Shown here: in pieces, positions 1 through 64,000 of the stretch
Layout of the letters: every line of letters begins with the position of its first letter
Position numbering within the stretch: the stretch's first letter is position 1
Origin: Desulfobulbales bacterium
GTDB taxonomy: Bacteria > Desulfobacterota > Desulfobulbia > Desulfobulbales > Desulfobulbaceae
Length of the DNA: 64,000 bases
Reading direction: 5' to 3'
Assembly: GCA_038205495.1 (NCBI GenBank)
Contig: JBBRBT010000003.1
Span: forward strand, 26,787 to 90,786
Program-made: the position numbers and the translations under genes
Notes under the pieces: model-generated
Database searches by the model: none
Told to the model about the DNA's origin: nothing
What the model saw: the letters and a program-made list of their open reading frames with translations, nothing else

Positions 1-135
1 CCGGCTACGGCACGCAGTTTCGCCAAACTCGAGCCCTTCGGTTTCCTGCTGCTCCTCGGGCTTTTCTACACCGGCATCATCGGCTGGTTCATCATGCCGA
101 TCATCCGGTTTTCCAACGCACTGCTGCTGGGATAA
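1..135 (+). CDS. C-terminal fragment of a membrane protein, probably site-2 protease (M50) family
   Basis: Frame 1 reads PATARSFAKLEPFGFLLLLGLFYTGIIGWFIMPIIRFSNALLLG-TAA. The 'LEPFGFLLLL' hydrophobic tail is typical of small S2P proteins. Truncated by the window edge. Confidence 0.5.
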   Translation, partial: PATARSFAKLEPFGFLLLLGLFYTGIIGWFIMPIIRFSNALLLG

Positions 136-167
136 AAAAAAACGGATCCGGAAATCTCCGGGTCCGT
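134..167 (-). terminator. Intrinsic terminator for fadL (between convergent genes)
   Basis: acggatccgga-aatc-tccgggtccgt hairpin preceded by an A-run on + (U-run on -). Confidence 0.65.
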
Positions 168-195
168 CGGGTCCATCCCAAGCAGGACAAATCGG

Positions 196-1410
196 TTACA
201 ATTTGTAGGACACGCCCACGGTCACCAGATGGGCAGCGGCATCATCAAAGGTTCCATTGATCCCGCCATTCTTTACGTTGCGGCTTCCCTTGTCATCATA
301 GAGATAGGCACAACCAAGTTCCAAGTCCTTGTTCACTTGATAGCGCAGGCCCAGGGAATAGAGCATGGCATCCGAGTCGGGTAGTTCAAAACCCAGGTTC
401 AAAGCCGGTACCGGATTTTGATCGATGGCAATACCAGCCATGAGGATAAAATTGTTTTTCAGGTCATAGGTGAGGCTCATGCGCCAAGCATCGCTATCCG
501 ACCAGCGTTTGGCTACAGGCGCGTCAAAAGAAGCCAGTGGACCTGTCATGGCTGATGAATAGTTAAAATCCAAAGACTCATACGCAGACCAGTAGGTACG
601 ATCATATTCGAGTTCCACGGTCAACTGATCAAAAAAGGTAGAGGATGCAGCAACGGCGAGAACGGCGGGCAAAGGAATCTCAACTTCGACAGACCCGTTG
701 TATGCATATAAAGTCGACCCCGAAGAATATCCCAATCGAGCATCACCCTCAATGCTCAAATCCACTTTGGAACGATAGGTCACGCTGACGTTCATATCAT
801 CCACAGGGCGGCCGGTGAAGGCTACATTGTACCCTGCATCCCATGAATCACCCTCCAAATCCCTGGTCAGAACGTTGTTCGCATTACTTGTAACGATCCC
901 ATCTGAGTAAATCGCACGAACTCCTGCACCCACGGACCATCGATCGCAAAATTTGTAGGAAAGCGTGGGGTTGACATCAATGACCTTCAGAGTGAATTCT
1001 TCAACAGACCTACGGGGATACGGATCCAGCCATCGTTTCGATAATCCGGCCGGGGCAGTGACCGAAAAACCCACCCTGAACTTGTTGTAGTCCGGCGAAA
1101 CCGCGAAAAAGGTCGGCATGAAAAAATTTTCTTCCTCGGACTCACCGCTACGGGAAGGGATACTATCCGTATACTGAATCGAACTCAGATGAATCCAGGT
1201 TGCGTCAGCCTCGAGATAGCCCCGATTTTCCAGCCAGGACATATTGGCGGGGTTGTAGTAGGTGGCGTCGGCCCCGGGCGTGTAGGCCACATAGCTCCCT
1301 GCCCGCGCGGTGGAGTTCACCGATTGTTCTGGAATGCGATACCCCGAGGCAAAAGCCGATCCGCTGGCTGCCAGCAGGATCAGGCCTGCGGCACCCATTG
1401 TTTTGTTCAT
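196..1410 (-). CDS. fadL: OmpP1/FadL long-chain fatty acid outer-membrane transporter
   Basis: Signal peptide, N-terminal 'SGYRIPEQS..GRAG..YYNPA' hatch motif, beta-barrel ending VSYKL, adjacent to an acyl-CoA ligase. Confidence 0.85.
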   Translation of the reverse strand: MNKTMGAAGLILLAASGSAFASGYRIPEQSVNSTARAGSYVAYTPGADATYYNPANMSWLENRGYLEADATWIHLSSIQYTDSIPSRSGESEEENFFMPTFFAVSPDYNKFRVGFSVTAPAGLSKRWLDPYPRRSVEEFTLKVIDVNPTLSYKFCDRWSVGAGVRAIYSDGIVTSNANNVLTRDLEGDSWDAGYNVAFTGRPVDDMNVSVTYRSKVDLSIEGDARLGYSSGSTLYAYNGSVEVEIPLPAVLAVAASSTFFDQLTVELEYDRTYWSAYESLDFNYSSAMTGPLASFDAPVAKRWSDSDAWRMSLTYDLKNNFILMAGIAIDQNPVPALNLGFELPDSDAMLYSLGLRYQVNKDLELGCAYLYDDKGSRNVKNGGINGTFDDAAAHLVTVGVSYKL

Positions 1411-1452
1411 ACGTTCCCCTTGTTGGGTTTGGATAGGTTGCTACGGCCTATA

Positions 1453-3237
1453 CTACAGGTGCATGGTATCGGCGGAATAGAGGTATCGTTTTATTTTATG
1501 GGTTGCGGTCTTGATAAAAGGCTCTCGCCTTTCCAGCACCCTTGAGAGCCGTGCCGAGGGTGACAGCTGCTCATTCAGTGCAGTTCGCATCTCTTCGAAG
1601 ACCCCTGCAATGTATTGATGACGCTGGGTGCGATTCTGTCCCGAGGTTTTACTGTCGATGAATTCATAATCGGGATACACCCAAGCCTCAAGCATGCCTC
1701 GATTTTCCACCACCAGCGACTCCACCACAAAGGGAAAAGAATTCACTTTATGCTCAATCGCCTCGGGGTAGACATTCTCACCGTTAGAGAGGACAATAAC
1801 CGATTTGGAACGCCCTTTGATAAACAGATTCCCAAAAGCATCGAGGATCCCCAAGTCGCCGGTCTTGAGCCAATCGTCTTCGGTAAATGAGTCTCGAGTC
1901 GCTTCCGCATCGTTGAGATACCCTAGCATGATGTTCTGCCCCCGGGCCTGAATCTCACCGATCCCGGTTTCGGGGTGGGGATCGCCGATCCGTATTTCCA
2001 CACCGGGAACAGCTTTGCCGGTGGAACCGAGACTGACCGTTGTATCGCCATGGGGGCCGCCGGACAGCAACGGGGCCGCTTCGGTCAGCCCATAGCCAAC
2101 CAGAAAAGGAAAGCCCGCATCGCGGAGAAAGATTTCCACCTCAGGATTCAAAGCTGCACCGCCGATACCCATCAGTTGAAGACGATTGCCAAAAAACGCG
2201 GTCAGCTTGGCGCCTATCTTCCGATAAATCATTTTTCGGCTCATATTGAAACGACAGAGGAACGTGAGCATCTTACTTTTCTCAACCGCCGGCAACACCC
2301 GCTTCTTGAAGATTTTCTCGATGATCAGCGGCACCACTAGCATGACATGCGGCCCTTCCCGCTCGCAGATCTTCTGCAGAATGGCGGGAGTCGGCGTCTT
2401 GCCCGCATAGACGATCCGGCAGCCCCGCAACAACGGCAGAAGAAAACCCACCGTGAATTCGTAGGTATGGGAAACGGGCAGGACTGAAAGGAAAATCCAC
2501 TCCTCAGCGATGCGCATAACACCGCTCGCTGAGTAGGCATTGGCGCAGAGATTGGCGTGGCTGAGCATAACCGCCTTGGAAAAGCCCGAGGTACCCGAGG
2601 TGTAAAGAATAGAGGCCAGATCGTCCTTGTTCACCACGGGAAACTCAAGCTGTTCCTCACGGGCCTGCTCGCCGAACTGCTCCAGGGCCTCGGCAAGATA
2701 TGCGCTGAATGGCTGGAGGTCAATCAGCCCGGTATCGTCAAGGTAGTCATCAAGGGTGATGACCCGTTTCAGTTGTTTTTTGAAATCGTAGATTTTTTCA
2801 ATCTGCCGTTGGGTGAGAAAAATGACGTCACAGTGCATCTCCCCGAGAATGTGGTGAACATCTGCCTCCGGTAAATCGGGAAAAATGGGCACGGCACTGG
2901 CCCCGAGACGCACCACTGCCAGATAGGCGGTTCCCCAGTTGTGGGAATTTTCACCCAGCAAAGCCACTCGGTCACCGCGCTTAACACCGCCGCTCCGGAG
3001 ATGGGCAGCAAGGGCAAGTATTCTTTCGTGGAAGGTCTTATACGAAAGCGGTTCTTCCAGGGCCATGCCGATAGCCGGCAGGTGGCGGTATTTACGGCAG
3101 CTGATATCAACCAGATCGTTGAGCGTCGCTGCATGTTCCTGAATCACCGGGAGGTGCTCCACGAAGTCTTCAGCACGGATACTCTCATGCTGCGCGTCCT
3201 TGCTGCTGCGGTCAGTTGTTGCTGCTGGCGTCTGCAT
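1453..3237 (-). CDS. fadD: Long-chain fatty acid--CoA ligase (AMP-binding)
   Basis: YTSGTSGFSK, GYGLTE, TGDLG and GRSK adenylate-forming enzyme motifs. Confidence 0.85.
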   Translation of the reverse strand: MQTPAATTDRSSKDAQHESIRAEDFVEHLPVIQEHAATLNDLVDISCRKYRHLPAIGMALEEPLSYKTFHERILALAAHLRSGGVKRGDRVALLGENSHNWGTAYLAVVRLGASAVPIFPDLPEADVHHILGEMHCDVIFLTQRQIEKIYDFKKQLKRVITLDDYLDDTGLIDLQPFSAYLAEALEQFGEQAREEQLEFPVVNKDDLASILYTSGTSGFSKAVMLSHANLCANAYSASGVMRIAEEWIFLSVLPVSHTYEFTVGFLLPLLRGCRIVYAGKTPTPAILQKICEREGPHVMLVVPLIIEKIFKKRVLPAVEKSKMLTFLCRFNMSRKMIYRKIGAKLTAFFGNRLQLMGIGGAALNPEVEIFLRDAGFPFLVGYGLTEAAPLLSGGPHGDTTVSLGSTGKAVPGVEIRIGDPHPETGIGEIQARGQNIMLGYLNDAEATRDSFTEDDWLKTGDLGILDAFGNLFIKGRSKSVIVLSNGENVYPEAIEHKVNSFPFVVESLVVENRGMLEAWVYPDYEFIDSKTSGQNRTQRHQYIAGVFEEMRTALNEQLSPSARLSRVLERREPFIKTATHKIKRYLYSADTMHL

Positions 3238-3340
3238 AGGTTCCCCTCCTCATCCGGGCACTATGCCCATCTCTATAAGTCTCATCGGAGGCTTGTTTAC
3301 CATAAGAACCGGAGGTTTTCAAAGAAAACGGGCAATTCGC

Positions 3341-3370
3341 TTGACAGGGTATCGAAAGAGATATTACAAT
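3341..3370 (+). promoter_or_regulatory. Putative sigma70 promoter of the D,D-peptidase gene
   Basis: TTGACA (3341) - 18 nt - TACAAT, about 50 nt upstream of ATG 3419. Confidence 0.55.
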
Positions 3371-3418
3371 TTCGCTGTTTCCACTCCTCCTTATTTCAAT
3401 CAACTACCCACTCACGCT

Positions 3419-4678
3419 ATGCAACGATACTACGCGCTTCCTTTCATTATCATTTTCAGTATCGTTTTCTTGTTCCAGTCAATGATGGAAGCGCAGGGAG
3501 CTTCCCCCCCGGCGTTACAGGGAAACACCAAAATCGCTGAACCTTCAGCCTCCAAACCCATAAAGAAAGTAAAGGGTGTAACAACAACACGAACCGTTAC
3601 CAAAACCACCCAGCAAACACAGCTGATCTCCCCTACCGCCAAGCCAACTGCCAAGAAGAAAAGCAGCAAGCCGCAGCAGGTGGCGGCCGACAAAGCCTCG
3701 TGCAAATCCCGCAGCACAGGTCTTGTGAAAAAACAGGTGGCAGCTGTGGCGGTGGCCGCGAAACGCTCAGCAGCCCCCCCGGTGGTTGCCGCGAAGAAAC
3801 GTCATGCCCGATCACGGTCGGTTGCGACGCGAAAAAGAATTTCGACCACTGAGACGACGACCTCGATCTCCATCAGCAAGGCTGGTAACCTGCCGGATAT
3901 TGAGCGCCAGATCAGTTCCCGTTGTTTCATGGTTATGGACGCAGGAACCGGAGCAACGCTCATCGCCAGATCACCGGATGACCCGCGCCAACCGGCTTCA
4001 ACCATCAAGATTGTTACCGCCATGATTGCCCTGAAGTCGCTCAAGGATGACGATGTCGTCAACGTCAGCCGCAAGGCCTCGGAAATGCCGAGCTCCAAAA
4101 TATTTCTCGACCCCAAACAGGATTACCAGGCCAACGACCTGATCAATGCGGTGTTGCTCGCTTCGGCCAACGATGCCAGTGTTGCCCTGGCTGAAAAGAT
4201 CGCCGGGACCGAAGACAAATTTGCCAGCCTTATGACCATCAGTGCCAAGATGTGGGGTGCGCAAAATACCCGCTGCCGCACAGCCTCCGGGCTCACGGCG
4301 GAAGGCCAGCATTCGACTGCTCGCGATCTGGCGAATCTTTTCCGCTACGCCATGCAGCACGATGAATTTGCCAGAAGGGTGCATGAGAAAACAATCCGCA
4401 CCTCCTATGGCAAGACGCTGCTCAATCACAACAAAGCACTTTGGAGGGTCGATGGAGCGGTGGGTGGCAAGACCGGATACACCGTCGCTGCACGCCAGAC
4501 CTATGTTGGACAGTTTTCCAGGGAGGGCAGAACGATCGTGGTTGCTATCATGGGCAGCGAAACCATGTGGGCTGATCTCAAGAACCTTGTTGAATACGGG
4601 TTTTCGAGAAAAAAACAGGAACAAGTGGCGCAAATCGGGCCCGAAAACATCCCCCAAAATACGACCCACATCAATTAG
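3419..4678 (+). CDS. D-alanyl-D-alanine carboxypeptidase/endopeptidase (peptidase S11) with long basic low-complexity N-terminal linker
   Basis: PASTIK (SxxK), SAN and KTG motifs. N-terminal TM/signal follows ATG 3419 (MQRYYALP), chosen as start over the 3200 ORF start. Confidence 0.85.
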   Translation: MQRYYALPFIIIFSIVFLFQSMMEAQGASPPALQGNTKIAEPSASKPIKKVKGVTTTRTVTKTTQQTQLISPTAKPTAKKKSSKPQQVAADKASCKSRSTGLVKKQVAAVAVAAKRSAAPPVVAAKKRHARSRSVATRKRISTTETTTSISISKAGNLPDIERQISSRCFMVMDAGTGATLIARSPDDPRQPASTIKIVTAMIALKSLKDDDVVNVSRKASEMPSSKIFLDPKQDYQANDLINAVLLASANDASVALAEKIAGTEDKFASLMTISAKMWGAQNTRCRTASGLTAEGQHSTARDLANLFRYAMQHDEFARRVHEKTIRTSYGKTLLNHNKALWRVDGAVGGKTGYTVAARQTYVGQFSREGRTIVVAIMGSETMWADLKNLVEYGFSRKKQEQVAQIGPENIPQNTTHIN

Positions 4679-4802
4679 ACAGGTCTACTCAATTTAAAAA
4701 AAATTTCGCCAGGAACGTAGTCTACCGTTCAGTTGCACTTCAAATGTAGAGGGAAGGCTACAGCAGCATTTGAAAGCGACGACCAACCACCTGCCCTGCA
4801 AC

Positions 4803-4835
4803 AAAAAAAGGCCTGCAGCAATGCAGGCCTTTTTT
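4803..4835. terminator. Bidirectional intrinsic terminator
   Basis: aaaaaaaggcctgca-gcaa-tgcaggcctttttt between convergent genes. Confidence 0.85.
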
Positions 4836-4856
4836 CTACTCGTAACACAAAAAAGA

Positions 4857-5231
4857 TTATTCCTCGGACAGTAACTGCTTCCTCACCAATTCGAGTAACA
4901 CATCTCGCTTGAACGGTTTTTCCAGGGTCGCGATATCACCCAGATATCCGGCCATGGTAAGATAACGTTCCGCCTTAATGGCTCCTCCTCCGGAAATGGC
5001 AAGAATCTTCATGTCAGGATAATCTCGGACCAGTTCCATGATAAATTTGAGGCCGTCTTTCACCGGCATGATCATGTCGGTTATCACCAGATCAAAGGTA
5101 TATCTCCCGACCAAGGCCAGCCCCTCTTCACCATCTTCAGCAGTATGCACCGCGTACCCTTCCTGCTCCAGCATTTGGGTCAGCATGGTGCGTATCTGCG
5201 ATTCGTCGTCCACGACCAGTATCCGCTTCAA
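4857..5231 (-). CDS. Single-domain response regulator (receiver only)
   Basis: ILVVDDE, phosphoacceptor in ITDMIMP, ISGG and KPF motifs. TTG start after a GAGG RBS. Confidence 0.85.
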   Translation of the reverse strand: MKRILVVDDESQIRTMLTQMLEQEGYAVHTAEDGEEGLALVGRYTFDLVITDMIMPVKDGLKFIMELVRDYPDMKILAISGGGAIKAERYLTMAGYLGDIATLEKPFKRDVLLELVRKQLLSEE

Positions 5232-5323
5232 GGAACATCCTCTCTCTTGAGTGCAAGTATCTTCTATCCAGCAGATATCCTACAAGTTAGGCCTCTTTGA
5301 TTCAATAGCTTTTTTCCAGCGCC

Positions 5324-6259
5324 TTATTTTTCCACCCGGCACAGACGACCGAAACCGCCGGGAATGGTGCCGGATGACCAGAAGGCACGCCCTTGTTTGT
5401 AGTCGACAAACCATTGCCCCCCTGGTTTCCTGATAGCCTCGACAAAGACAAAGGGCTGCTCACCTGAAAAACAAGGATGCAGGTACTGATCATGCGCGAC
5501 TTTCTCCCCCTCCAGCAACGAGAGAGCCTCCGCCATGGTCGGCAACCGCCAGTCGGAATATCCAGCAAACTGCTCTTTATTGATCCGGACCACTTCGCGA
5601 CGCATGGAGCGGTTACTCATGATATCTGTTCCCGCCCGTTGCCACATCAGGCCGGTAACTTTATCGGTCACGGTCAAATCATCGCCATTGTCGACCAGGG
5701 CGTGGGTGAAGTGACCTTTTGGATTACGCTCCTGATCGGCAAAATTATACTGTATGACCAGCGCGACCACATCCTCTTCGCTCATCTCCGCCGGTTCATG
5801 GGGCAGTTGCACAGCAGGTGGAATTGCAAAAACAGCACCCTTCCCCGGAAGACCAGATTTCCCCAACGCCTTGCCGACAGGAATTTCGAGAGGGATAATC
5901 TTCGAGTCATCGTCGATTTCGATCACATTGGCGATCAGCCATTTTTTTAACTGCTCGTTGATCGGATGGGTCCGTTCAAAAAAAGATACTTTACCCTGCT
6001 CATTGACACATTGCTGCACCATTTCGACGGGCGCCAAAATTTCTGCAACAACGCGGGCATGCTTGATGCCCCTTTCCATCAGGCACAATTTAGGGACCTC
6101 ATCCCAGGCATCAATGAAAAAATAATAGATACGCTCTTTTTTACTGCGCACCCGTTCCTTCCCCCCCCAACTCTCAAAGGTGCCGAAGGTGTATTCCGGG
6201 GTCATTTCCCAATCGATGGCCGGTGCACCCGTAACTAACAATTTTCTAAACAGACCCAT
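5324..6259 (-). CDS. DVU0772-like N-terminal domain fused to DUF1566 (Lcl C-terminal) domain
   Basis: C-terminal 'DNGDDLTVTDKVTGLMWQ...FAGYSDWRLPT' is DUF1566. N-terminal 'IDWEMTPE...ESWG...YFFIDAWDEVPKLCLM' resembles the DVU0772 family. GGAGG RBS before ATG 6259. Confidence 0.7.
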   Translation of the reverse strand: MGLFRKLLVTGAPAIDWEMTPEYTFGTFESWGGKERVRSKKERIYYFFIDAWDEVPKLCLMERGIKHARVVAEILAPVEMVQQCVNEQGKVSFFERTHPINEQLKKWLIANVIEIDDDSKIIPLEIPVGKALGKSGLPGKGAVFAIPPAVQLPHEPAEMSEEDVVALVIQYNFADQERNPKGHFTHALVDNGDDLTVTDKVTGLMWQRAGTDIMSNRSMRREVVRINKEQFAGYSDWRLPTMAEALSLLEGEKVAHDQYLHPCFSGEQPFVFVEAIRKPGGQWFVDYKQGRAFWSSGTIPGGFGRLCRVEK

Positions 6260-6331
6260 AGTCGCCTCCGCAACAGTTTGAAAAACACGGACAACCAAGT
6301 ATGATACCTTAATATAAAAACTTAAATTTAA

Positions 6332-6350
6332 TATAACGATAATGATTATT
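6332..6350. promoter_or_regulatory. Fur/PerR-family operator-like site
   Basis: TATAACGATAATGATTATT matches 15/19 of the Fur consensus GATAATGATAATCATTATC, in the AT-rich divergent spacer. Confidence 0.5.
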
Positions 6351-6358
6351 AATTCAAG

Positions 6359-8452
6359 ATGAAAAATTCCATCCATAAAAAAGCGGGTACGCCACTGCCC
6401 CTCGGTAGCACGATCACCCCCCAGGGAATCAATTTTGCTCTGTTTTCCAGACATGCCCAATCAGTTTGCCTGGTGATCGCACCCAACCCCGAACGGCCGG
6501 AACGGATTGAATTCCCCCTTGATCCGTCTCTCCACAAAACCGGTGACATCTGGCACATCCTGCTCTGCGAGGCCCCTTTAGAACTGCGCTACGGATACCG
6601 AATCAGCGGCCCCTTTGATCCGGGCGGCAAAGGTCACGCCTTTGACGGCACAGTGATCCTGATTGACCCGTATGCCAAAGAAATTCACTCCCCCGATTGG
6701 GGCAACGCGCGCACCTGCCTCGGCAAAGAGCCCTGTTGCCTCCTGGACCTGCGCAACTACAACTGGGAAGACGACCGGCCGCTCAAGATTCCACTGCGCG
6801 ATTCCATCATCTACGAGATGCATGTCCGCGGTTTTACCAGGCACCACTCTTCCAAGGTCCGTTGGCCGGGAACCTTCCGGGGTGTTATAGAAAAAATCGG
6901 CTACCTTAAACGTCTCGGGATCACTGCAGTTGAGCTGTTGCCGGTCACGGAGTTCAATGAGAACGAATCCATTTTCATCAATCCGGAAAGCGGACAACGA
7001 CTGAAAAATTTCTGGGGCTACAGTCCGCTTTCTTTTTTTGCCCCTAAATCCGGTTACAGCAGCGACCTGGAAGATCCCCTCAACGAATTCCGTGATATGG
7101 TCAAGGCACTGCACCAGGCAGGTATCGAGGTTATCCTCGATATTGTCTACAACCACACCGCCGAAGGCGGCGCCGACGGCCCCACCACCAGCTTCCGGGG
7201 GATCGACAATACCATCTATTATCTGCTCGACCCATGGACCAGGGCCTACCTCAATTTTTCCGGCTGCGGCAACACCTGTAACTGCAATCACCCCATTGTC
7301 CGTAAACTGATTATGGACGCACTGCGCTGGTGGGTGGTCGAAATGCATGTGGACGGCTTTCGCTTTGACCTTGCCTCAATACTGGGCCGCGATGCAACGG
7401 GCCAGGTGCTGGCCAACCCCCCTGTGGTGGAGATGATCGCCGAGGACCCGGTACTCGCCGACGCCAAAATCATAGCCGAGGCCTGGGATGCGGCTGGCCT
7501 CTATCAGGTGGGCAACTTTTCCCCCCATCACCGTTGGGCGGAATGGAACGGACGATTTCGCGACGATATCCGTTCGTTCATGTGCGGTCATCCCGGTATG
7601 GTGTCTGCCCTGGCCACCCGCATTGCGGGGAGCTCCGATCTCTACCAGCACCATGAACTCCGCCCCAGCAATTCAATCAACTACATCACCAGCCATGACG
7701 GCTTCACCCTGGCCGATCTGGTCAGCTTCAATGAAAAACACAACCTGATCAACGGCGAGGACAACCGAGACGGCGACAATCACAACCTCAGCTGGAACTC
7801 CGGTGCTGAGGGAGCGACCACCAGCAGAAAAATTCTCGGGCTGCGATCCCGGCGCAGCCGCACCATGGCGGTGATTCTCCTCCTTTCCCAAGGCGTACCG
7901 ATGCTGGTTGCCGGCGACGAATTTGGCCGCAGTCAGCAAGGTAACAACAATGCTTGGTGTCAGGATAATCCCATCAGCTGGCTCGACTGGACCCTGGTCA
8001 CCAAAAACCGTCAACAACTCCGTTTTTTCCGCAAACTGATTCAGTTGCGCAAATCACACCCCATCTTCAAACGCGATAATTTCTTCTTGATCAAAAGCGA
8101 ACCCGGCGAATCGCCACAAGCCCCGGAAGTTATCTGGCAGGGACTCCGTCCGGGTGAGCAGGATTGGTCGTATGAATGCAGGACGCTCGCCTTTCTCCTC
8201 AACGGGGCAGCCCTTCTGAACCATGAGGACGACGATTTTTTTGTGATGCTCAACGGCAGCCCCACCGCACCTGCCCTGTTCACGATTCCCTCTCCCTCCC
8301 GAAAGAGAACCTGGTCCAAAATCATCGATACCGGCCGACCGGCCCCCTTGGACTTCATTGACCCCGGACATGGAGATACGGTAGAGTGCGATTCTACCAT
8401 TTCCGTAGCCTGCATGGGCTGCGTTGTCCTCCAATCCGTTCCAACGAGGTAA
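6359..8452 (+). CDS. glgX: Glycogen debranching enzyme (GH13 isoamylase)
   Basis: PLG..GINFALFS, IYEMHVRGFT, NFWGYSP, DGFRFDLAS, AEAWD and HDGFTL motifs. Confidence 0.95.
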   Translation: MKNSIHKKAGTPLPLGSTITPQGINFALFSRHAQSVCLVIAPNPERPERIEFPLDPSLHKTGDIWHILLCEAPLELRYGYRISGPFDPGGKGHAFDGTVILIDPYAKEIHSPDWGNARTCLGKEPCCLLDLRNYNWEDDRPLKIPLRDSIIYEMHVRGFTRHHSSKVRWPGTFRGVIEKIGYLKRLGITAVELLPVTEFNENESIFINPESGQRLKNFWGYSPLSFFAPKSGYSSDLEDPLNEFRDMVKALHQAGIEVILDIVYNHTAEGGADGPTTSFRGIDNTIYYLLDPWTRAYLNFSGCGNTCNCNHPIVRKLIMDALRWWVVEMHVDGFRFDLASILGRDATGQVLANPPVVEMIAEDPVLADAKIIAEAWDAAGLYQVGNFSPHHRWAEWNGRFRDDIRSFMCGHPGMVSALATRIAGSSDLYQHHELRPSNSINYITSHDGFTLADLVSFNEKHNLINGEDNRDGDNHNLSWNSGAEGATTSRKILGLRSRRSRTMAVILLLSQGVPMLVAGDEFGRSQQGNNNAWCQDNPISWLDWTLVTKNRQQLRFFRKLIQLRKSHPIFKRDNFFLIKSEPGESPQAPEVIWQGLRPGEQDWSYECRTLAFLLNGAALLNHEDDDFFVMLNGSPTAPALFTIPSPSRKRTWSKIIDTGRPAPLDFIDPGHGDTVECDSTISVACMGCVVLQSVPTR

Positions 8453-8456
8453 TCCG

Positions 8457-8996
8457 ATGATACAACTGTTGATGCTTGGCGATTCACTGGTGGAATGGGG
8501 CGACTGGCAAAAATTTTTACCCGATATTGCAGTCATAAATCGAGGCATAGCCGGTGAGAGCACCGGGGAACTGGCGGTCCGCCTGATGGATGAAATCGAT
8601 GCCTGCCCTGCTCCGGATGTGGTTCTGCTCCAGTCCGGCACCAACGATCTGCTTTTCGGCGATCTTTTTTTCCCCGCCATTTTCACCACCATGATCCCGC
8701 GCTTGCGCCTTTTTTACCCGGATTGCCCCCTGATCATCTGCTCCCTCATGCCCATGCCCATCATCTCCGCCATGGACCTCGCTCAGGTCAACCGCAATCT
8801 GGCCCAGGTGGCCGCCGACACCCCGAACTGCACCTTTCTTGATCTGGTCGCTCCTTTTTCGGAACAGTGTCTGCCCATCACCCATCCCGGCTTCCTCAAC
8901 GACAATGTCCATCTCAGCACCCGGGGCTATCAGGTCTGGGCAGGAGCCATCCGGCGTTGCCTGCAGGATCGTTTTCCACAACATTGCCAAGGTTGA
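8457..8996 (+). CDS. SGNH/GDSL esterase-lipase
   Basis: GDSL, NRGIAG, GTND and DNVH blocks. GAGG RBS before ATG 8457. Confidence 0.85.
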   Translation: MIQLLMLGDSLVEWGDWQKFLPDIAVINRGIAGESTGELAVRLMDEIDACPAPDVVLLQSGTNDLLFGDLFFPAIFTTMIPRLRLFYPDCPLIICSLMPMPIISAMDLAQVNRNLAQVAADTPNCTFLDLVAPFSEQCLPITHPGFLNDNVHLSTRGYQVWAGAIRRCLQDRFPQHCQG

Positions 8997-9021
8997 CAGA
9001 ACCAATTCCGCTTCTTATTTA
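8993..9021 (+). promoter_or_regulatory. Putative sigma70 promoter
   Basis: TTGACA-17 nt-TATTTA, about 200 nt upstream of ORF 9230. Confidence 0.4.
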
Positions 9022-9229
9022 AAAACAATCGGTGCACTGCTCAAGCGTCGGACCTTCCCCCTCATCCGTCAAGGTACGCCCTTAGCGTGGCCAAATCCCC
9101 TGGAACGAACAAACCATTAAAGCCTGTTTCTCTTTGTCCCCCATACCAGCAGGGATACGCGAAAAACAGATAGTTTTCAGACGGTAGCCTTATAAACAGA
9201 ATCCATCCCTTCCAACTGGAGAGTCATCC

Positions 9230-10093
9230 ATGCTATCATTTCGTAAAATTTTTACCCACGCCGCCCTTTCCCTCCTGCTGACCGGCTCGGTGCTGGCCGC
9301 TTCCCCAGAACAACCCATGCCTACGCAAGCTGAAACCGCAGCACCGGTACTCGATGGAATCGCCCTGCAAGGAACCGTGCTCGAAACCATGAACAGTAGC
9401 GGCTACACCTATCTGTTGCTGGATATGGCTCAGGGAAAAACATGGGTGGCTATCCCCGAAACATCGGTCAAGATCGGGCAGGTGGTCGTTTGTACGCCAG
9501 GGATGACCATGAAAGGCTTTGCCTCCAAGACCTTGAATCGTACCTTTGATAGTATTGTCTTCTCTCCGGGTCTTGAAGGGGGGGCACCGTCGCCAGCCGC
9601 CCCCCCCCCACCTGTAACCTCTCCAGGTAAAGAAGGCCCTGGCTTCAACGAGGCACTGCAGGCGGAAACCGGCAACGGAAAAGCAGCCAAAATGGGCTCC
9701 GCTGCCGGTGAAAGCGCCGACATGGGGCCATCAACCGGTAGTGTCGGAGCTATTGTGCCATCGGCCGCTGTCAAGATCAACAAAGCCACTGGCCCGAACA
9801 GTTATTCGGTGGGGGAGTGTTTTGAACAGGCCAAAGATCTAAACAGCAAGACCGTCCGGGTACAGGGCAAGGTCATGAAGGTTTCGCGGATGATCATGGG
9901 CAAAAACTGGCTTCATATCCAGGACGGGACAGGAAATCCCATAAACAATCAACATGATCTCGTAGTCACCACTTTGGATGATGCCGCCGTCGACGCGGTG
10001 GTCACTGTGGTGGGAACGCTCAGCGCCAACCGTGATTTTGGTGCGGGGTATAAATACGAGGTGATTGTCGAAGACGCCAAGGTCGAAAAATAA
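9230..10093 (+). CDS. Exported NrfJ-like / tandem OB-fold protein
   Basis: Signal peptide, 'GTVLETMNSSGYTYL...WVA' N-domain, Pro/Gly-rich linker, C-terminal OB fold 'VRVQGKVMK..IMGKNWLHIQDG..DFGAGYKY'. Confidence 0.65.
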   Translation: MLSFRKIFTHAALSLLLTGSVLAASPEQPMPTQAETAAPVLDGIALQGTVLETMNSSGYTYLLLDMAQGKTWVAIPETSVKIGQVVVCTPGMTMKGFASKTLNRTFDSIVFSPGLEGGAPSPAAPPPPVTSPGKEGPGFNEALQAETGNGKAAKMGSAAGESADMGPSTGSVGAIVPSAAVKINKATGPNSYSVGECFEQAKDLNSKTVRVQGKVMKVSRMIMGKNWLHIQDGTGNPINNQHDLVVTTLDDAAVDAVVTVVGTLSANRDFGAGYKYEVIVEDAKVEK

Positions 10094-10107
10094 GTACCGC
10101 ACCCGCC

Positions 10108-10686
10108 ATGACCACTACCAAGATAGCACCGGCCGAGATCGGCTTTGATTTTGACGGGGTCATTGCCGATACCGTCGAGGCCTTCATCCGTATTGCCTGT
10201 GAGCAATACGCCCACTGCGATATTCGACCGGAAGATATCACCGATTTCTCGGTGGAGCAATGCCTGGCCATGGATGCGGGCACTGCCGAGTCGATCTTCC
10301 TAGCTATTCTCCGGGATTCGGTGGGCACAGGTTTGTTGCCCATGCCGGGAGCAGTCGAGGTTTTGGGTGAACTGACCGAGCAGACCACGGTGACAATCAT
10401 CACCGCCAGGCCGGATGCAGATCCGGTGCATCACTGGCTGCAGACGTTGTTCCCCCCCTCGGTGTGGCGGCGCCTCCGGGTGGTGGCCATGGGCGATCAC
10501 GATGATAAAGCCCGGTACATCAAGATGTCCGGGCTCTCTGCCTTTGTTGATGACCGGGCCGAAACCTGCCTGCAGCTCAACCGGGCGGGCATCCATTCCA
10601 TCGTTTTTTCGCAACCCTGGAACCGCAACCGGCACACACTGCCTATGGTGCAGAGCTGGGAAGAAATCCGTACCCTCTGTTTCTAA
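10108..10686 (+). CDS. HAD-superfamily hydrolase, 5'(3')-nucleotidase-like
   Basis: DFDGVIADT motif I, ITAR, FVDDR and QPWN motifs. Confidence 0.75.
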   Translation: MTTTKIAPAEIGFDFDGVIADTVEAFIRIACEQYAHCDIRPEDITDFSVEQCLAMDAGTAESIFLAILRDSVGTGLLPMPGAVEVLGELTEQTTVTIITARPDADPVHHWLQTLFPPSVWRRLRVVAMGDHDDKARYIKMSGLSAFVDDRAETCLQLNRAGIHSIVFSQPWNRNRHTLPMVQSWEEIRTLCF

Positions 10687-10701
10687 ACGATCATCCCCGG
10701 A

Positions 10702-11169
10702 GTGAGCACCATGCGATGTCCTGCCTGCGGCGCTGCCTTGCAGATCTACAAGAACCCGACGCCCACTGTTGATATTATCATAGAAACCGAAGGGGGCGTG
10801 GTGTTGATCGAACGGAAAAACCCGCCCTCTGGCTGGGCGCTGCCCGGTGGCTTTGTCGATTACGGAGAATCCTTTGAAGACGCCGCCCGGAGAGAGGCTG
10901 CTGAGGAGACCGGACTTGCTGTCACCCTTCGGCTCCAGTTCCACACCTACTCGGATCCCGACCGTGACGCCCGCCAACATACCGCCTCAACCGTCTTTAT
11001 CGCCACAGCCACCGGGCATCCCGTGGCAGCCGACGATGCCCGCCAAGCTGAAATCTTTCACCAGGACAATCTCCCGCCGCTGGCCTTTGACCATGAGCGG
11101 ATTCTCCAGGACTATTTTGTCTTCAAGGAAACAGGAAGGTTGCCCCAGCTCATCTCCGACAAACTCTGA
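10702..11169 (+). CDS. NUDIX hydrolase
   Basis: Nudix box [24 protein letters not shown], plus LAFDH. Confidence 0.9.
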
Positions 11170-11179
11170 GAGGCGCTTC

Positions 11180-11929
11180 TTATTCGCGCACGGATTCTTT
11201 GATCTGCAAGGCCCCCACCTGAACCGAAGTGGAGGGCGGCAATGCCGTCCCGGCGGGCGGATCGTTGTCCTCTGCTTTCTTATCCGGCTGGTCGATCGTG
11301 CCCGATGATGATATCGAAGCAAGGGGTTTGATGAAGATTTGTTGCGTGGGTTGGGTCTGGGAGGGTTTCAGCGTGGTAGCCAGAGGCTTTTCTTCGAGAT
11401 GACGACGGAGCGAGAACAGCAGCAGTACTAAAAGACCAAGACCCAAGAGGCAAAACAAGAGCCACGGGCGGGGCCATCGCTTCAGCCGATATCTCGTTAC
11501 AGCCAGAGGCTGTACCATTTTCTCGGATTCGACCGGCGCGGGTCTCTGCGGAATGATTACTGGCTCTTGTGTCACCGTCTTACCGACAATCTTGGCAACA
11601 AGCGCCTCCGCCCCTTCCAGGGCCTTCTTTTCCTCGGCCAGACCGGGCACATCAATGGCGATCAGCTCAATATCCTGATACAATTTACCTGCCAGGGTAT
11701 ATTCCTCCATCGCGACACAAGCCCTGGCCTGCTGCTGCAGTTTTTCCACCCGCGCCTGAAGCTGAGCCAATTCCCGAATCAGTGCATTTTTTTCTTTGGC
11801 GTCGAGGTCAGCACTGAGTTGACGGCACAGAAATCGGGCCTCAAAAATCCGTCCCTCCTTGATCCTGGAACGGATAAGGACGGACGGATTCTCAACCGGA
11901 GATGCAGATTCAGGCTTGCTTGCAGGCAT
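11180..11929 (-). CDS. Hypothetical single-pass membrane protein with helical/coiled N-terminus
   Basis: Helical charged N-terminal half, TM segment 'WLLFCLLGLGLLVLLLF', low-complexity C-terminus. Starts 15 nt after the upstream small ORF. Confidence 0.6.
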   Translation of the reverse strand: MPASKPESASPVENPSVLIRSRIKEGRIFEARFLCRQLSADLDAKEKNALIRELAQLQARVEKLQQQARACVAMEEYTLAGKLYQDIELIAIDVPGLAEEKKALEGAEALVAKIVGKTVTQEPVIIPQRPAPVESEKMVQPLAVTRYRLKRWPRPWLLFCLLGLGLLVLLLFSLRRHLEEKPLATTLKPSQTQPTQQIFIKPLASISSSGTIDQPDKKAEDNDPPAGTALPPSTSVQVGALQIKESVRE

Positions 11930-11944
11930 CAATATGTCCCCGCG

Positions 11945-12106
11945 TTAAAGGAAGGTCTTCAACACCGCATAGACAATCAGCCCCGTACCTACGGAGCTGT
12001 ACATCAACAGTCAGGGGAGACAATCCCCGCCTGACCGTTTCAAAATAAAGGTAAGGGTGGTAATCCCGGCCAGGATCGCCACCCCGATAACGAGCAGTTC
12101 TTTCAT
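11945..12106 (-). CDS. Candidate small membrane selenoprotein (53 aa, CxxU): MKELLVIGVAILAGITTLTFILKRSGGDCLP-U-LLMYSSVGTGLIVYAVLKTFL
   Basis: GGGGAGG RBS 4 nt before ATG 12106. In-frame TGA at 12013-12011 after C-L-P. Frame stays open through a second hydrophobic helix to TAA 11947-11945. SECIS-like hairpin follows the UGA. Confidence 0.75.
11978..11999 (-). promoter_or_regulatory. Bacterial SECIS-like element
   Basis: CAGCUCCGU-AGGU-ACGGGGCUG: 9-bp stem with one G-U pair, starting 11 nt 3' of the UGA, G-containing apical loop. Confidence 0.7.
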
Positions 12107-12129
12107 GATTCCTCCCCGAGGGGGAAATC

Positions 12130-13929
12130 CTACCCCCTTATTTTCGCATCTTTTTTCTTACGCAACCGAATGGCCTTGGGGGTGATCTCCACCAATTCGT
12201 CATCATTGATGTAAGATATACAGTCTTCAAGACTCATGTCAATGGGAGGGGTCAAAACAACCGCCTCATCGGATCCTGAGGCCCGCATATTGGTCAATTT
12301 TTTACCCTTAGCCGGATTGACGATCAGGTCGGCAGGACGGCAATGTTCGCCGATGATCTGCCCGGGATAGGTATCAAAACCGGGACCGATAAACAGCTTA
12401 CCCCGCTCCTGAAGATTGAACAAGGCATAGGCCACGGTGGTGCTGGGTTCCTTGACGATAATGACCCCGTTCATGCGATTCTGGATATCCCCGGCATACG
12501 GGCCCCATTCGGAGAACACGTAGTTCATCACGCCCATGCCGCGCGTGTCGGTCATAAAGGCCGAACGATAGCCAAGCAGACCGCGGGTGGGCACCTTGAA
12601 TTTCATCCGGGTCATCGATTTTTCCACCTGCATATCGAGCATCACCCCTTTGAGCTTGCCCAATTTTTCAATGACCACCCCTTGATACTGCTCATCCACA
12701 TCCACGGACAGCTCTTCGTAAGGCTCCAGGGTTTTGCCGTCAACCTGGCGCATGATGACCTGGGGCTTGGTCACCTGAAGTTCGTAGTCCTCACGACGCA
12801 TCTTCTCAATGAGAATGGAGAGATGCAGCTCGCCGCGCCCGGAAACCCGGTAGCCGACCGCATCGGTCAGCGGCTCGACCTGGAGGGCGACGTCGGCCAG
12901 CGTCTCCTTGGCCAGTCGCTCTTCCAGATGGCGGGAGGTGACAAACTTTCCGTCCTGACCGGCAAAGGGCGAATCGTTGGGAATAAAATTCATGGAAATG
13001 GTCGGCGGATCGATCTCAATCAGCGGCAGGGGCCGCGGATTGAGGGGATCGGTGAAGGTGACACCAACCGTGACATCTTCCATACCGGCAACCGCAACAA
13101 TATCTCCGACCATGGCGCTTTCAATCGGCACCTTCTGATCGCCGCAGAACCCGAAAATTTTATTGATCCGCACCGGCACGATGGAGCCGTCACGGCGGGA
13201 GACCGCCAGAGGGGTCCGCAGAGTCAGGGTCCCGTTCGTGACCTTGCCGATACCCAAGCGACCGAGGTAGGGCGAATAGTCGATGGTGTTAACCTGCAGT
13301 TGCAGCGGGGCATCAGCACTGCCCGATGGAGGCGGCACAAATTTCACGATCATTTCCGACACCACATCCATCCCGGTTTCGGGAGTTATCGGTGTGTCCG
13401 GTTCGGCCACCGCATATCCGGCCTTGGCCGAGGCATAGACCACGGGGAAATCGAGGATATGGTCCGGTGCATCGAGACGGTCGAGCAAGCCGAAGACCTG
13501 ATCCACTACCCAGTCGCAACGGGCCGCCGGTTTATCTATTTTGTTGATCACCACCAGGATGGGCAGACCGGCGGCCAACGCCTTCTTGACCACGAAAAAG
13601 GTCTGTGGCATTGGTCCTTCCTGGGCATCGACCAGCAGCACGGCACCATCGGCCATGCGCAGCACCCGCTCGACCTGGCCGCCAAAGTCGGCATGGCCGG
13701 GGGTGTCGATGATATTGATCTTATATTCCCCATAGGTATATGATCCATTTTTCGAGGCAATGGTGATACCCCGTTCGCGCTCAAGATCCATGGAATCCAT
13801 AAGCCGCTCCGCCACCTGCTGATTGTCGCGAAACATGCCGCTATGCCGGAACAACTGGTCGACGAGGGTGGTTTTCCCATGATCGACATGGGCGATGATA
13901 GCGACATTACGAATATACTTCTGTTCCAT
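12130..13929 (-). CDS. typA: Translational GTPase TypA/BipA
   Basis: [44 protein letters not shown] and C-terminal DDELVEITP motifs. Confidence 0.97.
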
Positions 13930-14147
13930 ACTGCTCCTGCCCCCGGGTGGGGCGATTTTTGATTATTGAAAATTCGATAGACGATATCCCGGAATGCCGG
14001 GGAATGAGACGATTCGGGTGTATTCCGGCAGAATATCTCCGGCATGGTGATCCCGGGAAGGACTGGCCGATCTCCGAACAGAGATCAAAAAATGAAAAAT
14101 ATACAGGAAGAACTACAAAAAGACAAGGAGATTGAAGGCCGTACCGC

Positions 14148-15539
14148 TCACCATCCTGAAAAAATAGTGCGCCGTGCCGCAGCCGACCGCCGCAGGACAG
14201 GAATTTCTGCATCAACATAATCAATCACCCGGGCCCTTTTCCCCTCAGCGGGTCGCATGATCCGGCCGACCACCTGCAACAGCCGCCCCTCGAATTTAAT
14301 GGGGGTAGCCAGCACCAAAGTAGTCAACCCCGGACAATCAAAACCCTCACCGATGAGCTGCAGGGTGGCGACAAGCACGGCCACCCGACCCGCCTGCACC
14401 TCGGCAACAATCTGCGCACGTGATTCCGAGGTGACTTGGCCGGTCAGAACCAGCGCCGCCACTCCCTGCTCGGCCATGAGGTCCGCCAGGACCTGGCAGT
14501 GAGCCACCCGGTCGGACACCACCAGCACCGTTCCCTCATGCCCCTGGCGGACGAGGGTGACAATATCCTCGACGATCTGATGATTGCGCGGCCCATCGGC
14601 GGCCAAGGCTTTGATCAGCCGGGCATATTCGCCCTGGAAAAAGTACGCGAACCCGGTCGACCGCTGCTCCAACTCCGGCCGCACCACCGCGCCGCTGGCC
14701 GCCAGTATTCGCCCATCGACTGCAAACACCCGATCCCCCATGTAGGTGTAGATCAGCTGGGTCATGCCGTCCTCGCGACGAAAGGCGGTGGCCGACAGCC
14801 CCAGCATATACCGACTGTCAAAGGCCGAAACCACATCGGTGAACAAACTGGCAGGGACGCGATGGCACTCGTCCACCACAATCTGGCCAAAATGCTCGGG
14901 CAAGGTTCCCAGATGTTTCTTTGCCGTATTGACGATGGCGACCGTCACCGGCTGGATATCAAGGGTACCGTCACCTGCCCGGCCGGCATCAATGTCCAAA
15001 AACTGCCGAATACGCTGCCGCCACTGGTTCATCAATTCCTTGGAATGGACGAGGATCAAGGTTGGTTGCCTTCGCCTGGCAATGAGGTTTAGGGCCATGA
15101 CGGTCTTGCCCGAACCGGTACCGGCCTCGAGAACCCCGAAGGAATGGGCCAGGACCGCATCGACTGCCTGGTGCTGATACGGCCGCAACTCTCCCTGGAA
15201 CGACAGATCAATTTCCGGAACGAGACGACGCTGATCAACAATGGCGGGCTGCGATCCCGTCTGCTGACGGCAGATCCGTACTGCCTGATTACCGAAACCT
15301 CGCGGAAAATAGATTCGCCCCTGCTCTTCCCGAAAGAAAAAAAGTTGTGCTTGGAGCTGCTTGCCGATCCAGCGGCTATATTGCTTTGCCGCCAGATATT
15401 TCGGATTGTCGATGGTCAAGGCTGCACGGATGGCGACCAGCAGTGCTGGAGGAGCGCCCGTGAGGCTGCATTCGCGGTTGACTGTGAGACACATTGTCGA
15501 ATTACGCGGGACTGGGGATGCATTGTTCACGGGCTGCAT
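14148..15539 (-). CDS. Superfamily II DEAD/DEAH-box helicase (ResIII/XPB-like)
   Basis: LRPYQ, TGSGKT, DECH, LSAT, EGFDCP and QVVGRIMR motifs. Start may be 15494. Confidence 0.85.
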   Translation of the reverse strand: MQPVNNASPVPRNSTMCLTVNRECSLTGAPPALLVAIRAALTIDNPKYLAAKQYSRWIGKQLQAQLFFFREEQGRIYFPRGFGNQAVRICRQQTGSQPAIVDQRRLVPEIDLSFQGELRPYQHQAVDAVLAHSFGVLEAGTGSGKTVMALNLIARRRQPTLILVHSKELMNQWRQRIRQFLDIDAGRAGDGTLDIQPVTVAIVNTAKKHLGTLPEHFGQIVVDECHRVPASLFTDVVSAFDSRYMLGLSATAFRREDGMTQLIYTYMGDRVFAVDGRILAASGAVVRPELEQRSTGFAYFFQGEYARLIKALAADGPRNHQIVEDIVTLVRQGHEGTVLVVSDRVAHCQVLADLMAEQGVAALVLTGQVTSESRAQIVAEVQAGRVAVLVATLQLIGEGFDCPGLTTLVLATPIKFEGRLLQVVGRIMRPAEGKRARVIDYVDAEIPVLRRSAAARRTIFSGW

Positions 15540-15824
15540 ACGCTTGCAAGAAGAGAAAGTTGCCCCTGACGACGAGAACAGTCAAGATTCCTCCTCCGAA
15601 ACAACAGGAATGATCTTTTCTTGTTTGTCGGCTTGACAGGGTAGAGAATATATTGCATTTTACTTGTTTGTGCCATTCTTGACGATTCGACAAGGGGCTC
15701 AACTTGTCAGCAACCGCCCCTTACATGACTCTCGGCCTCTTCTTTCTGCTGCCTGCCCATCTTCCACACCAAGAAAACACGGAAAAGCAGACAATACACT
15801 TCCAATTCTTCTTCTGACGACAAA

Positions 15825-16457
15825 ATGGTACAAAAAAATTACATCCGCTCCCTTTACCTCCTGATTACTCTCCTGCTCGTGCCGCATTCCGCAATGAGCG
15901 CTCCCAATGGCAGTCAAGGGCAAAGGGATATCGTCATCACACTGCCGGCCGAGACCGTGCTGGCAGCACTCCAAAAAATACTGCCGCTGAGCATCCCTTC
16001 ACAGAACGAGCAACTGCAGGGAGACATTATCCTTGAATCCCTGGACCGGCTGGTCATCCACGACAATATCATTGCAGTGCACGGAGTCCTTTCCGGCAAA
16101 AACCTGATGGTGGTGACTAATATTGCTGGTCAGAATATCCAGCTCAGGGTCGGCGAGGTACGCCTGCCCATGACCTGTGACCTGCTGACGCGCTTTGACC
16201 CTGCCCGAAAAAAACTCTTCGTCACCCCACGTTTTTCCGACACCGGTTCGGGTAACAACAATCAGGAGGACTCGCTCGCGCCCTTGCTGGGAGCCCTGGG
16301 TGGCAGAGAGCACGCCGTGAACCTGGATGCTCTACAGCTGCTCAATATTAAAGTCGGCGCCAGATCCATTCCCATTGCCATGGAACCGGTCAAGATTGTA
16401 GGCACCGACAATGCATTGATTTTCCATCTGTTGCCCCAAGTCGGCAACTCCAAATAA
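15825..16457 (+). CDS. Hypothetical exported protein
   Basis: N-terminal signal peptide, 210-aa ORF just upstream of the HIT gene, no recognised motif. Confidence 0.6.
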   Translation: MVQKNYIRSLYLLITLLLVPHSAMSAPNGSQGQRDIVITLPAETVLAALQKILPLSIPSQNEQLQGDIILESLDRLVIHDNIIAVHGVLSGKNLMVVTNIAGQNIQLRVGEVRLPMTCDLLTRFDPARKKLFVTPRFSDTGSGNNNQEDSLAPLLGALGGREHAVNLDALQLLNIKVGARSIPIAMEPVKIVGTDNALIFHLLPQVGNSK

Positions 16458-16497
16458 ACCCAATCCCGTTTTTCCAACCACAAGGGAGTCCCCCATC

Positions 16498-16839
16498 ATG
16501 CCTGACAATTGTCTCTTCTGCAAGATCATCCGTGGAGAAATACCGGCTGCCAAACTGTATGAAGACGATGAGGTCCTCGCCTTCCGCGATATCGCCCCGC
16601 AGGCACCGGTTCATTTCCTGGTTATCCCTAAAAAACACCTCAGCGGTCCGGGGGCGGTAAGCGAGGACGATGAACGAATCGTCGGAAAACTGATGCGGGT
16701 GGGCAAAGAAATCGCGGCAAAAGAAGGGATCACCCATTACCGGGTGGTGTTCAATAATGGCTCACAGGCAGGACAGACGGTTTTTCATCTGCACATGCAC
16801 ATCCTGGGCGGCAGAAACATGGCCTGGCCTCCGGGCTGA
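16498..16839 (+). CDS. hinT: Histidine triad nucleotide-binding protein
   Basis: CLFCKI, AFRDIAPQAPVH, HLHMH triad, WPPG end. Confidence 0.92.
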   Translation: MPDNCLFCKIIRGEIPAAKLYEDDEVLAFRDIAPQAPVHFLVIPKKHLSGPGAVSEDDERIVGKLMRVGKEIAAKEGITHYRVVFNNGSQAGQTVFHLHMHILGGRNMAWPPG

Positions 16840-17053
16840 TTCACACGTGTCCCAAAAAGGGGAAACCAGGATCGCTCACAAGGACTGGTGTTATGCATCC
16901 CCCTGCCCCCCTTACAGAAGCTTCCGAAGCTTCGAGGATTGACACTGCGAGGGTTCCGCAAGAGCATTTATGGGCGAATCAGAACACAAAGGCTTAGCTC
17001 TCGGCTAACAAGGACCTGCGCCGTAAGGCTTGGGGCGCAAACAAGGTGGCCGT

Positions 17054-18814
17054 GTGACCCTCGGCAATGACAAAAACAGCGTGATTCTCTACGATGCCGG
17101 CAAACAACAGTGGTTGTTGTTCCGCCGTCCTTTCAAAATCTACAAAGTGCATACAACAGAATCGATTGTTCCAGTTTTGCGAGCGGTGGAGTATCAGGTT
17201 GAGCACAACCGTCTGCATGCCGCCGGATTTCTTGCTTATGAAGCTGGCCCTGCTTTTGATCCCGCCCTTGCCGTCCAGTCGCCACACGGATTCCCACTCC
17301 TCTGGTTTGGCCTCTATCGGGCCCCGGAACAGATCTCTTTTCCGTCTTTGCCAGGGGAAGATTCTGCACCCCTATTTTGGGAGCCCTCGGTTTCTCAGGA
17401 AGAATACCAAGGTTGCTTTCGCAAAATCAAAAAACACATCCAGGCCGGAGCAACGTATCAGATTAATTATACGTTTCGTCTCCAAGCGCCGTTTGCCCAG
17501 AATCCATGGCAATTATTTGTACGCATGGTGCACGCGCAAGGAGCTGGGTACGGCGCCTATGTCAACACAGAAGACTGGGCTGTTTGCTCCGCTTCACCCG
17601 AATTGTTTTTTACCTTCGCAGACGGGGTATTACGTTCCCGCCCCATGAAAGGAACAATGCCCAGAGGACTAACGCAAACCGAAGACCATGAAAAAGCAGA
17701 CCAGCTGGCGCGCTCAGAAAAAAACAGGGCAGAGAACGTGATGATCGTCGACATGGTGCGCAATGACATGGGCCGGATTCCCAGGTGCACGGCGGTAACC
17801 GTACCAATCCTTTTTGATATCGAGAAATATCCGACCCTATGGCAAATGACGAGTTCGGTGCACTGCCACACCCAGGCAAACGTGACGGAAATATTCCAGG
17901 CCTTGTTTCCAGCGGCCTCGATAACCGGTGCCCCCAAGATTCGGGCTACGCACATTATAGCTGAACTTGAGAACACGCCCCGGCGGATATACACGGGCAC
18001 TGTGGGTTTTCTCTCCCCCGGACATAAGGCGCAGTTCAATGTTGCCATCAGGACGGTTCTTGTGGACAAATTGCGCCATAAGGCCGAATACGGCGTGGGA
18101 GGAGGCATCATCTGGGATTCAGAGGAGGCTGATGAACTCGACGAATGCTATACCAAAGCCCGAATCCTTACCCAGCCGAGATCGCCCTTCGCCTTGCTGG
18201 AAACCCTCCTGTGGACACCTCAACACGGCTATTTCCTGCTCGAGCCTCACCTGACCCGCCTGGCGGCCTCAGCCGCCTATTTCTCTCGCTCTGTTGATAT
18301 GGGGTCTATCCGAGAACAACTCAAACTGTTGGCTGACACTCTTCCCGCAGTGCCGCACAAAATACGCCTAATGCTTTCAGAGGAACAGGTGCCCACCGTA
18401 GAGGCGCACCAGCTTGTGCCTATGCCCCGCCCCTACCGCATCCAGCTTGCCAGAAATCCTGTCAACGCCCAGGATCCTTTTCTCTACCACAAAACAACGA
18501 ACCGCGGCGTCTATGAACAGGCCAGGATGGGGGCTCCGGAATATGACGATGTGCTGCTCTGGAATGAAAACAAGGAAATAACTGAATCCTGCATAGCCAA
18601 TATTGCGGTGAAAATCGAGGGACAACTCTTTACACCGCCCGCCAGCGTCGGCCTTCTTCCCGGAACCTACCGTTCCTATCTGCTGGACCAGGCGATGATC
18701 ACTGAGCAGATCCTCACTGTTCATGATCTGCGCCGATGCTCAAGAATGTTCCTGTTCAACTCGGTACGCGGCATGTGGGAGGTATCGCTTGAACATCCCA
18801 CAGACAACCTTTGA
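17054..18814 (+). CDS. pabB: Aminodeoxychorismate synthase component I fused to class IV aminotransferase (ADC lyase-like)
   Basis: SPELFF, PMKGT, KNRAENVMIVD, SITGAPK, GVGGGI chorismate-binding domain, followed by LLETL..HKTTNR..ESCIAN..GLLPG domain. Confidence 0.85.
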   Translation: MTLGNDKNSVILYDAGKQQWLLFRRPFKIYKVHTTESIVPVLRAVEYQVEHNRLHAAGFLAYEAGPAFDPALAVQSPHGFPLLWFGLYRAPEQISFPSLPGEDSAPLFWEPSVSQEEYQGCFRKIKKHIQAGATYQINYTFRLQAPFAQNPWQLFVRMVHAQGAGYGAYVNTEDWAVCSASPELFFTFADGVLRSRPMKGTMPRGLTQTEDHEKADQLARSEKNRAENVMIVDMVRNDMGRIPRCTAVTVPILFDIEKYPTLWQMTSSVHCHTQANVTEIFQALFPAASITGAPKIRATHIIAELENTPRRIYTGTVGFLSPGHKAQFNVAIRTVLVDKLRHKAEYGVGGGIIWDSEEADELDECYTKARILTQPRSPFALLETLLWTPQHGYFLLEPHLTRLAASAAYFSRSVDMGSIREQLKLLADTLPAVPHKIRLMLSEEQVPTVEAHQLVPMPRPYRIQLARNPVNAQDPFLYHKTTNRGVYEQARMGAPEYDDVLLWNENKEITESCIANIAVKIEGQLFTPPASVGLLPGTYRSYLLDQAMITEQILTVHDLRRCSRMFLFNSVRGMWEVSLEHPTDNL

Positions 18815-18896
18815 AAAATACACATGGTAAAAGGTCCCGATACATGCAACCCAGAAAGGATCATCTTGCCTTCCCGGGTGCAGTGTTTGCCCGGGT

Positions 18897-20501
18897 TCAG
18901 TAGTCCGGACGGTACAGTTCGAATTTTTTCATCCGGTACCCCATCTGCCGCTGGGTCAGCCCCAGTTCGCGGGCGGCCCGGGATTGCACCCAGCCGTTAC
19001 GGACCAGGGCCGACTCTACCTGCTCCCGCTCCAAATCCTTGAGCGATTTCCGCGCTCCCGGCAAAGGAGCGGCGGGCAGAAGCAAGGGCAGGATCGTTTC
19101 CATGGCTGGCGGGATCTGCCCGGACTCGGGATTGACCATGTATTCCGGTAGGTCCTCAACCCGCAGCACCTCGCTGTTGGCGAGGATTACCATCCGCTCC
19201 ACCAGATTCTGCAGTTCGCGCACATTCCCCGGCCAGTCATAATTGGTTAGAAAATCGAGAAATTCACGCGACATCCGCAGGTTCTTCTCATTGCGTTTGT
19301 TGCTGGCGCGCAGAAAATGATCCAATAAAATCGGGATGTCGTCACGCCGTTTCCGCAGGGGCGGCAGGTTGATAGGGACAACGTTGAGGCGGTAATACAG
19401 ATCGTTGCGAAAATTCCCCAAGGTGACGGCTCGATCCAGGCTGACATTGGTTGCCGCGATAATCCGCACATCGACCGTCTGCGTTCGGGAAGCCCCCAAC
19501 CGCTCAAACTGCTGCTCCTGCAGGACCCGCAATAATTTAGACTGCAGCAGCAGAGGTAGTTCTCCAATTTCATCGAGGAAAATAGTGCCGCGGTCCGCCT
19601 GCTCGAAACGACCGACCCGCGTCACCACGGCCCCGGTAAAGGCGCCTTTTTCATGGCCGAACAACTCACTCTCCAGCAGGTTTTCCGGAAGAGCAGCACA
19701 ATTTACCTTAATAAAAGATTCATTTTTGCGAAGACTGGCATCATGCACCGCGCGGGCGACAAGTTCCTTGCCGGTCCCCGATTCGCCAAGCAGAAGAACG
19801 GTGGCGGTGGAAGGGGCCACCCGCTCGATGCTCCAATATACCTCCTGCATGGCCTTGGACTGACCGATGATCTGATGTCGATGATAGCGGCCGTGCAGTT
19901 TTTCCTTAAGACTGAGATTTTCCTGAACCAACTGCTCGCGGTCTTGGCGTATCGCCCGGTTCAGGCTGAGAAACTGGGCGATCAAGGTGGCAAGAACGGT
20001 CAGAAAGCGCACATCCTCCTCAAACGAGACCTCCGATCCGAACAACCGGTCCACACTCAAGACGCCAACCGTTGCCCCAGAAAGGAGGACCGGCACACCA
20101 ATGAACGAGATGGTCTTTTTTGAGATTTTATTCCGGGCCCCGGTGCGATTGAGAAAAAGGGGCTCACTGTGTACATCGGGGACCACAAAGGGCGAACCGG
20201 TGCTGAACACCTGACCGTAGATGCCCTCGTCAAGTCCATATATACCCCGCTGTTCTTCGGTTACACTAAGGCCATAGGAGGCTCGGATGGTGAGATGACG
20301 GCCGGATTCATCAAGCAACGCCAGGGTGGCCCGCTCCATGCGCAGGGTGTCGTGCAACACCTTAAGCATGGACGACAGTGCCGTATCCAAATGGACGGCA
20401 GTACTGATCAAATTCACGATGTTATAGAGGGCCTGCACCTCAAGTGCCGCCGTCAAGGCGGTATCGGTGGAAACACTGTGCATCCTTTCATTCCCTTTCA
20501 T
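18897..20501 (-). CDS. nifA: NifA-type sigma54 activator (GAF-AAA+-HTH)
   Basis: GAF domain, [31 protein letters not shown], and NifA-type HTH '[23 protein letters not shown]'. Start could be 20483. Confidence 0.75.
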
Positions 20502-21018
20502 GTTCACCCTATCTGTTTCTCTTAAGAATTAGTACGTAGCTAGAGCTTCATATGCAAAAATAACTCCCAATTGACAAATTGATTGCGATGGCAGGCACAA
20601 TCGTCCGGAGCCCCTGGTTCCCGTGGGAAAAATTTCTCAGCTGGCAGCCCGCACTCGTCTACCCTGCGGTAGGCCCGCACAATGTTGTTCAAATTTGTTA
20701 GCTACCGCTCTGTATTGTTACATAAATGAAGTGAACGACAACACCCCCTATCCTCGTGCCAACCCAGACTTCTTGACCTCAACAATTCGTATCGGCCGAG
20801 ATCAGGCGGTCCGAAAAAGAGCCTGGAGCTTTGGTGCGGCGTATCGCCCGTGCCGAGAGGGATGAACGCCCCGAGATAGTTCATGACAACAGCAAGAGCA
20901 TCGAGTACACCGGAACGCGGTGATTGGAGAGGGGATGTCGGGTGCGATTTTGATTGACCTGCCCCCTTTTGATGGCATTACATGAAAACCCATTGATACG
21001 GTTCGCCCTTAACAAACT

Positions 21019-21657
21019 ATGACAAACACACAGGATCAAAAGAGCACGCTTCCGGGAAACACAGCGACACATTCCAGAATCAGCAAGGAGGATATCAACC
21101 TCCTGCCCATCGGACGCTGGGAAGGACCGACCTATTTGGTACGAACAATCGAAGAGGTGCAGGCAGCTACGGCCCGTCTATCGCTGACGCCGTTGCTGGG
21201 ATTTGATACGGAAACACGGCCCGCCTTCAAAAAAGGACAAAAATTTTCCCCAAGCCTCCTCCAACTGGCAACCCATGAGGAGGTGTTCCTCTTCCAACTG
21301 CAACACACCGCATTGCCGGAACCGCTCTTGGCCATCCTTGCCAATCCGGCCATTGTCAAAACCGGGGTTTCCTTGGATTTCGACCTGCTGAGTTTGCAAG
21401 AAGTACAACCCTTCCAACCACAAGGGTTTATCGATCTGGCCGGAATCGCCCGGTGCCAGGGGATTAAAAATCACGGACTCAGAGGACTGGCGGCCGTGGT
21501 TTGCGGTATCCGTATCTCCAAATCGGCACGAACGACCAACTGGGCCAATCACCATCTCACCCCGCAACAGATTCAGTATGCCGCCACCGATGCCTGGATT
21601 GGCAGGGAAATCTATCGGCAACTGGAGGCTCTCTCCTCCGGGTCGCCCCAAGCCTGA
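21019..21657 (+). CDS. 3'-5' exonuclease (RNase D/WRN-like DEDDy)
   Basis: GFDTETRP, LLQLA, FIDL, SKS..TNW and YAATDA motifs. Confidence 0.88.
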   Translation: MTNTQDQKSTLPGNTATHSRISKEDINLLPIGRWEGPTYLVRTIEEVQAATARLSLTPLLGFDTETRPAFKKGQKFSPSLLQLATHEEVFLFQLQHTALPEPLLAILANPAIVKTGVSLDFDLLSLQEVQPFQPQGFIDLAGIARCQGIKNHGLRGLAAVVCGIRISKSARTTNWANHHLTPQQIQYAATDAWIGREIYRQLEALSSGSPQA

Positions 21658-21680
21658 ACGATGCAACCGGCGCCTCTCCT

Positions 21681-22220
21681 TCAAAGATTTGGGGGCTGCG
21701 AACAAGAATTGGTCACCCGCCGACAATAATAGCGATAATAGCCCACCAGATTACTGCCGATGAACAGTACTTCCATGAGCACGGCTGCGGGCGTGCCCGC
21801 CAGGCAGTTATGCACCAACCAAAGACTGGTGGCGATGAGCATGACTTGCCGCAACCGTTTGTCCTCCCGGCAGAATGAACCCATGGTGCCGAAAATAGAA
21901 CCAAAGCAACTGAGGATGCTCAACACCCCATGAAAGGTGAACACAGCAACAAGGATTGCGGTGCAGATAAAGAGCACCATCATTTTTTTCGAGGTGGTGA
22001 AAAAGCTGGTGATAAAACGCAGGGCGGCCAGCAATCCCAGACCTGCAGCGGTCCAGTGGCCGAGAAGTGCAAAGTGGCTGGCGATCAACAGGCAGGAGAC
22101 GATCAGACAGGCAATGATCCGTCGTCGCTCTTTGAACTGAAAAGAAAGGAGGTCAAAACAGATGGCCACACCAGCCAGCAGTTGGGAAACATAGAAAGGA
22201 GGCAGATCCCCGTGCATCAT
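21681..22220 (-). CDS. YgjV-family inner membrane protein
   Basis: 'SQLLAGVAICFDLLSFQFK..HFALLG..WLVHN..GTP' multi-TM pattern. GGAG RBS before ATG 22220. Confidence 0.75.
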   Translation of the reverse strand: MMHGDLPPFYVSQLLAGVAICFDLLSFQFKERRRIIACLIVSCLLIASHFALLGHWTAAGLGLLAALRFITSFFTTSKKMMVLFICTAILVAVFTFHGVLSILSCFGSIFGTMGSFCREDKRLRQVMLIATSLWLVHNCLAGTPAAVLMEVLFIGSNLVGYYRYYCRRVTNSCSQPPNL

Positions 22221-22308
22221 CAATGCTCCGTATGGGCCTGCCTGGTTTTTCCGTACCGGTGCGGCAGACGCCGGGTTTTTGCCCGGACGAAAGAAAGCGA
22301 CCGAGCAA

Positions 22309-23349
22309 TTACCCCGTCGACGGCCCCGCTTCTTCCTCCCCCATGGCAGCAACTCCGTAGGCTGCGGCCCCGAGCAGGGCGGTGAGCGGGTTACGGATGA
22401 TATGGATCGGAATGCGGGATAACCAATCTTGGTAGGCCCCACGGACAAAGATCGACATAAATCGTTCCGGATCGAGGAACGGTAAAAGTCTTGGCGTGAG
22501 GCCGCCGCCCAAAAAAAGGCCCCCGAGCGACAGGGTTTTGAGGGCGAGATTGGCCGCTTCATCGGCGAGGATATCGACAAAGAGCTGCAGCGTCCGAACA
22601 GCAATGTCGCAAGGTCGCCCCCCTTGCACTGCCCGCAGTGCGGCCTGGACAATCACCGGTGTTCGATCAGAGGCCTGCTCTAGTTCGCCCAGGAGCCATA
22701 CCGGTACCGCATATTGGGTCGACATGAAGGCGAACAGCCGGGGAATGGCCAAGCCGGAACAGACCTGCTCCACCGAGACGTGAGTATGCTTTTGCAACAT
22801 AAAAGCCAGCAGCGCGAGTTGCTCTTCATTTCTGGGAGCAAAACTTGCGTGCCCCCCCTCGGAAGGGAAAGGATGGTAAGCACCGTTGTGCTGCACCAAA
22901 AAGGCCTCCCCCAAACCACTTCCCGGAGCAAGGACCGCCATCACTCCTCCAACCACGGTCGCCCCGGGATTGAGGGCGGCCAGGTCGGTTGCGGGCAGAT
23001 GGATTGCCCCCATGGCGGTAGCCACCAGATCGTTGAGCAAATGTACCTGCAGAAAACCGTGACGTGCTTTTAATTCCTCCCCATCGAGGGACCAGTTGAG
23101 ATTCGTCATTTTGACCGAATTCGCCACCACGGGACCAGCGACACCAAAACATGCCTGCATCGGGGCCGACGAACGGGGATCGAGATACTGGTACAGAAGG
23201 GCATCAAAGCTTGGGAAAAGGGAGTTTTGGAAGGTGTGTTGCTGCAACGGTACCGCCCCCCCATGCCATCCGGCGACCTCATACAGCGCCAGAGTTGTCT
23301 TGGTAGCGCCGATATCACCAGCAAGCAGGGAGCAGTTGTTGGTTTTCAT
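22309..23349 (-). CDS. glk: Glucokinase
   Basis: LAGDIGATK, GVAGPV, MTNL, LND, PGSGLG, SEGGH and EQVCSG motifs. Confidence 0.9.
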   Translation of the reverse strand: MKTNNCSLLAGDIGATKTTLALYEVAGWHGGAVPLQQHTFQNSLFPSFDALLYQYLDPRSSAPMQACFGVAGPVVANSVKMTNLNWSLDGEELKARHGFLQVHLLNDLVATAMGAIHLPATDLAALNPGATVVGGVMAVLAPGSGLGEAFLVQHNGAYHPFPSEGGHASFAPRNEEQLALLAFMLQKHTHVSVEQVCSGLAIPRLFAFMSTQYAVPVWLLGELEQASDRTPVIVQAALRAVQGGRPCDIAVRTLQLFVDILADEAANLALKTLSLGGLFLGGGLTPRLLPFLDPERFMSIFVRGAYQDWLSRIPIHIIRNPLTALLGAAAYGVAAMGEEEAGPSTG

Positions 23350-23508
23350 GGCGTAGAGCGATTGCATTTGTGCAATGCGATGATTGCCCAGGGTGCAGGG
23401 CATTGCCGCGCCATGGTGGTTGTTGCCGCGTTCATTGAGCGAGTACCCTCAAGTGCGAGACTGGGTCGGACCCAGAGTTAGCAGTCATGACAAGAAACCA
23501 AATCATCC

Positions 23509-23548
23509 AAAAAATCAGCCTTATAGGAGTGATCGCTGATTCTTTTTC
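23509..23548 (-). terminator. Putative terminator downstream of the NYN gene
   Basis: aaaaaatcagc...gctgattcttttt inverted repeat. Confidence 0.45.
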
Positions 23549-23582
23549 CACGCAGTGGGCCGCTACGGCTCCTGGACCGTTG

Positions 23583-24362
23583 TTACCCTTCCTTGAGGAG
23601 TCGGATATCCCAGGCCTCGGAGCGGTTATTGTTGGCCGAGTTTTCCACTACCCGAAATTCAAAGATCCGATGCGGCTCTTGAAAGTAATGATCAGTGGTA
23701 AGGGTTGATTTTGACAGATGAAAGAAAACCGTTTCCGAATGCAGCACATTTTCCTGCAACCGATAATAGCGAAAAAAACCAAAACCCCGGTCCTGATTAA
23801 AATTAGCAACGGTCCCACGCTGCCACTGGTCACTGCTGTCGCCCGAATTGCTGCCCGTTATCGGTAGCAGGCCCGGCACCAGAAAACCGGAGATATACGA
23901 ATCGGCCACCTCGCGTAATTCTTTGCTCACATTGTGAAAGCCGATGACTTCCACCCGGCAGCCCATGTTCTGCAGGGCGATGATCAACCGGAGGAAGTCA
24001 CCGTCACCGGTGAGCAGGATTATGCGGTCAAGATTCCTGGCCTGCAAAAGAGCATCAATCGCCAAATCCATATCGGCGTTGGCCTTGGTGGTTATGTTGC
24101 CATCTTCATCCTTAAAGCGGCGAACATACTTTTTAATAATCTTGAAACCACACTGCCGCAGGATATTGTGGTAGGAATAGACCTTCTGCCGGTAGTCCAG
24201 ATCCCGCTGGGTACGTTCATGGTCCTCGGCGAGATAGCAGTTCGCCCGCAGCATGACCGAGTTGGCATTATTGGCCAAGCCAACAAGTACATCGTAGCGC
24301 ATGCCGTAGCCGCCGCACATCTTTATGTTTTCCGCATCTACATAAATTGCTGTTTTTAACAT
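23583..24362 (-). CDS. NYN (LabA/DUF88, PIN-like) domain protein with C-terminal cold-shock-like OB domain
   Basis: YVDAEN, K..ADMDLAID and TGDGDF NYN motifs, plus 'GTVANFNQDRGFGF..FFH' CSD-like tail. Confidence 0.85.
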   Translation of the reverse strand: MLKTAIYVDAENIKMCGGYGMRYDVLVGLANNANSVMLRANCYLAEDHERTQRDLDYRQKVYSYHNILRQCGFKIIKKYVRRFKDEDGNITTKANADMDLAIDALLQARNLDRIILLTGDGDFLRLIIALQNMGCRVEVIGFHNVSKELREVADSYISGFLVPGLLPITGSNSGDSSDQWQRGTVANFNQDRGFGFFRYYRLQENVLHSETVFFHLSKSTLTTDHYFQEPHRIFEFRVVENSANNNRSEAWDIRLLKEG

Positions 24363-24419
24363 CGAAAAAACCTTATCGCTGGTTTTATCATGGTGCGTTA
24401 TTCGGTTTCACTCCCCCGG

Positions 24420-25970
24420 TCATTCCCACTCGATGGTGGACGGCGGTTTGGAGGAAATATCATACACCACCCGGTTGACCCCGCGTACCTCGTTGATGAT
24501 CCGGTTAGAGATCCGGCCCAGGATCTCGTAGGGCAGTCGCGACCAGTCAGCGGTCATGGCATCTTTACTGTCCACCGCCCGCAGGGCGATGACATGTTCG
24601 TAGGTTCGGCCGTCACCCATAACCCCGACGGTCTGGATCGGCAGCAGTACGGCAAAGGATTGCCAGACCTTACGGTACCAGCCGGCATCCTTCATTTCTT
24701 CAAGAACAATCACATCAGCTTGACGGACAATCCTGAGACGTTCTGCAGTGACCTCACCCATGATACGGATGCCCAGACCGGGGCCGGGAAAGGGTTGGCG
24801 AAAAATGGCCTCTTCCGGCAGCCCCAGTTCGAGCCCCAACTCACGAACCTCGTCTTTAAAAAGCTCACGCAAGGGTTCAATCAAATCCAGCTGCATCCGC
24901 TCGGGCAGTCCACCGACATTGTGATGGGATTTAATCGGCGCCTTACCGCGAAAGACCACGGATTCAATGACATCAGGGTACAGAGTCCCCTGGGCCAGAT
25001 AACGGACGGCACCCAGTTTTCGCGCCTCTTCCTCGAAAATTTCGATGAACCCATAACCGATGCGTTTACGTTTTTCTTCGGGATCAGCAATTCCCTCCAA
25101 GGCCTTGAGGAAAAAATCAGCGGCGTTGACATCAATAACAGCAAGGTGGGTTTTTTCGCGAAAAAAACGCAGTACGCTTTCCGATTCGCCAGTCCGCATC
25201 AAACCGTTATTGACATAGATGCAGGTTAGCTGGTCGCCGATGGCCCGATGGACCAGGGCTGCGACCACCGAAGAGTCGACTCCGCCGCTCAGAGCGCAGA
25301 TCACCTTATCCGTTCCGACTTTGGCGCGAATATCCGCCACCGTGGTATCGATGAAAGAATGCATGGTCCAAGCCGGATTGCAGCCGCAAAGACCGAAGAT
25401 GAAGTTACGAAGAATATCAGTGCCGATCAGGGTATGGGCGACCTCCGGGTGAAACTGGACGGCGACAAAGGGTTTTTCCCTGTGGCGCAGGGCCGCATAG
25501 GGAGAATGGGCGCTGGTGGCGGTAACCACAAATCCGGGAGCCAATTCCTCGATACGATCTCCATGGCTCATCCAGACCTGATAATGGGAGGGTGCGGTCT
25601 CCATGCCGGCAAACAGACCGCCGGTATATTCGATGTGGAGCTGAGCCTTACCGAATTCCCTTTTCTCGGCCTTTTCCACCCGGCCGCCCTGCTGCACCAT
25701 CATCAACTGGGCACCATAACAGATACCGAGGATAGGGACGCCAAGAGCAAAAATGCCGGGATCGCTGATTGGCGCGTCCGCATCGTAAACACTGGCCGGG
25801 CCGCCGGAAAGAATGATACCGGTGGGTTGCATAGCCTTGAGCTTGGCCAAGTCAAGGGTGTAGGGATGGATCTCACTGTACACCTTCTGCTCACGGATGC
25901 GGCGGGCGATCAATTGGGTGGTTTGCGAGCCAAAATCTAGGATGATAATTTTTTGGGTATGGATGGACAT
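24420..25970 (-). CDS. guaA: GMP synthase (glutamine-hydrolysing)
   Basis: [31 protein letters not shown] and KPPSTIEWE motifs. Confidence 0.97.
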
Positions 25971-26016
25971 GGGCGGCCTATGCATGCATGGGTGATAGGG
26001 GGGACGAAAGTTACAG

Positions 26017-27480
26017 TTACAGGCTCTCGGTCCGGTAGTTAGGGGCCTCGCGGGTGATGATAACATCGTGCACATGGGACTCGCGGAGACCGGCAGTGGA
26101 TATTTGGACAAACTGGGCCTTTTGATGCAGTTCCTCAATGGTGGCCGCCCCGGTGTAGCCCATGCCGGAACGCAGACCGCCCATCAACTGGTAGATCATT
26201 TCCGAAATGGGACCACGGTAAGGCACCTTGCCTTCAATACCCTCCGGCACCAGCTTGCTGGCTTCGCTGTCCTGAAAGTACCGGTCGCTGGATCCCTGCT
26301 TCATAGCGCCGATCGATCCCATACCGCGATAGCCTTTATATTTCCGGCCTTGGTAGAGGAAGGTATCGCCGGGGGTCTCATCGGTACCGGCAAAGAGCGA
26401 ACCGATCATCACCGAATGCGCCCCAATGCCGATGGCCTTGCAGATGTCGCCGGAAAACTTGATACCGCCGTCGGCAATCACCGGGATGCCATGCTTGGAG
26501 GCCGCTTCGATGCAATTTTTCAAAGCCGTGAGCTGGGGCACGCCAACGCCGGCGACGATCCGGGTGGTGCAGATTGATCCAGGGCCGACCCCGACCTTGA
26601 CCGCATTGGCACCCGCCTTAATCAGCGCTTCGGCCGCCTCTCCGGTGGCAATGTTGCCAGCGATCACCTGTAAATCAGGAAAATGGGCCTTGACCTCCTG
26701 GATAGCACGGAGGATGCCTGCGGAGTGACCATGGGCGGAATCGAGTACGACCACATCCACCTTGGCTCTGACCAGGGCCTCGGTCCGTTCCAGCATTTCC
26801 GGGCCGACACCAATGGCCGCGCCTGCCAGAAGCCGTCCCATCCCATCCTTGGCCGCATTGGGATACTGCTTAATTTTTTCGATATCCTTGATGGTGATCA
26901 ACCCTTTGAGGCGGCCGTTTTCATCAACCACCAGAAGTTTTTCGATCCGATGCTCATGGAGGAGGGCCTTGGAGTGCGGCAGGTCGATACCCACCGGAGC
27001 GGTAACCAGATTCTTGCTGGTCATGACATCGTTTACCCGGAGGCCGTCGTCGGACACGAAACGAAGGTCGCGGTTGGTGACGATGCCCACCAGTTTGTCG
27101 CCGTCGAGCACAGGCAGACCTGAAATCCGGTAATTACGCATGATCGCCTGCACTTCTGCCACACTCTGGTTGCGCGAAACGGTGATCGGATCGACGATCA
27201 TGCCCGACTCGGACTTTTTTACCCTTTCCACTTCCTTGGCCTGGCTTTCGATGCTCATATTTTTATGAATAATGCCAATACCGCCTTCCCTCGCCATGGC
27301 AATGGCAGTCTGGTGTTCGGTGACCGTATCCATAGCGGCGCTGATTAACGGAGCCTGCAGGTCAATGGTATTGGTGAGGCGGGTTTTCAATGACACCTCC
27401 GACGGTAGAACCGAGGAAGGCCCCGGAACCAGAAGGACATCGTCAAAGGTGAGTGCCAGAGGTATATCTTGATGAAACAT
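26017..27480 (-). CDS. guaB: IMP dehydrogenase
   Basis: [20 protein letters not shown] pair, [15 protein letters not shown] and ESHVHDV motifs. AAGGAG RBS before ATG 27480. Confidence 0.97.
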
Positions 27481-27504
27481 ATGGTCTCCTTGTCTGCTGG
27501 AGGA

Positions 27505-27750
27505 AAAACGGAAATGCTGCGGTTCCCGCAAGCCATCCCGTTCTACGAATCTGCTATGTCTATGAGTGCAAAAAGCGGCCCCCAATGCCCAAAAACATAG
27601 TTTGCGGGGGTGGTACTTCTGTCGCTATCCCGCACCGAGAATGTACTCTCGGCGCGGTGTCGACAACTGCTGCCTTGCCGAAGCGAAACAGGCCGGGCCT
27701 CAGCCAGGTCTATGCAAAAGTACCGGGCCGAAGCCCGACCTGTTGTCATT
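27505..27750 (-). ncRNA. Candidate structured cis-regulatory RNA in the guaB leader
   Basis: Nested stems, two cUUCGg tetraloops, G-U pairs that only work on the minus strand, possible pseudoknot, hairpin plus U5 just before the RBS. Confidence 0.5.
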
Positions 27751-28106
27751 CTCTTCTTTATCGCGGAATTGGGCTTGGTTACTAATAACGATGTAGAGTT
27801 TAGCATGTTCTTGATTAAAAAGAAATATGTGACCATGAAAAAAGCCCGTCCGAAATACATCTGACCATCTCCCTTGCTCCACTCACACTACCAGCACATG
27901 AGCATCAAGAGAAGACAAGAGCGTGCCCGGGGCTCACGCCTGCCGGTTCCCACAAAAACCGCTGGCTTTTCCCGATTGTTCCTGCTTAAATGATTGGTCG
28001 TGCTGCTTGCAAAGTAAAGGCCGTACCTTATGCGGTGAGTGGCCGACAAAACAAGGCGGGCTTGCCGCCTCAGCGCGATTCAATATTCACAACGTGCATC
28101 TTTCTT

Positions 28107-28727
28107 ATGGCAAAAATTTTGGAAATAAATCCCTATAATCCGCAACCACGCTTGATAGCCCAAGTTGTCGAGCTCTTGCAGAGGGGCGGCGTTATCTGCT
28201 ACCCGACGGATACCATGTACGGCATCGGGTGCGACATTTTTAACCAGAAAGCGGTAAAAAGGGTATACCAGATAAAAAGACGCCCCAAAGATAAGCCGTT
28301 CAGCTTCATGTGCGCATCCCTGACTAATATCAGCAATTTCGGGCATGTCGGCAACACTGCCTACCGGCTGATGCGGAAGAACTTGCCCGGCCCGTATACC
28401 TTCGTCCTTTCTGGGACCAAGGTTGTGCCGAAGATCATGCTGACTCGACAAAAAACCGTGGGCATCAGGGTGCCCAATCATCCTATCTGCTTGGCCATCA
28501 TCGAGGCACTGGGCAATCCGGTGCTCAACACCAGCGCCATGCTGGCTGAGGATGATCAGCCGGTTTGCAGCTGCCTCGATGTTGACAGCCTCTTTGGTAA
28601 ACAGGTGGATCTGATCATTGATGGCGGTGATATCGTTCCCCATCCTTCAACCGTTATTTCCCTGCTCACCGAACAACCGGAAATCCTCCGCGAAGGGAAA
28701 GGCGACATCCGTCCTTTTTTACCCTGA
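28107..28727 (+). CDS. Sua5/YciO/YrdC family protein (threonylcarbamoyl-AMP synthase-like, YciO type)
   Basis: YPTDTMYGIGC, IKRR, PGPYT, VGIRVP and PSTVI motifs. Confidence 0.88.
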   Translation: MAKILEINPYNPQPRLIAQVVELLQRGGVICYPTDTMYGIGCDIFNQKAVKRVYQIKRRPKDKPFSFMCASLTNISNFGHVGNTAYRLMRKNLPGPYTFVLSGTKVVPKIMLTRQKTVGIRVPNHPICLAIIEALGNPVLNTSAMLAEDDQPVCSCLDVDSLFGKQVDLIIDGGDIVPHPSTVISLLTEQPEILREGKGDIRPFLP

Positions 28728-28819
28728 TCGCCACCTCTGATGGTGGACAGCATTCCACGATCCGGTCATTTTCCTTTACCCCGCCGGGCACCTTTGCACC
28801 CCGCGGATTGCGACAAAAT

Positions 28820-28856
28820 AAAAAAGACCGAACCCATAACAGGTTCGGTCTTTTTT
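28820..28856. terminator. Bidirectional intrinsic terminator
   Basis: aaaaaagaccgaacc-cataaca-ggttcggtcttttt. Confidence 0.85.
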
Positions 28857-28877
28857 ATTGCACTAAAGTGTTTTTTG

Positions 28878-29165
28878 CTATTCTACTTCATCGATCAACA
28901 CTTCCTTCAACGATTTGCTCATCGTGAAATGAAGGGTTTTGCGGGCGGGAATATTCATCATTTTTCCTGTCTTCGGATTCTTCGTCGTGCGCGGTTTGCG
29001 CGTCCGCACTGAAAAACTACCAAACCCTCGTATCTCCACCCTTCTCTCTTCCGCAAGTGCCTGTGATATCTCTTCGAGAATGATTTCAACAGCCTGCGCT
29101 ATATCCTGTTTATAGTAATCGCCAAGCTGTTCGGAAACTTGATTGACCAATTCACGCTTAAGCAT
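28878..29165 (-). CDS. ihfB: Integration host factor subunit beta
   Basis: RVEIRGFGSF..NPKTG motif, located downstream of rpsA (conserved rpsA-ihfB order). Confidence 0.85.
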   Translation of the reverse strand: MLKRELVNQVSEQLGDYYKQDIAQAVEIILEEISQALAEERRVEIRGFGSFSVRTRKPRTTKNPKTGKMMNIPARKTLHFTMSKSLKEVLIDEVE

Positions 29166-29319
29166 GATAATTATCCTTTTTAACCGACCGCATCCGTGTC
29201 AAGCGGTTTGCAACCTCTTGGTGCGGGTATAATAGAAAGGGGCATTCTACCTGTCCCGTGCTGTTTTCAGGTCAGGTAGAATACCCGTTGGGTTCTTTCA
29301 ACAACAGGTTGGAGACGTC

Positions 29320-31053
29320 CTACTTGTTTGTATCTTCACCAGCCGCAGCTTTCAACAGGTCGCCAAAGGTGGAGGGGCCGGCACTTTGCGCTTTTTGGAT
29401 ATACTCTTCCGGTACCGCGCCGTTATTGTCGTCCTTCTCCTGCAATGCTTTTACAGAAAGGCCAATTTTCCGATCATCGGCGGAGACGTTAATAACCATG
29501 GCTTTCAGCATGTCATTGACATTGAAAAGCCCCACAGGAGTCTTAACCTTCTCTCTTGAGATTTCAGAAACATGCACCAAACCTTCAATACCCTCTTCCA
29601 GCTGGACAAAAACACCGAAATCAGTGACGTTGGTTATGGTACCCTCAACGGTTGAGCCAATAGGGTAGTTACTGGCGGCAGCCTGCCAAGGATCCGGCTC
29701 CAACTGTTTGACGCCCAGGGAAAATCGTTCGTTTTCCTTGTCGATCTTAAGAACGACAGCCTGGATAGTCTCACCTTTGGCGTATTTCTCCGAAGGATGT
29801 TTGATCCGCTCTGTCCAGGAAAGATCGGAAACATGGATCAGACCGTCAATGCCCTCTTCGATGCCGATAAAAATACCAAAATCAGTGATATTCTTAATTT
29901 TCCCTTCAATGACCGAGCCAACCGGATAGCTTTCTTCCACCACATCCCAAGGATTGGGCTGCATCTGTTTCATGCCCAAAGAGATACGTTTGGTTTCTGC
30001 TTCGACCTTGAGCACCTGGACCTCGATCTCCTCGCCAACCCCGACGATTTTGGAAGGATGACGCGGTTTTTTCGACCAGCTCATCTCGGAGATATGGACC
30101 AAACCTTCAACGCCCTCTTCCAACTCGACAAAGACACCGTAATCGGTGATAGAGACGACCTTGCCCTTGACCCGTGAGCCCGGTGCATATTGCTCAGGAA
30201 CGCGCTCCCAAGGATCAGTTTTAAGCTGCTTGACACCCAGGGAGACCCGATCGGAATTCTTATCGTATTTGAGAATTTTGACCTCGATTTCCTCACCAAC
30301 GGTGTACAGCTTGGAGGGATGTGAAACCCGTCCCCAGGAAAGATCGGTGATATGGCACAGCCCGTCCATACCGCCCAGGTCGATGAACAAACCGTAGTCG
30401 GTAATATTGGTGATGGCACCGCGGATGGTCTGGCCCTCTTCGAGGGAGGTCCGCATCTGCTCGCGCAGGGCGGTCCGCTGATTTTCCAGAATCGCCCGTC
30501 GCGATATAACCACATTGTTGCGTTTACGGTTAAATTTGAGAATCTTAAACTCAAAAGTTTGACCGATAAGCCCGTCCAGATCCTTGACCGGACGAAGATC
30601 GATCTGGGAGTAGGGAAGAAACGCCGGCACGCCAATATCAACGGACATACCACCCTTCACCCGGTTATCAATACGGCCCTCAATATTCCCGTCTTCTTCC
30701 TGAATCGTGGCAATCTGTTCCCAGACTTTGATAGCAATGGCTTTTTCACGGGATAGTAGCAGACCACCTTCATCTTTTCTCTTCTCGATGAATACTTCGA
30801 ACTGGTCGCCAATCTTGATTTCCCGGTCAGGGTCTTCAGCGCGGAATTCGGCCAGCGGAATATAACTTTCCGCTTTGTCGCCGACATCGATCAATACGGC
30901 GTCACTGCTCAGACCAACGACGGTACCGAGTGCAACTTCGCCAACATTGATAACGGTGTTGTTATCTTCTTGTTCAAACAATTCAGCAAAGCTCATTTCT
31001 TCAAAGCTGTTGTCATCTGCCGCAAATGCGGGTTGAGTTCCGTTATTTGTCAT
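29320..31053 (-). CDS. rpsA: 30S ribosomal protein S1
   Basis: Six S1 repeats (NITDYGLFIDLGG.DGL.H, DYGVFVELEEGVEGLVHISE, etc.). Confidence 0.97.
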   Translation of the reverse strand: MTNNGTQPAFAADDNSFEEMSFAELFEQEDNNTVINVGEVALGTVVGLSSDAVLIDVGDKAESYIPLAEFRAEDPDREIKIGDQFEVFIEKRKDEGGLLLSREKAIAIKVWEQIATIQEEDGNIEGRIDNRVKGGMSVDIGVPAFLPYSQIDLRPVKDLDGLIGQTFEFKILKFNRKRNNVVISRRAILENQRTALREQMRTSLEEGQTIRGAITNITDYGLFIDLGGMDGLCHITDLSWGRVSHPSKLYTVGEEIEVKILKYDKNSDRVSLGVKQLKTDPWERVPEQYAPGSRVKGKVVSITDYGVFVELEEGVEGLVHISEMSWSKKPRHPSKIVGVGEEIEVQVLKVEAETKRISLGMKQMQPNPWDVVEESYPVGSVIEGKIKNITDFGIFIGIEEGIDGLIHVSDLSWTERIKHPSEKYAKGETIQAVVLKIDKENERFSLGVKQLEPDPWQAAASNYPIGSTVEGTITNVTDFGVFVQLEEGIEGLVHVSEISREKVKTPVGLFNVNDMLKAMVINVSADDRKIGLSVKALQEKDDNNGAVPEEYIQKAQSAGPSTFGDLLKAAAGEDTNK

Positions 31054-31374
31054 GGATTGTTCCTGTGATGGCCGTTGTCAGGCCTTTGATAAGTGGTTGA
31101 TGACGGACAAGAAGCATTCCCTACCCCGCCCGGTTCAGTGAGCGCTGATATTTACCAGAGTTGTTTTTGAAAAACAACTGTTTCCTCTTGAAAAAAGGTA
31201 TTTCTTTGCCATCGCAGGAATTTTTCCGGGCACCCCAGCCACCCTCCTTTACCCATGGTGGCAGAGTCTGGCCCTCATCCATCTCCCTTGCAGGACAGAT
31301 CGGACGAACAGTGCTCAGGGCCAGAACTTGACGGTGACGGGAGAGGTGATGCGATGCGTTGCGACGGCAGGTAC

Positions 31375-32058
31375 TCAGCGTTTTCCGTAGGCGCCGAGTT
31401 CTTCCAGGAAAGGCCCGAACAACTCTTCATAGGCCGGAATCGATTTGCGCAAGATGATGTCGAGGTGGGGCAGATCACCCGTATTGACGGTGAGATTGGC
31501 ACTACAGGCTAAGGCTTCCAGGTTATAGAGGGTGTGTAACGTGTCGCCGATGAGAATGTAAAAGATGTAGCGCCTGCGATCCATTGCCAAGTTTCGCATG
31601 TAGGCATGAAAGGTTGACTGTTCAAGCGTGCCTTCCACAATTTCTTGAAAAGCAACACAGGAAAAATTGACAAAACGCATGCGTTCCAGGGCATCACCAA
31701 CGGTATCGGCCATGAACACCTGATACCCGACAGCCTCCAGGGCCTCTCCGATGCTCCTCCGCTGACCATCGGGTTTGGCGAGAACAAGGGCCATGGGCAC
31801 ATCTTCGACCTTTTCTTCCCCCTGGTAAAGACCAGAGGTGAGCCATTCAAGATTCGGCGGAGGAGGCGGCAAAACCTGGCAGGCTGAGCTTTGCGGTGGA
31901 AATCCGGATGCGTCCAGAGTGATCGCACTGCGACAGATCGGACATTTGAGTGTCAGCAACTTGCCCGGAGTAAGTTGTGAAAGGGCCTGTTCCAATCGGC
32001 TGATCTGTTCATCGGTGAATTGAAGAGACCGCTGGCAAAAAGGGCAATGGGTCAGCAT
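31375..32058 (-). CDS. Zinc-ribbon protein with degenerate receiver-like domain
   Basis: CPFC...CPIC pairs, then 'LEAVGYQVFMADTVGDALERMR' receiver-like fold without clear phosphoacceptor motifs. Confidence 0.6.
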   Translation of the reverse strand: MLTHCPFCQRSLQFTDEQISRLEQALSQLTPGKLLTLKCPICRSAITLDASGFPPQSSACQVLPPPPPNLEWLTSGLYQGEEKVEDVPMALVLAKPDGQRRSIGEALEAVGYQVFMADTVGDALERMRFVNFSCVAFQEIVEGTLEQSTFHAYMRNLAMDRRRYIFYILIGDTLHTLYNLEALACSANLTVNTGDLPHLDIILRKSIPAYEELFGPFLEELGAYGKR

Positions 32059-32192
32059 GGCTGTTCCTTATACAATAACATCGGGATCGTGAAAAAGGCC
32101 CTTAACGGGTCTCAAGAACAAGAATTCTGCCTGTCGCCAGAATGGGAGTCGAGGCCGTCTGAGCTGTGGTAATCTGCACCGCAGGGCTGTAT

Positions 32193-33368
32193 TCATAACC
32201 GGCGCAGGTAGGGATCTTCTTCCTCCTCCATGCGCAAATCGTCAATGGATGAGGTACTTTCACCGCGGGAGGATTTGATCGTATCAAGCCCCCGTTTAAT
32301 TTCACTGCGGTGGGAAGAGTACAAAATTGCAGACTCTTCAGTGATAAGCCCTGTCTCAAAGAGTTCCAGAAGATGCTGATCAAAGGTCCGCATATCCCTG
32401 GCTGAGCCGCCCCGAACGACATTGTAAAAAGTCTTTTCTTCGGTTTCTCCATTAATGATCAGATCTTTGACCCGAAGACTGGTGCAGAGAATTTCCAAGG
32501 CAGCAATACGACCGCTCCCGATCCGCGGCAGCAGGCGTTGACTGACAATCCAACGAATGGTATCGGCTAGCCGATTGCGAATCTGCGGCTGCTCGTCCGT
32601 CTCAAACATGCCGAGAATACGATTGATGGTTTGTCCGGTATCGATGGTATGCAGGGTGGAAAAAACCACATGACCGGTTTCCGCAGCGGTCAGGGCAATT
32701 TCCAAGGTTTCCCGGTCACGGATCTCGCCGACAAGAATGACCTTGGGGGCTTGGCGCAGGGCGGCACGGAGGCCGCTGGCAAAGGTGTCGAAGTCGTCCC
32801 CCATCTCCCGTTGATTAAAGGTTGATTTCTTATGGGGATGCACATACTCGATCGGATCTTCCAGGGTAACGATATGCACCTGGCGTTCTTCATTAATCCG
32901 GTTCAAAATGGCCGCCATGGAGGTCGTTTTTCCCGTACCGGTGGCCCCGGTGAAGAGAATGAGCCCATTGACTTCTCGCGCCATTTTTACAAAGGCCTCG
33001 GGAAATTGAAACCCCTTGATCGACGGAATGGTGGTTTCGAGTTTTCGCAGCACCGAGGTGTAATAGCCTTTTTGCGAAAAAATATTGACCCTGAATCGGG
33101 TCTTTTCATCCGGAGAATAGGAGAGATCGCAGGAACCCTTGGTGACCAGATCACGAATCAGACGGCGGTTGCCGCCAATCAGGTTCAAAGCGAACACTTC
33201 CGTCTGGAAAGGAGTCAGCTGCGTCACTGGAGGCAAAACATCCACCGGCACCAGCACACCATCACTCTCCACCTGCAAGGTCTTGCCCACAGTGACATTG
33301 AGGTCGGAAACCCGCTCATGCTTTTGCAGCATGGCGGCGATCCAGTAGTTAATCTCCGGTTGTTTCAT
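32193..33368 (-). CDS. PilT/PilU-family type IV pilus retraction ATPase
   Basis: RFRVNIF, GATGTGKTT, TLEDPIE, LRQAPKVILVGEIRD and AETGHVVFSTLHT motifs. Confidence 0.9.
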   Translation of the reverse strand: MKQPEINYWIAAMLQKHERVSDLNVTVGKTLQVESDGVLVPVDVLPPVTQLTPFQTEVFALNLIGGNRRLIRDLVTKGSCDLSYSPDEKTRFRVNIFSQKGYYTSVLRKLETTIPSIKGFQFPEAFVKMAREVNGLILFTGATGTGKTTSMAAILNRINEERQVHIVTLEDPIEYVHPHKKSTFNQREMGDDFDTFASGLRAALRQAPKVILVGEIRDRETLEIALTAAETGHVVFSTLHTIDTGQTINRILGMFETDEQPQIRNRLADTIRWIVSQRLLPRIGSGRIAALEILCTSLRVKDLIINGETEEKTFYNVVRGGSARDMRTFDQHLLELFETGLITEESAILYSSHRSEIKRGLDTIKSSRGESTSSIDDLRMEEEEDPYLRRL

Positions 33369-33473
33369 AGTGCGCACCAGTATAGAATTGACAAGTGGTA
33401 TCTCTTTGGGTTCTATCGCTAACGAGCGGCAAAAGACAAGAAAAAAATAAAACAGTGATTTGAGGAGAGCAAA

Positions 33474-35303
33474 ATGGCTAATCCATTGCGGAGCGCAGCA
33501 ACAACAGAAGGCAGAAGAATGGCGGGTGCCCGTGCTCTGTGGCGGGCAAACGGTATGCGGGAGGAACAGATGGGCAAACCCGTGATTGCCGTGGTCAATT
33601 CGTTCACCCAGTTCGTACCCGGCCATGTCCATCTGCACGAGATCGGCCAGAGGGTGAAGCAAAAAATCGAAAGCCTGGGATGCTTCGCGGCCGAATTCAA
33701 TACCATCGCCATCGACGACGGTATTGCCATGGGCCATGACGGCATGCTCTACTCCCTACCCTCGCGCGAGCTGATTGCCGACTCAGTCGAATATATGTGT
33801 AACGCCCACAAGGCGGATGCCATGGTCTGCATCTCAAACTGCGACAAGATCACCCCAGGCATGCTGATGGCCGCGATGCGACTCAACATTCCAGCAATCT
33901 TTGTCTCCGGCGGGCCGATGGAGGCCGGTCGGGTCGGGGAAAAGGCTCTGGACCTGGTAGATGCCATGGTCATGGCCGGGGACAGCGAGGTCACCGATGA
34001 CGAGATTGCCATCGTCGAACGTTCCGCTTGTCCGACCTGCGGCTCGTGTTCCGGCATGTTCACCGCCAACTCGATGAATTGCCTCAACGAAGCCCTCGGC
34101 CTGGCCCTGCCGGGCAACGGCACGGTGGTCGCCACTCACCACGCCCGACTGGCACTTTTTGACCAGGCGGCGGAGCGGATTGTTGCCATGTGCCAGGCCT
34201 GGTATGATCAAGGCGACCACACGGTTCTGCCCCGATCGATTGCCACCCGCGCGTCCTTCGACAATGCCATGGCCCTGGATATCGCCATGGGCGGCTCGAC
34301 CAATACCGTGCTCCACATCCTGGCCATTGCCTATGAAGCCGGCGTCGATTTCACGATGAAGGATATTGATGTCCTGTCCCGCAAAGTCCCCAATCTCTGC
34401 AAGGTGGCCCCCAGCTCCCCGTATCATGTCGAGGATGTCAACCGGGCTGGCGGCATTCTCGCTATTCTTGCCGAACTCGATCGGGCGGGCCTGCTCGATA
34501 CCACCGTGCCCCGAGCGGACGGGCACACTCTCGGTCAAATACTTGCACAATACGATATTATGCAGCCAGGGGTCAGTGACGCAGCAAAAACGCTGTACCG
34601 CAGCGCACCCGGTGGCGGACGCAACCTGGTGATGGGCTCCCAGAACACCTTGTACACGGAACTGGATACCGACCGGCGGTCAGGCTGTATTCGCGACATT
34701 GAACATGCCTATTCCCGAGATGGCGGCCTGGCCATTCTCTACGGCAACATCGCAGAACAAGGCTGTATTGTTAAAACTGCTGGCGTGGACCCTTCCATCC
34801 TGCATTTTACTGGCACCGCCAAGGTATACCCTTCCCAGGATTCCGCCTGCGAGGGGATTCTCGGCGGGAACGTCCAGGCAGGGGATGTTGTTTTTATCTT
34901 ATACGAGGGACCCAAGGGCGGACCAGGAATGCAGGAGATGCTCTACCCCACCTCGTATCTCAAGTCCCGGCATTTGGGGGCCGCCTGTGCCCTAGTGACC
35001 GACGGTCGCTTTTCCGGCGGCACCTCAGGACTCTCCATCGGCCATGTTTCACCTGAAGCCGCCCGTGGTGGCGCCATCGCCCTGGTGCAAAATGGCGACC
35101 GGATCGACATCAACATTCCGGAACGTTCCATTTCCCTGCTGGTCAGCAAAGAGGAGTTAGCGGCACGACGCAGCCGAGAAGAGGCAAAAGGCCCCCTGGC
35201 TTTTGCCCCAGAGAGAGAACGTTTCGTTTCCAAAGCCCTACAGGTCTATGCCCGGTTTGCCGCTTCTGCCGATAAAGGTGCGGTACGGCTTCTCGACGAG
35301 TAA
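33474..35303 (+). CDS. ilvD: Dihydroxy-acid dehydratase
   Basis: [29 protein letters not shown] and TDGRFSGG motifs. Confidence 0.97.
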
Positions 35304-35502
35304 ACATTCCCCAAACAAAAGGAGGATGGCTCAGTGCGCACGGGGAGCCGGAGCGGGGGGGGGGCGAGACAGATGGCTAAAATTCAGAACGTGTGGCGTG
35401 AGGGGATAAAGCAGGGAAAGACGCAAGGCGGTTAGAACGCGGCTGTTGCACGCAGCCCCGGCGCAGAAATCAAACTCGCTTCTGAGCGGGTTGTCCTCCT
35501 GA

Positions 35503-35551
35503 AACCACGTACGACACAACCGCGAAATCACCAGGCGTGTCGTACGTGGTT
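35503..35551. terminator. Perfect 15-bp inverted repeat between convergent ilvD and csp
   Basis: aaccacgtacgacac / gtgtcgtacgtggtt, followed by atcatttttt. Confidence 0.6.
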
Positions 35552-35566
35552 ATCATTTTTTGCGCC

Positions 35567-35767
35567 TTACAGCTTGACGACATTTTCCGCAGCAGGCCCT
35601 TTGGCCCCGCTGACTACGTCGAACTTGACACGTTCGCCTTCTTTGAGAGATTTGAAACCTTGACCTTGAATAGCGGAATGATGGACGAAGACGTCCTTAC
35701 CACCATCTTGCTGGATAAAGCCGAATCCCTTAGAATCATTAAACCATTTTACCGTTCCCTCTGCCAT
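35567..35767 (-). CDS. Cold-shock protein
   Basis: [27 protein letters not shown] motifs (RNP1/RNP2). GGAGG RBS. Confidence 0.95.
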
Positions 35768-36552
35768 TGCCCTTCCTCCTTGTGTCATAAGACCTACAAG
35801 CTGACCCTGTGGGGGTCTTTTTTGAATGGGGGTTATACTTCTGATACCTTTTCAGTGACCGCTTGCGCTGACAACTGGAATACTATCGTTGGGTAAAACC
35901 CGATAAAACAAAATCAAATGCCGCTGACCGGCTCCCTTGGGCTGTACTTTTCGTTGTGTATAGCTTTCATCTTGCTCGCTCATTATAAAAGGCCCTTCCC
36001 TGCCGGAGAATGCTCAGGCACAGAGGATGCGCCGTCATTCCAAGAGATCTCCAGAGTGCTGTCGCCATGCTCTTCCGGTTACGATACTGCCCGGAACAAG
36101 CTCCGGGCTGGCAGGAAAATTTGTCGAGGAGCACATACTGCGGCGAGGATACTGTGGAAAGATGAAAGAGCGGCATGAATGGTTGCAGGCTGGTGCGGCG
36201 TGAGGTGCAGGAAAAGAAAATACAGCAAGGGAGTCCTGCCGGTTTTCATACTGATAGCGTTTCTGGCAACGATGGCACGGCTGTCGTTTTTCATTCAGCT
36301 GTGTCGCTCGGCAGAAGCAGGAGGGTGATTGCAAAAAGAGGACGTTCGGCAGAGGTGGTGCAAGAAAGTAACGAAGATTGAATGAGTAGCACGGGCTTTT
36401 GAGCTGTTCCGCCTTAACAAGGAAGGTGACGTCCAACAACGAATTAAATTTTTATGTACTGCAAAATATCTTGAAATGCCAGACATTTTTTCACCCCCTC
36501 GGGGGTTTCCCTTCATCGTCTCAAAACCTATTAGGGTGAATATTTCAGGAGA

Positions 36553-37428
36553 TTACTCCGCCTTCTTGAGAAGAGGGTGCCCCATCGCCTCTCGCTGCTC
36601 AACATAGTGTTGGGCAACTTGCCGGGCAATATTGCGTATCCTACCGATATACCGCGTACGTTCGGCCACACTGATGGCCTTTCTTGCATCGAGCAGATTA
36701 AAGGTGTGGGAACACTTCAAACAATAGTCATAGCCCGGAAGAATCAGATTTTTCTCGACGAGTTTCAGCGCTTCCCGCTCATAATTATCGAAGGCCTGGG
36801 TCAGATCGCTGACATTGGCTTCCTCGAAGTTGAACGCAGAGAACTCCTTTTCTGCCTGATGAAAGATCTGCCCATAGGAAACATCTTTATTCCAGGCAAT
36901 GTCATAGACGGAATCCACCTTTTGCAGGTACATGGCGATCCGTTCCAGCCCGTAGGTGATTTCCACCGTAATGGGCTTGAGGTCTATGGAACCTGCCTGC
37001 TGAAAGTAAGTGAACTGGGTAATTTCCATACCATCGAGCCAGACCTCCCAGCCCAGACCCCAGGCACCCAGTGTTGGCGATTCCCAATCATCCTCGACAA
37101 AACGGATATCGTGCTCCAGCAGATTGAGACCAAATTTTTCCAGGCTTTCAAGATACATGGCCTGCACATCTTTCGGAGACGGTTTAATCACGACCTGAAA
37201 CTGATAATAGTGCTGCAGGCGGTTAGGATTCTCGCCATAGCGCCCATCGGTGGGGCGGCGCGACGGCTGCACGTAGGCCGCTTTCCAAGGCTCCGGCCCC
37301 AGGGCGCGCAACAGGGTCGCGGGATGAAAGGTGCCGGCTCCGACTTCCATATCATACGGCTGCAAGACGACGCAGCCCGCAGAGGCCCAATAGCTGTTCA
37401 ATGTGGCGATGATATCTTGAAAATACAT
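36553..37428 (-). CDS. glyQ: Glycine--tRNA ligase alpha subunit
   Basis: [29 protein letters not shown] and EITYGLER motifs. Confidence 0.97.
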
Positions 37429-37664
37429 AGCGGAATATTTGCGGTATTGATTGTTGACAGATCGTGGCTACAATAATGCCTCAATCTACCATAGGCGCAT
37501 GTTATGGTAAATGAAATTGTCTCACCGCCCTTTTAACAAAATATCAAACCGGAATGCGACTGCACGGTCTTCTCGAGTATGCACCATGCGGCCAGCGCGC
37601 CCCTCTTCATCAGGTTGCAGCCTGAAAAGACCACCCCTTGCCGTTTCGTTCAGAGAAAAAAGTT

Positions 37665-40502
37665 ATGGAGCCTCAATACCTGCGCATCCGTGGTGCACGC
37701 ATGCACAATCTCAAAAATATCTCCGTCGATCTGCCCCGCAATAAACTGATCGTGTTCACCGGGCTTTCCGGATCGGGCAAATCAACCCTGGCCTTTGACA
37801 CCCTCTACGCTGAAGGGCAACGGCGATACGTGGAATCACTTTCCACCTATGCGCGGCAGTTCCTGGGACAGATGGACAAGCCCGATGTGGATTTGCTGGA
37901 AGGCCTCTCGCCGGCGGTCTCCATTGAGCAAAAAACCACCAGCAGGAACCCGCGATCTACTGTGGGCACGGTTACCGAAATTTATGACCACCTCCGGTTG
38001 CTCTTCGCCAGGGCCGGTCAACCGTATTGCCCGCAGTGCAATCAACCGATTCGGTCGCAATCCGTGCACGACATGCTTGACAGCCTGCTCTCGCGGCAGG
38101 AAGGCGAAAAGGTGCTCCTCCTGGCGCCGCTGATCAAACAAAAAAAAGGCCAGCATGAGCAGGTCTTTCTCCGTCTACGCAAGGAAGGGTTTGTACGCGT
38201 CCGGGTAGACGGGGAAATACGGCAGCTCAGCGAGGACCTCGTTCTTGACAAGAACAAGCACCACTATATCGAGGCGGTGGTGGACCGGCTGGTGCTCAAA
38301 GCCGCCGTGCGCCGACGGCTGGATGAATCGGTCAGCACCGCCGTGGCCCTCGGTGCGGGGACGATGATCGCTGTTTTTCCCGACAGCGGCGAGGAACTCC
38401 TGTTTAGCGAATCAGCGGCCTGCCATCAGTGCGGCATCTCCGTGCCCGAGCTTTCCACCCAGTTGTTTTCCTTCAACAACCCGCAAGGGGCCTGCCCCTC
38501 CTGCGGCGGCTTGGGCGTCAACCAGTTCATCGACGAAAAATTGATTGTTCCCGACGAGTCCCTGAGCCTGCTGGACGGCGCCATCGCACCCTGGAGCCGC
38601 AGGCGATTGTCGACGCTGGCCGGCCAATGGCTCGAGGCCTTCTCTCTCCACTATGGTTTTGACCTGAACACCCCGTTTGCGGAATTGCCCGCCAAGGTCA
38701 AAAAAGCGTTGTTCCACGGCACCGGCCGGGAAAAAATGGAGTTTGTGCACAGTAAAGGACGGCGTAAACTGGCCTCACAGATTGCCTTCGAAGGTATTGT
38801 GCCCCGCTTGAACCGGCTCTTCCGCGAGACCTCTTCCTCCCGGTTGCGCGAAGACGTTGAAGCCTTCATGAACGAGCAATCCTGCCCGAGCTGTCAGGGC
38901 GCACGCCTCAAACCCGAAGCCCTGGCGGTCCGGATCGGCTCCTGGTCGATCATTGACCTCACCCGAATGGCCATCGAACAGTTGATCAAAGAGCTCGAGA
39001 CCATCGATTTCAGCCAACGGCAGACCGTGATCGCCCGCCCCATCCTCAAGGAAATCCGCGAACGGCTTTTTTTCCTGCAGGGAGTCGGTCTGGGCTACCT
39101 CTCGCTGGAGCGGAAAGCGGGCACCCTCTCCGGTGGCGAGGCCCAGCGCATCCGCCTGGCCTCCCAGATCGGCTCCGGCCTGGCCGGGGTTCTCTACATC
39201 CTCGATGAACCGAGCATCGGCCTGCATCAGCGCGACAACAACAAACTGATCAAGACCCTGGTCAACCTGCGGGATCTGGGCAACACGGTGATTGTGGTTG
39301 AGCACGACTCCGACACCATCGCCAATGCCGACCATGTCTTGGATATCGGCCCGGGTGCGGGTGTCCATGGCGGCGAAATCCTCTATTCCGGCCCGGTTGC
39401 CGGTTTGCTGGACTGCGAACTCTCGCAGACCGGCGGCTATCTCTCGGGCCGCCTTAAGATTGCAGTTCCGGAAAAACGTCGCCCCATCCGTCCCGGCCCT
39501 GCCCATGCGGTGCAGGTTCATGGCGCCTGCGCCAACAATCTGCAACAGGTCTCGGTCCGTTTCCCCCTGGGCGTAATGACCTGCGTCACCGGGGTCTCCG
39601 GGTCTGGCAAGAGCTCGCTGGTCATCGAGACCCTGTTCCATGAAGCGCAGCGCTATTTTACCGATCAACGGGATTACCAGCTGGGGGACAAACACCTCTC
39701 CGGCCTGGAAAACCTGGACAAGGTGATCGATATCGATCAGAGCCCGATCGGCCGAACACCCCGATCCAACCCTGCAACCTACACCGGGGTGATGACACCG
39801 GTACGCGAGCTGCTCTCCCGCCTGCCCGAATCCAGGGTCCGCGGCTACAAGCCCGGCCGTTTCAGTTTCAATATCAAGGGCGGACGCTGCGAAACCTGCG
39901 AGGGGGATGGCCTTATCCGCATTGCCATGCACTTCCTCCCCGATATCTACGTGACCTGTGAACGGTGCCAAGGCAAACGGTACAATGAGGAAACCCTCGA
40001 TATCCGCTACAAAGGAAAAAATATCGCCGAAATCCTCGCCATGACCGTCGAGGAGGCCCTGGAGTTTTTTCAAAATGTGCCGCCGCTCTCCAACAGGCTG
40101 CAAACCATCGTTGATGTCGGCCTAGGCTATATTACCTTGGGGCAATCCTCGGTGACCCTGTCGGGCGGCGAGGCGCAGCGGGTTAAACTGGCCAAGGAAC
40201 TGAGTCGGCGTTCGACCGGCAAGACCCTCTACATCCTCGATGAACCTACCACCGGGCTCCATCCGGCCGACATTCAGCATCTCTTGCGGGTCCTGGGCAG
40301 GCTGGTTGACGGCGGCAATACGGTGGTGGTGATTGAGCACAACCTCGATGTCATCAAAACAGCGGATTATGTGATTGATATCGGCCCGGAAGGCGGCAAC
40401 GGCGGTGGCCAGATCATCGCCACCGGCACACCGGAAGAGATCGCCCTCCAGCCCGGCTCCTACACCGGCATATTTTTGAAGCAGTTCCTCAATGACGACT
40501 GA
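37665..40502 (+). CDS. uvrA: Excinuclease ABC subunit A
   Basis: GARMHNLK, two ABC cassettes ([24 protein letters not shown]), zinc fingers. Confidence 0.97.
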
Positions 40503-40620
40503 GTCGTTTTTGATTTTCCTTCGAGAATTTCCCTGTTAAGGTGCGCCTCGCTGAATATACCTGCCGGAGCCTGTCCAAGGTTTCCGGCTTTTAACTACTC
40601 CTCTTTTGGAAGGATGAAAC

Positions 40621-41094
40621 ATGACCGATCAAGCAACAGACCAAACAAGCCAGCCTGATATCCCGGTTTTTCGCATGCAGAAGATGTTCATCAAGGATTT
40701 TTCCTTTGAAAGTCCCAATGCCCCCAAAGTGTTTCTGGTAAGAAATCAGGATCCCAAGGTGGATTTCAATCTGCAGCTGAAGAACAGCAAGCTTGACGAC
40801 GACCATGCCGAGGTATCAATCGCAATCACAGCGAAAATACTCGATAAGAACAACGAAGATTCCGTCATGTTCATCATCGAGATCGAGCATGCCGCAGTGT
40901 TTCTGATGAAAAATATCCCCGAGGAACATCATGCCCGGGTGCTGGCGGTTGACTGCCCCTTGATGCTCTTTCCCTTTACCCGGCAGATCGTCTGTCAGAT
41001 GGCGGTGGATGGCGGATTTATGCCGTTTTTGATGGAGCCGATCAATTTCATCGCGCTCTATGATAACGCCCAACGTACCGAGAAAGACTCCTGA
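40621..41094 (+). CDS. secB: Protein-export chaperone SecB
   Basis: 'QKMFIKDFSFESPNAP', 'CPLMLFPFTR' and 'GGFMP..MEPINF.ALY' SecB signature. Confidence 0.88.
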   Translation: MTDQATDQTSQPDIPVFRMQKMFIKDFSFESPNAPKVFLVRNQDPKVDFNLQLKNSKLDDDHAEVSIAITAKILDKNNEDSVMFIIEIEHAAVFLMKNIPEEHHARVLAVDCPLMLFPFTRQIVCQMAVDGGFMPFLMEPINFIALYDNAQRTEKDS

Positions 41095-41158
41095 GCAGGA
41101 ATTGTTGCGATGAAAAGTCTGTAGAGGTAGGGGATAGAGGGGAAGCACAATAGAGAGA

Positions 41159-41204
41159 GGTTCCCAACCCGCCCCTGGATGTACAAACGGGCAGATTGGG
41201 AACC
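41159..41204. terminator. Hairpin between convergent secB and fabB
   Basis: ggttcccaa..gccc..gggc..ttgggaacc inverted repeat. Confidence 0.45.
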
Positions 41205-41240
41205 CATCCCCTGAATCACGTCTTCACCGGGGTACCGGCA

Positions 41241-42461
41241 TCAACAGTCGGCGCTTATTTTATTAAAAATCAGACAGGCGTTGGTCCCACCGAAGCCGTA
41301 GCTGTTGCTCATGACCGTGGCCAGTGCCGCCTGCCGGTTTTCCTCGACGATGTTCATGTTGACCGCATCTGGATCCATTTCCTCGATGTTGGCCGAGCCG
41401 ACGATGAAGCCGTTGTTGAGCATAAGCAGGCAATAGATGGCCTCATGCACCCCGGCCGCTCCCAGACTATGCCCAGACAATGATTTGGTTGAGCTGATCG
41501 GGGGGGGCATCTCGCCGAAGATCTCCCGAATGGCGCGTAACTCCACCAAATCGCCGACCGGAGTGGAGGTGCCGTGCGCATTGATGTAGTCGATTGGTGC
41601 CGGCGCTGTCGCCAAGGCCAGCCGAATACAGCGAACCGCTCCCTCCCCCGAAGGCGTAACCATTTCGCAGCCGTCCGCAGTTGCCCCGTACCCGATGATT
41701 TCCCCGTATATTTTCGCACCGCGCTTCCGGGCGCGTTCCCATTCTTCGAGCACCACGATACCAGCGCCATTGGCAACGACAAAACCATCCCTGTTTCGGT
41801 CATAGGGACGGGACGCCCGTTCAGGGGTGCCGTTATAGCGGGTAGAGAGCGCTCCCATGGCATCGAACATGGCGGTCTGGGTCCAGTGCTCTTCATCGGA
41901 GCCACCGGCAAAGACCAGATCCTGCTTGCCCATCTGGATCTGTTCCATGGCCGCACCGATACAGTGCGAGCCCGTGGCGCAGGCCGATGAGATCGAATAA
42001 CAGACTCCTTTGATGTGAAAGGCACTGGTCAGGCAGGCGGAAACCGTACTGCTCATGGTGCGCGGTACCATGAACGGACTGAGCCGCTTCAATCCCTTTT
42101 CACGCATGATGTCGGCGGCAGCGACCACGTTTTCAGCCGAGGTGCCGCCTGAGCCGATGATCAGTCCGGTTCGGGGATGGGAGACCTCCTCTCCGGCCAG
42201 ACCGGCATCATCGATGGCCTGCTGCATCGCGATCGAGGCATAGGCAGCGGCATTGCCCATAAAGCGCAGACTTTTTTTATCGATCTGCTCTTTCAGGTTC
42301 ACCCGGGTAAAGCCGCCAAGCTGGGACCGCAGGCCTATTTCCCGGTAGGGCTCATGGTAGCAAATCCCGGATCGGCTCTCTTGCAGGGAAGCGAGCACCG
42401 CTGCTCTTGTATCGCCCAAGGGTGAGACAATGCCCATTCCTGTTATGACCACTCGTCGCAT
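41241..42461 (-). CDS. fabB: Beta-ketoacyl-ACP synthase I
   Basis: [23 protein letters not shown] and [12 protein letters not shown] motifs. '[10 protein letters not shown]' is FabB-like rather than FabF-like. Confidence 0.85.
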
Positions 42462-42472
42462 ACGATTCCCTG

Positions 42473-43231
42473 TCACTCTTCCTGTCTGTAGATGGATAGT
42501 GGTCCGCAACTTTGACAGACCGGCATGACCTCAACCGTGCAGATGTTAACATGCGGCGGTACACTGGTCACCCAATAAACGATGTCGGCGATATCGGCGG
42601 GGGTCAGAGGCTGGGTGCCTCGATAGACCGCATCGGCCTTTTCCTTGTCGCCGTGAAAACGGACGATGGAGAATTCGCTCTCCGCCAGGCCCGGTTCGAT
42701 ATTGGTCACCCGGATGCGGGTCTGGACCAGATCGGTGAGCAGGTTTCTTGAAAACTGTTTGACAAAGGCTTTGGTCGCCCCATAGACATTGCCGCCCGGA
42801 TAAGGGTAGTTACCGGCAATGGAGCCCATGTTGATGATGTGCCCCTGATTACGGGCCACCATGGACGGCAGCAGGCAACGGGTCAGGTAGCAGAGCCCCT
42901 TGATGTTGGTATCGATCATGGTCTCCCAGTCGTGGAGATCCGCCTCCTGGGCGCCCCGCAGGCCAAGGGCCAGACCGGCGTTATTGACCAGGACATCAAT
43001 ATCCCGGAAAGCCTCCGGCAGCTGGGCGATCATCGCCTCGACGCTGCTCAGGTCGCGGACGTCGAGTTCCACGGTGTGCAGCGGGACGCCGGTCAAGCTG
43101 TCGGTCAGTTGCCGGAGGCGATCCTGCCGGCGACCGGTAACAACCAGACGCCAGCCCTCCTGGGCAAAACGTTCGGCACAGGCCTTGCCGAAACCAGAGG
43201 TGGCACCGGTAATAAGTATGGTCTTTTGCAT
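42473..43231 (-). CDS. SDR oxidoreductase, YdfG-like NADP-dependent 3-hydroxy acid dehydrogenase
   Basis: [21 protein letters not shown] and [11 protein letters not shown] motifs. Confidence 0.85.
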
Positions 43232-43397
43232 AACAGGCTCCTTTATTTTTCCCGTAGAAAAACAGGTTTACCTTTAAAAAACAACATTTTTCCAGGAAAT
43301 CCTGGAATTCATTGGGGTTGTGCTTATACTAAAAAATATCGTTTCAACAGGAAAGACCAACAAAATTATGAACAGCTTTGCTCGCAAGGAGAACACC

Positions 43398-43913
43398 ATG
43401 TTAAAGAAAAAAATGTCAAAAGCACTCAATGACCAGATCAATGCGGAAATGTTTTCATCCTACCTCTACCTGTCGATGGAGTCCTATTTTCAATCGATCA
43501 GCCTTAAGGGGTTTGCCTCGTGGATGCGGGTGCAGGTGCAGGAAGAAATGATGCATGGGATGAAATTCTACGATTTTGTCAATGAACGCGGCGGCAAGGT
43601 CACTCTTGAGGCCATCGCCAAACCTGAGTCCACCTGGGACACGCCGCTGGCCGCCTTTGAGGCGATCTTGAAGCATGAGCAGCATGTGACCAGTCTGATC
43701 AACGACCTGGTGGACCTGGCGATCAGCGAAAAGGATCATGCCACCAACAATTTCCTCCAGTGGTTTATTTCCGAGCAGGTCGAGGAAGAGGCCAGCGTCA
43801 CGGAGGTTGTCGATAAACTCAAACTGATCCAGGATAATCCTTCCGGCCTGTTCATGATCGATGCCGAACTGGCCAAACGCGTCTTTGTCATGCCGCCAAC
43901 CACTGCTGCCTAA
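43398..43913 (+). CDS. ftnA: Non-heme ferritin
   Basis: LNDQINAE..YLSM, EEMMH, HEQHVT and LQWFISEQVEEE motifs. AAGGAG RBS. Confidence 0.92.
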   Translation: MLKKKMSKALNDQINAEMFSSYLYLSMESYFQSISLKGFASWMRVQVQEEMMHGMKFYDFVNERGGKVTLEAIAKPESTWDTPLAAFEAILKHEQHVTSLINDLVDLAISEKDHATNNFLQWFISEQVEEEASVTEVVDKLKLIQDNPSGLFMIDAELAKRVFVMPPTTAA

Positions 43914-43928
43914 GGTCCGGAGATCCAC

Positions 43929-44633
43929 TTGAGCAGTCGGAGAATCAAAAGCAAGGTCCTGGACCTGTTAAGCAGGCGGGACCTTGTTTCCACCCACAAA
44001 GAACTGCACCAATTCCCGGCCAAGGATGTGGTGAACGTGCTGTTCTCGGCCATCTGCCGCGAGGATCCGCAGATTCGCTGGCACGCGATCAGCTGCATGG
44101 GTTCGGCGGTCGCCCGGTTGGCGGAAGAAGACCTGGAAGAGGCCCGGATTATCATGCGCCGCCTGCTCTGGAGTCTCAATGATGAATCGGGTGGTATCGG
44201 CTGGGGGGCACCGGAATCCATGGCGGAGATCATGTGTTGCCATGCCGGTCTGGCTACCGAGTATATCCACATGCTGCTCTCCTACCTGCGGGAAGATGGC
44301 GAAGAAATCTGCCAGGACGGCAATTTCATCGAACATCCGCTGTTGCAGCGCGGGCTCCTCTGGGGGATTGCCCGCCTGAGTCGCTGTAATCCAGACCTGC
44401 TGCTGGAGCAAGGGGCCGGAGCCGATATCCCTCCGTATCTTGAGTCACCGGATGTGGAAACCCGCGGCCTGGCTGCCTTGGCCGCCGGGGCGATTCGACT
44501 GACCGCGGCGCAACCGCTCCTGCAACTGCTGACAACGGATTCATCCCCCCTGACCCTGTACCAGGAAGGCCTCTTTGTGGAGACCACGGTGAGGGCGATG
44601 GCGCAATCCGCCCTGGAGGCCATGAACCGATGA
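43929..44633 (+). CDS. DVU0298-family / HEAT-repeat protein
   Basis: 'MRRLLWSLNDESGGIGWGAPE' motif, helical repeats. Confidence 0.75.
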   Translation: MSSRRIKSKVLDLLSRRDLVSTHKELHQFPAKDVVNVLFSAICREDPQIRWHAISCMGSAVARLAEEDLEEARIIMRRLLWSLNDESGGIGWGAPESMAEIMCCHAGLATEYIHMLLSYLREDGEEICQDGNFIEHPLLQRGLLWGIARLSRCNPDLLLEQGAGADIPPYLESPDVETRGLAALAAGAIRLTAAQPLLQLLTTDSSPLTLYQEGLFVETTVRAMAQSALEAMNR

Positions 44634-45874
44634 GGGAACCACAGCTCTTTGCCGCTGCCGCCTGCGTGCAGTTCACCATCACCCTCGGGGAACCTGATCG
44701 GAATATTGCTGAGGTCTCCCGCCTGATCGATCAGTACCAACCCGCCCCGGACACCCTGCTGCTGTTGCCCGAGATGTGGGCCACCGGCTTTGAGTATGCA
44801 CGCACCGTTGAACTGGGACGACGGACACCGGAGATTCTGGAGGCCATGCAACGAATGGCGGCCCGTCATCAGGTGTATCTGGCCGGAACCCTGACGGCCC
44901 TGCCTGAGGACGGCAGCCTGCCCTTTAATATGTTTTTCCTGGTCGGCCCCGGCGGGGTGATCGGTCGTCTACCCAAACAGCATCTTTTTTCCTTCTGGCA
45001 GGAAGATCGCTTCTACCAGAGCGGTCAGTCTGCGTCCCTGCTGCAAACGCCCTGCGGCCCAGTGGGGGGTCTGGTCTGTTATGATCTGCGCTTTCCAGAA
45101 CTGGCGCGCCGCCAGGTGTTCGCTGGCAGCCGCCTCCTCGCGGTATCGGCGCAATGGCCCCTTTCCCGCCTTGATCACTGGCAAACCCTGCTGCGCGCCC
45201 GCGCCCTAGAAAATCAGGTGTATGTGGTGGCAGCCAACGGCTGCGGCCTCACCGGCACGATGGAAATGGGCGGTCATTCGATGATCATTGGTCCGGATGG
45301 CAGGGTGCTGCAGGCAGCTGGCACAGAGGCCACGGTTATCGGCTGTCCACTTGACAACTGCCTGGTCGAGGAACAGCGCCGCACCTTTTATCCCGCCGGG
45401 GATCGCTCTTGGCTGACGGAAGATAGCCATAAAATACGGAAGGTTGATGAGCTCATCCCTGAACTGACGCTGATCCGTCGGCAGAACAGCCGGGTCGCCT
45501 TCACCCACGGGTGTTTTGATATCCTCGATGCCCGCCAGGTCAGCTACCTGGAACAGGGCCGCCGCAGCGCCGATTGCCTGGTGGTGGGACTCCAGGCCGA
45601 TTGTTCGGTCCTGGCCGTGGAAGGCGCGAGCCGACCGGTCAACAGCGAAGACGACCGAGCCCGGGTGCTCGCTGCCCTGGGATGCGTCGACTACATCGTC
45701 CTCTTTGCCGACAAAACACCGCTCCGCCTCATCACGGCCCTTCTCCCGGAGGTGCTGGTCCAGGGCGTAGACGAGCCGGAAGAACAGCTTGTCGGAGCAA
45801 CCGAGATCAAGGCTGCTGGGGGCCGGATACTGCGCCGACCCTTTGCGCCTGAGATGAGAAGCTGGCCTATATAA
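44630..45874 (+). CDS. Carbon-nitrogen hydrolase (nitrilase superfamily) fused to a degenerate RfaE/HldE domain II nucleotidyltransferase
   Basis: Catalytic E-K-C in LLPEMW, PKQHLF and VCYDLRFPE. C-terminal 'FTHGCFDILDARQVSYL..LVVGL..RPVN..RARVLAALGCVDYI'. Confidence 0.8.
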   Translation: MREPQLFAAAACVQFTITLGEPDRNIAEVSRLIDQYQPAPDTLLLLPEMWATGFEYARTVELGRRTPEILEAMQRMAARHQVYLAGTLTALPEDGSLPFNMFFLVGPGGVIGRLPKQHLFSFWQEDRFYQSGQSASLLQTPCGPVGGLVCYDLRFPELARRQVFAGSRLLAVSAQWPLSRLDHWQTLLRARALENQVYVVAANGCGLTGTMEMGGHSMIIGPDGRVLQAAGTEATVIGCPLDNCLVEEQRRTFYPAGDRSWLTEDSHKIRKVDELIPELTLIRRQNSRVAFTHGCFDILDARQVSYLEQGRRSADCLVVGLQADCSVLAVEGASRPVNSEDDRARVLAALGCVDYIVLFADKTPLRLITALLPEVLVQGVDEPEEQLVGATEIKAAGGRILRRPFAPEMRSWPI

Positions 45875-45899
45875 TTTTAAGCATGGGGAGAGAGAGACC

Positions 45900-46091
45900 A
45901 TGACAACCCTACAGATTCGCGGCATGAAATGTCAGCATTGTGCAGCCGCCACGCAAAAGGCCCTGGAGACCCTGGGTGCCACCGCGGTCCAGATTGATGT
46001 GGCCAAAGGTGAGGCCCGATTCGAGGGGTCGATCGACAGAGATGCTCTGCGACAGGCCATTGCCGCCCAAGGTTTCGAGGTGGTCGATTAG
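45900..46091 (+). CDS. Heavy-metal-associated (CopZ-like) chaperone
   Basis: GMKCQHC motif, 63 aa, GGAG RBS. Confidence 0.85.
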   Translation: MTTLQIRGMKCQHCAAATQKALETLGATAVQIDVAKGEARFEGSIDRDALRQAIAAQGFEVVD

Positions 46092-46528
46092 TTCAAGGCA
46101 GCCTCTTTGCAGCACACCCCCGCATCGAGAGCAGGGGGAATCCGTGACGGAATGGCAAATAACCTGGCCCCGAGCAGCGCCGCCTTTCTATCGGTAAAAT
46201 AGCGCAGAGTGATGCCCTCAAATTCTTCAGCCTTGTTGAGATACATCCACTGAGTGTCATCCCCGGTCTTGAAAAGAATGGCCACCCGCAGCTCCTTCTG
46301 CAAAATGACCGATTTAAAGACCTGCAAGAGGCAATGGAGGCGGAACAGAGCGGTTGAGGGGTCGAAATTGACCTCTTGTAAATCTAAAACCATTTCCCGG
46401 TAGTCACTACCATAGGCCTCGACAATGGCAGACTGGATGATATTCCGGGAACCATTTTCACTGACATTTCCCGAGACCTTGATCTCGATGAGTTGCTTCT
46501 CGTTATCGATTCGCTTTGTTATTTTCAC
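46088..46528 (-). CDS. Hypothetical protein, STAS/SpoIIAA-like fold
   Basis: 'IEIKVSGNV..MVLDLQEV..VAILF..RYFTDRKAAL' pattern. GTG start with GGAG RBS. Confidence 0.5.
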   Translation of the reverse strand: MKITKRIDNEKQLIEIKVSGNVSENGSRNIIQSAIVEAYGSDYREMVLDLQEVNFDPSTALFRLHCLLQVFKSVILQKELRVAILFKTGDDTQWMYLNKAEEFEGITLRYFTDRKAALLGARLFAIPSRIPPALDAGVCCKEAALN

Positions 46529-46853
46529 GCCACTACTCCCCCTGCTAGAATTGTTTTCTTATTCTCGGAAAAAAAGGAGCATCCTTGCCGTTCTTCGACC
46601 TATTCATACAGCTTCCAATATTATAAACGGCGGGGCGCCTGCGCACAGTAAAGTATTGTAAAGCATTGGTAAACTTTTCAACAAGATGTTGTGTAGCAAT
46701 GCTGTCCTCTCACCCACTCTCACCTTGTTTGAAATATTGTCTATCCGGCACATCTTGTTGACTTCCATGACGGTGGTGTTACTTTGGCAAAATCGCGAAT
46801 TTGGCGGTTCCGGCGAACGCTCCGGGCCGCTTTTCTTTTGTTGGGGAACCGAG

Positions 46854-47990
46854 ATGAAAATTAAAACAATTCTTTTGTGCGTAGCCGGTGTGGTGGTGGT
46901 GTTCGGCCTTTTGGCAGGCATCAAGACCCTGCAGATTCGAGCAATGATCAAGCACGGCAAGGAGCTCAAGTTGCCGCCGGAAGTCGTGACCGCGGCAGCA
47001 GCCCAGAGCCAGACCTGGGAGTCGCTGATCACCGCTGTCGGCTCGCTGGAGGCCGTGCAGGGCGTGGTGATCACCGCCGAAATGACCGGCAAGGTGACCG
47101 CCATCGCCTTTGAACCGGGAACGCGAGTAAAAACCGGCGATCTGCTGGTGCAGCAGGATGTCTCTGCGGAGAACGCGCAGCTCCGAGCGGCTGAAGCCGC
47201 CGTGGCCTTGGCAAAAATCAATTTTGAGCGCTCAAAAAAGATGCTCGCAACCAAGGTTGTCGCCGAATCGAGTTATGACAACGCCGAGGCCCAGCTCAAA
47301 CAGGCCCAGGCCCAGGCCGACACCATCCGGGCGGCGATTGCCAAGAAAACCATTCGGGCGCCCTTCAGCGGCAGCTTGGGCATTCGTATGATCAATATCG
47401 GCCAGATCATCAAAGAGGGTGAGGCCATCGTCTCTCTGCAGGCCCTGAATCCGATTTTCGTCAATTTCCTCGTCCCCCAGCAGCAGCTGCCCCAGATGCA
47501 TCCGGGCCTTGCGGTACGGATCACCTCGGATGCCCTGCCGCCCGCGCAGGTGGTCGCGGGCACGATCACCGCCCTGAATCCGGAGGTCGATGCCGCCAGC
47601 CGCAATATCCGGGTGCAGGCAACGGTTGCCAATGGCGAGGAGCTATTGCGGCCCGGCATGTTCGCCAATGTGGCCATCGTCCTGCCCGAGCAAAACGCAG
47701 TTTTGACCATTCCTACCACCGCCGTTCTCTATGCCCCGTATAGCGATTCCGTGTTCATCATTGACGAGGCCAAAGGAGAAGAAGGGGGTCAAGCCGGTAA
47801 AGTGGTGCGGCAGCAGTTCGTCCGGCTCGGCGAGAAACGCGGTGATTTTGTCGCGGTGCTCTCCGGGCTCAAGGCCGAGGAAACGGTGGTGAGCACCGGG
47901 GCCTTCAAGCTGCGTAACGGTCAGAGCGTGGTCATTGATAACACCTTGGCACCGGAATTCAAACTGGCGCCGCAGCCCAAGGACAGCTGA
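46854..47990 (+). CDS. RND efflux membrane-fusion (periplasmic adaptor) protein
   Basis: N-terminal TM, 'GSLEAVQGV', 'IRAPFSG' and 'LRPGMF' motifs, directly upstream of the RND permease. Confidence 0.92.
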   Translation: MKIKTILLCVAGVVVVFGLLAGIKTLQIRAMIKHGKELKLPPEVVTAAAAQSQTWESLITAVGSLEAVQGVVITAEMTGKVTAIAFEPGTRVKTGDLLVQQDVSAENAQLRAAEAAVALAKINFERSKKMLATKVVAESSYDNAEAQLKQAQAQADTIRAAIAKKTIRAPFSGSLGIRMINIGQIIKEGEAIVSLQALNPIFVNFLVPQQQLPQMHPGLAVRITSDALPPAQVVAGTITALNPEVDAASRNIRVQATVANGEELLRPGMFANVAIVLPEQNAVLTIPTTAVLYAPYSDSVFIIDEAKGEEGGQAGKVVRQQFVRLGEKRGDFVAVLSGLKAEETVVSTGAFKLRNGQSVVIDNTLAPEFKLAPQPKDS

Positions 47991-47993
47991 TCC

Positions 47994-50900
47994 ATGAAAT
48001 TCACTGATATCTTTATTCAGCGCCCCGTGCTGGCGCTGGTGATCAGCCTGCTGATCATTATTGCCGGGCTGCAGGCCATCGGCAATTTAAATATCCGCCA
48101 GTATCCGCGCAGCGACAATGCCGTGGTCACGGTGACCACCGTCTATGTCGGTGCCAATGCCGACTTGGTGCGCGGTTTCATCACCACCCCGCTGGAACGG
48201 GCCATCGCCGCTGCCGACGGTATCGATTACATCCAGTCGCAGAGCAGCCAGGGCAAATCAACGATCAGCGCCCGGCTGCGGCTCAACTACGACCCGATCA
48301 AGGCCCTCTCGGAGATCAGCAGCAAGGTGGATCAGGTGCGCGGCGACCTGCCGCCGGAGGCCGAGGTTCCAACCATCAACGTCGAGTCCGCAGACAGCAA
48401 GTTCGCCTCGGCCTACCTCAGTTTCACCTCCGATGTCCTCAAACAGAATGAAATCACCGATTACCTGGTCCGCGTTGTCCAGCCCAGACTCTCGGCGCTC
48501 AACGGCGTCCAGCGGGCGGAGGTCCTGGGGGCGCGCACCTTTGCCATGCGGATCTGGCTCGACCCGGCGCGCATGGCCGCCTTCAACGTCAGCCCGGTGC
48601 AGGTCCGCCAGGCCCTGATCGCCAACAATTTCCTCGCCGCCATCGGCAAAACCAAGGGCTCGCTGGTGCAGGTCAACCTGACCGCCAACTCCGATATGCG
48701 TTCGGTGGAGGAATTCAAACGGCTGGTGATCCGGGAGCAGGAGGGTGCCATTGTCCGCATCCAGGATATCGGCGAGGTGGCACTGGGTGCCGAGGATTAT
48801 GACACCGAGGTACGTTTTTCCGGGCAGACAGCGGTGTTCATGGGCATCTGGCCCCTGCCCAACGCCAACTCCCTGGATGTGATCAAACGCGTGCGGGTGG
48901 AACTGGAGGCAATCAGCAAACAACTGCCCAACGGCCTCCAAGGCCGCATTGCCTATGACGGCACCGCTTACATCGAAAACGCCATTGAAGAGGTGGTCAA
49001 GACCCTGAGCGAAACGCTGCTGATCGTGGTTATTATCATCTTTCTTTTTCTCGGTTCGCTGCGCTCCGCCCTTATTCCGGTGGTCACCATCCCCCTGTCC
49101 CTGATCGGGGCGATGTTTCTCATGCAGGTATTCGGCTTCACCATCAATCTCCTGACCCTGCTGGCTATTGTCCTTTCCGTGGGACTGGTGGTGGATGATG
49201 CCATCGTCGTGGTCGAGAATGTCGAACGCCATCTCAGCGAAGGCAAATCGCCCCTTGACGCGGCCTTGCTCAGTGCCCGCGAACTGGTCAGCCCGATTAT
49301 CTCCATGACCATCACCCTGGCCGCTGTCTACATGCCCATCGGTCTCCAGGGCGGCTTGACCGGATCGCTGTTCCGCGAATTCGCCTTCACCCTGGCCGGA
49401 GCGGTCACCATTTCCGGGGTGGTTGCTCTGACGCTCTCACCGATGATGTCATCTCGACTGCTCAAGGCAGGGATGACTGAACATGGGTTCGCCGGCAAGA
49501 TCGAACGGGATTTCAAACGGCTGCGGGCCGCCTACGGGCGCTGGCTGCAGGCCACCCTCAACCACCGCCCGGCGGTCTACCTGGTGTGGATCGTCCTGGG
49601 GCTGCTGGCTGTACCGATGTTTAAGATGTCCGCCCGGGAATTGGCGCCGATTGAAGATCAGGGGGTCATTTTCGGAATCGTCGATGCGGCTGCCAACTCC
49701 ACCCTGGACCAGAACGGGATCTATACCGCAGCGGTCAACAAGGCCTTTCTCAGCGTCCCTGAAACCAACTTTGTCTTTCAGCTCACCATGCCCTCCTCGG
49801 GATTCAGCGGTATGGTGGTCAAACCCTGGCAGGAACGGCAACGGACGATCTTTGAGATTATGCCGGAGGTGCAAAAGAAGCTGCACGGCATTACCGGCGT
49901 CAATGTCTTCCCGGTCACCCCTCCGGCCCTGCCCGGCGGCGGCCAGTTTCCGGTCGAGTTTGTCATCGCCTCAACGGCCGAGTTGGACCAGGTGGTTGAG
50001 TTCGCCAAAAAAATCCAGTTAGCCGCCATCAAAAGCCATATGTTTGCCTTTCCGCCGCTGATTGACGTCAAGATCGATCAGCCCCAGTCGGAGATCGTCA
50101 TTGACCGCGACAGGGTGGCGGACCTCGGCCTGAACATGCAACAGGTCGGCGCCGATCTGGGCACCATGGTGGGGGGCAATTTCGTCAACCGGTTCAATAT
50201 CGCCGGCCGCAGCTACAAGGTCGTTCCCCAGATCATGCGGGTCGACCGGCTCAATCCCGATCAGTTGAGCACCATTCATGTCACCGGTCCAGGCGGGCAA
50301 CTGGTACCGCTCAACACCATCGCCACCCTCAAGGACAGCACGGTAGCCCGCTCCTTAAACCGCTTCCAGCAGTTGAACGCGGTCACCCTCAGCACCTACC
50401 CCATGCGGCCCCTGGATGAGGCCCTGCGCTTTTTGGAAGATGAGGCGGCAAAGATCCTGCCACAGGGCTATGTGCTTGATTATACAGGTGAGTCGCGACA
50501 GCTGCGCGTTGAGGGGGACTCTTTTGTCCAGGCCTTTGGGCTTGCGATTGTCTTGATTTTTCTGGTGCTGGCGGCACAGTTCAACAGCTTCCGCGATCCC
50601 TTTGTCATCCTTGCCGGATCGGTACCCTTGGCCATGTTCGGCGCGCTCATCTTCACCTTTCTCAAGATGCCCGACCCCAATGTTCCCTTCTGGACCAAGG
50701 GCTGGACCACCACCCTCAATATCTATAGCCAGGTCGGCCTCGTCACCCTGGTCGGCCTGGTCTCGAAAAACGGTATTCTCATTGTCGAGTTCGCCAACAA
50801 ACTGCAAATGCAGGGGCAGAGTAAACGGGAGGCGGTGCTGGAAGCGGCGATGACCCGCCTGCGGCCGATCCTCATGACCACCGGGGCCACCATTGCCGGC

Positions 50901-51098
50901 CACTTCCCCCTGACTCTGGTCACCGGTGCCGGTGCCGCAGCCCGTAACTCCATCGGCCTGGTGCTGGTCGGCGGCATGGCCATCGGCACCCTGTTCACCC
51001 TGTTCATCATTCCCTCCATCTACATGCTGGTGGCCAAGGATCACTCCAAGGATCGGATGCAGGTTGGTGAGACAGAAAAAGTGGGAGAATACAAATAG
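47994..51098 (+). CDS. RND efflux permease (AcrB family, MexW/MexI-like)
   Basis: FI.RPVLA, GLVVDDAIVVVEN, KNGILIVEFAN and RLRPILMT motifs, 1034 aa. Confidence 0.95.
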   Translation: MKFTDIFIQRPVLALVISLLIIIAGLQAIGNLNIRQYPRSDNAVVTVTTVYVGANADLVRGFITTPLERAIAAADGIDYIQSQSSQGKSTISARLRLNYDPIKALSEISSKVDQVRGDLPPEAEVPTINVESADSKFASAYLSFTSDVLKQNEITDYLVRVVQPRLSALNGVQRAEVLGARTFAMRIWLDPARMAAFNVSPVQVRQALIANNFLAAIGKTKGSLVQVNLTANSDMRSVEEFKRLVIREQEGAIVRIQDIGEVALGAEDYDTEVRFSGQTAVFMGIWPLPNANSLDVIKRVRVELEAISKQLPNGLQGRIAYDGTAYIENAIEEVVKTLSETLLIVVIIIFLFLGSLRSALIPVVTIPLSLIGAMFLMQVFGFTINLLTLLAIVLSVGLVVDDAIVVVENVERHLSEGKSPLDAALLSARELVSPIISMTITLAAVYMPIGLQGGLTGSLFREFAFTLAGAVTISGVVALTLSPMMSSRLLKAGMTEHGFAGKIERDFKRLRAAYGRWLQATLNHRPAVYLVWIVLGLLAVPMFKMSARELAPIEDQGVIFGIVDAAANSTLDQNGIYTAAVNKAFLSVPETNFVFQLTMPSSGFSGMVVKPWQERQRTIFEIMPEVQKKLHGITGVNVFPVTPPALPGGGQFPVEFVIASTAELDQVVEFAKKIQLAAIKSHMFAFPPLIDVKIDQPQSEIVIDRDRVADLGLNMQQVGADLGTMVGGNFVNRFNIAGRSYKVVPQIMRVDRLNPDQLSTIHVTGPGGQLVPLNTIATLKDSTVARSLNRFQQLNAVTLSTYPMRPLDEALRFLEDEAAKILPQGYVLDYTGESRQLRVEGDSFVQAFGLAIVLIFLVLAAQFNSFRDPFVILAGSVPLAMFGALIFTFLKMPDPNVPFWTKGWTTTLNIYSQVGLVTLVGLVSKNGILIVEFANKLQMQGQSKREAVLEAAMTRLRPILMTTGATIAGHFPLTLVTGAGAAARNSIGLVLVGGMAIGTLFTLFIIPSIYMLVAKDHSKDRMQVGETEKVGEYK

Positions 51099-51136
51099 GT
51101 TACGAAGACAGGTTCAGGACTTTTTTGATATCAAAC

Positions 51137-51271
51137 TTGATGAACTCGTAAAAAGGAAAACTCTCCCTTTTGTCATTTCGAGCGTAGCGAGAAATCTCTA
51201 GAATTATTACGAGATTTCTCCTCGCTATACTCGTCGAAATGACAGGAATCGACTTTTTACGAAACCATCAA
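51137..51271. mobile_element. MITE/REP-like element with nested palindrome
   Basis: Terminal IRs ttgatgaactcgtaaaaag / ctttttacgaaaccatcaa enclose tgtcatttcg..gagaaatctc..gagatttctc..cgaaatgaca. The 9-mer atcaaactt is repeated at both ends. Confidence 0.7.
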
Positions 51272-51459
51272 ACTTAACGATTTCCCAAAGGCGGGATCAT
51301 TCAAGTTCAGCGACCTCGCAAGAGTGACTGAAGAAATTGAGTCGCTCGAAGGGCCCATCTTTGATCTTAAAGATGCAAGGGGCCTAAAAGGGACAAAAAA
51401 AATTCTGACATCAGGTACATTCAGACGCGACAAAACAATTGCGCAGAAACCACATAAAC

Positions 51460-51497
51460 ACAAAGGGCGTATCGAAAAATTTCGATACGCCCTTTGT
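51460..51497. terminator. Strong hairpin terminator
   Basis: acaaagggcgtatcgaaa-aa-tttcgatacgccctttgt. Confidence 0.75.
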
Positions 51498-51578
51498 TGT
51501 GTGCTACCCCAGAACCTCACCGCGATTCCGCACAGATAATCGGCCCGAGCTACGAATGCCTAAAAGGCAGAAGCCTCT

Positions 51579-52118
51579 TTACTGGCAGCGCAGCATGGCG
51601 ACCTGCATGACCAGAGGGCCGTCGGCATGATACCCGGCCTTCCCCCATTCCCCGTACCCGACATTCACCCAATCCCCCTGTTTTGCCCAGAAGGAGTAGC
51701 CGTACTTCCAGCCTTGCCATTGCTCGGAACAGAGATATTCCTGTTTCGGACCGTAGTAGAAAAATTGCACCCCATTATCGTCCTCAGCTTGGCGACTCTG
51801 GCCGATGAGTACCTGGTCAGCTCCGCGCTTGCCGGCCTCGGCAAAGATCGTGTTTTCGATATCCTTACCCGAAATATTGGAGGGTAACTGCACCAGGGTT
51901 TCGGCAAAGACTCGGCAGGACTTGGGAACCTGGGTCGCCTGGAAAGCGGTGGCAATCTGGCTGGTGGGTGGATAGGTTGCGCCCTTGAACTCGGTCTGCT
52001 CATCGCTGCCAAAGCCCAAAAGGCTCTTGCCCTCGAGGCCTACGAGTTTTTTGGCGCCGCAGCCTGAGGTGTTGACCAAGAGGAAGGCCAACAGGAGAAA
52101 TTGAAATACTTTGAACAT
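51579..52118 (-). CDS. Hypothetical lipoprotein
   Basis: MFKVFQFLLLAFLLVNTSGC lipobox-like signal. GGAG RBS. Confidence 0.7.
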   Translation of the reverse strand: MFKVFQFLLLAFLLVNTSGCGAKKLVGLEGKSLLGFGSDEQTEFKGATYPPTSQIATAFQATQVPKSCRVFAETLVQLPSNISGKDIENTIFAEAGKRGADQVLIGQSRQAEDDNGVQFFYYGPKQEYLCSEQWQGWKYGYSFWAKQGDWVNVGYGEWGKAGYHADGPLVMQVAMLRCQ

Positions 52119-52518
52119 AGATACGCTCCGTGAGAGTTTACTGCTTGTGCCCGGAGCAAGGGATGCTTTGTGTGCTATTGCTACCCACCCGGGCGAAATC
52201 ATCCCCGCAAGAAAAACAGGACCTCCGCAAGAATGCAAGGGGAAAAAGAGCAGACCTTCGGGAACGCTTGGAATCTGCGCGGGCTGAACAAGGGCAAAGG
52301 GAGACGTGTGCGGTAAAGAAACCCATCCTGGCGGTATCGTGCCCATGACAGGAATTGCCGGATGCGCCTATTACGGGTAGAATGGGTGGCATTGTCCAGG
52401 GAAGAGAGGTCATCTGCCCTGGGCACACCCGAAAATCAGACCGATCAAAGTCGCTCGGCCCAACGGCCCCGACGTTTTTCAACGTTTATCAGAATACCTG
52501 CAAAGAGGATAAAACAGC

Positions 52519-54204
<1,686 letters not shown>

Positions 54205-54217
54205 CAGCAAGTCCATT

Positions 54218-54247
54218 GAACCGGGGCCGGCATTCTGGCCCCGGTTC
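54218..54247 (+). terminator. Hairpin between ettA and ovoA
   Basis: gaaccggggccgg-catt-ctggccccggttc with a weak U tail. Confidence 0.45.
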
Positions 54248-54316
54248 CACCTTTCTGCCCCAACATCGTAACCCGCAACCCATTGATCTCCCCGCTCCAG
54301 CCCAGGAGGGTTGTTT

Positions 54317-56437
54317 ATGGATATTCGCACCACCAGAACCATCATTCTCGACCAAGGCGAACCCGAGCAGAAACGGGCCGAAATCCTCACGTATTTCCAC
54401 CAGACCTTTGACCTCGACGAACGGCTCTACGAAACACTGAAATCCGATGACACCTTTTACCTGCGGGCCGATCGGCTGCGCCATCCGCTGATCTTCTACT
54501 ACGGCCATACCGCCACCTTTTTCATCAACAAGCTGACCATCGCCCGCCTGATCGACACGCGGATCAACCCGCGCTTTGAATCGCTGTTCGCAGTCGGAGT
54601 GGATGAGATGTCCTGGGATGATCTGCATTCCAGCCATTACGACTGGCCGACTCGGCAGGCGGTCAAAGCCTACCGCGACCAGGTCCGGCAACTGATCGAC
54701 GGCCTGATCCGCCGCCTGCCGATGAACCTGCCGATCACCTGGGAGAATCCGTTCTGGGCGATCATGATGGGGATCGAGCATGAGCGCATTCATATCGAGA
54801 CCTCTTCGGTGCTGATCCGCCAGCTGCCGCTTGACCAGGTGGTCCCCCATCCCTTCTGGGAGATCTGCCGGGAAACCGGTGAACCTCCGCAGAATCGACT
54901 CCTGCCGGTGCCGGGCGGCAAGGTGATGCTGGGCAAGCCCTTTGATCATGCCCTCTATGGCTGGGACAACGAGTACGGGCACCATGAGGCCGAGATCAAG
55001 ACGTTCCAGGCCGGGGAATTTCTGGTCGCCAACCGCGAATTTTTGGCCTTTGTCGAGGCTGGAGGGTACCGCGACCCGCAGTGGTGGACCGAAGAAGGAT
55101 GGCAATGGCGCAGCTTCAAGCAGGCCGAACATCCGCTGTTCTGGGTGCAGGGCGGCGGTACGGAGGGCGGCTGGGGTCTGCGCACCATACTGGAGATCAT
55201 CCCGCTGCCCTGGAACTGGCCGGTGGAGGTCAACCAGCTGGAGGCCAAAGCCTTCTGCAACTGGCAGGCTGCCCGCACCGGTTTACCGATCCGGCTACCC
55301 ACCGAGGATGAGTGGCACCGCCTGCGCGATGCCTGCGACCTCCCCGATCAACCCTTTTGGCAGCAGGCGCCGGGCAACATCAATTTGGAACACTGGAGCA
55401 GTTCCTGCCCGGTGGATCGGTTCCGCTGCGGTGATTTTTATGATGTGATCGGTAATGTCTGGCAATGGACCGAAACTCCGATCTATCCCTTCCACGGCTT
55501 CCGCATCCACCCCTGGTACGACGACTTTTCGGCACCCACCTTCGACACCCGCCACAACCTGATCAAGGGCGGCTCCTGGATCTCCACCGGCAACGAGGCC
55601 ACCCGTGACGCCCGCTACGCCTTCAGACGGCATTTCTTCCAGCATGCCGGGTTTCGTTATGTGGCAAGCAGCGCCCCGGTGGAAATCCATCAGGATCAAT
55701 ATGAAACCGATGCCCTGGCCGCCCAGTATTGCGAGGCCCATTACGGGGTTGAACATTTCGGGGTAGCCAATTTCCCCGCCGCCTGTGCCGCCGCCTGTTT
55801 GGAAGTGATGCAAGGACGGAGCACCGGACATGCCCTTGACCTCGGCTGCGCGGTCGGCCGGGCCGCCTTCGAGCTGGCCCGGGGCGGCTTTGCCAAGGTG
55901 ACCGGACTCGATTTCTCCACCCGTTTCTTCCGCCTGGCTGCACGGATGCAGGAGGAAGGCTACCTGCGCTACGCCTTTCCCGAGGAGGGCGAGATCTGCT
56001 CATACCATGAAATCGGGCTGGCGGATTTCGGCCTGGAGGCCTACCGCGACCGGGTTGCATTTTCCCAGGCCGATGCCTGCAACCTGCCGGAAAAGTTCAC
56101 CGGCTATGATCTGGTGCTGGCGGCCAATCTGCTCGACCGGCTCTATGCGCCGCGCGCCTTTCTCGCCACCATTCATGAGCGGATCAATCCGGGCGGCATC
56201 CTGGTGCTCACCTCCCCCTACACCTGGGATGCGGCCTACACCAAGAAGGAAGAATGGCTGGGCGGCTACCGCGATGCCGGTGAGCCTGTCTGGAGCCTGG
56301 ACGGGTTGAAGGCCGTGCTGGCGCCCCACTTCCACCTGCTGACGGAACCCCGCGACCTGCCCTTTGTCATCCGCGAAACGCGCCGGAAGTTCCAGCATAG
56401 CATCGCCGAACTGACCCTCTGGGAATTGAAGGGCTGA
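54317..56437 (+). CDS. ovoA: 5-histidylcysteine sulfoxide synthase / methyltransferase (ovothiol biosynthesis)
   Basis: LRHPLIFYYGHTA, GVDEMSWDD, Fe-binding HERIHIE (HX3HXE), FGE-like domain with RRHFFQHAGFRY, C-terminal SAM methyltransferase (LDLGCAVGR, SPYTW). Confidence 0.92.
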   Translation: MDIRTTRTIILDQGEPEQKRAEILTYFHQTFDLDERLYETLKSDDTFYLRADRLRHPLIFYYGHTATFFINKLTIARLIDTRINPRFESLFAVGVDEMSWDDLHSSHYDWPTRQAVKAYRDQVRQLIDGLIRRLPMNLPITWENPFWAIMMGIEHERIHIETSSVLIRQLPLDQVVPHPFWEICRETGEPPQNRLLPVPGGKVMLGKPFDHALYGWDNEYGHHEAEIKTFQAGEFLVANREFLAFVEAGGYRDPQWWTEEGWQWRSFKQAEHPLFWVQGGGTEGGWGLRTILEIIPLPWNWPVEVNQLEAKAFCNWQAARTGLPIRLPTEDEWHRLRDACDLPDQPFWQQAPGNINLEHWSSSCPVDRFRCGDFYDVIGNVWQWTETPIYPFHGFRIHPWYDDFSAPTFDTRHNLIKGGSWISTGNEATRDARYAFRRHFFQHAGFRYVASSAPVEIHQDQYETDALAAQYCEAHYGVEHFGVANFPAACAAACLEVMQGRSTGHALDLGCAVGRAAFELARGGFAKVTGLDFSTRFFRLAARMQEEGYLRYAFPEEGEICSYHEIGLADFGLEAYRDRVAFSQADACNLPEKFTGYDLVLAANLLDRLYAPRAFLATIHERINPGGILVLTSPYTWDAAYTKKEEWLGGYRDAGEPVWSLDGLKAVLAPHFHLLTEPRDLPFVIRETRRKFQHSIAELTLWELKG

Positions 56438-57607
56438 ATGCATTCCTCCCGCTTTGATTTCGATACCCCCATCGATCGCCGCCCCACGTCCAGCCTCAAA
56501 TGGGACCGGTACCAGGGGCGCGACATCATCCCCCTGTGGGTGGCGGATATGGATTTCCGCTCACCCCCGGCGATACTCGAGGCCCTGCATAGGCGCATCG
56601 ACCACGGCGTCTTCGGCTACACCGCAGCCCCCGCAACGCTGGTGGCAACGGTGGTCGCGCACCTGCACGAGCAATACGGCTGGACCATTGATCCCGGTTG
56701 GCTGGTCTGGCTGCCCGGTCTGGTCTGCGGCCTCAATGTCGCCTGCCGTGCGGTCGGCGAGGCCGGCGATGAAGTCCTGACCCATACTCCCATCTATCCA
56801 CCGTTTATGTCGGCACCGGCGCTGGCGGGACGCATCACCGTCAAGGTGCCGCTCCAACGCAACGGCGGGCGCTGGGAGATGGACATGGAGACGCTGGAAC
56901 AAGCGATTACGCCGAGGACCCGGCTCTTCCTGCTCTGCAATCCGCATAACCCGACAGGCCGCGTCTGGACGAGGGAGGAGTTGCTTGCCCTGGCCGAGCT
57001 GGCCGAGCGTCACGATCTGATCATCTGCAGCGACGAGATCCATGCCGGCCTGATTCTGGATGCCGACAAGCGCCATCTCCCCCTGGCCCTGCTCAGCCCT
57101 GAGATCGCCCGCCGTACCATTACTCTCCATGCCCCGAGCAAGACCTTCAACATCCCCGGCCTGGGCTGCTCGTTTGCCGTGATTGCTGACCAGGTGCTGC
57201 GGAAGTCCTTTACGCGGGCGATGGACGGGATCGTGCCCCATGTCAACCTGTTGGGCTATGCCGCCACCGAGGCGGCCTATCGATTTGGAGAGCCGTGGCG
57301 GCAGGAGCTGATCACCTATCTGCGCGGCAACCGTGATCTGGTGCTGCGAGCGGTGACCGACATGCCCGGCCTTAGCGTCAGTCCGGTGGAGGCCACCTAT
57401 CTTGCCTGGATCGATACCCGCCAGGCGGGGATCGACAACCCAGAATTATTTTTCGAACAGTCCGGAGTAGGCCTCTCCGACGGCGCTGCCTTCGGCCTGC
57501 CCGGCTATGTCCGGCTCAATTTCGGCTGTCCGCGGCCGCTGCTCACCGAGGCCTTGCAGCGCATGGAGCGGGCCTTGGCCTCAAGAGCGGTTGCAGAGGG
57601 TACGTGA
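56438..57607 (+). CDS. PLP-dependent PatB/MalY C-S lyase (OvoB-like by context)
   Basis: WVADMDF, LCNPHNPTG, SDEIH and APSKTFN motifs. Abuts ovoA (TGAATG). Confidence 0.88.
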   Translation: MHSSRFDFDTPIDRRPTSSLKWDRYQGRDIIPLWVADMDFRSPPAILEALHRRIDHGVFGYTAAPATLVATVVAHLHEQYGWTIDPGWLVWLPGLVCGLNVACRAVGEAGDEVLTHTPIYPPFMSAPALAGRITVKVPLQRNGGRWEMDMETLEQAITPRTRLFLLCNPHNPTGRVWTREELLALAELAERHDLIICSDEIHAGLILDADKRHLPLALLSPEIARRTITLHAPSKTFNIPGLGCSFAVIADQVLRKSFTRAMDGIVPHVNLLGYAATEAAYRFGEPWRQELITYLRGNRDLVLRAVTDMPGLSVSPVEATYLAWIDTRQAGIDNPELFFEQSGVGLSDGAAFGLPGYVRLNFGCPRPLLTEALQRMERALASRAVAEGT

Positions 57608-57668
57608 TTGAAGAACCAAGACCACCCCCGGGCGCGAAGCCCAAGGTAATCGTAAGGAGACAGCTGGA

Positions 57669-58973
57669 ATGGAGACCCTCAATGTCGTGTTAACCGGACA
57701 CCTGCTTGCAGGAACCGATTTCGAGACAGCTGTCGAAAAGATGGCGGCCCTGACCCGTCTGGATCGCTCCAAGGTCGAGCGGCTGCTCAACTCCGGCCAT
57801 CCAACGGTGGTCAAAAAAGGGGTCAGCGCGGAGATCGGGGAACAATTCCGGGCGGCATTGACCGCCATTGGAGTGGCCGTTGAGCTGCAGCCCTGTCCGG
57901 CCGAACCCGTTGCACCCGGAGGGGAACTTGCGGAGGACTCGAAGGAGGCCAAGGAAGACACCGGGCAATCCGCACCGCCACCACCTCTCCCACCCGAACC
58001 CATCTCTCCGCAGCCTGAGTCGCCCAGCACCCCTGCGCCGCTTCCAAGCAGAAGCGAAGAGGCGGGCTCCAACCAGTCCTCCGCTTCAGCCCGCTCCGAA
58101 CATCCAGGCGGAAACGGCCTAGAATCCCCCCTCAAGGTATCCGCCTCGCACGGCTGGTTGTGGATCAAGAACTGCACGGAACTGTACCTGAAGGAACCAC
58201 AACGCTGGACCGGGATGGTATTCCTGCTCGGCCTGGTCATGGTTGCCCTTTCCATGATTCCTGTTTTGGGGAGCCTTGTCGCAACACTGGTGGGACCGGT
58301 ATTTGCGGGAGGACTGATGCTAGGGGCGCACTGTCAGCAGCAAGGCGGAACCTTGCGGGTCTCTTCCCTCCTTGCCGGTTTTGGTCGTCCTCGCAATCAG
58401 TTGCTCCGCCTTGGCGCCTTCTATCTCCTTTTTGGCGTTGCCATCGGCATGGTTCTGTTTGTTTGCGTTCTGTTGTTCTTCAAAGGAATACCGGTCGGCA
58501 AAGACCCCTCGTTCATGCTCCAGCATTTTCTGGCAATAGTTCTGATGAGCCTGTTGGTGCTCTTCCTGACCCTTCCCATGTCCATGGCCTTCTGGTTTGC
58601 CCCCTGCCTGGTGGCACTGGGCGACAACTCGGCATGGGCCAGTCTGAAACTCAGTTTCAGGGCCACCCTGAAAAATTGGTCAGCCTTTCTCGTCTACAGT
58701 TTGATTCTGCTGCTGGTGATAGTGGTGTTCAGTGTCTTGTATGGCCTGGTGACCGGATTTCTGTATGGCCTCCTGGCAGGTTTTTTCAATCTTTTCGCCA
58801 ACGCAAGGCTCTCGCAGGCCTTTATCCAGATTGCCCTATTGGCCCTGGCAAGTCCGACCATCGCCCTTTTCACCCTTTCCTGTTACACCGCCTATCGGGA
58901 TGTCTTCCAGTTTGATCGCCAAGTCGATGAGGAAAGCAACGAACCGCGCCCAAGCGATAATCGCAATTCTTAG
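57669..58973 (+). CDS. BPSS1780-family multi-pass membrane protein with soluble N-terminal domain and Pro-rich linker
   Basis: 'GWLWIK..IPVLG..GPVFAGGLM..FWFAP.LV..SFRA.LKNW.AFLVY' pattern. Confidence 0.7.
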   Translation: METLNVVLTGHLLAGTDFETAVEKMAALTRLDRSKVERLLNSGHPTVVKKGVSAEIGEQFRAALTAIGVAVELQPCPAEPVAPGGELAEDSKEAKEDTGQSAPPPPLPPEPISPQPESPSTPAPLPSRSEEAGSNQSSASARSEHPGGNGLESPLKVSASHGWLWIKNCTELYLKEPQRWTGMVFLLGLVMVALSMIPVLGSLVATLVGPVFAGGLMLGAHCQQQGGTLRVSSLLAGFGRPRNQLLRLGAFYLLFGVAIGMVLFVCVLLFFKGIPVGKDPSFMLQHFLAIVLMSLLVLFLTLPMSMAFWFAPCLVALGDNSAWASLKLSFRATLKNWSAFLVYSLILLLVIVVFSVLYGLVTGFLYGLLAGFFNLFANARLSQAFIQIALLALASPTIALFTLSCYTAYRDVFQFDRQVDEESNEPRPSDNRNS

Positions 58974-59188
58974 TCTGCGGAATTTGTAAGGAGAAAGCCG
59001 GGACCGATCAACGGATCTCAGCTTTTTTGCTTGCCGCATCCAATCCGAACCCCGGCATTTTTCTTATGGCGCTGATCCCAGGCTGTGCTTATAACTCCAA
59101 CCATGAAACGATTTGGCAACTCCATCCATCCACTCCCACTCCGTGGTAGAGTTACGGCCCATCCAGATGTGCAGGGAGCCAGGCCGAG

Positions 59189-60343
59189 ATGACCCCTCTT
59201 GACGGGGTTGCCCCCCGATCTCTGCTTGTTGAGAAAAAACAGTTCACCTTTGCCCAGACTCCGGACGAGATGGTCTTGGACTGCGGCACCCGCCTGGGGC
59301 CGATCACCCTTGCCTACGAGACCCTGGGCGCACTCAACGCCGAACGGACCAACGCCATCCTCATTCTCCATGCCTTTTCCGGCGACTCCCATGTGGCCGG
59401 GTATTCGCACGCAGGCGATGACCGTCCCGGCTGGTGGGACAACATGGTCGGGCCCGGCAAACCGATCGACACCAACCGCTATTTCGTCATCTGCTCCAAT
59501 ATCCTCGGCGGCTGCGCCGGTTCCACCGGCCCCTCGTCCATCAACCCGGACACCGGCAAGCCCTACGGTCTCACCTTTCCCATGGTGACCATCAAGGACA
59601 TGGTGCAGGCACAGAAATACCTGATTGACCACCTGGGCATCAAAAAGTTGATGTCGCTCGTCGGTGGTTCGGTGGGCGGCATGCAGGTGCTGCGCTGGTG
59701 CGCCGACTTCCCGGAGATGGTGGTCTCAGCCATCCCGCTGGCCACCACCACCCGCCACTCCGCCCAGGCCATTGCCTTCAACGAAGTGGCCCGCCAGGCG
59801 ATCATGGCCGATCCGGCCTGGAACAACGGCGATTATTACGATGGCCCCGGGCCGACGCACGGCCTGGCCGTGGCGCGGATGATCGGCCATGTCACCTATC
59901 TCTCCGATGAATCGATGCGGGAAAAATTCGGCAGACGCCTGCACCGCAGCGCCCTCTCCTTTGATTTCACCGGCGATTTCCAGGTGGAAAGCTACCTCCA
60001 CCACCAGGGCAAGAAGTTCGTCACCCGCTTTGACGCCAACTCGCTGTTGTTCATCACCAAGGCCGCCGACTATTTTGATCTCGAACGCGGCGGCAGCAGC
60101 CTGCTGATCAACGAGGCCCTGGCCGAAGTCTCGTTTCTGGTGATTTCCTTCACCTCGGACTGGCTCTACCCCACCTATCAGTCCCGGAACATCGTTTCCG
60201 CGCTGAAAAAAAACGGCAGCGATGTCAGCTTCTGCGAAATCGAAGCCCAGTGCGGCCACGACGCCTTCCTCATACCGAACAAGCGATTGGACGGTTTAAT
60301 CAGCGGTTTTCTTGATCGGGTTTATCATGAGCACTGTTTATAA
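59189..60343 (+). CDS. metX: Homoserine O-acyltransferase
   Basis: [25 protein letters not shown] nucleophile, ARMIGH, FDAN and GHDAFL motifs. Confidence 0.92.
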
Positions 60344-60962
60344 CCAGGATCTAGGAACCATGCGCTTTGACCTCCAGGTCATTGCCTCCTGGATCGAACC
60401 GGGATCGCGGGTGCTCGACCTGGGCTGCGGCAACGGCGACCTGCTTGAGTATCTCAAGAAACACAAGCAGGTGCACGGCACTGGTATCGAATTTTCCGAG
60501 GAAAAGGTGGCCCGCTGCATCGAACGGGGCCTGACCGTGCTCCAGGGCGATTTCCGCAAGGAGGTCTGCGATTATCCGGAAGCACGGTTCGATGTGATCG
60601 TGCTCAGCCAGACCCTGCAGCAGATCCACGACCCCAAGGAATTGCTCATCGACCTGCTGTGGATCGGCAAACGGGTGATTGTCAGCTTTCCCAACTTTGC
60701 CCACTGGTCGGCTCGCCTCCAAATTCTCTGCACCGGCATGGCGCCGGTGACCGACCAGCTGCCCTACGAGTGGTACGACACTCCCAACATCCGCATTATT
60801 TCAATCAAGGATTTCAAACGCTTCCTGCGGGTCCTCGGGGTACGCACGGTCCGTGAGGTGGCAATCAACACCCATCACCACGATTTTAAAGGCAACATTG
60901 TCCGGCACTTCAAGAACCTCCGGGCCACCTACGGCATTATGATGCTGGAACGCATGCTATGA
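60327..60962 (+). CDS. metW: Methionine biosynthesis protein MetW
   Basis: [23 protein letters not shown] and WYDTPNI motifs. Follows metX. Start may be 60360. Confidence 0.9.
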
Positions 60963-61960
60963 ACCGATTTTTTCAGGAAGAACTCATTATGGGACCAAAA
61001 GAAATGTTGGCCGGCAGTTGCGGCAGCGAGACAGTATCGGCAAATGCGGTGCGCAATCCGATCCCCGAGGTGGTGGAGAGCCTGAGCAGTGGCTTTAAAA
61101 GCGGTCGCTGGGCCAGCCATATTGAACCGGTGCCGATCCCTTCCAAAAGTGAGGTGATCGACCTGATCGAGCAGCTGCAGCGCATTCTTTTCCCGGGATT
61201 TTTCTCGCCGGTTATTCTCCGGCCCGAAAATCTGGAATATCATCTGGGCCAGCAGGTCAGCCTGTTCTATGAAAACCTGGCCAGCCAGATCAGTTCCGCC
61301 ATCCGTCACGACTGCTTCCGCCATAACCAGGAGTGCACCCGCTGCGGTGAACGCAGTTATGAGACCGCCGCCGCCCTGATCGACAGCTTGCCTGCTATCC
61401 GCAATCTGCTCGAATCAGACATCGAGGCCGCCCTGACCGGGGATCCGGCCGCAGCCAATTCCGACGAGGTTATTTTCAGCTATCCCGGCCTGTTTGCGAT
61501 CATGATCTACCGCCTGGCCCATCGGCTCCACGAGCTGGGAGTGCCGCTCATTCCCCGGATCATGAGCGAACATGCCTACCACCGCACCGCCATTGATATC
61601 AACCCCGAGGCCACCATCGGCGCCCATTTTTTCATCGACCACGGATCCGGAGTAGTGGTCGGCGCCACCAGCACCATCGGCGACCGGGTGCGGCTCTATC
61701 AGGGCGTCACCCTCGGGGCGCTGTCACTGCCCTGGGATGCGGGCATACGGTTGCGAAATGTCAAACGACATCCCACCATTGAAGACGATGTCATCATCTA
61801 CGCCAATGCCACCATCCTCGGCGGTAACACCGTGGTGGGGGCCCGATCGATCATCGGCGGTAACGTCTGGCTGACCGAATCGGTCGGCCCCGACACCCGG
61901 GTGATGCTGGAACAACCGAAACTCGTCTACATCGGCCAGGAGCCGGGAGAAAAGGTATGA
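60959..61960 (+). CDS. cysE: Serine O-acetyltransferase (EpsC/CysE type)
   Basis: GDPAA..YPG, IDINP.A.IG, FIDHGSG, YQGVTLG and KRHPT motifs. Confidence 0.9.
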   Translation: MNRFFQEELIMGPKEMLAGSCGSETVSANAVRNPIPEVVESLSSGFKSGRWASHIEPVPIPSKSEVIDLIEQLQRILFPGFFSPVILRPENLEYHLGQQVSLFYENLASQISSAIRHDCFRHNQECTRCGERSYETAAALIDSLPAIRNLLESDIEAALTGDPAAANSDEVIFSYPGLFAIMIYRLAHRLHELGVPLIPRIMSEHAYHRTAIDINPEATIGAHFFIDHGSGVVVGATSTIGDRVRLYQGVTLGALSLPWDAGIRLRNVKRHPTIEDDVIIYANATILGGNTVVGARSIIGGNVWLTESVGPDTRVMLEQPKLVYIGQEPGEKV

Positions 61961-62883
61961 AGAATTCTTTGTGTGCCAATATTACCGAGGCCATCGGCCG
62001 AACACCACTGGTCCACCTGCAACGATTCGGGGGGGCGACAGGGGCTGAGCTTTTTGCCAAGATCGAGTCCATGAATCCGCTCGGCAGCATCAAAGATCGG
62101 CTGGCGGTGGCCATGGTCAACGATGCCGAACAGGCCGGGATCATCCAGCCAGGCGCCGTCCTGGTCGAGCCGACCAGCGGCAATACCGGCATTGGCCTCG
62201 CCTTTGTCTGTGCCAGCCGGGGCTACAGTCTCACCCTGACCATGCCGGAGAGCATGAGCCTCGAACGGCGCAAGCTGCTGATCCACCTCGGGGCCCACCT
62301 GGTGCTGACCCCTGCCGCCGAGGGCATGAAGGGCGCAATTGCCCGGGCCATCGAATTGCACCAACAGACACCGGGCTCCTGGATGCCCAATCAGTTCGCC
62401 AATCCTTCCAACCCGGCCATGCACCGGCGGACCACCGGCCCCGAAATTTGGCAGCAGACCGGGGGGGACATCGATGTGTTCGTTGTGGGCGTGGGAACGG
62501 GCGGCACCATCACCGGGGCGGGCGGCTATCTCAAGGAACAGAATCCCGGGATCAAGGTGGTGGCCATCGAACCGGCGGCCTCGCCGGTCCTGTCGGGAGG
62601 CAAGCCCGGACCTCATAAGATTCAGGGAATCGGCGCCGGTTTTATCCCGGAGGTACTCGACCGCTCGGTGATCGACGAGATCATCACAGTGGAGAACGAT
62701 GCGGCGATCCTCCAGGCACAAATCCTGGCCCGCCGGGAAGGCATTCTCTGCGGCATCTCCGGCGGCGCAGCGCTGGCCGGTGCCCTTGAGATTGCAGGCA
62801 GGGAGGCTTTTCACGGCAAGCGGATTGTGGTTATCCTCCCGGACACCGGTGAACGGTATCTGAGCACGGATCTATTCGCGTGA
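61957..62883 (+). CDS. cysK: Cysteine synthase A
   Basis: IGRTPLV, SIKDR, EPTSGNTG, GTGGT, HKIQGIG and PDTGERYLS motifs. Confidence 0.95.
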   Translation: MKNSLCANITEAIGRTPLVHLQRFGGATGAELFAKIESMNPLGSIKDRLAVAMVNDAEQAGIIQPGAVLVEPTSGNTGIGLAFVCASRGYSLTLTMPESMSLERRKLLIHLGAHLVLTPAAEGMKGAIARAIELHQQTPGSWMPNQFANPSNPAMHRRTTGPEIWQQTGGDIDVFVVGVGTGGTITGAGGYLKEQNPGIKVVAIEPAASPVLSGGKPGPHKIQGIGAGFIPEVLDRSVIDEIITVENDAAILQAQILARREGILCGISGGAALAGALEIAGREAFHGKRIVVILPDTGERYLSTDLFA

Positions 62884-62983
62884 AAAGAAGGGTGTTAGAC
62901 TTTAGTCTATTAGGGACAGGTTCCGTGAACATGCTATTGGCATATCTAGCATTTTTTCTACATCAGGTTAAAGTGAAAAAACA

Positions 62984-63415
62984 ATGAGTTATCTGGACGA
63001 TTTCGAACGATCTTTTATGACCCATACACTCAAAATACTGACGACATATGAAGGTGAATATGACGCCACCTTACTTGTCAACTGTCTTCTGGGGCTACTT
63101 GTAGTGCCAAAAGAGTCTTTTCTTGAGGCTATTCCCGAAACACCTCTCAGTGAACTTTCACTCTGGGGAATAGAGAGGCAATCAATCCTACACCCAGGTA
63201 ATCCTTATCGTGGAAATCAAAATCCAGAAACGCTTCGTGGCCTTGTCATCTCATTGCGACACGCCATCGCGCATTTTCGTATAACGCCTATTCCGAAAAA
63301 TGGTGAAGTTGAGGCATTTGAATTTAGTAATGAAAGAGGGTTACACGCAAAAATATCTCTTAGCGAGATGCGTGAGTTCACTAAACGACTAGCTACTTAT
63401 CTTGAACATCAATAA
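62984..63415 (+). CDS. HEPN-superfamily nuclease (pEK499_p136-like)
   Basis: 'YDATLLVNCLLGLLVVPKE' and Rx4H motif RHAIAH. Visibly AT-rich relative to the flanks. Confidence 0.7.
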   Translation: MSYLDDFERSFMTHTLKILTTYEGEYDATLLVNCLLGLLVVPKESFLEAIPETPLSELSLWGIERQSILHPGNPYRGNQNPETLRGLVISLRHAIAHFRITPIPKNGEVEAFEFSNERGLHAKISLSEMREFTKRLATYLEHQ

Positions 63416-63497
63416 GTCCACTGTTACCGAGTAACTTATCGTTCTTCACAAACTAAATATCTAACAGACTATCCGCCTCTATATAACAAGGGAAAAC

Positions 63498-63929
63498 ATG
63501 GGAAAAATCATTTCACTGAACATCAGCCATGAGAAGGGCGTCAACAAGGAGCCGGTGGAAAGCGTTGAGCTGAGGGTCGATCACGGCATTGTCGGTGACG
63601 CCCATGCCGGTGACTGGCACCGGCAGGTCAGCCTGCTGGCCGAAGAGTCCATCGACTTCATGCGGGCTAAAGGCTTGGAGCTCAATCCCGGCGCCTTTGC
63701 CGAAAACATCACCACCGAGGGCATCGAACTGGCCAAACTGCCGCTCGGCACCCGACTGGGCAACGGCCAGGTGGTGCTGGAAGTCACCCAAATCGGCAAA
63801 AAATGCCACCACGGCTGTGCCATTTTCAAACAGGTCGGCGACTGCATCATGCCCCGCGAAGGCATCTTTACCAAGGTCGTTGTTCCCGGGGTGCTCAGCC
63901 GTGGTGACCGCCTGGATCTCCTTTCTTGA
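63498..63929 (+). CDS. MOSC domain protein
   Basis: GIVGDAH, RQVSLL, FAENITT, QIGKKCH..C..C.MPREG motifs. Confidence 0.9.
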   Translation: MGKIISLNISHEKGVNKEPVESVELRVDHGIVGDAHAGDWHRQVSLLAEESIDFMRAKGLELNPGAFAENITTEGIELAKLPLGTRLGNGQVVLEVTQIGKKCHHGCAIFKQVGDCIMPREGIFTKVVVPGVLSRGDRLDLLS

Positions 63930-64000
63930 GCCGTCTTTCGGGATGCCAGCGCTGTGGTGCCTGCTGCCGCCAGGGCGGCCCGGCCCTGCATGGCCAGGAC

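Follow-up and report, generated by a model that had tools for sequence, protein, structure and literature searches.

Does the TGA codon that interrupts a very short reading frame behind typA end a peptide, or does it encode selenocysteine (Sec)? The question arises from a minus-strand locus in the window, i.e., the whole 64,000-nucleotide stretch of Desulfobulbales DNA analyzed here, for which the first-pass annotation had proposed a 53-residue membrane selenoprotein. On direct reading, every element of that frame is present: a gene of 53 codons (11945..12106) opens with an ATG at 12106, closes with a TAA at 11947-11945 and contains one in-frame TGA at codon 32. It is preceded by a Shine-Dalgarno word, GGGGAGG (12111..12117, minus strand), which ends 4 nt ahead of the ATG, and 33 of 35 loci at genus level have a comparable word ahead of the start codon. 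The TGA (12013-12011) completes a C-L-P-U motif (TGT-CTC-CCC-TGA, 12011..12022, minus strand), the family form of which is C-x-P-U, and 21 sense codons separate it from the TAA. As had been described, readthrough would yield a second helix and fill the space to the next gene, an uncharacterized 250-aa ORF on the same strand (11180..11932) that starts 12 nt past the stop. This ORF matches no Pfam or NCBIfam family, and its homologs follow the 53-codon gene at 35 of 119 loci. A promoter-like TTGACA-18-TATCTT is present at 12213-12242 (minus strand), ~105 nt ahead of the ATG and within the 3' end of typA, and 19 of 34 loci from the genus show one like it; it may be the gene's own promoter or a mere reflection of typA codons.

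The case for Sec insertion begins with the RNA that follows the TGA. A 9-bp hairpin with an AGGU loop (11978..11999, minus strand) starts 11 nt past the UGA, just as the first-pass annotation had it, and its loop starts 20 nt after the UGA. The window hairpin has a folding energy of -14.9 kcal/mol (z = -3.2), and 1 of 200 shuffled sequences is as stable. Among 34 sequences of the genus, synonymous change is lower inside the hairpin (pS 0.385) than outside it (0.64-0.72). In the 47 loci found by homology, 85% of cells are paired as against 40-56% in slid controls, the GG of the loop is invariant, and compensatory (double) changes are seen at five of the nine stem pairs, the accompanying covariation shuffle test being one that ignores the relatedness of the sequences; the covarying stem that had been anticipated across homologs is thus seen. 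We additionally applied our own implementation of the consensus model given in section 5 of PMC13188914, which is passed by 167 of 191 loci, 138 of them with the loop at a distance of 19-21 nt from the UGA; the test is permissive, as 62 of 150 ordinary TGA stops (from 1057) pass it at any spacing and 9 at 19-21 nt. Further, the selD gene of the host genome (G000), which itself contains an in-frame TGA, has the same loop spacing of 20 nt as the window gene. By these sequence features, the hairpin is very likely a SECIS element.

The codons beyond the UGA offer a separate line of evidence. In the 34 genus sequences (one with a deletion was set aside), the codons ahead of the UGA have a pN/pS of 0.51 and those beyond the hairpin 0.44, with 0.23 inside the hairpin itself; once the true stop is passed the ratio is 0.99, and the shifted frames give 0.8-1.5 over longer segments. 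Counting from the UGA, the true stop is reached after 19-25 codons in all but one of 156 distinct loci (after exactly 21 in 120 of the 156), and after 32 in that one. The codon stretch +12 to +20 encodes hydrophobic residues, and none of the 156 loci has an in-frame stop there, as against 88 and 18 of 156 in the two shifted frames. In terms of these substitution and frame patterns, the codons past the UGA evolve as protein. Nearly all homologs examined keep TGA at codon 32, usually as part of C-x-P-U, with TAA or TAG never found there, and they also keep helix 2, both in line with the first-pass annotation. Contigs from metatranscriptomes (two runs of one study) span the gene across the UGA in relatives; because strand, transcription and translation cannot be read from them, they were left out of the support for readthrough.

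Inspection of the host genome, which is 83% complete, recovered selA, selB and selD above curated cut-offs as well as a tRNA-Sec (selC); the absence of Sec genes, which had been named as grounds for abandoning the proposal, is therefore not what is observed. Across the genomes with the gene, selA was found in 93 of the 96 tested, and the remaining three have tRNA-Sec, two of them with a full selB. Conversely, four genomes lacking selA (G552, G608, G610 and G622, one of them a single contig) also lack the gene, and the two of these additionally tested for selB and tRNA-Sec have neither. All four belong to one genus (g277) and thus probably represent a single event. This genus probably corresponds to cable bacteria, judging by a long-loop variant of the protein in common with named records, and two other members of it keep their Sec genes, an apparent loss of the Sec trait inside one genus. 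The converse dependence does not hold, as selA is present in 36 of 40 gene-negative genomes tested (16/20 and 20/20), which indicates that the gene is dispensable in many sulfate reducers. Carriage of dsrA does not separate gene-positive from gene-negative genomes, being found in 45 of 46.

G000 additionally possesses a second tRNA with a UCA anticodon (L002:1496-1593, minus strand, contig C12), with an 8-bp acceptor stem, a 4-bp T-stem and a U discriminator, adjoining a gene that we take from its sequence to be TerC-like. It also has two cysS matches above the cut-off, one of them within an 809-codon frame at C4:78995-80380. The second tRNA resembles the selC* tRNA-Cys opal suppressors described in the sections of PMC5389517 covered here.

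Two readings of the UGA other than Sec need to be weighed against these observations. That it is decoded as Cys, by way of such a selC*-like tRNA, or as Trp, would draw on the 8/4 fold and U discriminator of the second UCA tRNA, on the two cysS matches and on one database entry (P0015) that shows Trp at the site. However, P0015 also translates its terminal TGA as Trp, which marks it as an artefact of gene calling under code 4; 56 of 156 homologs genuinely terminate at a TGA; and the residue aligned with the UGA in orthologs is Cys, which speaks against Trp. As for Cys, no selB* was seen in G000, and the SECIS geometry is the same as that of its selD, so we regard Cys or Trp decoding as very improbable; the most that Cys insertion might do is serve as a fallback in some genomes. 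The alternative that the real product is the annotated 31-aa peptide, with the hairpin acting as an intrinsic terminator or some other RNA element, accords with the presence of such products in databases and with a scanner that flags the hairpin as terminator-like. Yet a T-rich tail is found in only 48 of 190 loci, selection of the protein type continues after the hairpin, the frame stays open in step across 156 loci, and the orthologs with Cys are full-length genes of 53 aa. Frames read in antisense are interrupted in 113-198 of 216 loci. A stop-terminated peptide consequently seems to us the most improbable account of all those considered. Taking the conserved UGA and hairpin together, we estimate a probability of roughly 0.95 that they direct the insertion of Sec and that the gene encodes a selenoprotein.

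How widely is this predicted selenoprotein distributed? A single-protein search matched 47 of 61 relatives, the host's own genome included (34 of 36 within the genus), and in all 47 a single in-frame TGA falls at the corresponding codon; the conservation of the gene among relatives is well beyond chance. A profile search matched 224 of 251 Desulfobulbales genomes; among the matches listed, 150 of 150 have one TGA, and 10 genomes from the 81 further matches were inspected. The gene, mostly single-copy in Desulfobulbales, is close to core in this order, cable bacteria included. In a second order, that of G097, inferred from named records and the tree to be Desulfovibrionales, the profile matched 54 of 201 genomes, of which 49 were judged real holders; 51 matches in 48 genomes reach E < 1e-4, all with TGA, while six of seven weaker matches proved on inspection to be chance and one to be real. 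A phylum-wide draw of 401 genomes gave 13 real matches, all in the two orders, with two weak matches recognized as chance after inspection; because 16 candidates were scored per genome, the remaining genomes of this draw count as not found rather than absent. The closest homologs among named records are from Desulfobulbus species, and other named holders comprise Desulfopila, Desulforhopalus, Desulfogranum, Desulfurivibrio, Ca. Electronema, Ca. Electrothrix and Desulfonatronovibrio. One member (L141:2461-2628, minus strand) is in a metagenome-assembled genome labelled Gammaproteobacteria that also has selB; it groups with the second-order sequences, and may reflect transfer, a mislabel or misbinning. 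A search of plasmids gave no match.

Searches with DNA patterns permitting TGA, TGC or TGT at the Sec position recovered TGA in all 118 family loci from genomes and, with the same type of pattern, in all 115 family loci from metagenomes; of the 120 loci obtained in each case, two (from Chloroflexi) and five, respectively, were set aside as chance after inspection. As these patterns also fixed the residues coded by the hairpin, divergent Cys forms would escape them. Cys homologs at position 32, which the first-pass annotation had suggested looking for, do exist but are rare: two (L220 and L225, from both genomes of family f4) were found, as against several hundred Sec forms. Both have TGC at the UGA codon, are full-length 53-aa genes and are placed among the Sec forms by a tree whose resolution is weak. 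Both have lost the hairpin and neither passes the SECIS model, and the hairpin-coded YGSxGxG of the Sec forms is replaced by NAAIAAA. This replacement of the hairpin-coded residues once Cys is present indicates that the apparent protein motif is in part dictated by the RNA. In L225 a gene of the mtnA type lies directly next to the Cys ortholog and in L220 one gene further, judging from antisense ORFs; in L220 a 23S rRNA-IVP-like gene (1659-2345, plus strand), below its cut-off, runs over the ortholog's stop codon.

The family also includes aberrant copies. Three loci (L224 in G506, and L240 and L241 in G719) keep the UGA and hairpin but are missing the Cys of the motif; L240 and L241 are extra copies in a genome that carries three overall. 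In L226 (G050) the frame beyond CTPU is not hydrophobic, and in L223 (G569) a stop lies upstream; these two are apparently decayed or mis-assembled copies. A longer and more basic loop characterizes members from named cable-bacterium records and related ones (L130, L147, L156, L169, L174, L217-L219 and L221), several of which have an Arg two residues after the Sec.

The gene neighbourhood was examined in 119 loci. The description of the gene as lying directly behind typA is borne out in the window, where typA (12130..13929, minus strand; TIGR01394 above the cut-off) serves as context and its end is separated from the ATG by 23 nt, but the link is lineage-specific, being present in 76 of the 119. 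A gene of the IF-2B family, which we take to be of the mtnA type, lies downstream in 20 of the 119, and in other lineages der/dnaX or a convergent mazG is found beside the gene. These neighbours are housekeeping genes that vary by lineage and thus indicate no functional partner. Genes for metal resistance or transport do not recur among the neighbours inspected, and mer genes are absent from them.

Insights into what the protein might do come from its predicted structure. The AlphaFold2 model, with Sec modelled as Cys, has helices at residues 2-25 and 30-52 and is of moderate confidence (mean pLDDT 69.5, pTM 0.37). Together with hydropathy and charge counts, it points to a first transmembrane helix with a Lys/Arg-rich end (12032..12103, minus strand), and it places a second, lying mostly beyond the UGA, at 11951..12019 (minus strand). 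The earlier placement of CxxU in a loop between two helices accordingly stands with respect to the two predicted helices, but in the model C29 and U32 are at the start of helix 2, which the motif caps rather than lying free in the loop. C29 and U32 are invariant in the 41 alignment rows found by homology, and C-x-P is present in 150 of 156 distinct loci, on many of which it was imposed by the search pattern. The loop has a mean of 2.2 Lys/Arg residues, compared with 0.6 and 0.8 at the two termini. Basic loops of membrane proteins face the cytoplasm according to the positive-inside rule, and the motif is therefore predicted to be on the cytoplasmic side.

Section 7 of PMC13188914 names CxxU as a redox motif. 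On the strength of the motif and the model, we lean somewhat towards the protein being a membrane selenolthiol redox module, in which Cys-x-Pro-Sec would serve as a reversible switch. In the scheme that we envisage, SelB would, as in established SelB-SECIS biology, bind the G-containing loop 20 nt past the UGA and Sec would be inserted; the 53-residue product would then fold as helix-loop-helix, with Cys-x-Pro-Sec at the start of helix 2 on the cytoplasmic face of the membrane. Here the selenolthiol/selenenylsulfide pair might carry electrons, two at a time, between a thiol or persulfide partner in the cytoplasm and an acceptor in the membrane, which could be menaquinone or a membrane complex that the protein joins as a small subunit. 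Such action would be like that of a free-standing AB module of DsbB/VKOR with its sidedness reversed. The specific version in which the protein is the stand-alone, cytoplasm-facing Sec half of a DsbB/VKOR-type unit, working as a dimer or small subunit and linking thiol or persulfide to menaquinone, is drawn by analogy and we consider it speculative. A homodimer prediction on both Cys orthologs scored 0.02, which counts neither for nor against a dimer. The idea that a Tyr at +4 is an essential quinone contact is weakened by an Asn at +4 in both of them.

Other functions for the same selenoprotein are conceivable. Its Cys and Sec might bind a soft metal or metalloid (Cu+, Hg2+ or As) or an Fe-S cluster, making it a chaperone, sensor or transporter accessory. 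According to section 7 of PMC13188914, most transporter-type selenoproteins are linked to metal handling, and a MerT-like C/SxxU protein is listed there. Moreover, the three copies that have Sec without the motif Cys fit Sec as the key ligand, while they are left unexplained by a redox pair of two residues. Against metal binding stand the lack of recurrent metal-resistance or transport genes among the neighbours inspected, the absence of any match above chance to MerT, FeoB-associated or other families, and the distribution of the gene. Resistance genes are usually patchy, whereas the present gene is found almost throughout one order, mostly as a single copy, and we hold a metal-binding role to be rather unlikely. 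Less likely still is that the locus senses selenium status, with a one-helix product of 31 aa made when selenium is scarce and the two-helix product of 53 aa when it is replete, their ratio switching a partner or downstream translation. Such a sensor would account for the retention of Sec, almost without replacement by Cys, across two orders, for the gene being absent rather than Cys-converted where the Sec machinery is absent, and for the selection that the N-terminal 31 codons experience on their own. However, Cys in two members that are still conserved as 53-aa genes removes the selenium switch there, and the downstream gene is often convergent (Nudix or mazG), so the gene is not the leader of a fixed operon.

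Is the family then a known one? The window protein has no match in Pfam or NCBIfam (June 2026), and scans of 41 or 68 members against Pfam/NCBIfam, or of the Cys forms against Pfam, likewise give no match above the cut-off, the members showing only scattered weak hits of the transmembrane type (best E 0.001). PDB sequences yield no hit at E <= 10, the best Foldseek match has an E of 7.6, VIA-align reaches a best Z of 7.3 to generic hairpins, the ESM Atlas queried with a Cys ortholog returns unnamed clusters (best 0.86), and Rfam has no real match. In the protein collection the Sec form is present solely as 31-aa stubs, and a search of 50% clusters matched two stubs, the rest being one code-4 artefact and four long hits attributable to chance. 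Of eight stubs from RefSeq (NZ_) records, five are absent and three present, with names that are hypothetical/uncharacterized or mislabelled. The expectation that gene callers miss this gene is borne out by databases holding 31-aa stubs or nothing. The families that Haft and Tolstoy described in 2025 are said to be included in the table of the 119-family selenoprotein catalogue and in NCBIfam, and the work of Deng et al. from 2026 reportedly holds unvalidated candidates. That catalogue (PMC13188914, Table 1), compared by way of NCBIfam and Pfam models and of its descriptions, contains no fitting entry; a few of its entries have CDD or PANTHER models only, outside the NCBIfam and Pfam scan. Likewise, no description of the family was found in the abstract and part of one supplement of BSepDB (PMC13326102) or in the sections of SelCysML (PMC13745706) covered here. 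In the part of PMC12013277 considered, the deep-Sep method was applied to three Desulfobulbia genomes and reported nine new families, this one not among them; by its own statement it may miss selenoproteins without Cys homologs. On a comparison covering Pfam, NCBIfam, the 119-family catalogue and the literature searched, none of which yielded a match or a description, the family is probably undescribed, in agreement with the first-pass annotation, which did not recognize it.

These results would add an apparently undescribed selenoprotein family of unusually minimal membrane architecture, which is near-core in one order but which protein databases either lack or hold as a 31-aa stub. It points to a blind spot, in that discovery methods lean on Cys homologs, as stated in the sections of PMC12013277 considered, and there are almost none here; since the Cys forms are so rare, the family would escape pipelines based on Cys/Sec pairs. 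The two Cys orthologs constitute a natural experiment, in which loss of Sec appears to have freed residues otherwise fixed by the SECIS. Should the speculative reading as a stand-alone DsbB/VKOR half be true, the protein would be a missing component of the energy metabolism of Desulfobulbales, cable bacteria included, overlooked because gene callers stop at its UGA. Its small size and conservation make it directly testable in cultured sulfate reducers.

The family shares several features with known systems. Like the bacterial CxxU selenoproteins catalogued in Table 1 of PMC13188914 (GrdA PF04723, SELENOW-like PF10262, AhpD-like and DUF1858), it combines a UGA, a SECIS in the coding region, CxxU and Sec/Cys pairs; unlike them, the whole protein is a two-helix hydrophobic hairpin of 53 aa, with two Cys forms only. 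Among the membrane selenoproteins in the same table, the MerT-like one (PF02411, C/SxxU) is comparably small with a motif of the CxxU type, whereas PF02411 is absent among the families listed for 68 members (25 of 28). The deep-Sep families DG, DW and DF, from Desulfobulbia/Desulfobacteria, share the host group, the computational mode of prediction and an unassigned function, but, as given in the text of PMC12013277 considered here, DG has GUxG and DW has GxU, DF has no TGA homologs elsewhere, and all three have many Cys homologs; the 41 members do not match the NCBIfam models of these three families.

A parallel in layout is offered by VKOR (PF07884) and DsbB (PF02600), both of which, in the portion of PMC4555120 covered here, carry CxxC within a module of two paired helices, on its helix B. 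As with their AB module, the model of the present protein has a helix, a short loop and a CxxC/U that starts the next helix. In 15 VKOR and three DsbB sequences, CxxC likewise stands at the start of a helix after a helix-loop with similar spacing, often with a Tyr at +4; this spacing is shared by VKOR sequences of the host's own phylum. Profile comparison by hhalign nevertheless gives a probability of 6% against whole VKOR, 23% against the module alone and 1% against DsbB, and 3 of 40 controls with shuffled flanks match the score obtained against whole VKOR; VKOR and DsbB themselves were not found in six order members of the draws. The likeness is best treated as an analogy, as homology was not significant. 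While VKOR and DsbB are four-helix bundles of AB and CD modules with shuttle cysteines, the present protein is predicted to have two helices with one Cys and one Sec, the Sec being in place of the second Cys and the basic loop predicted to face the cytoplasm.
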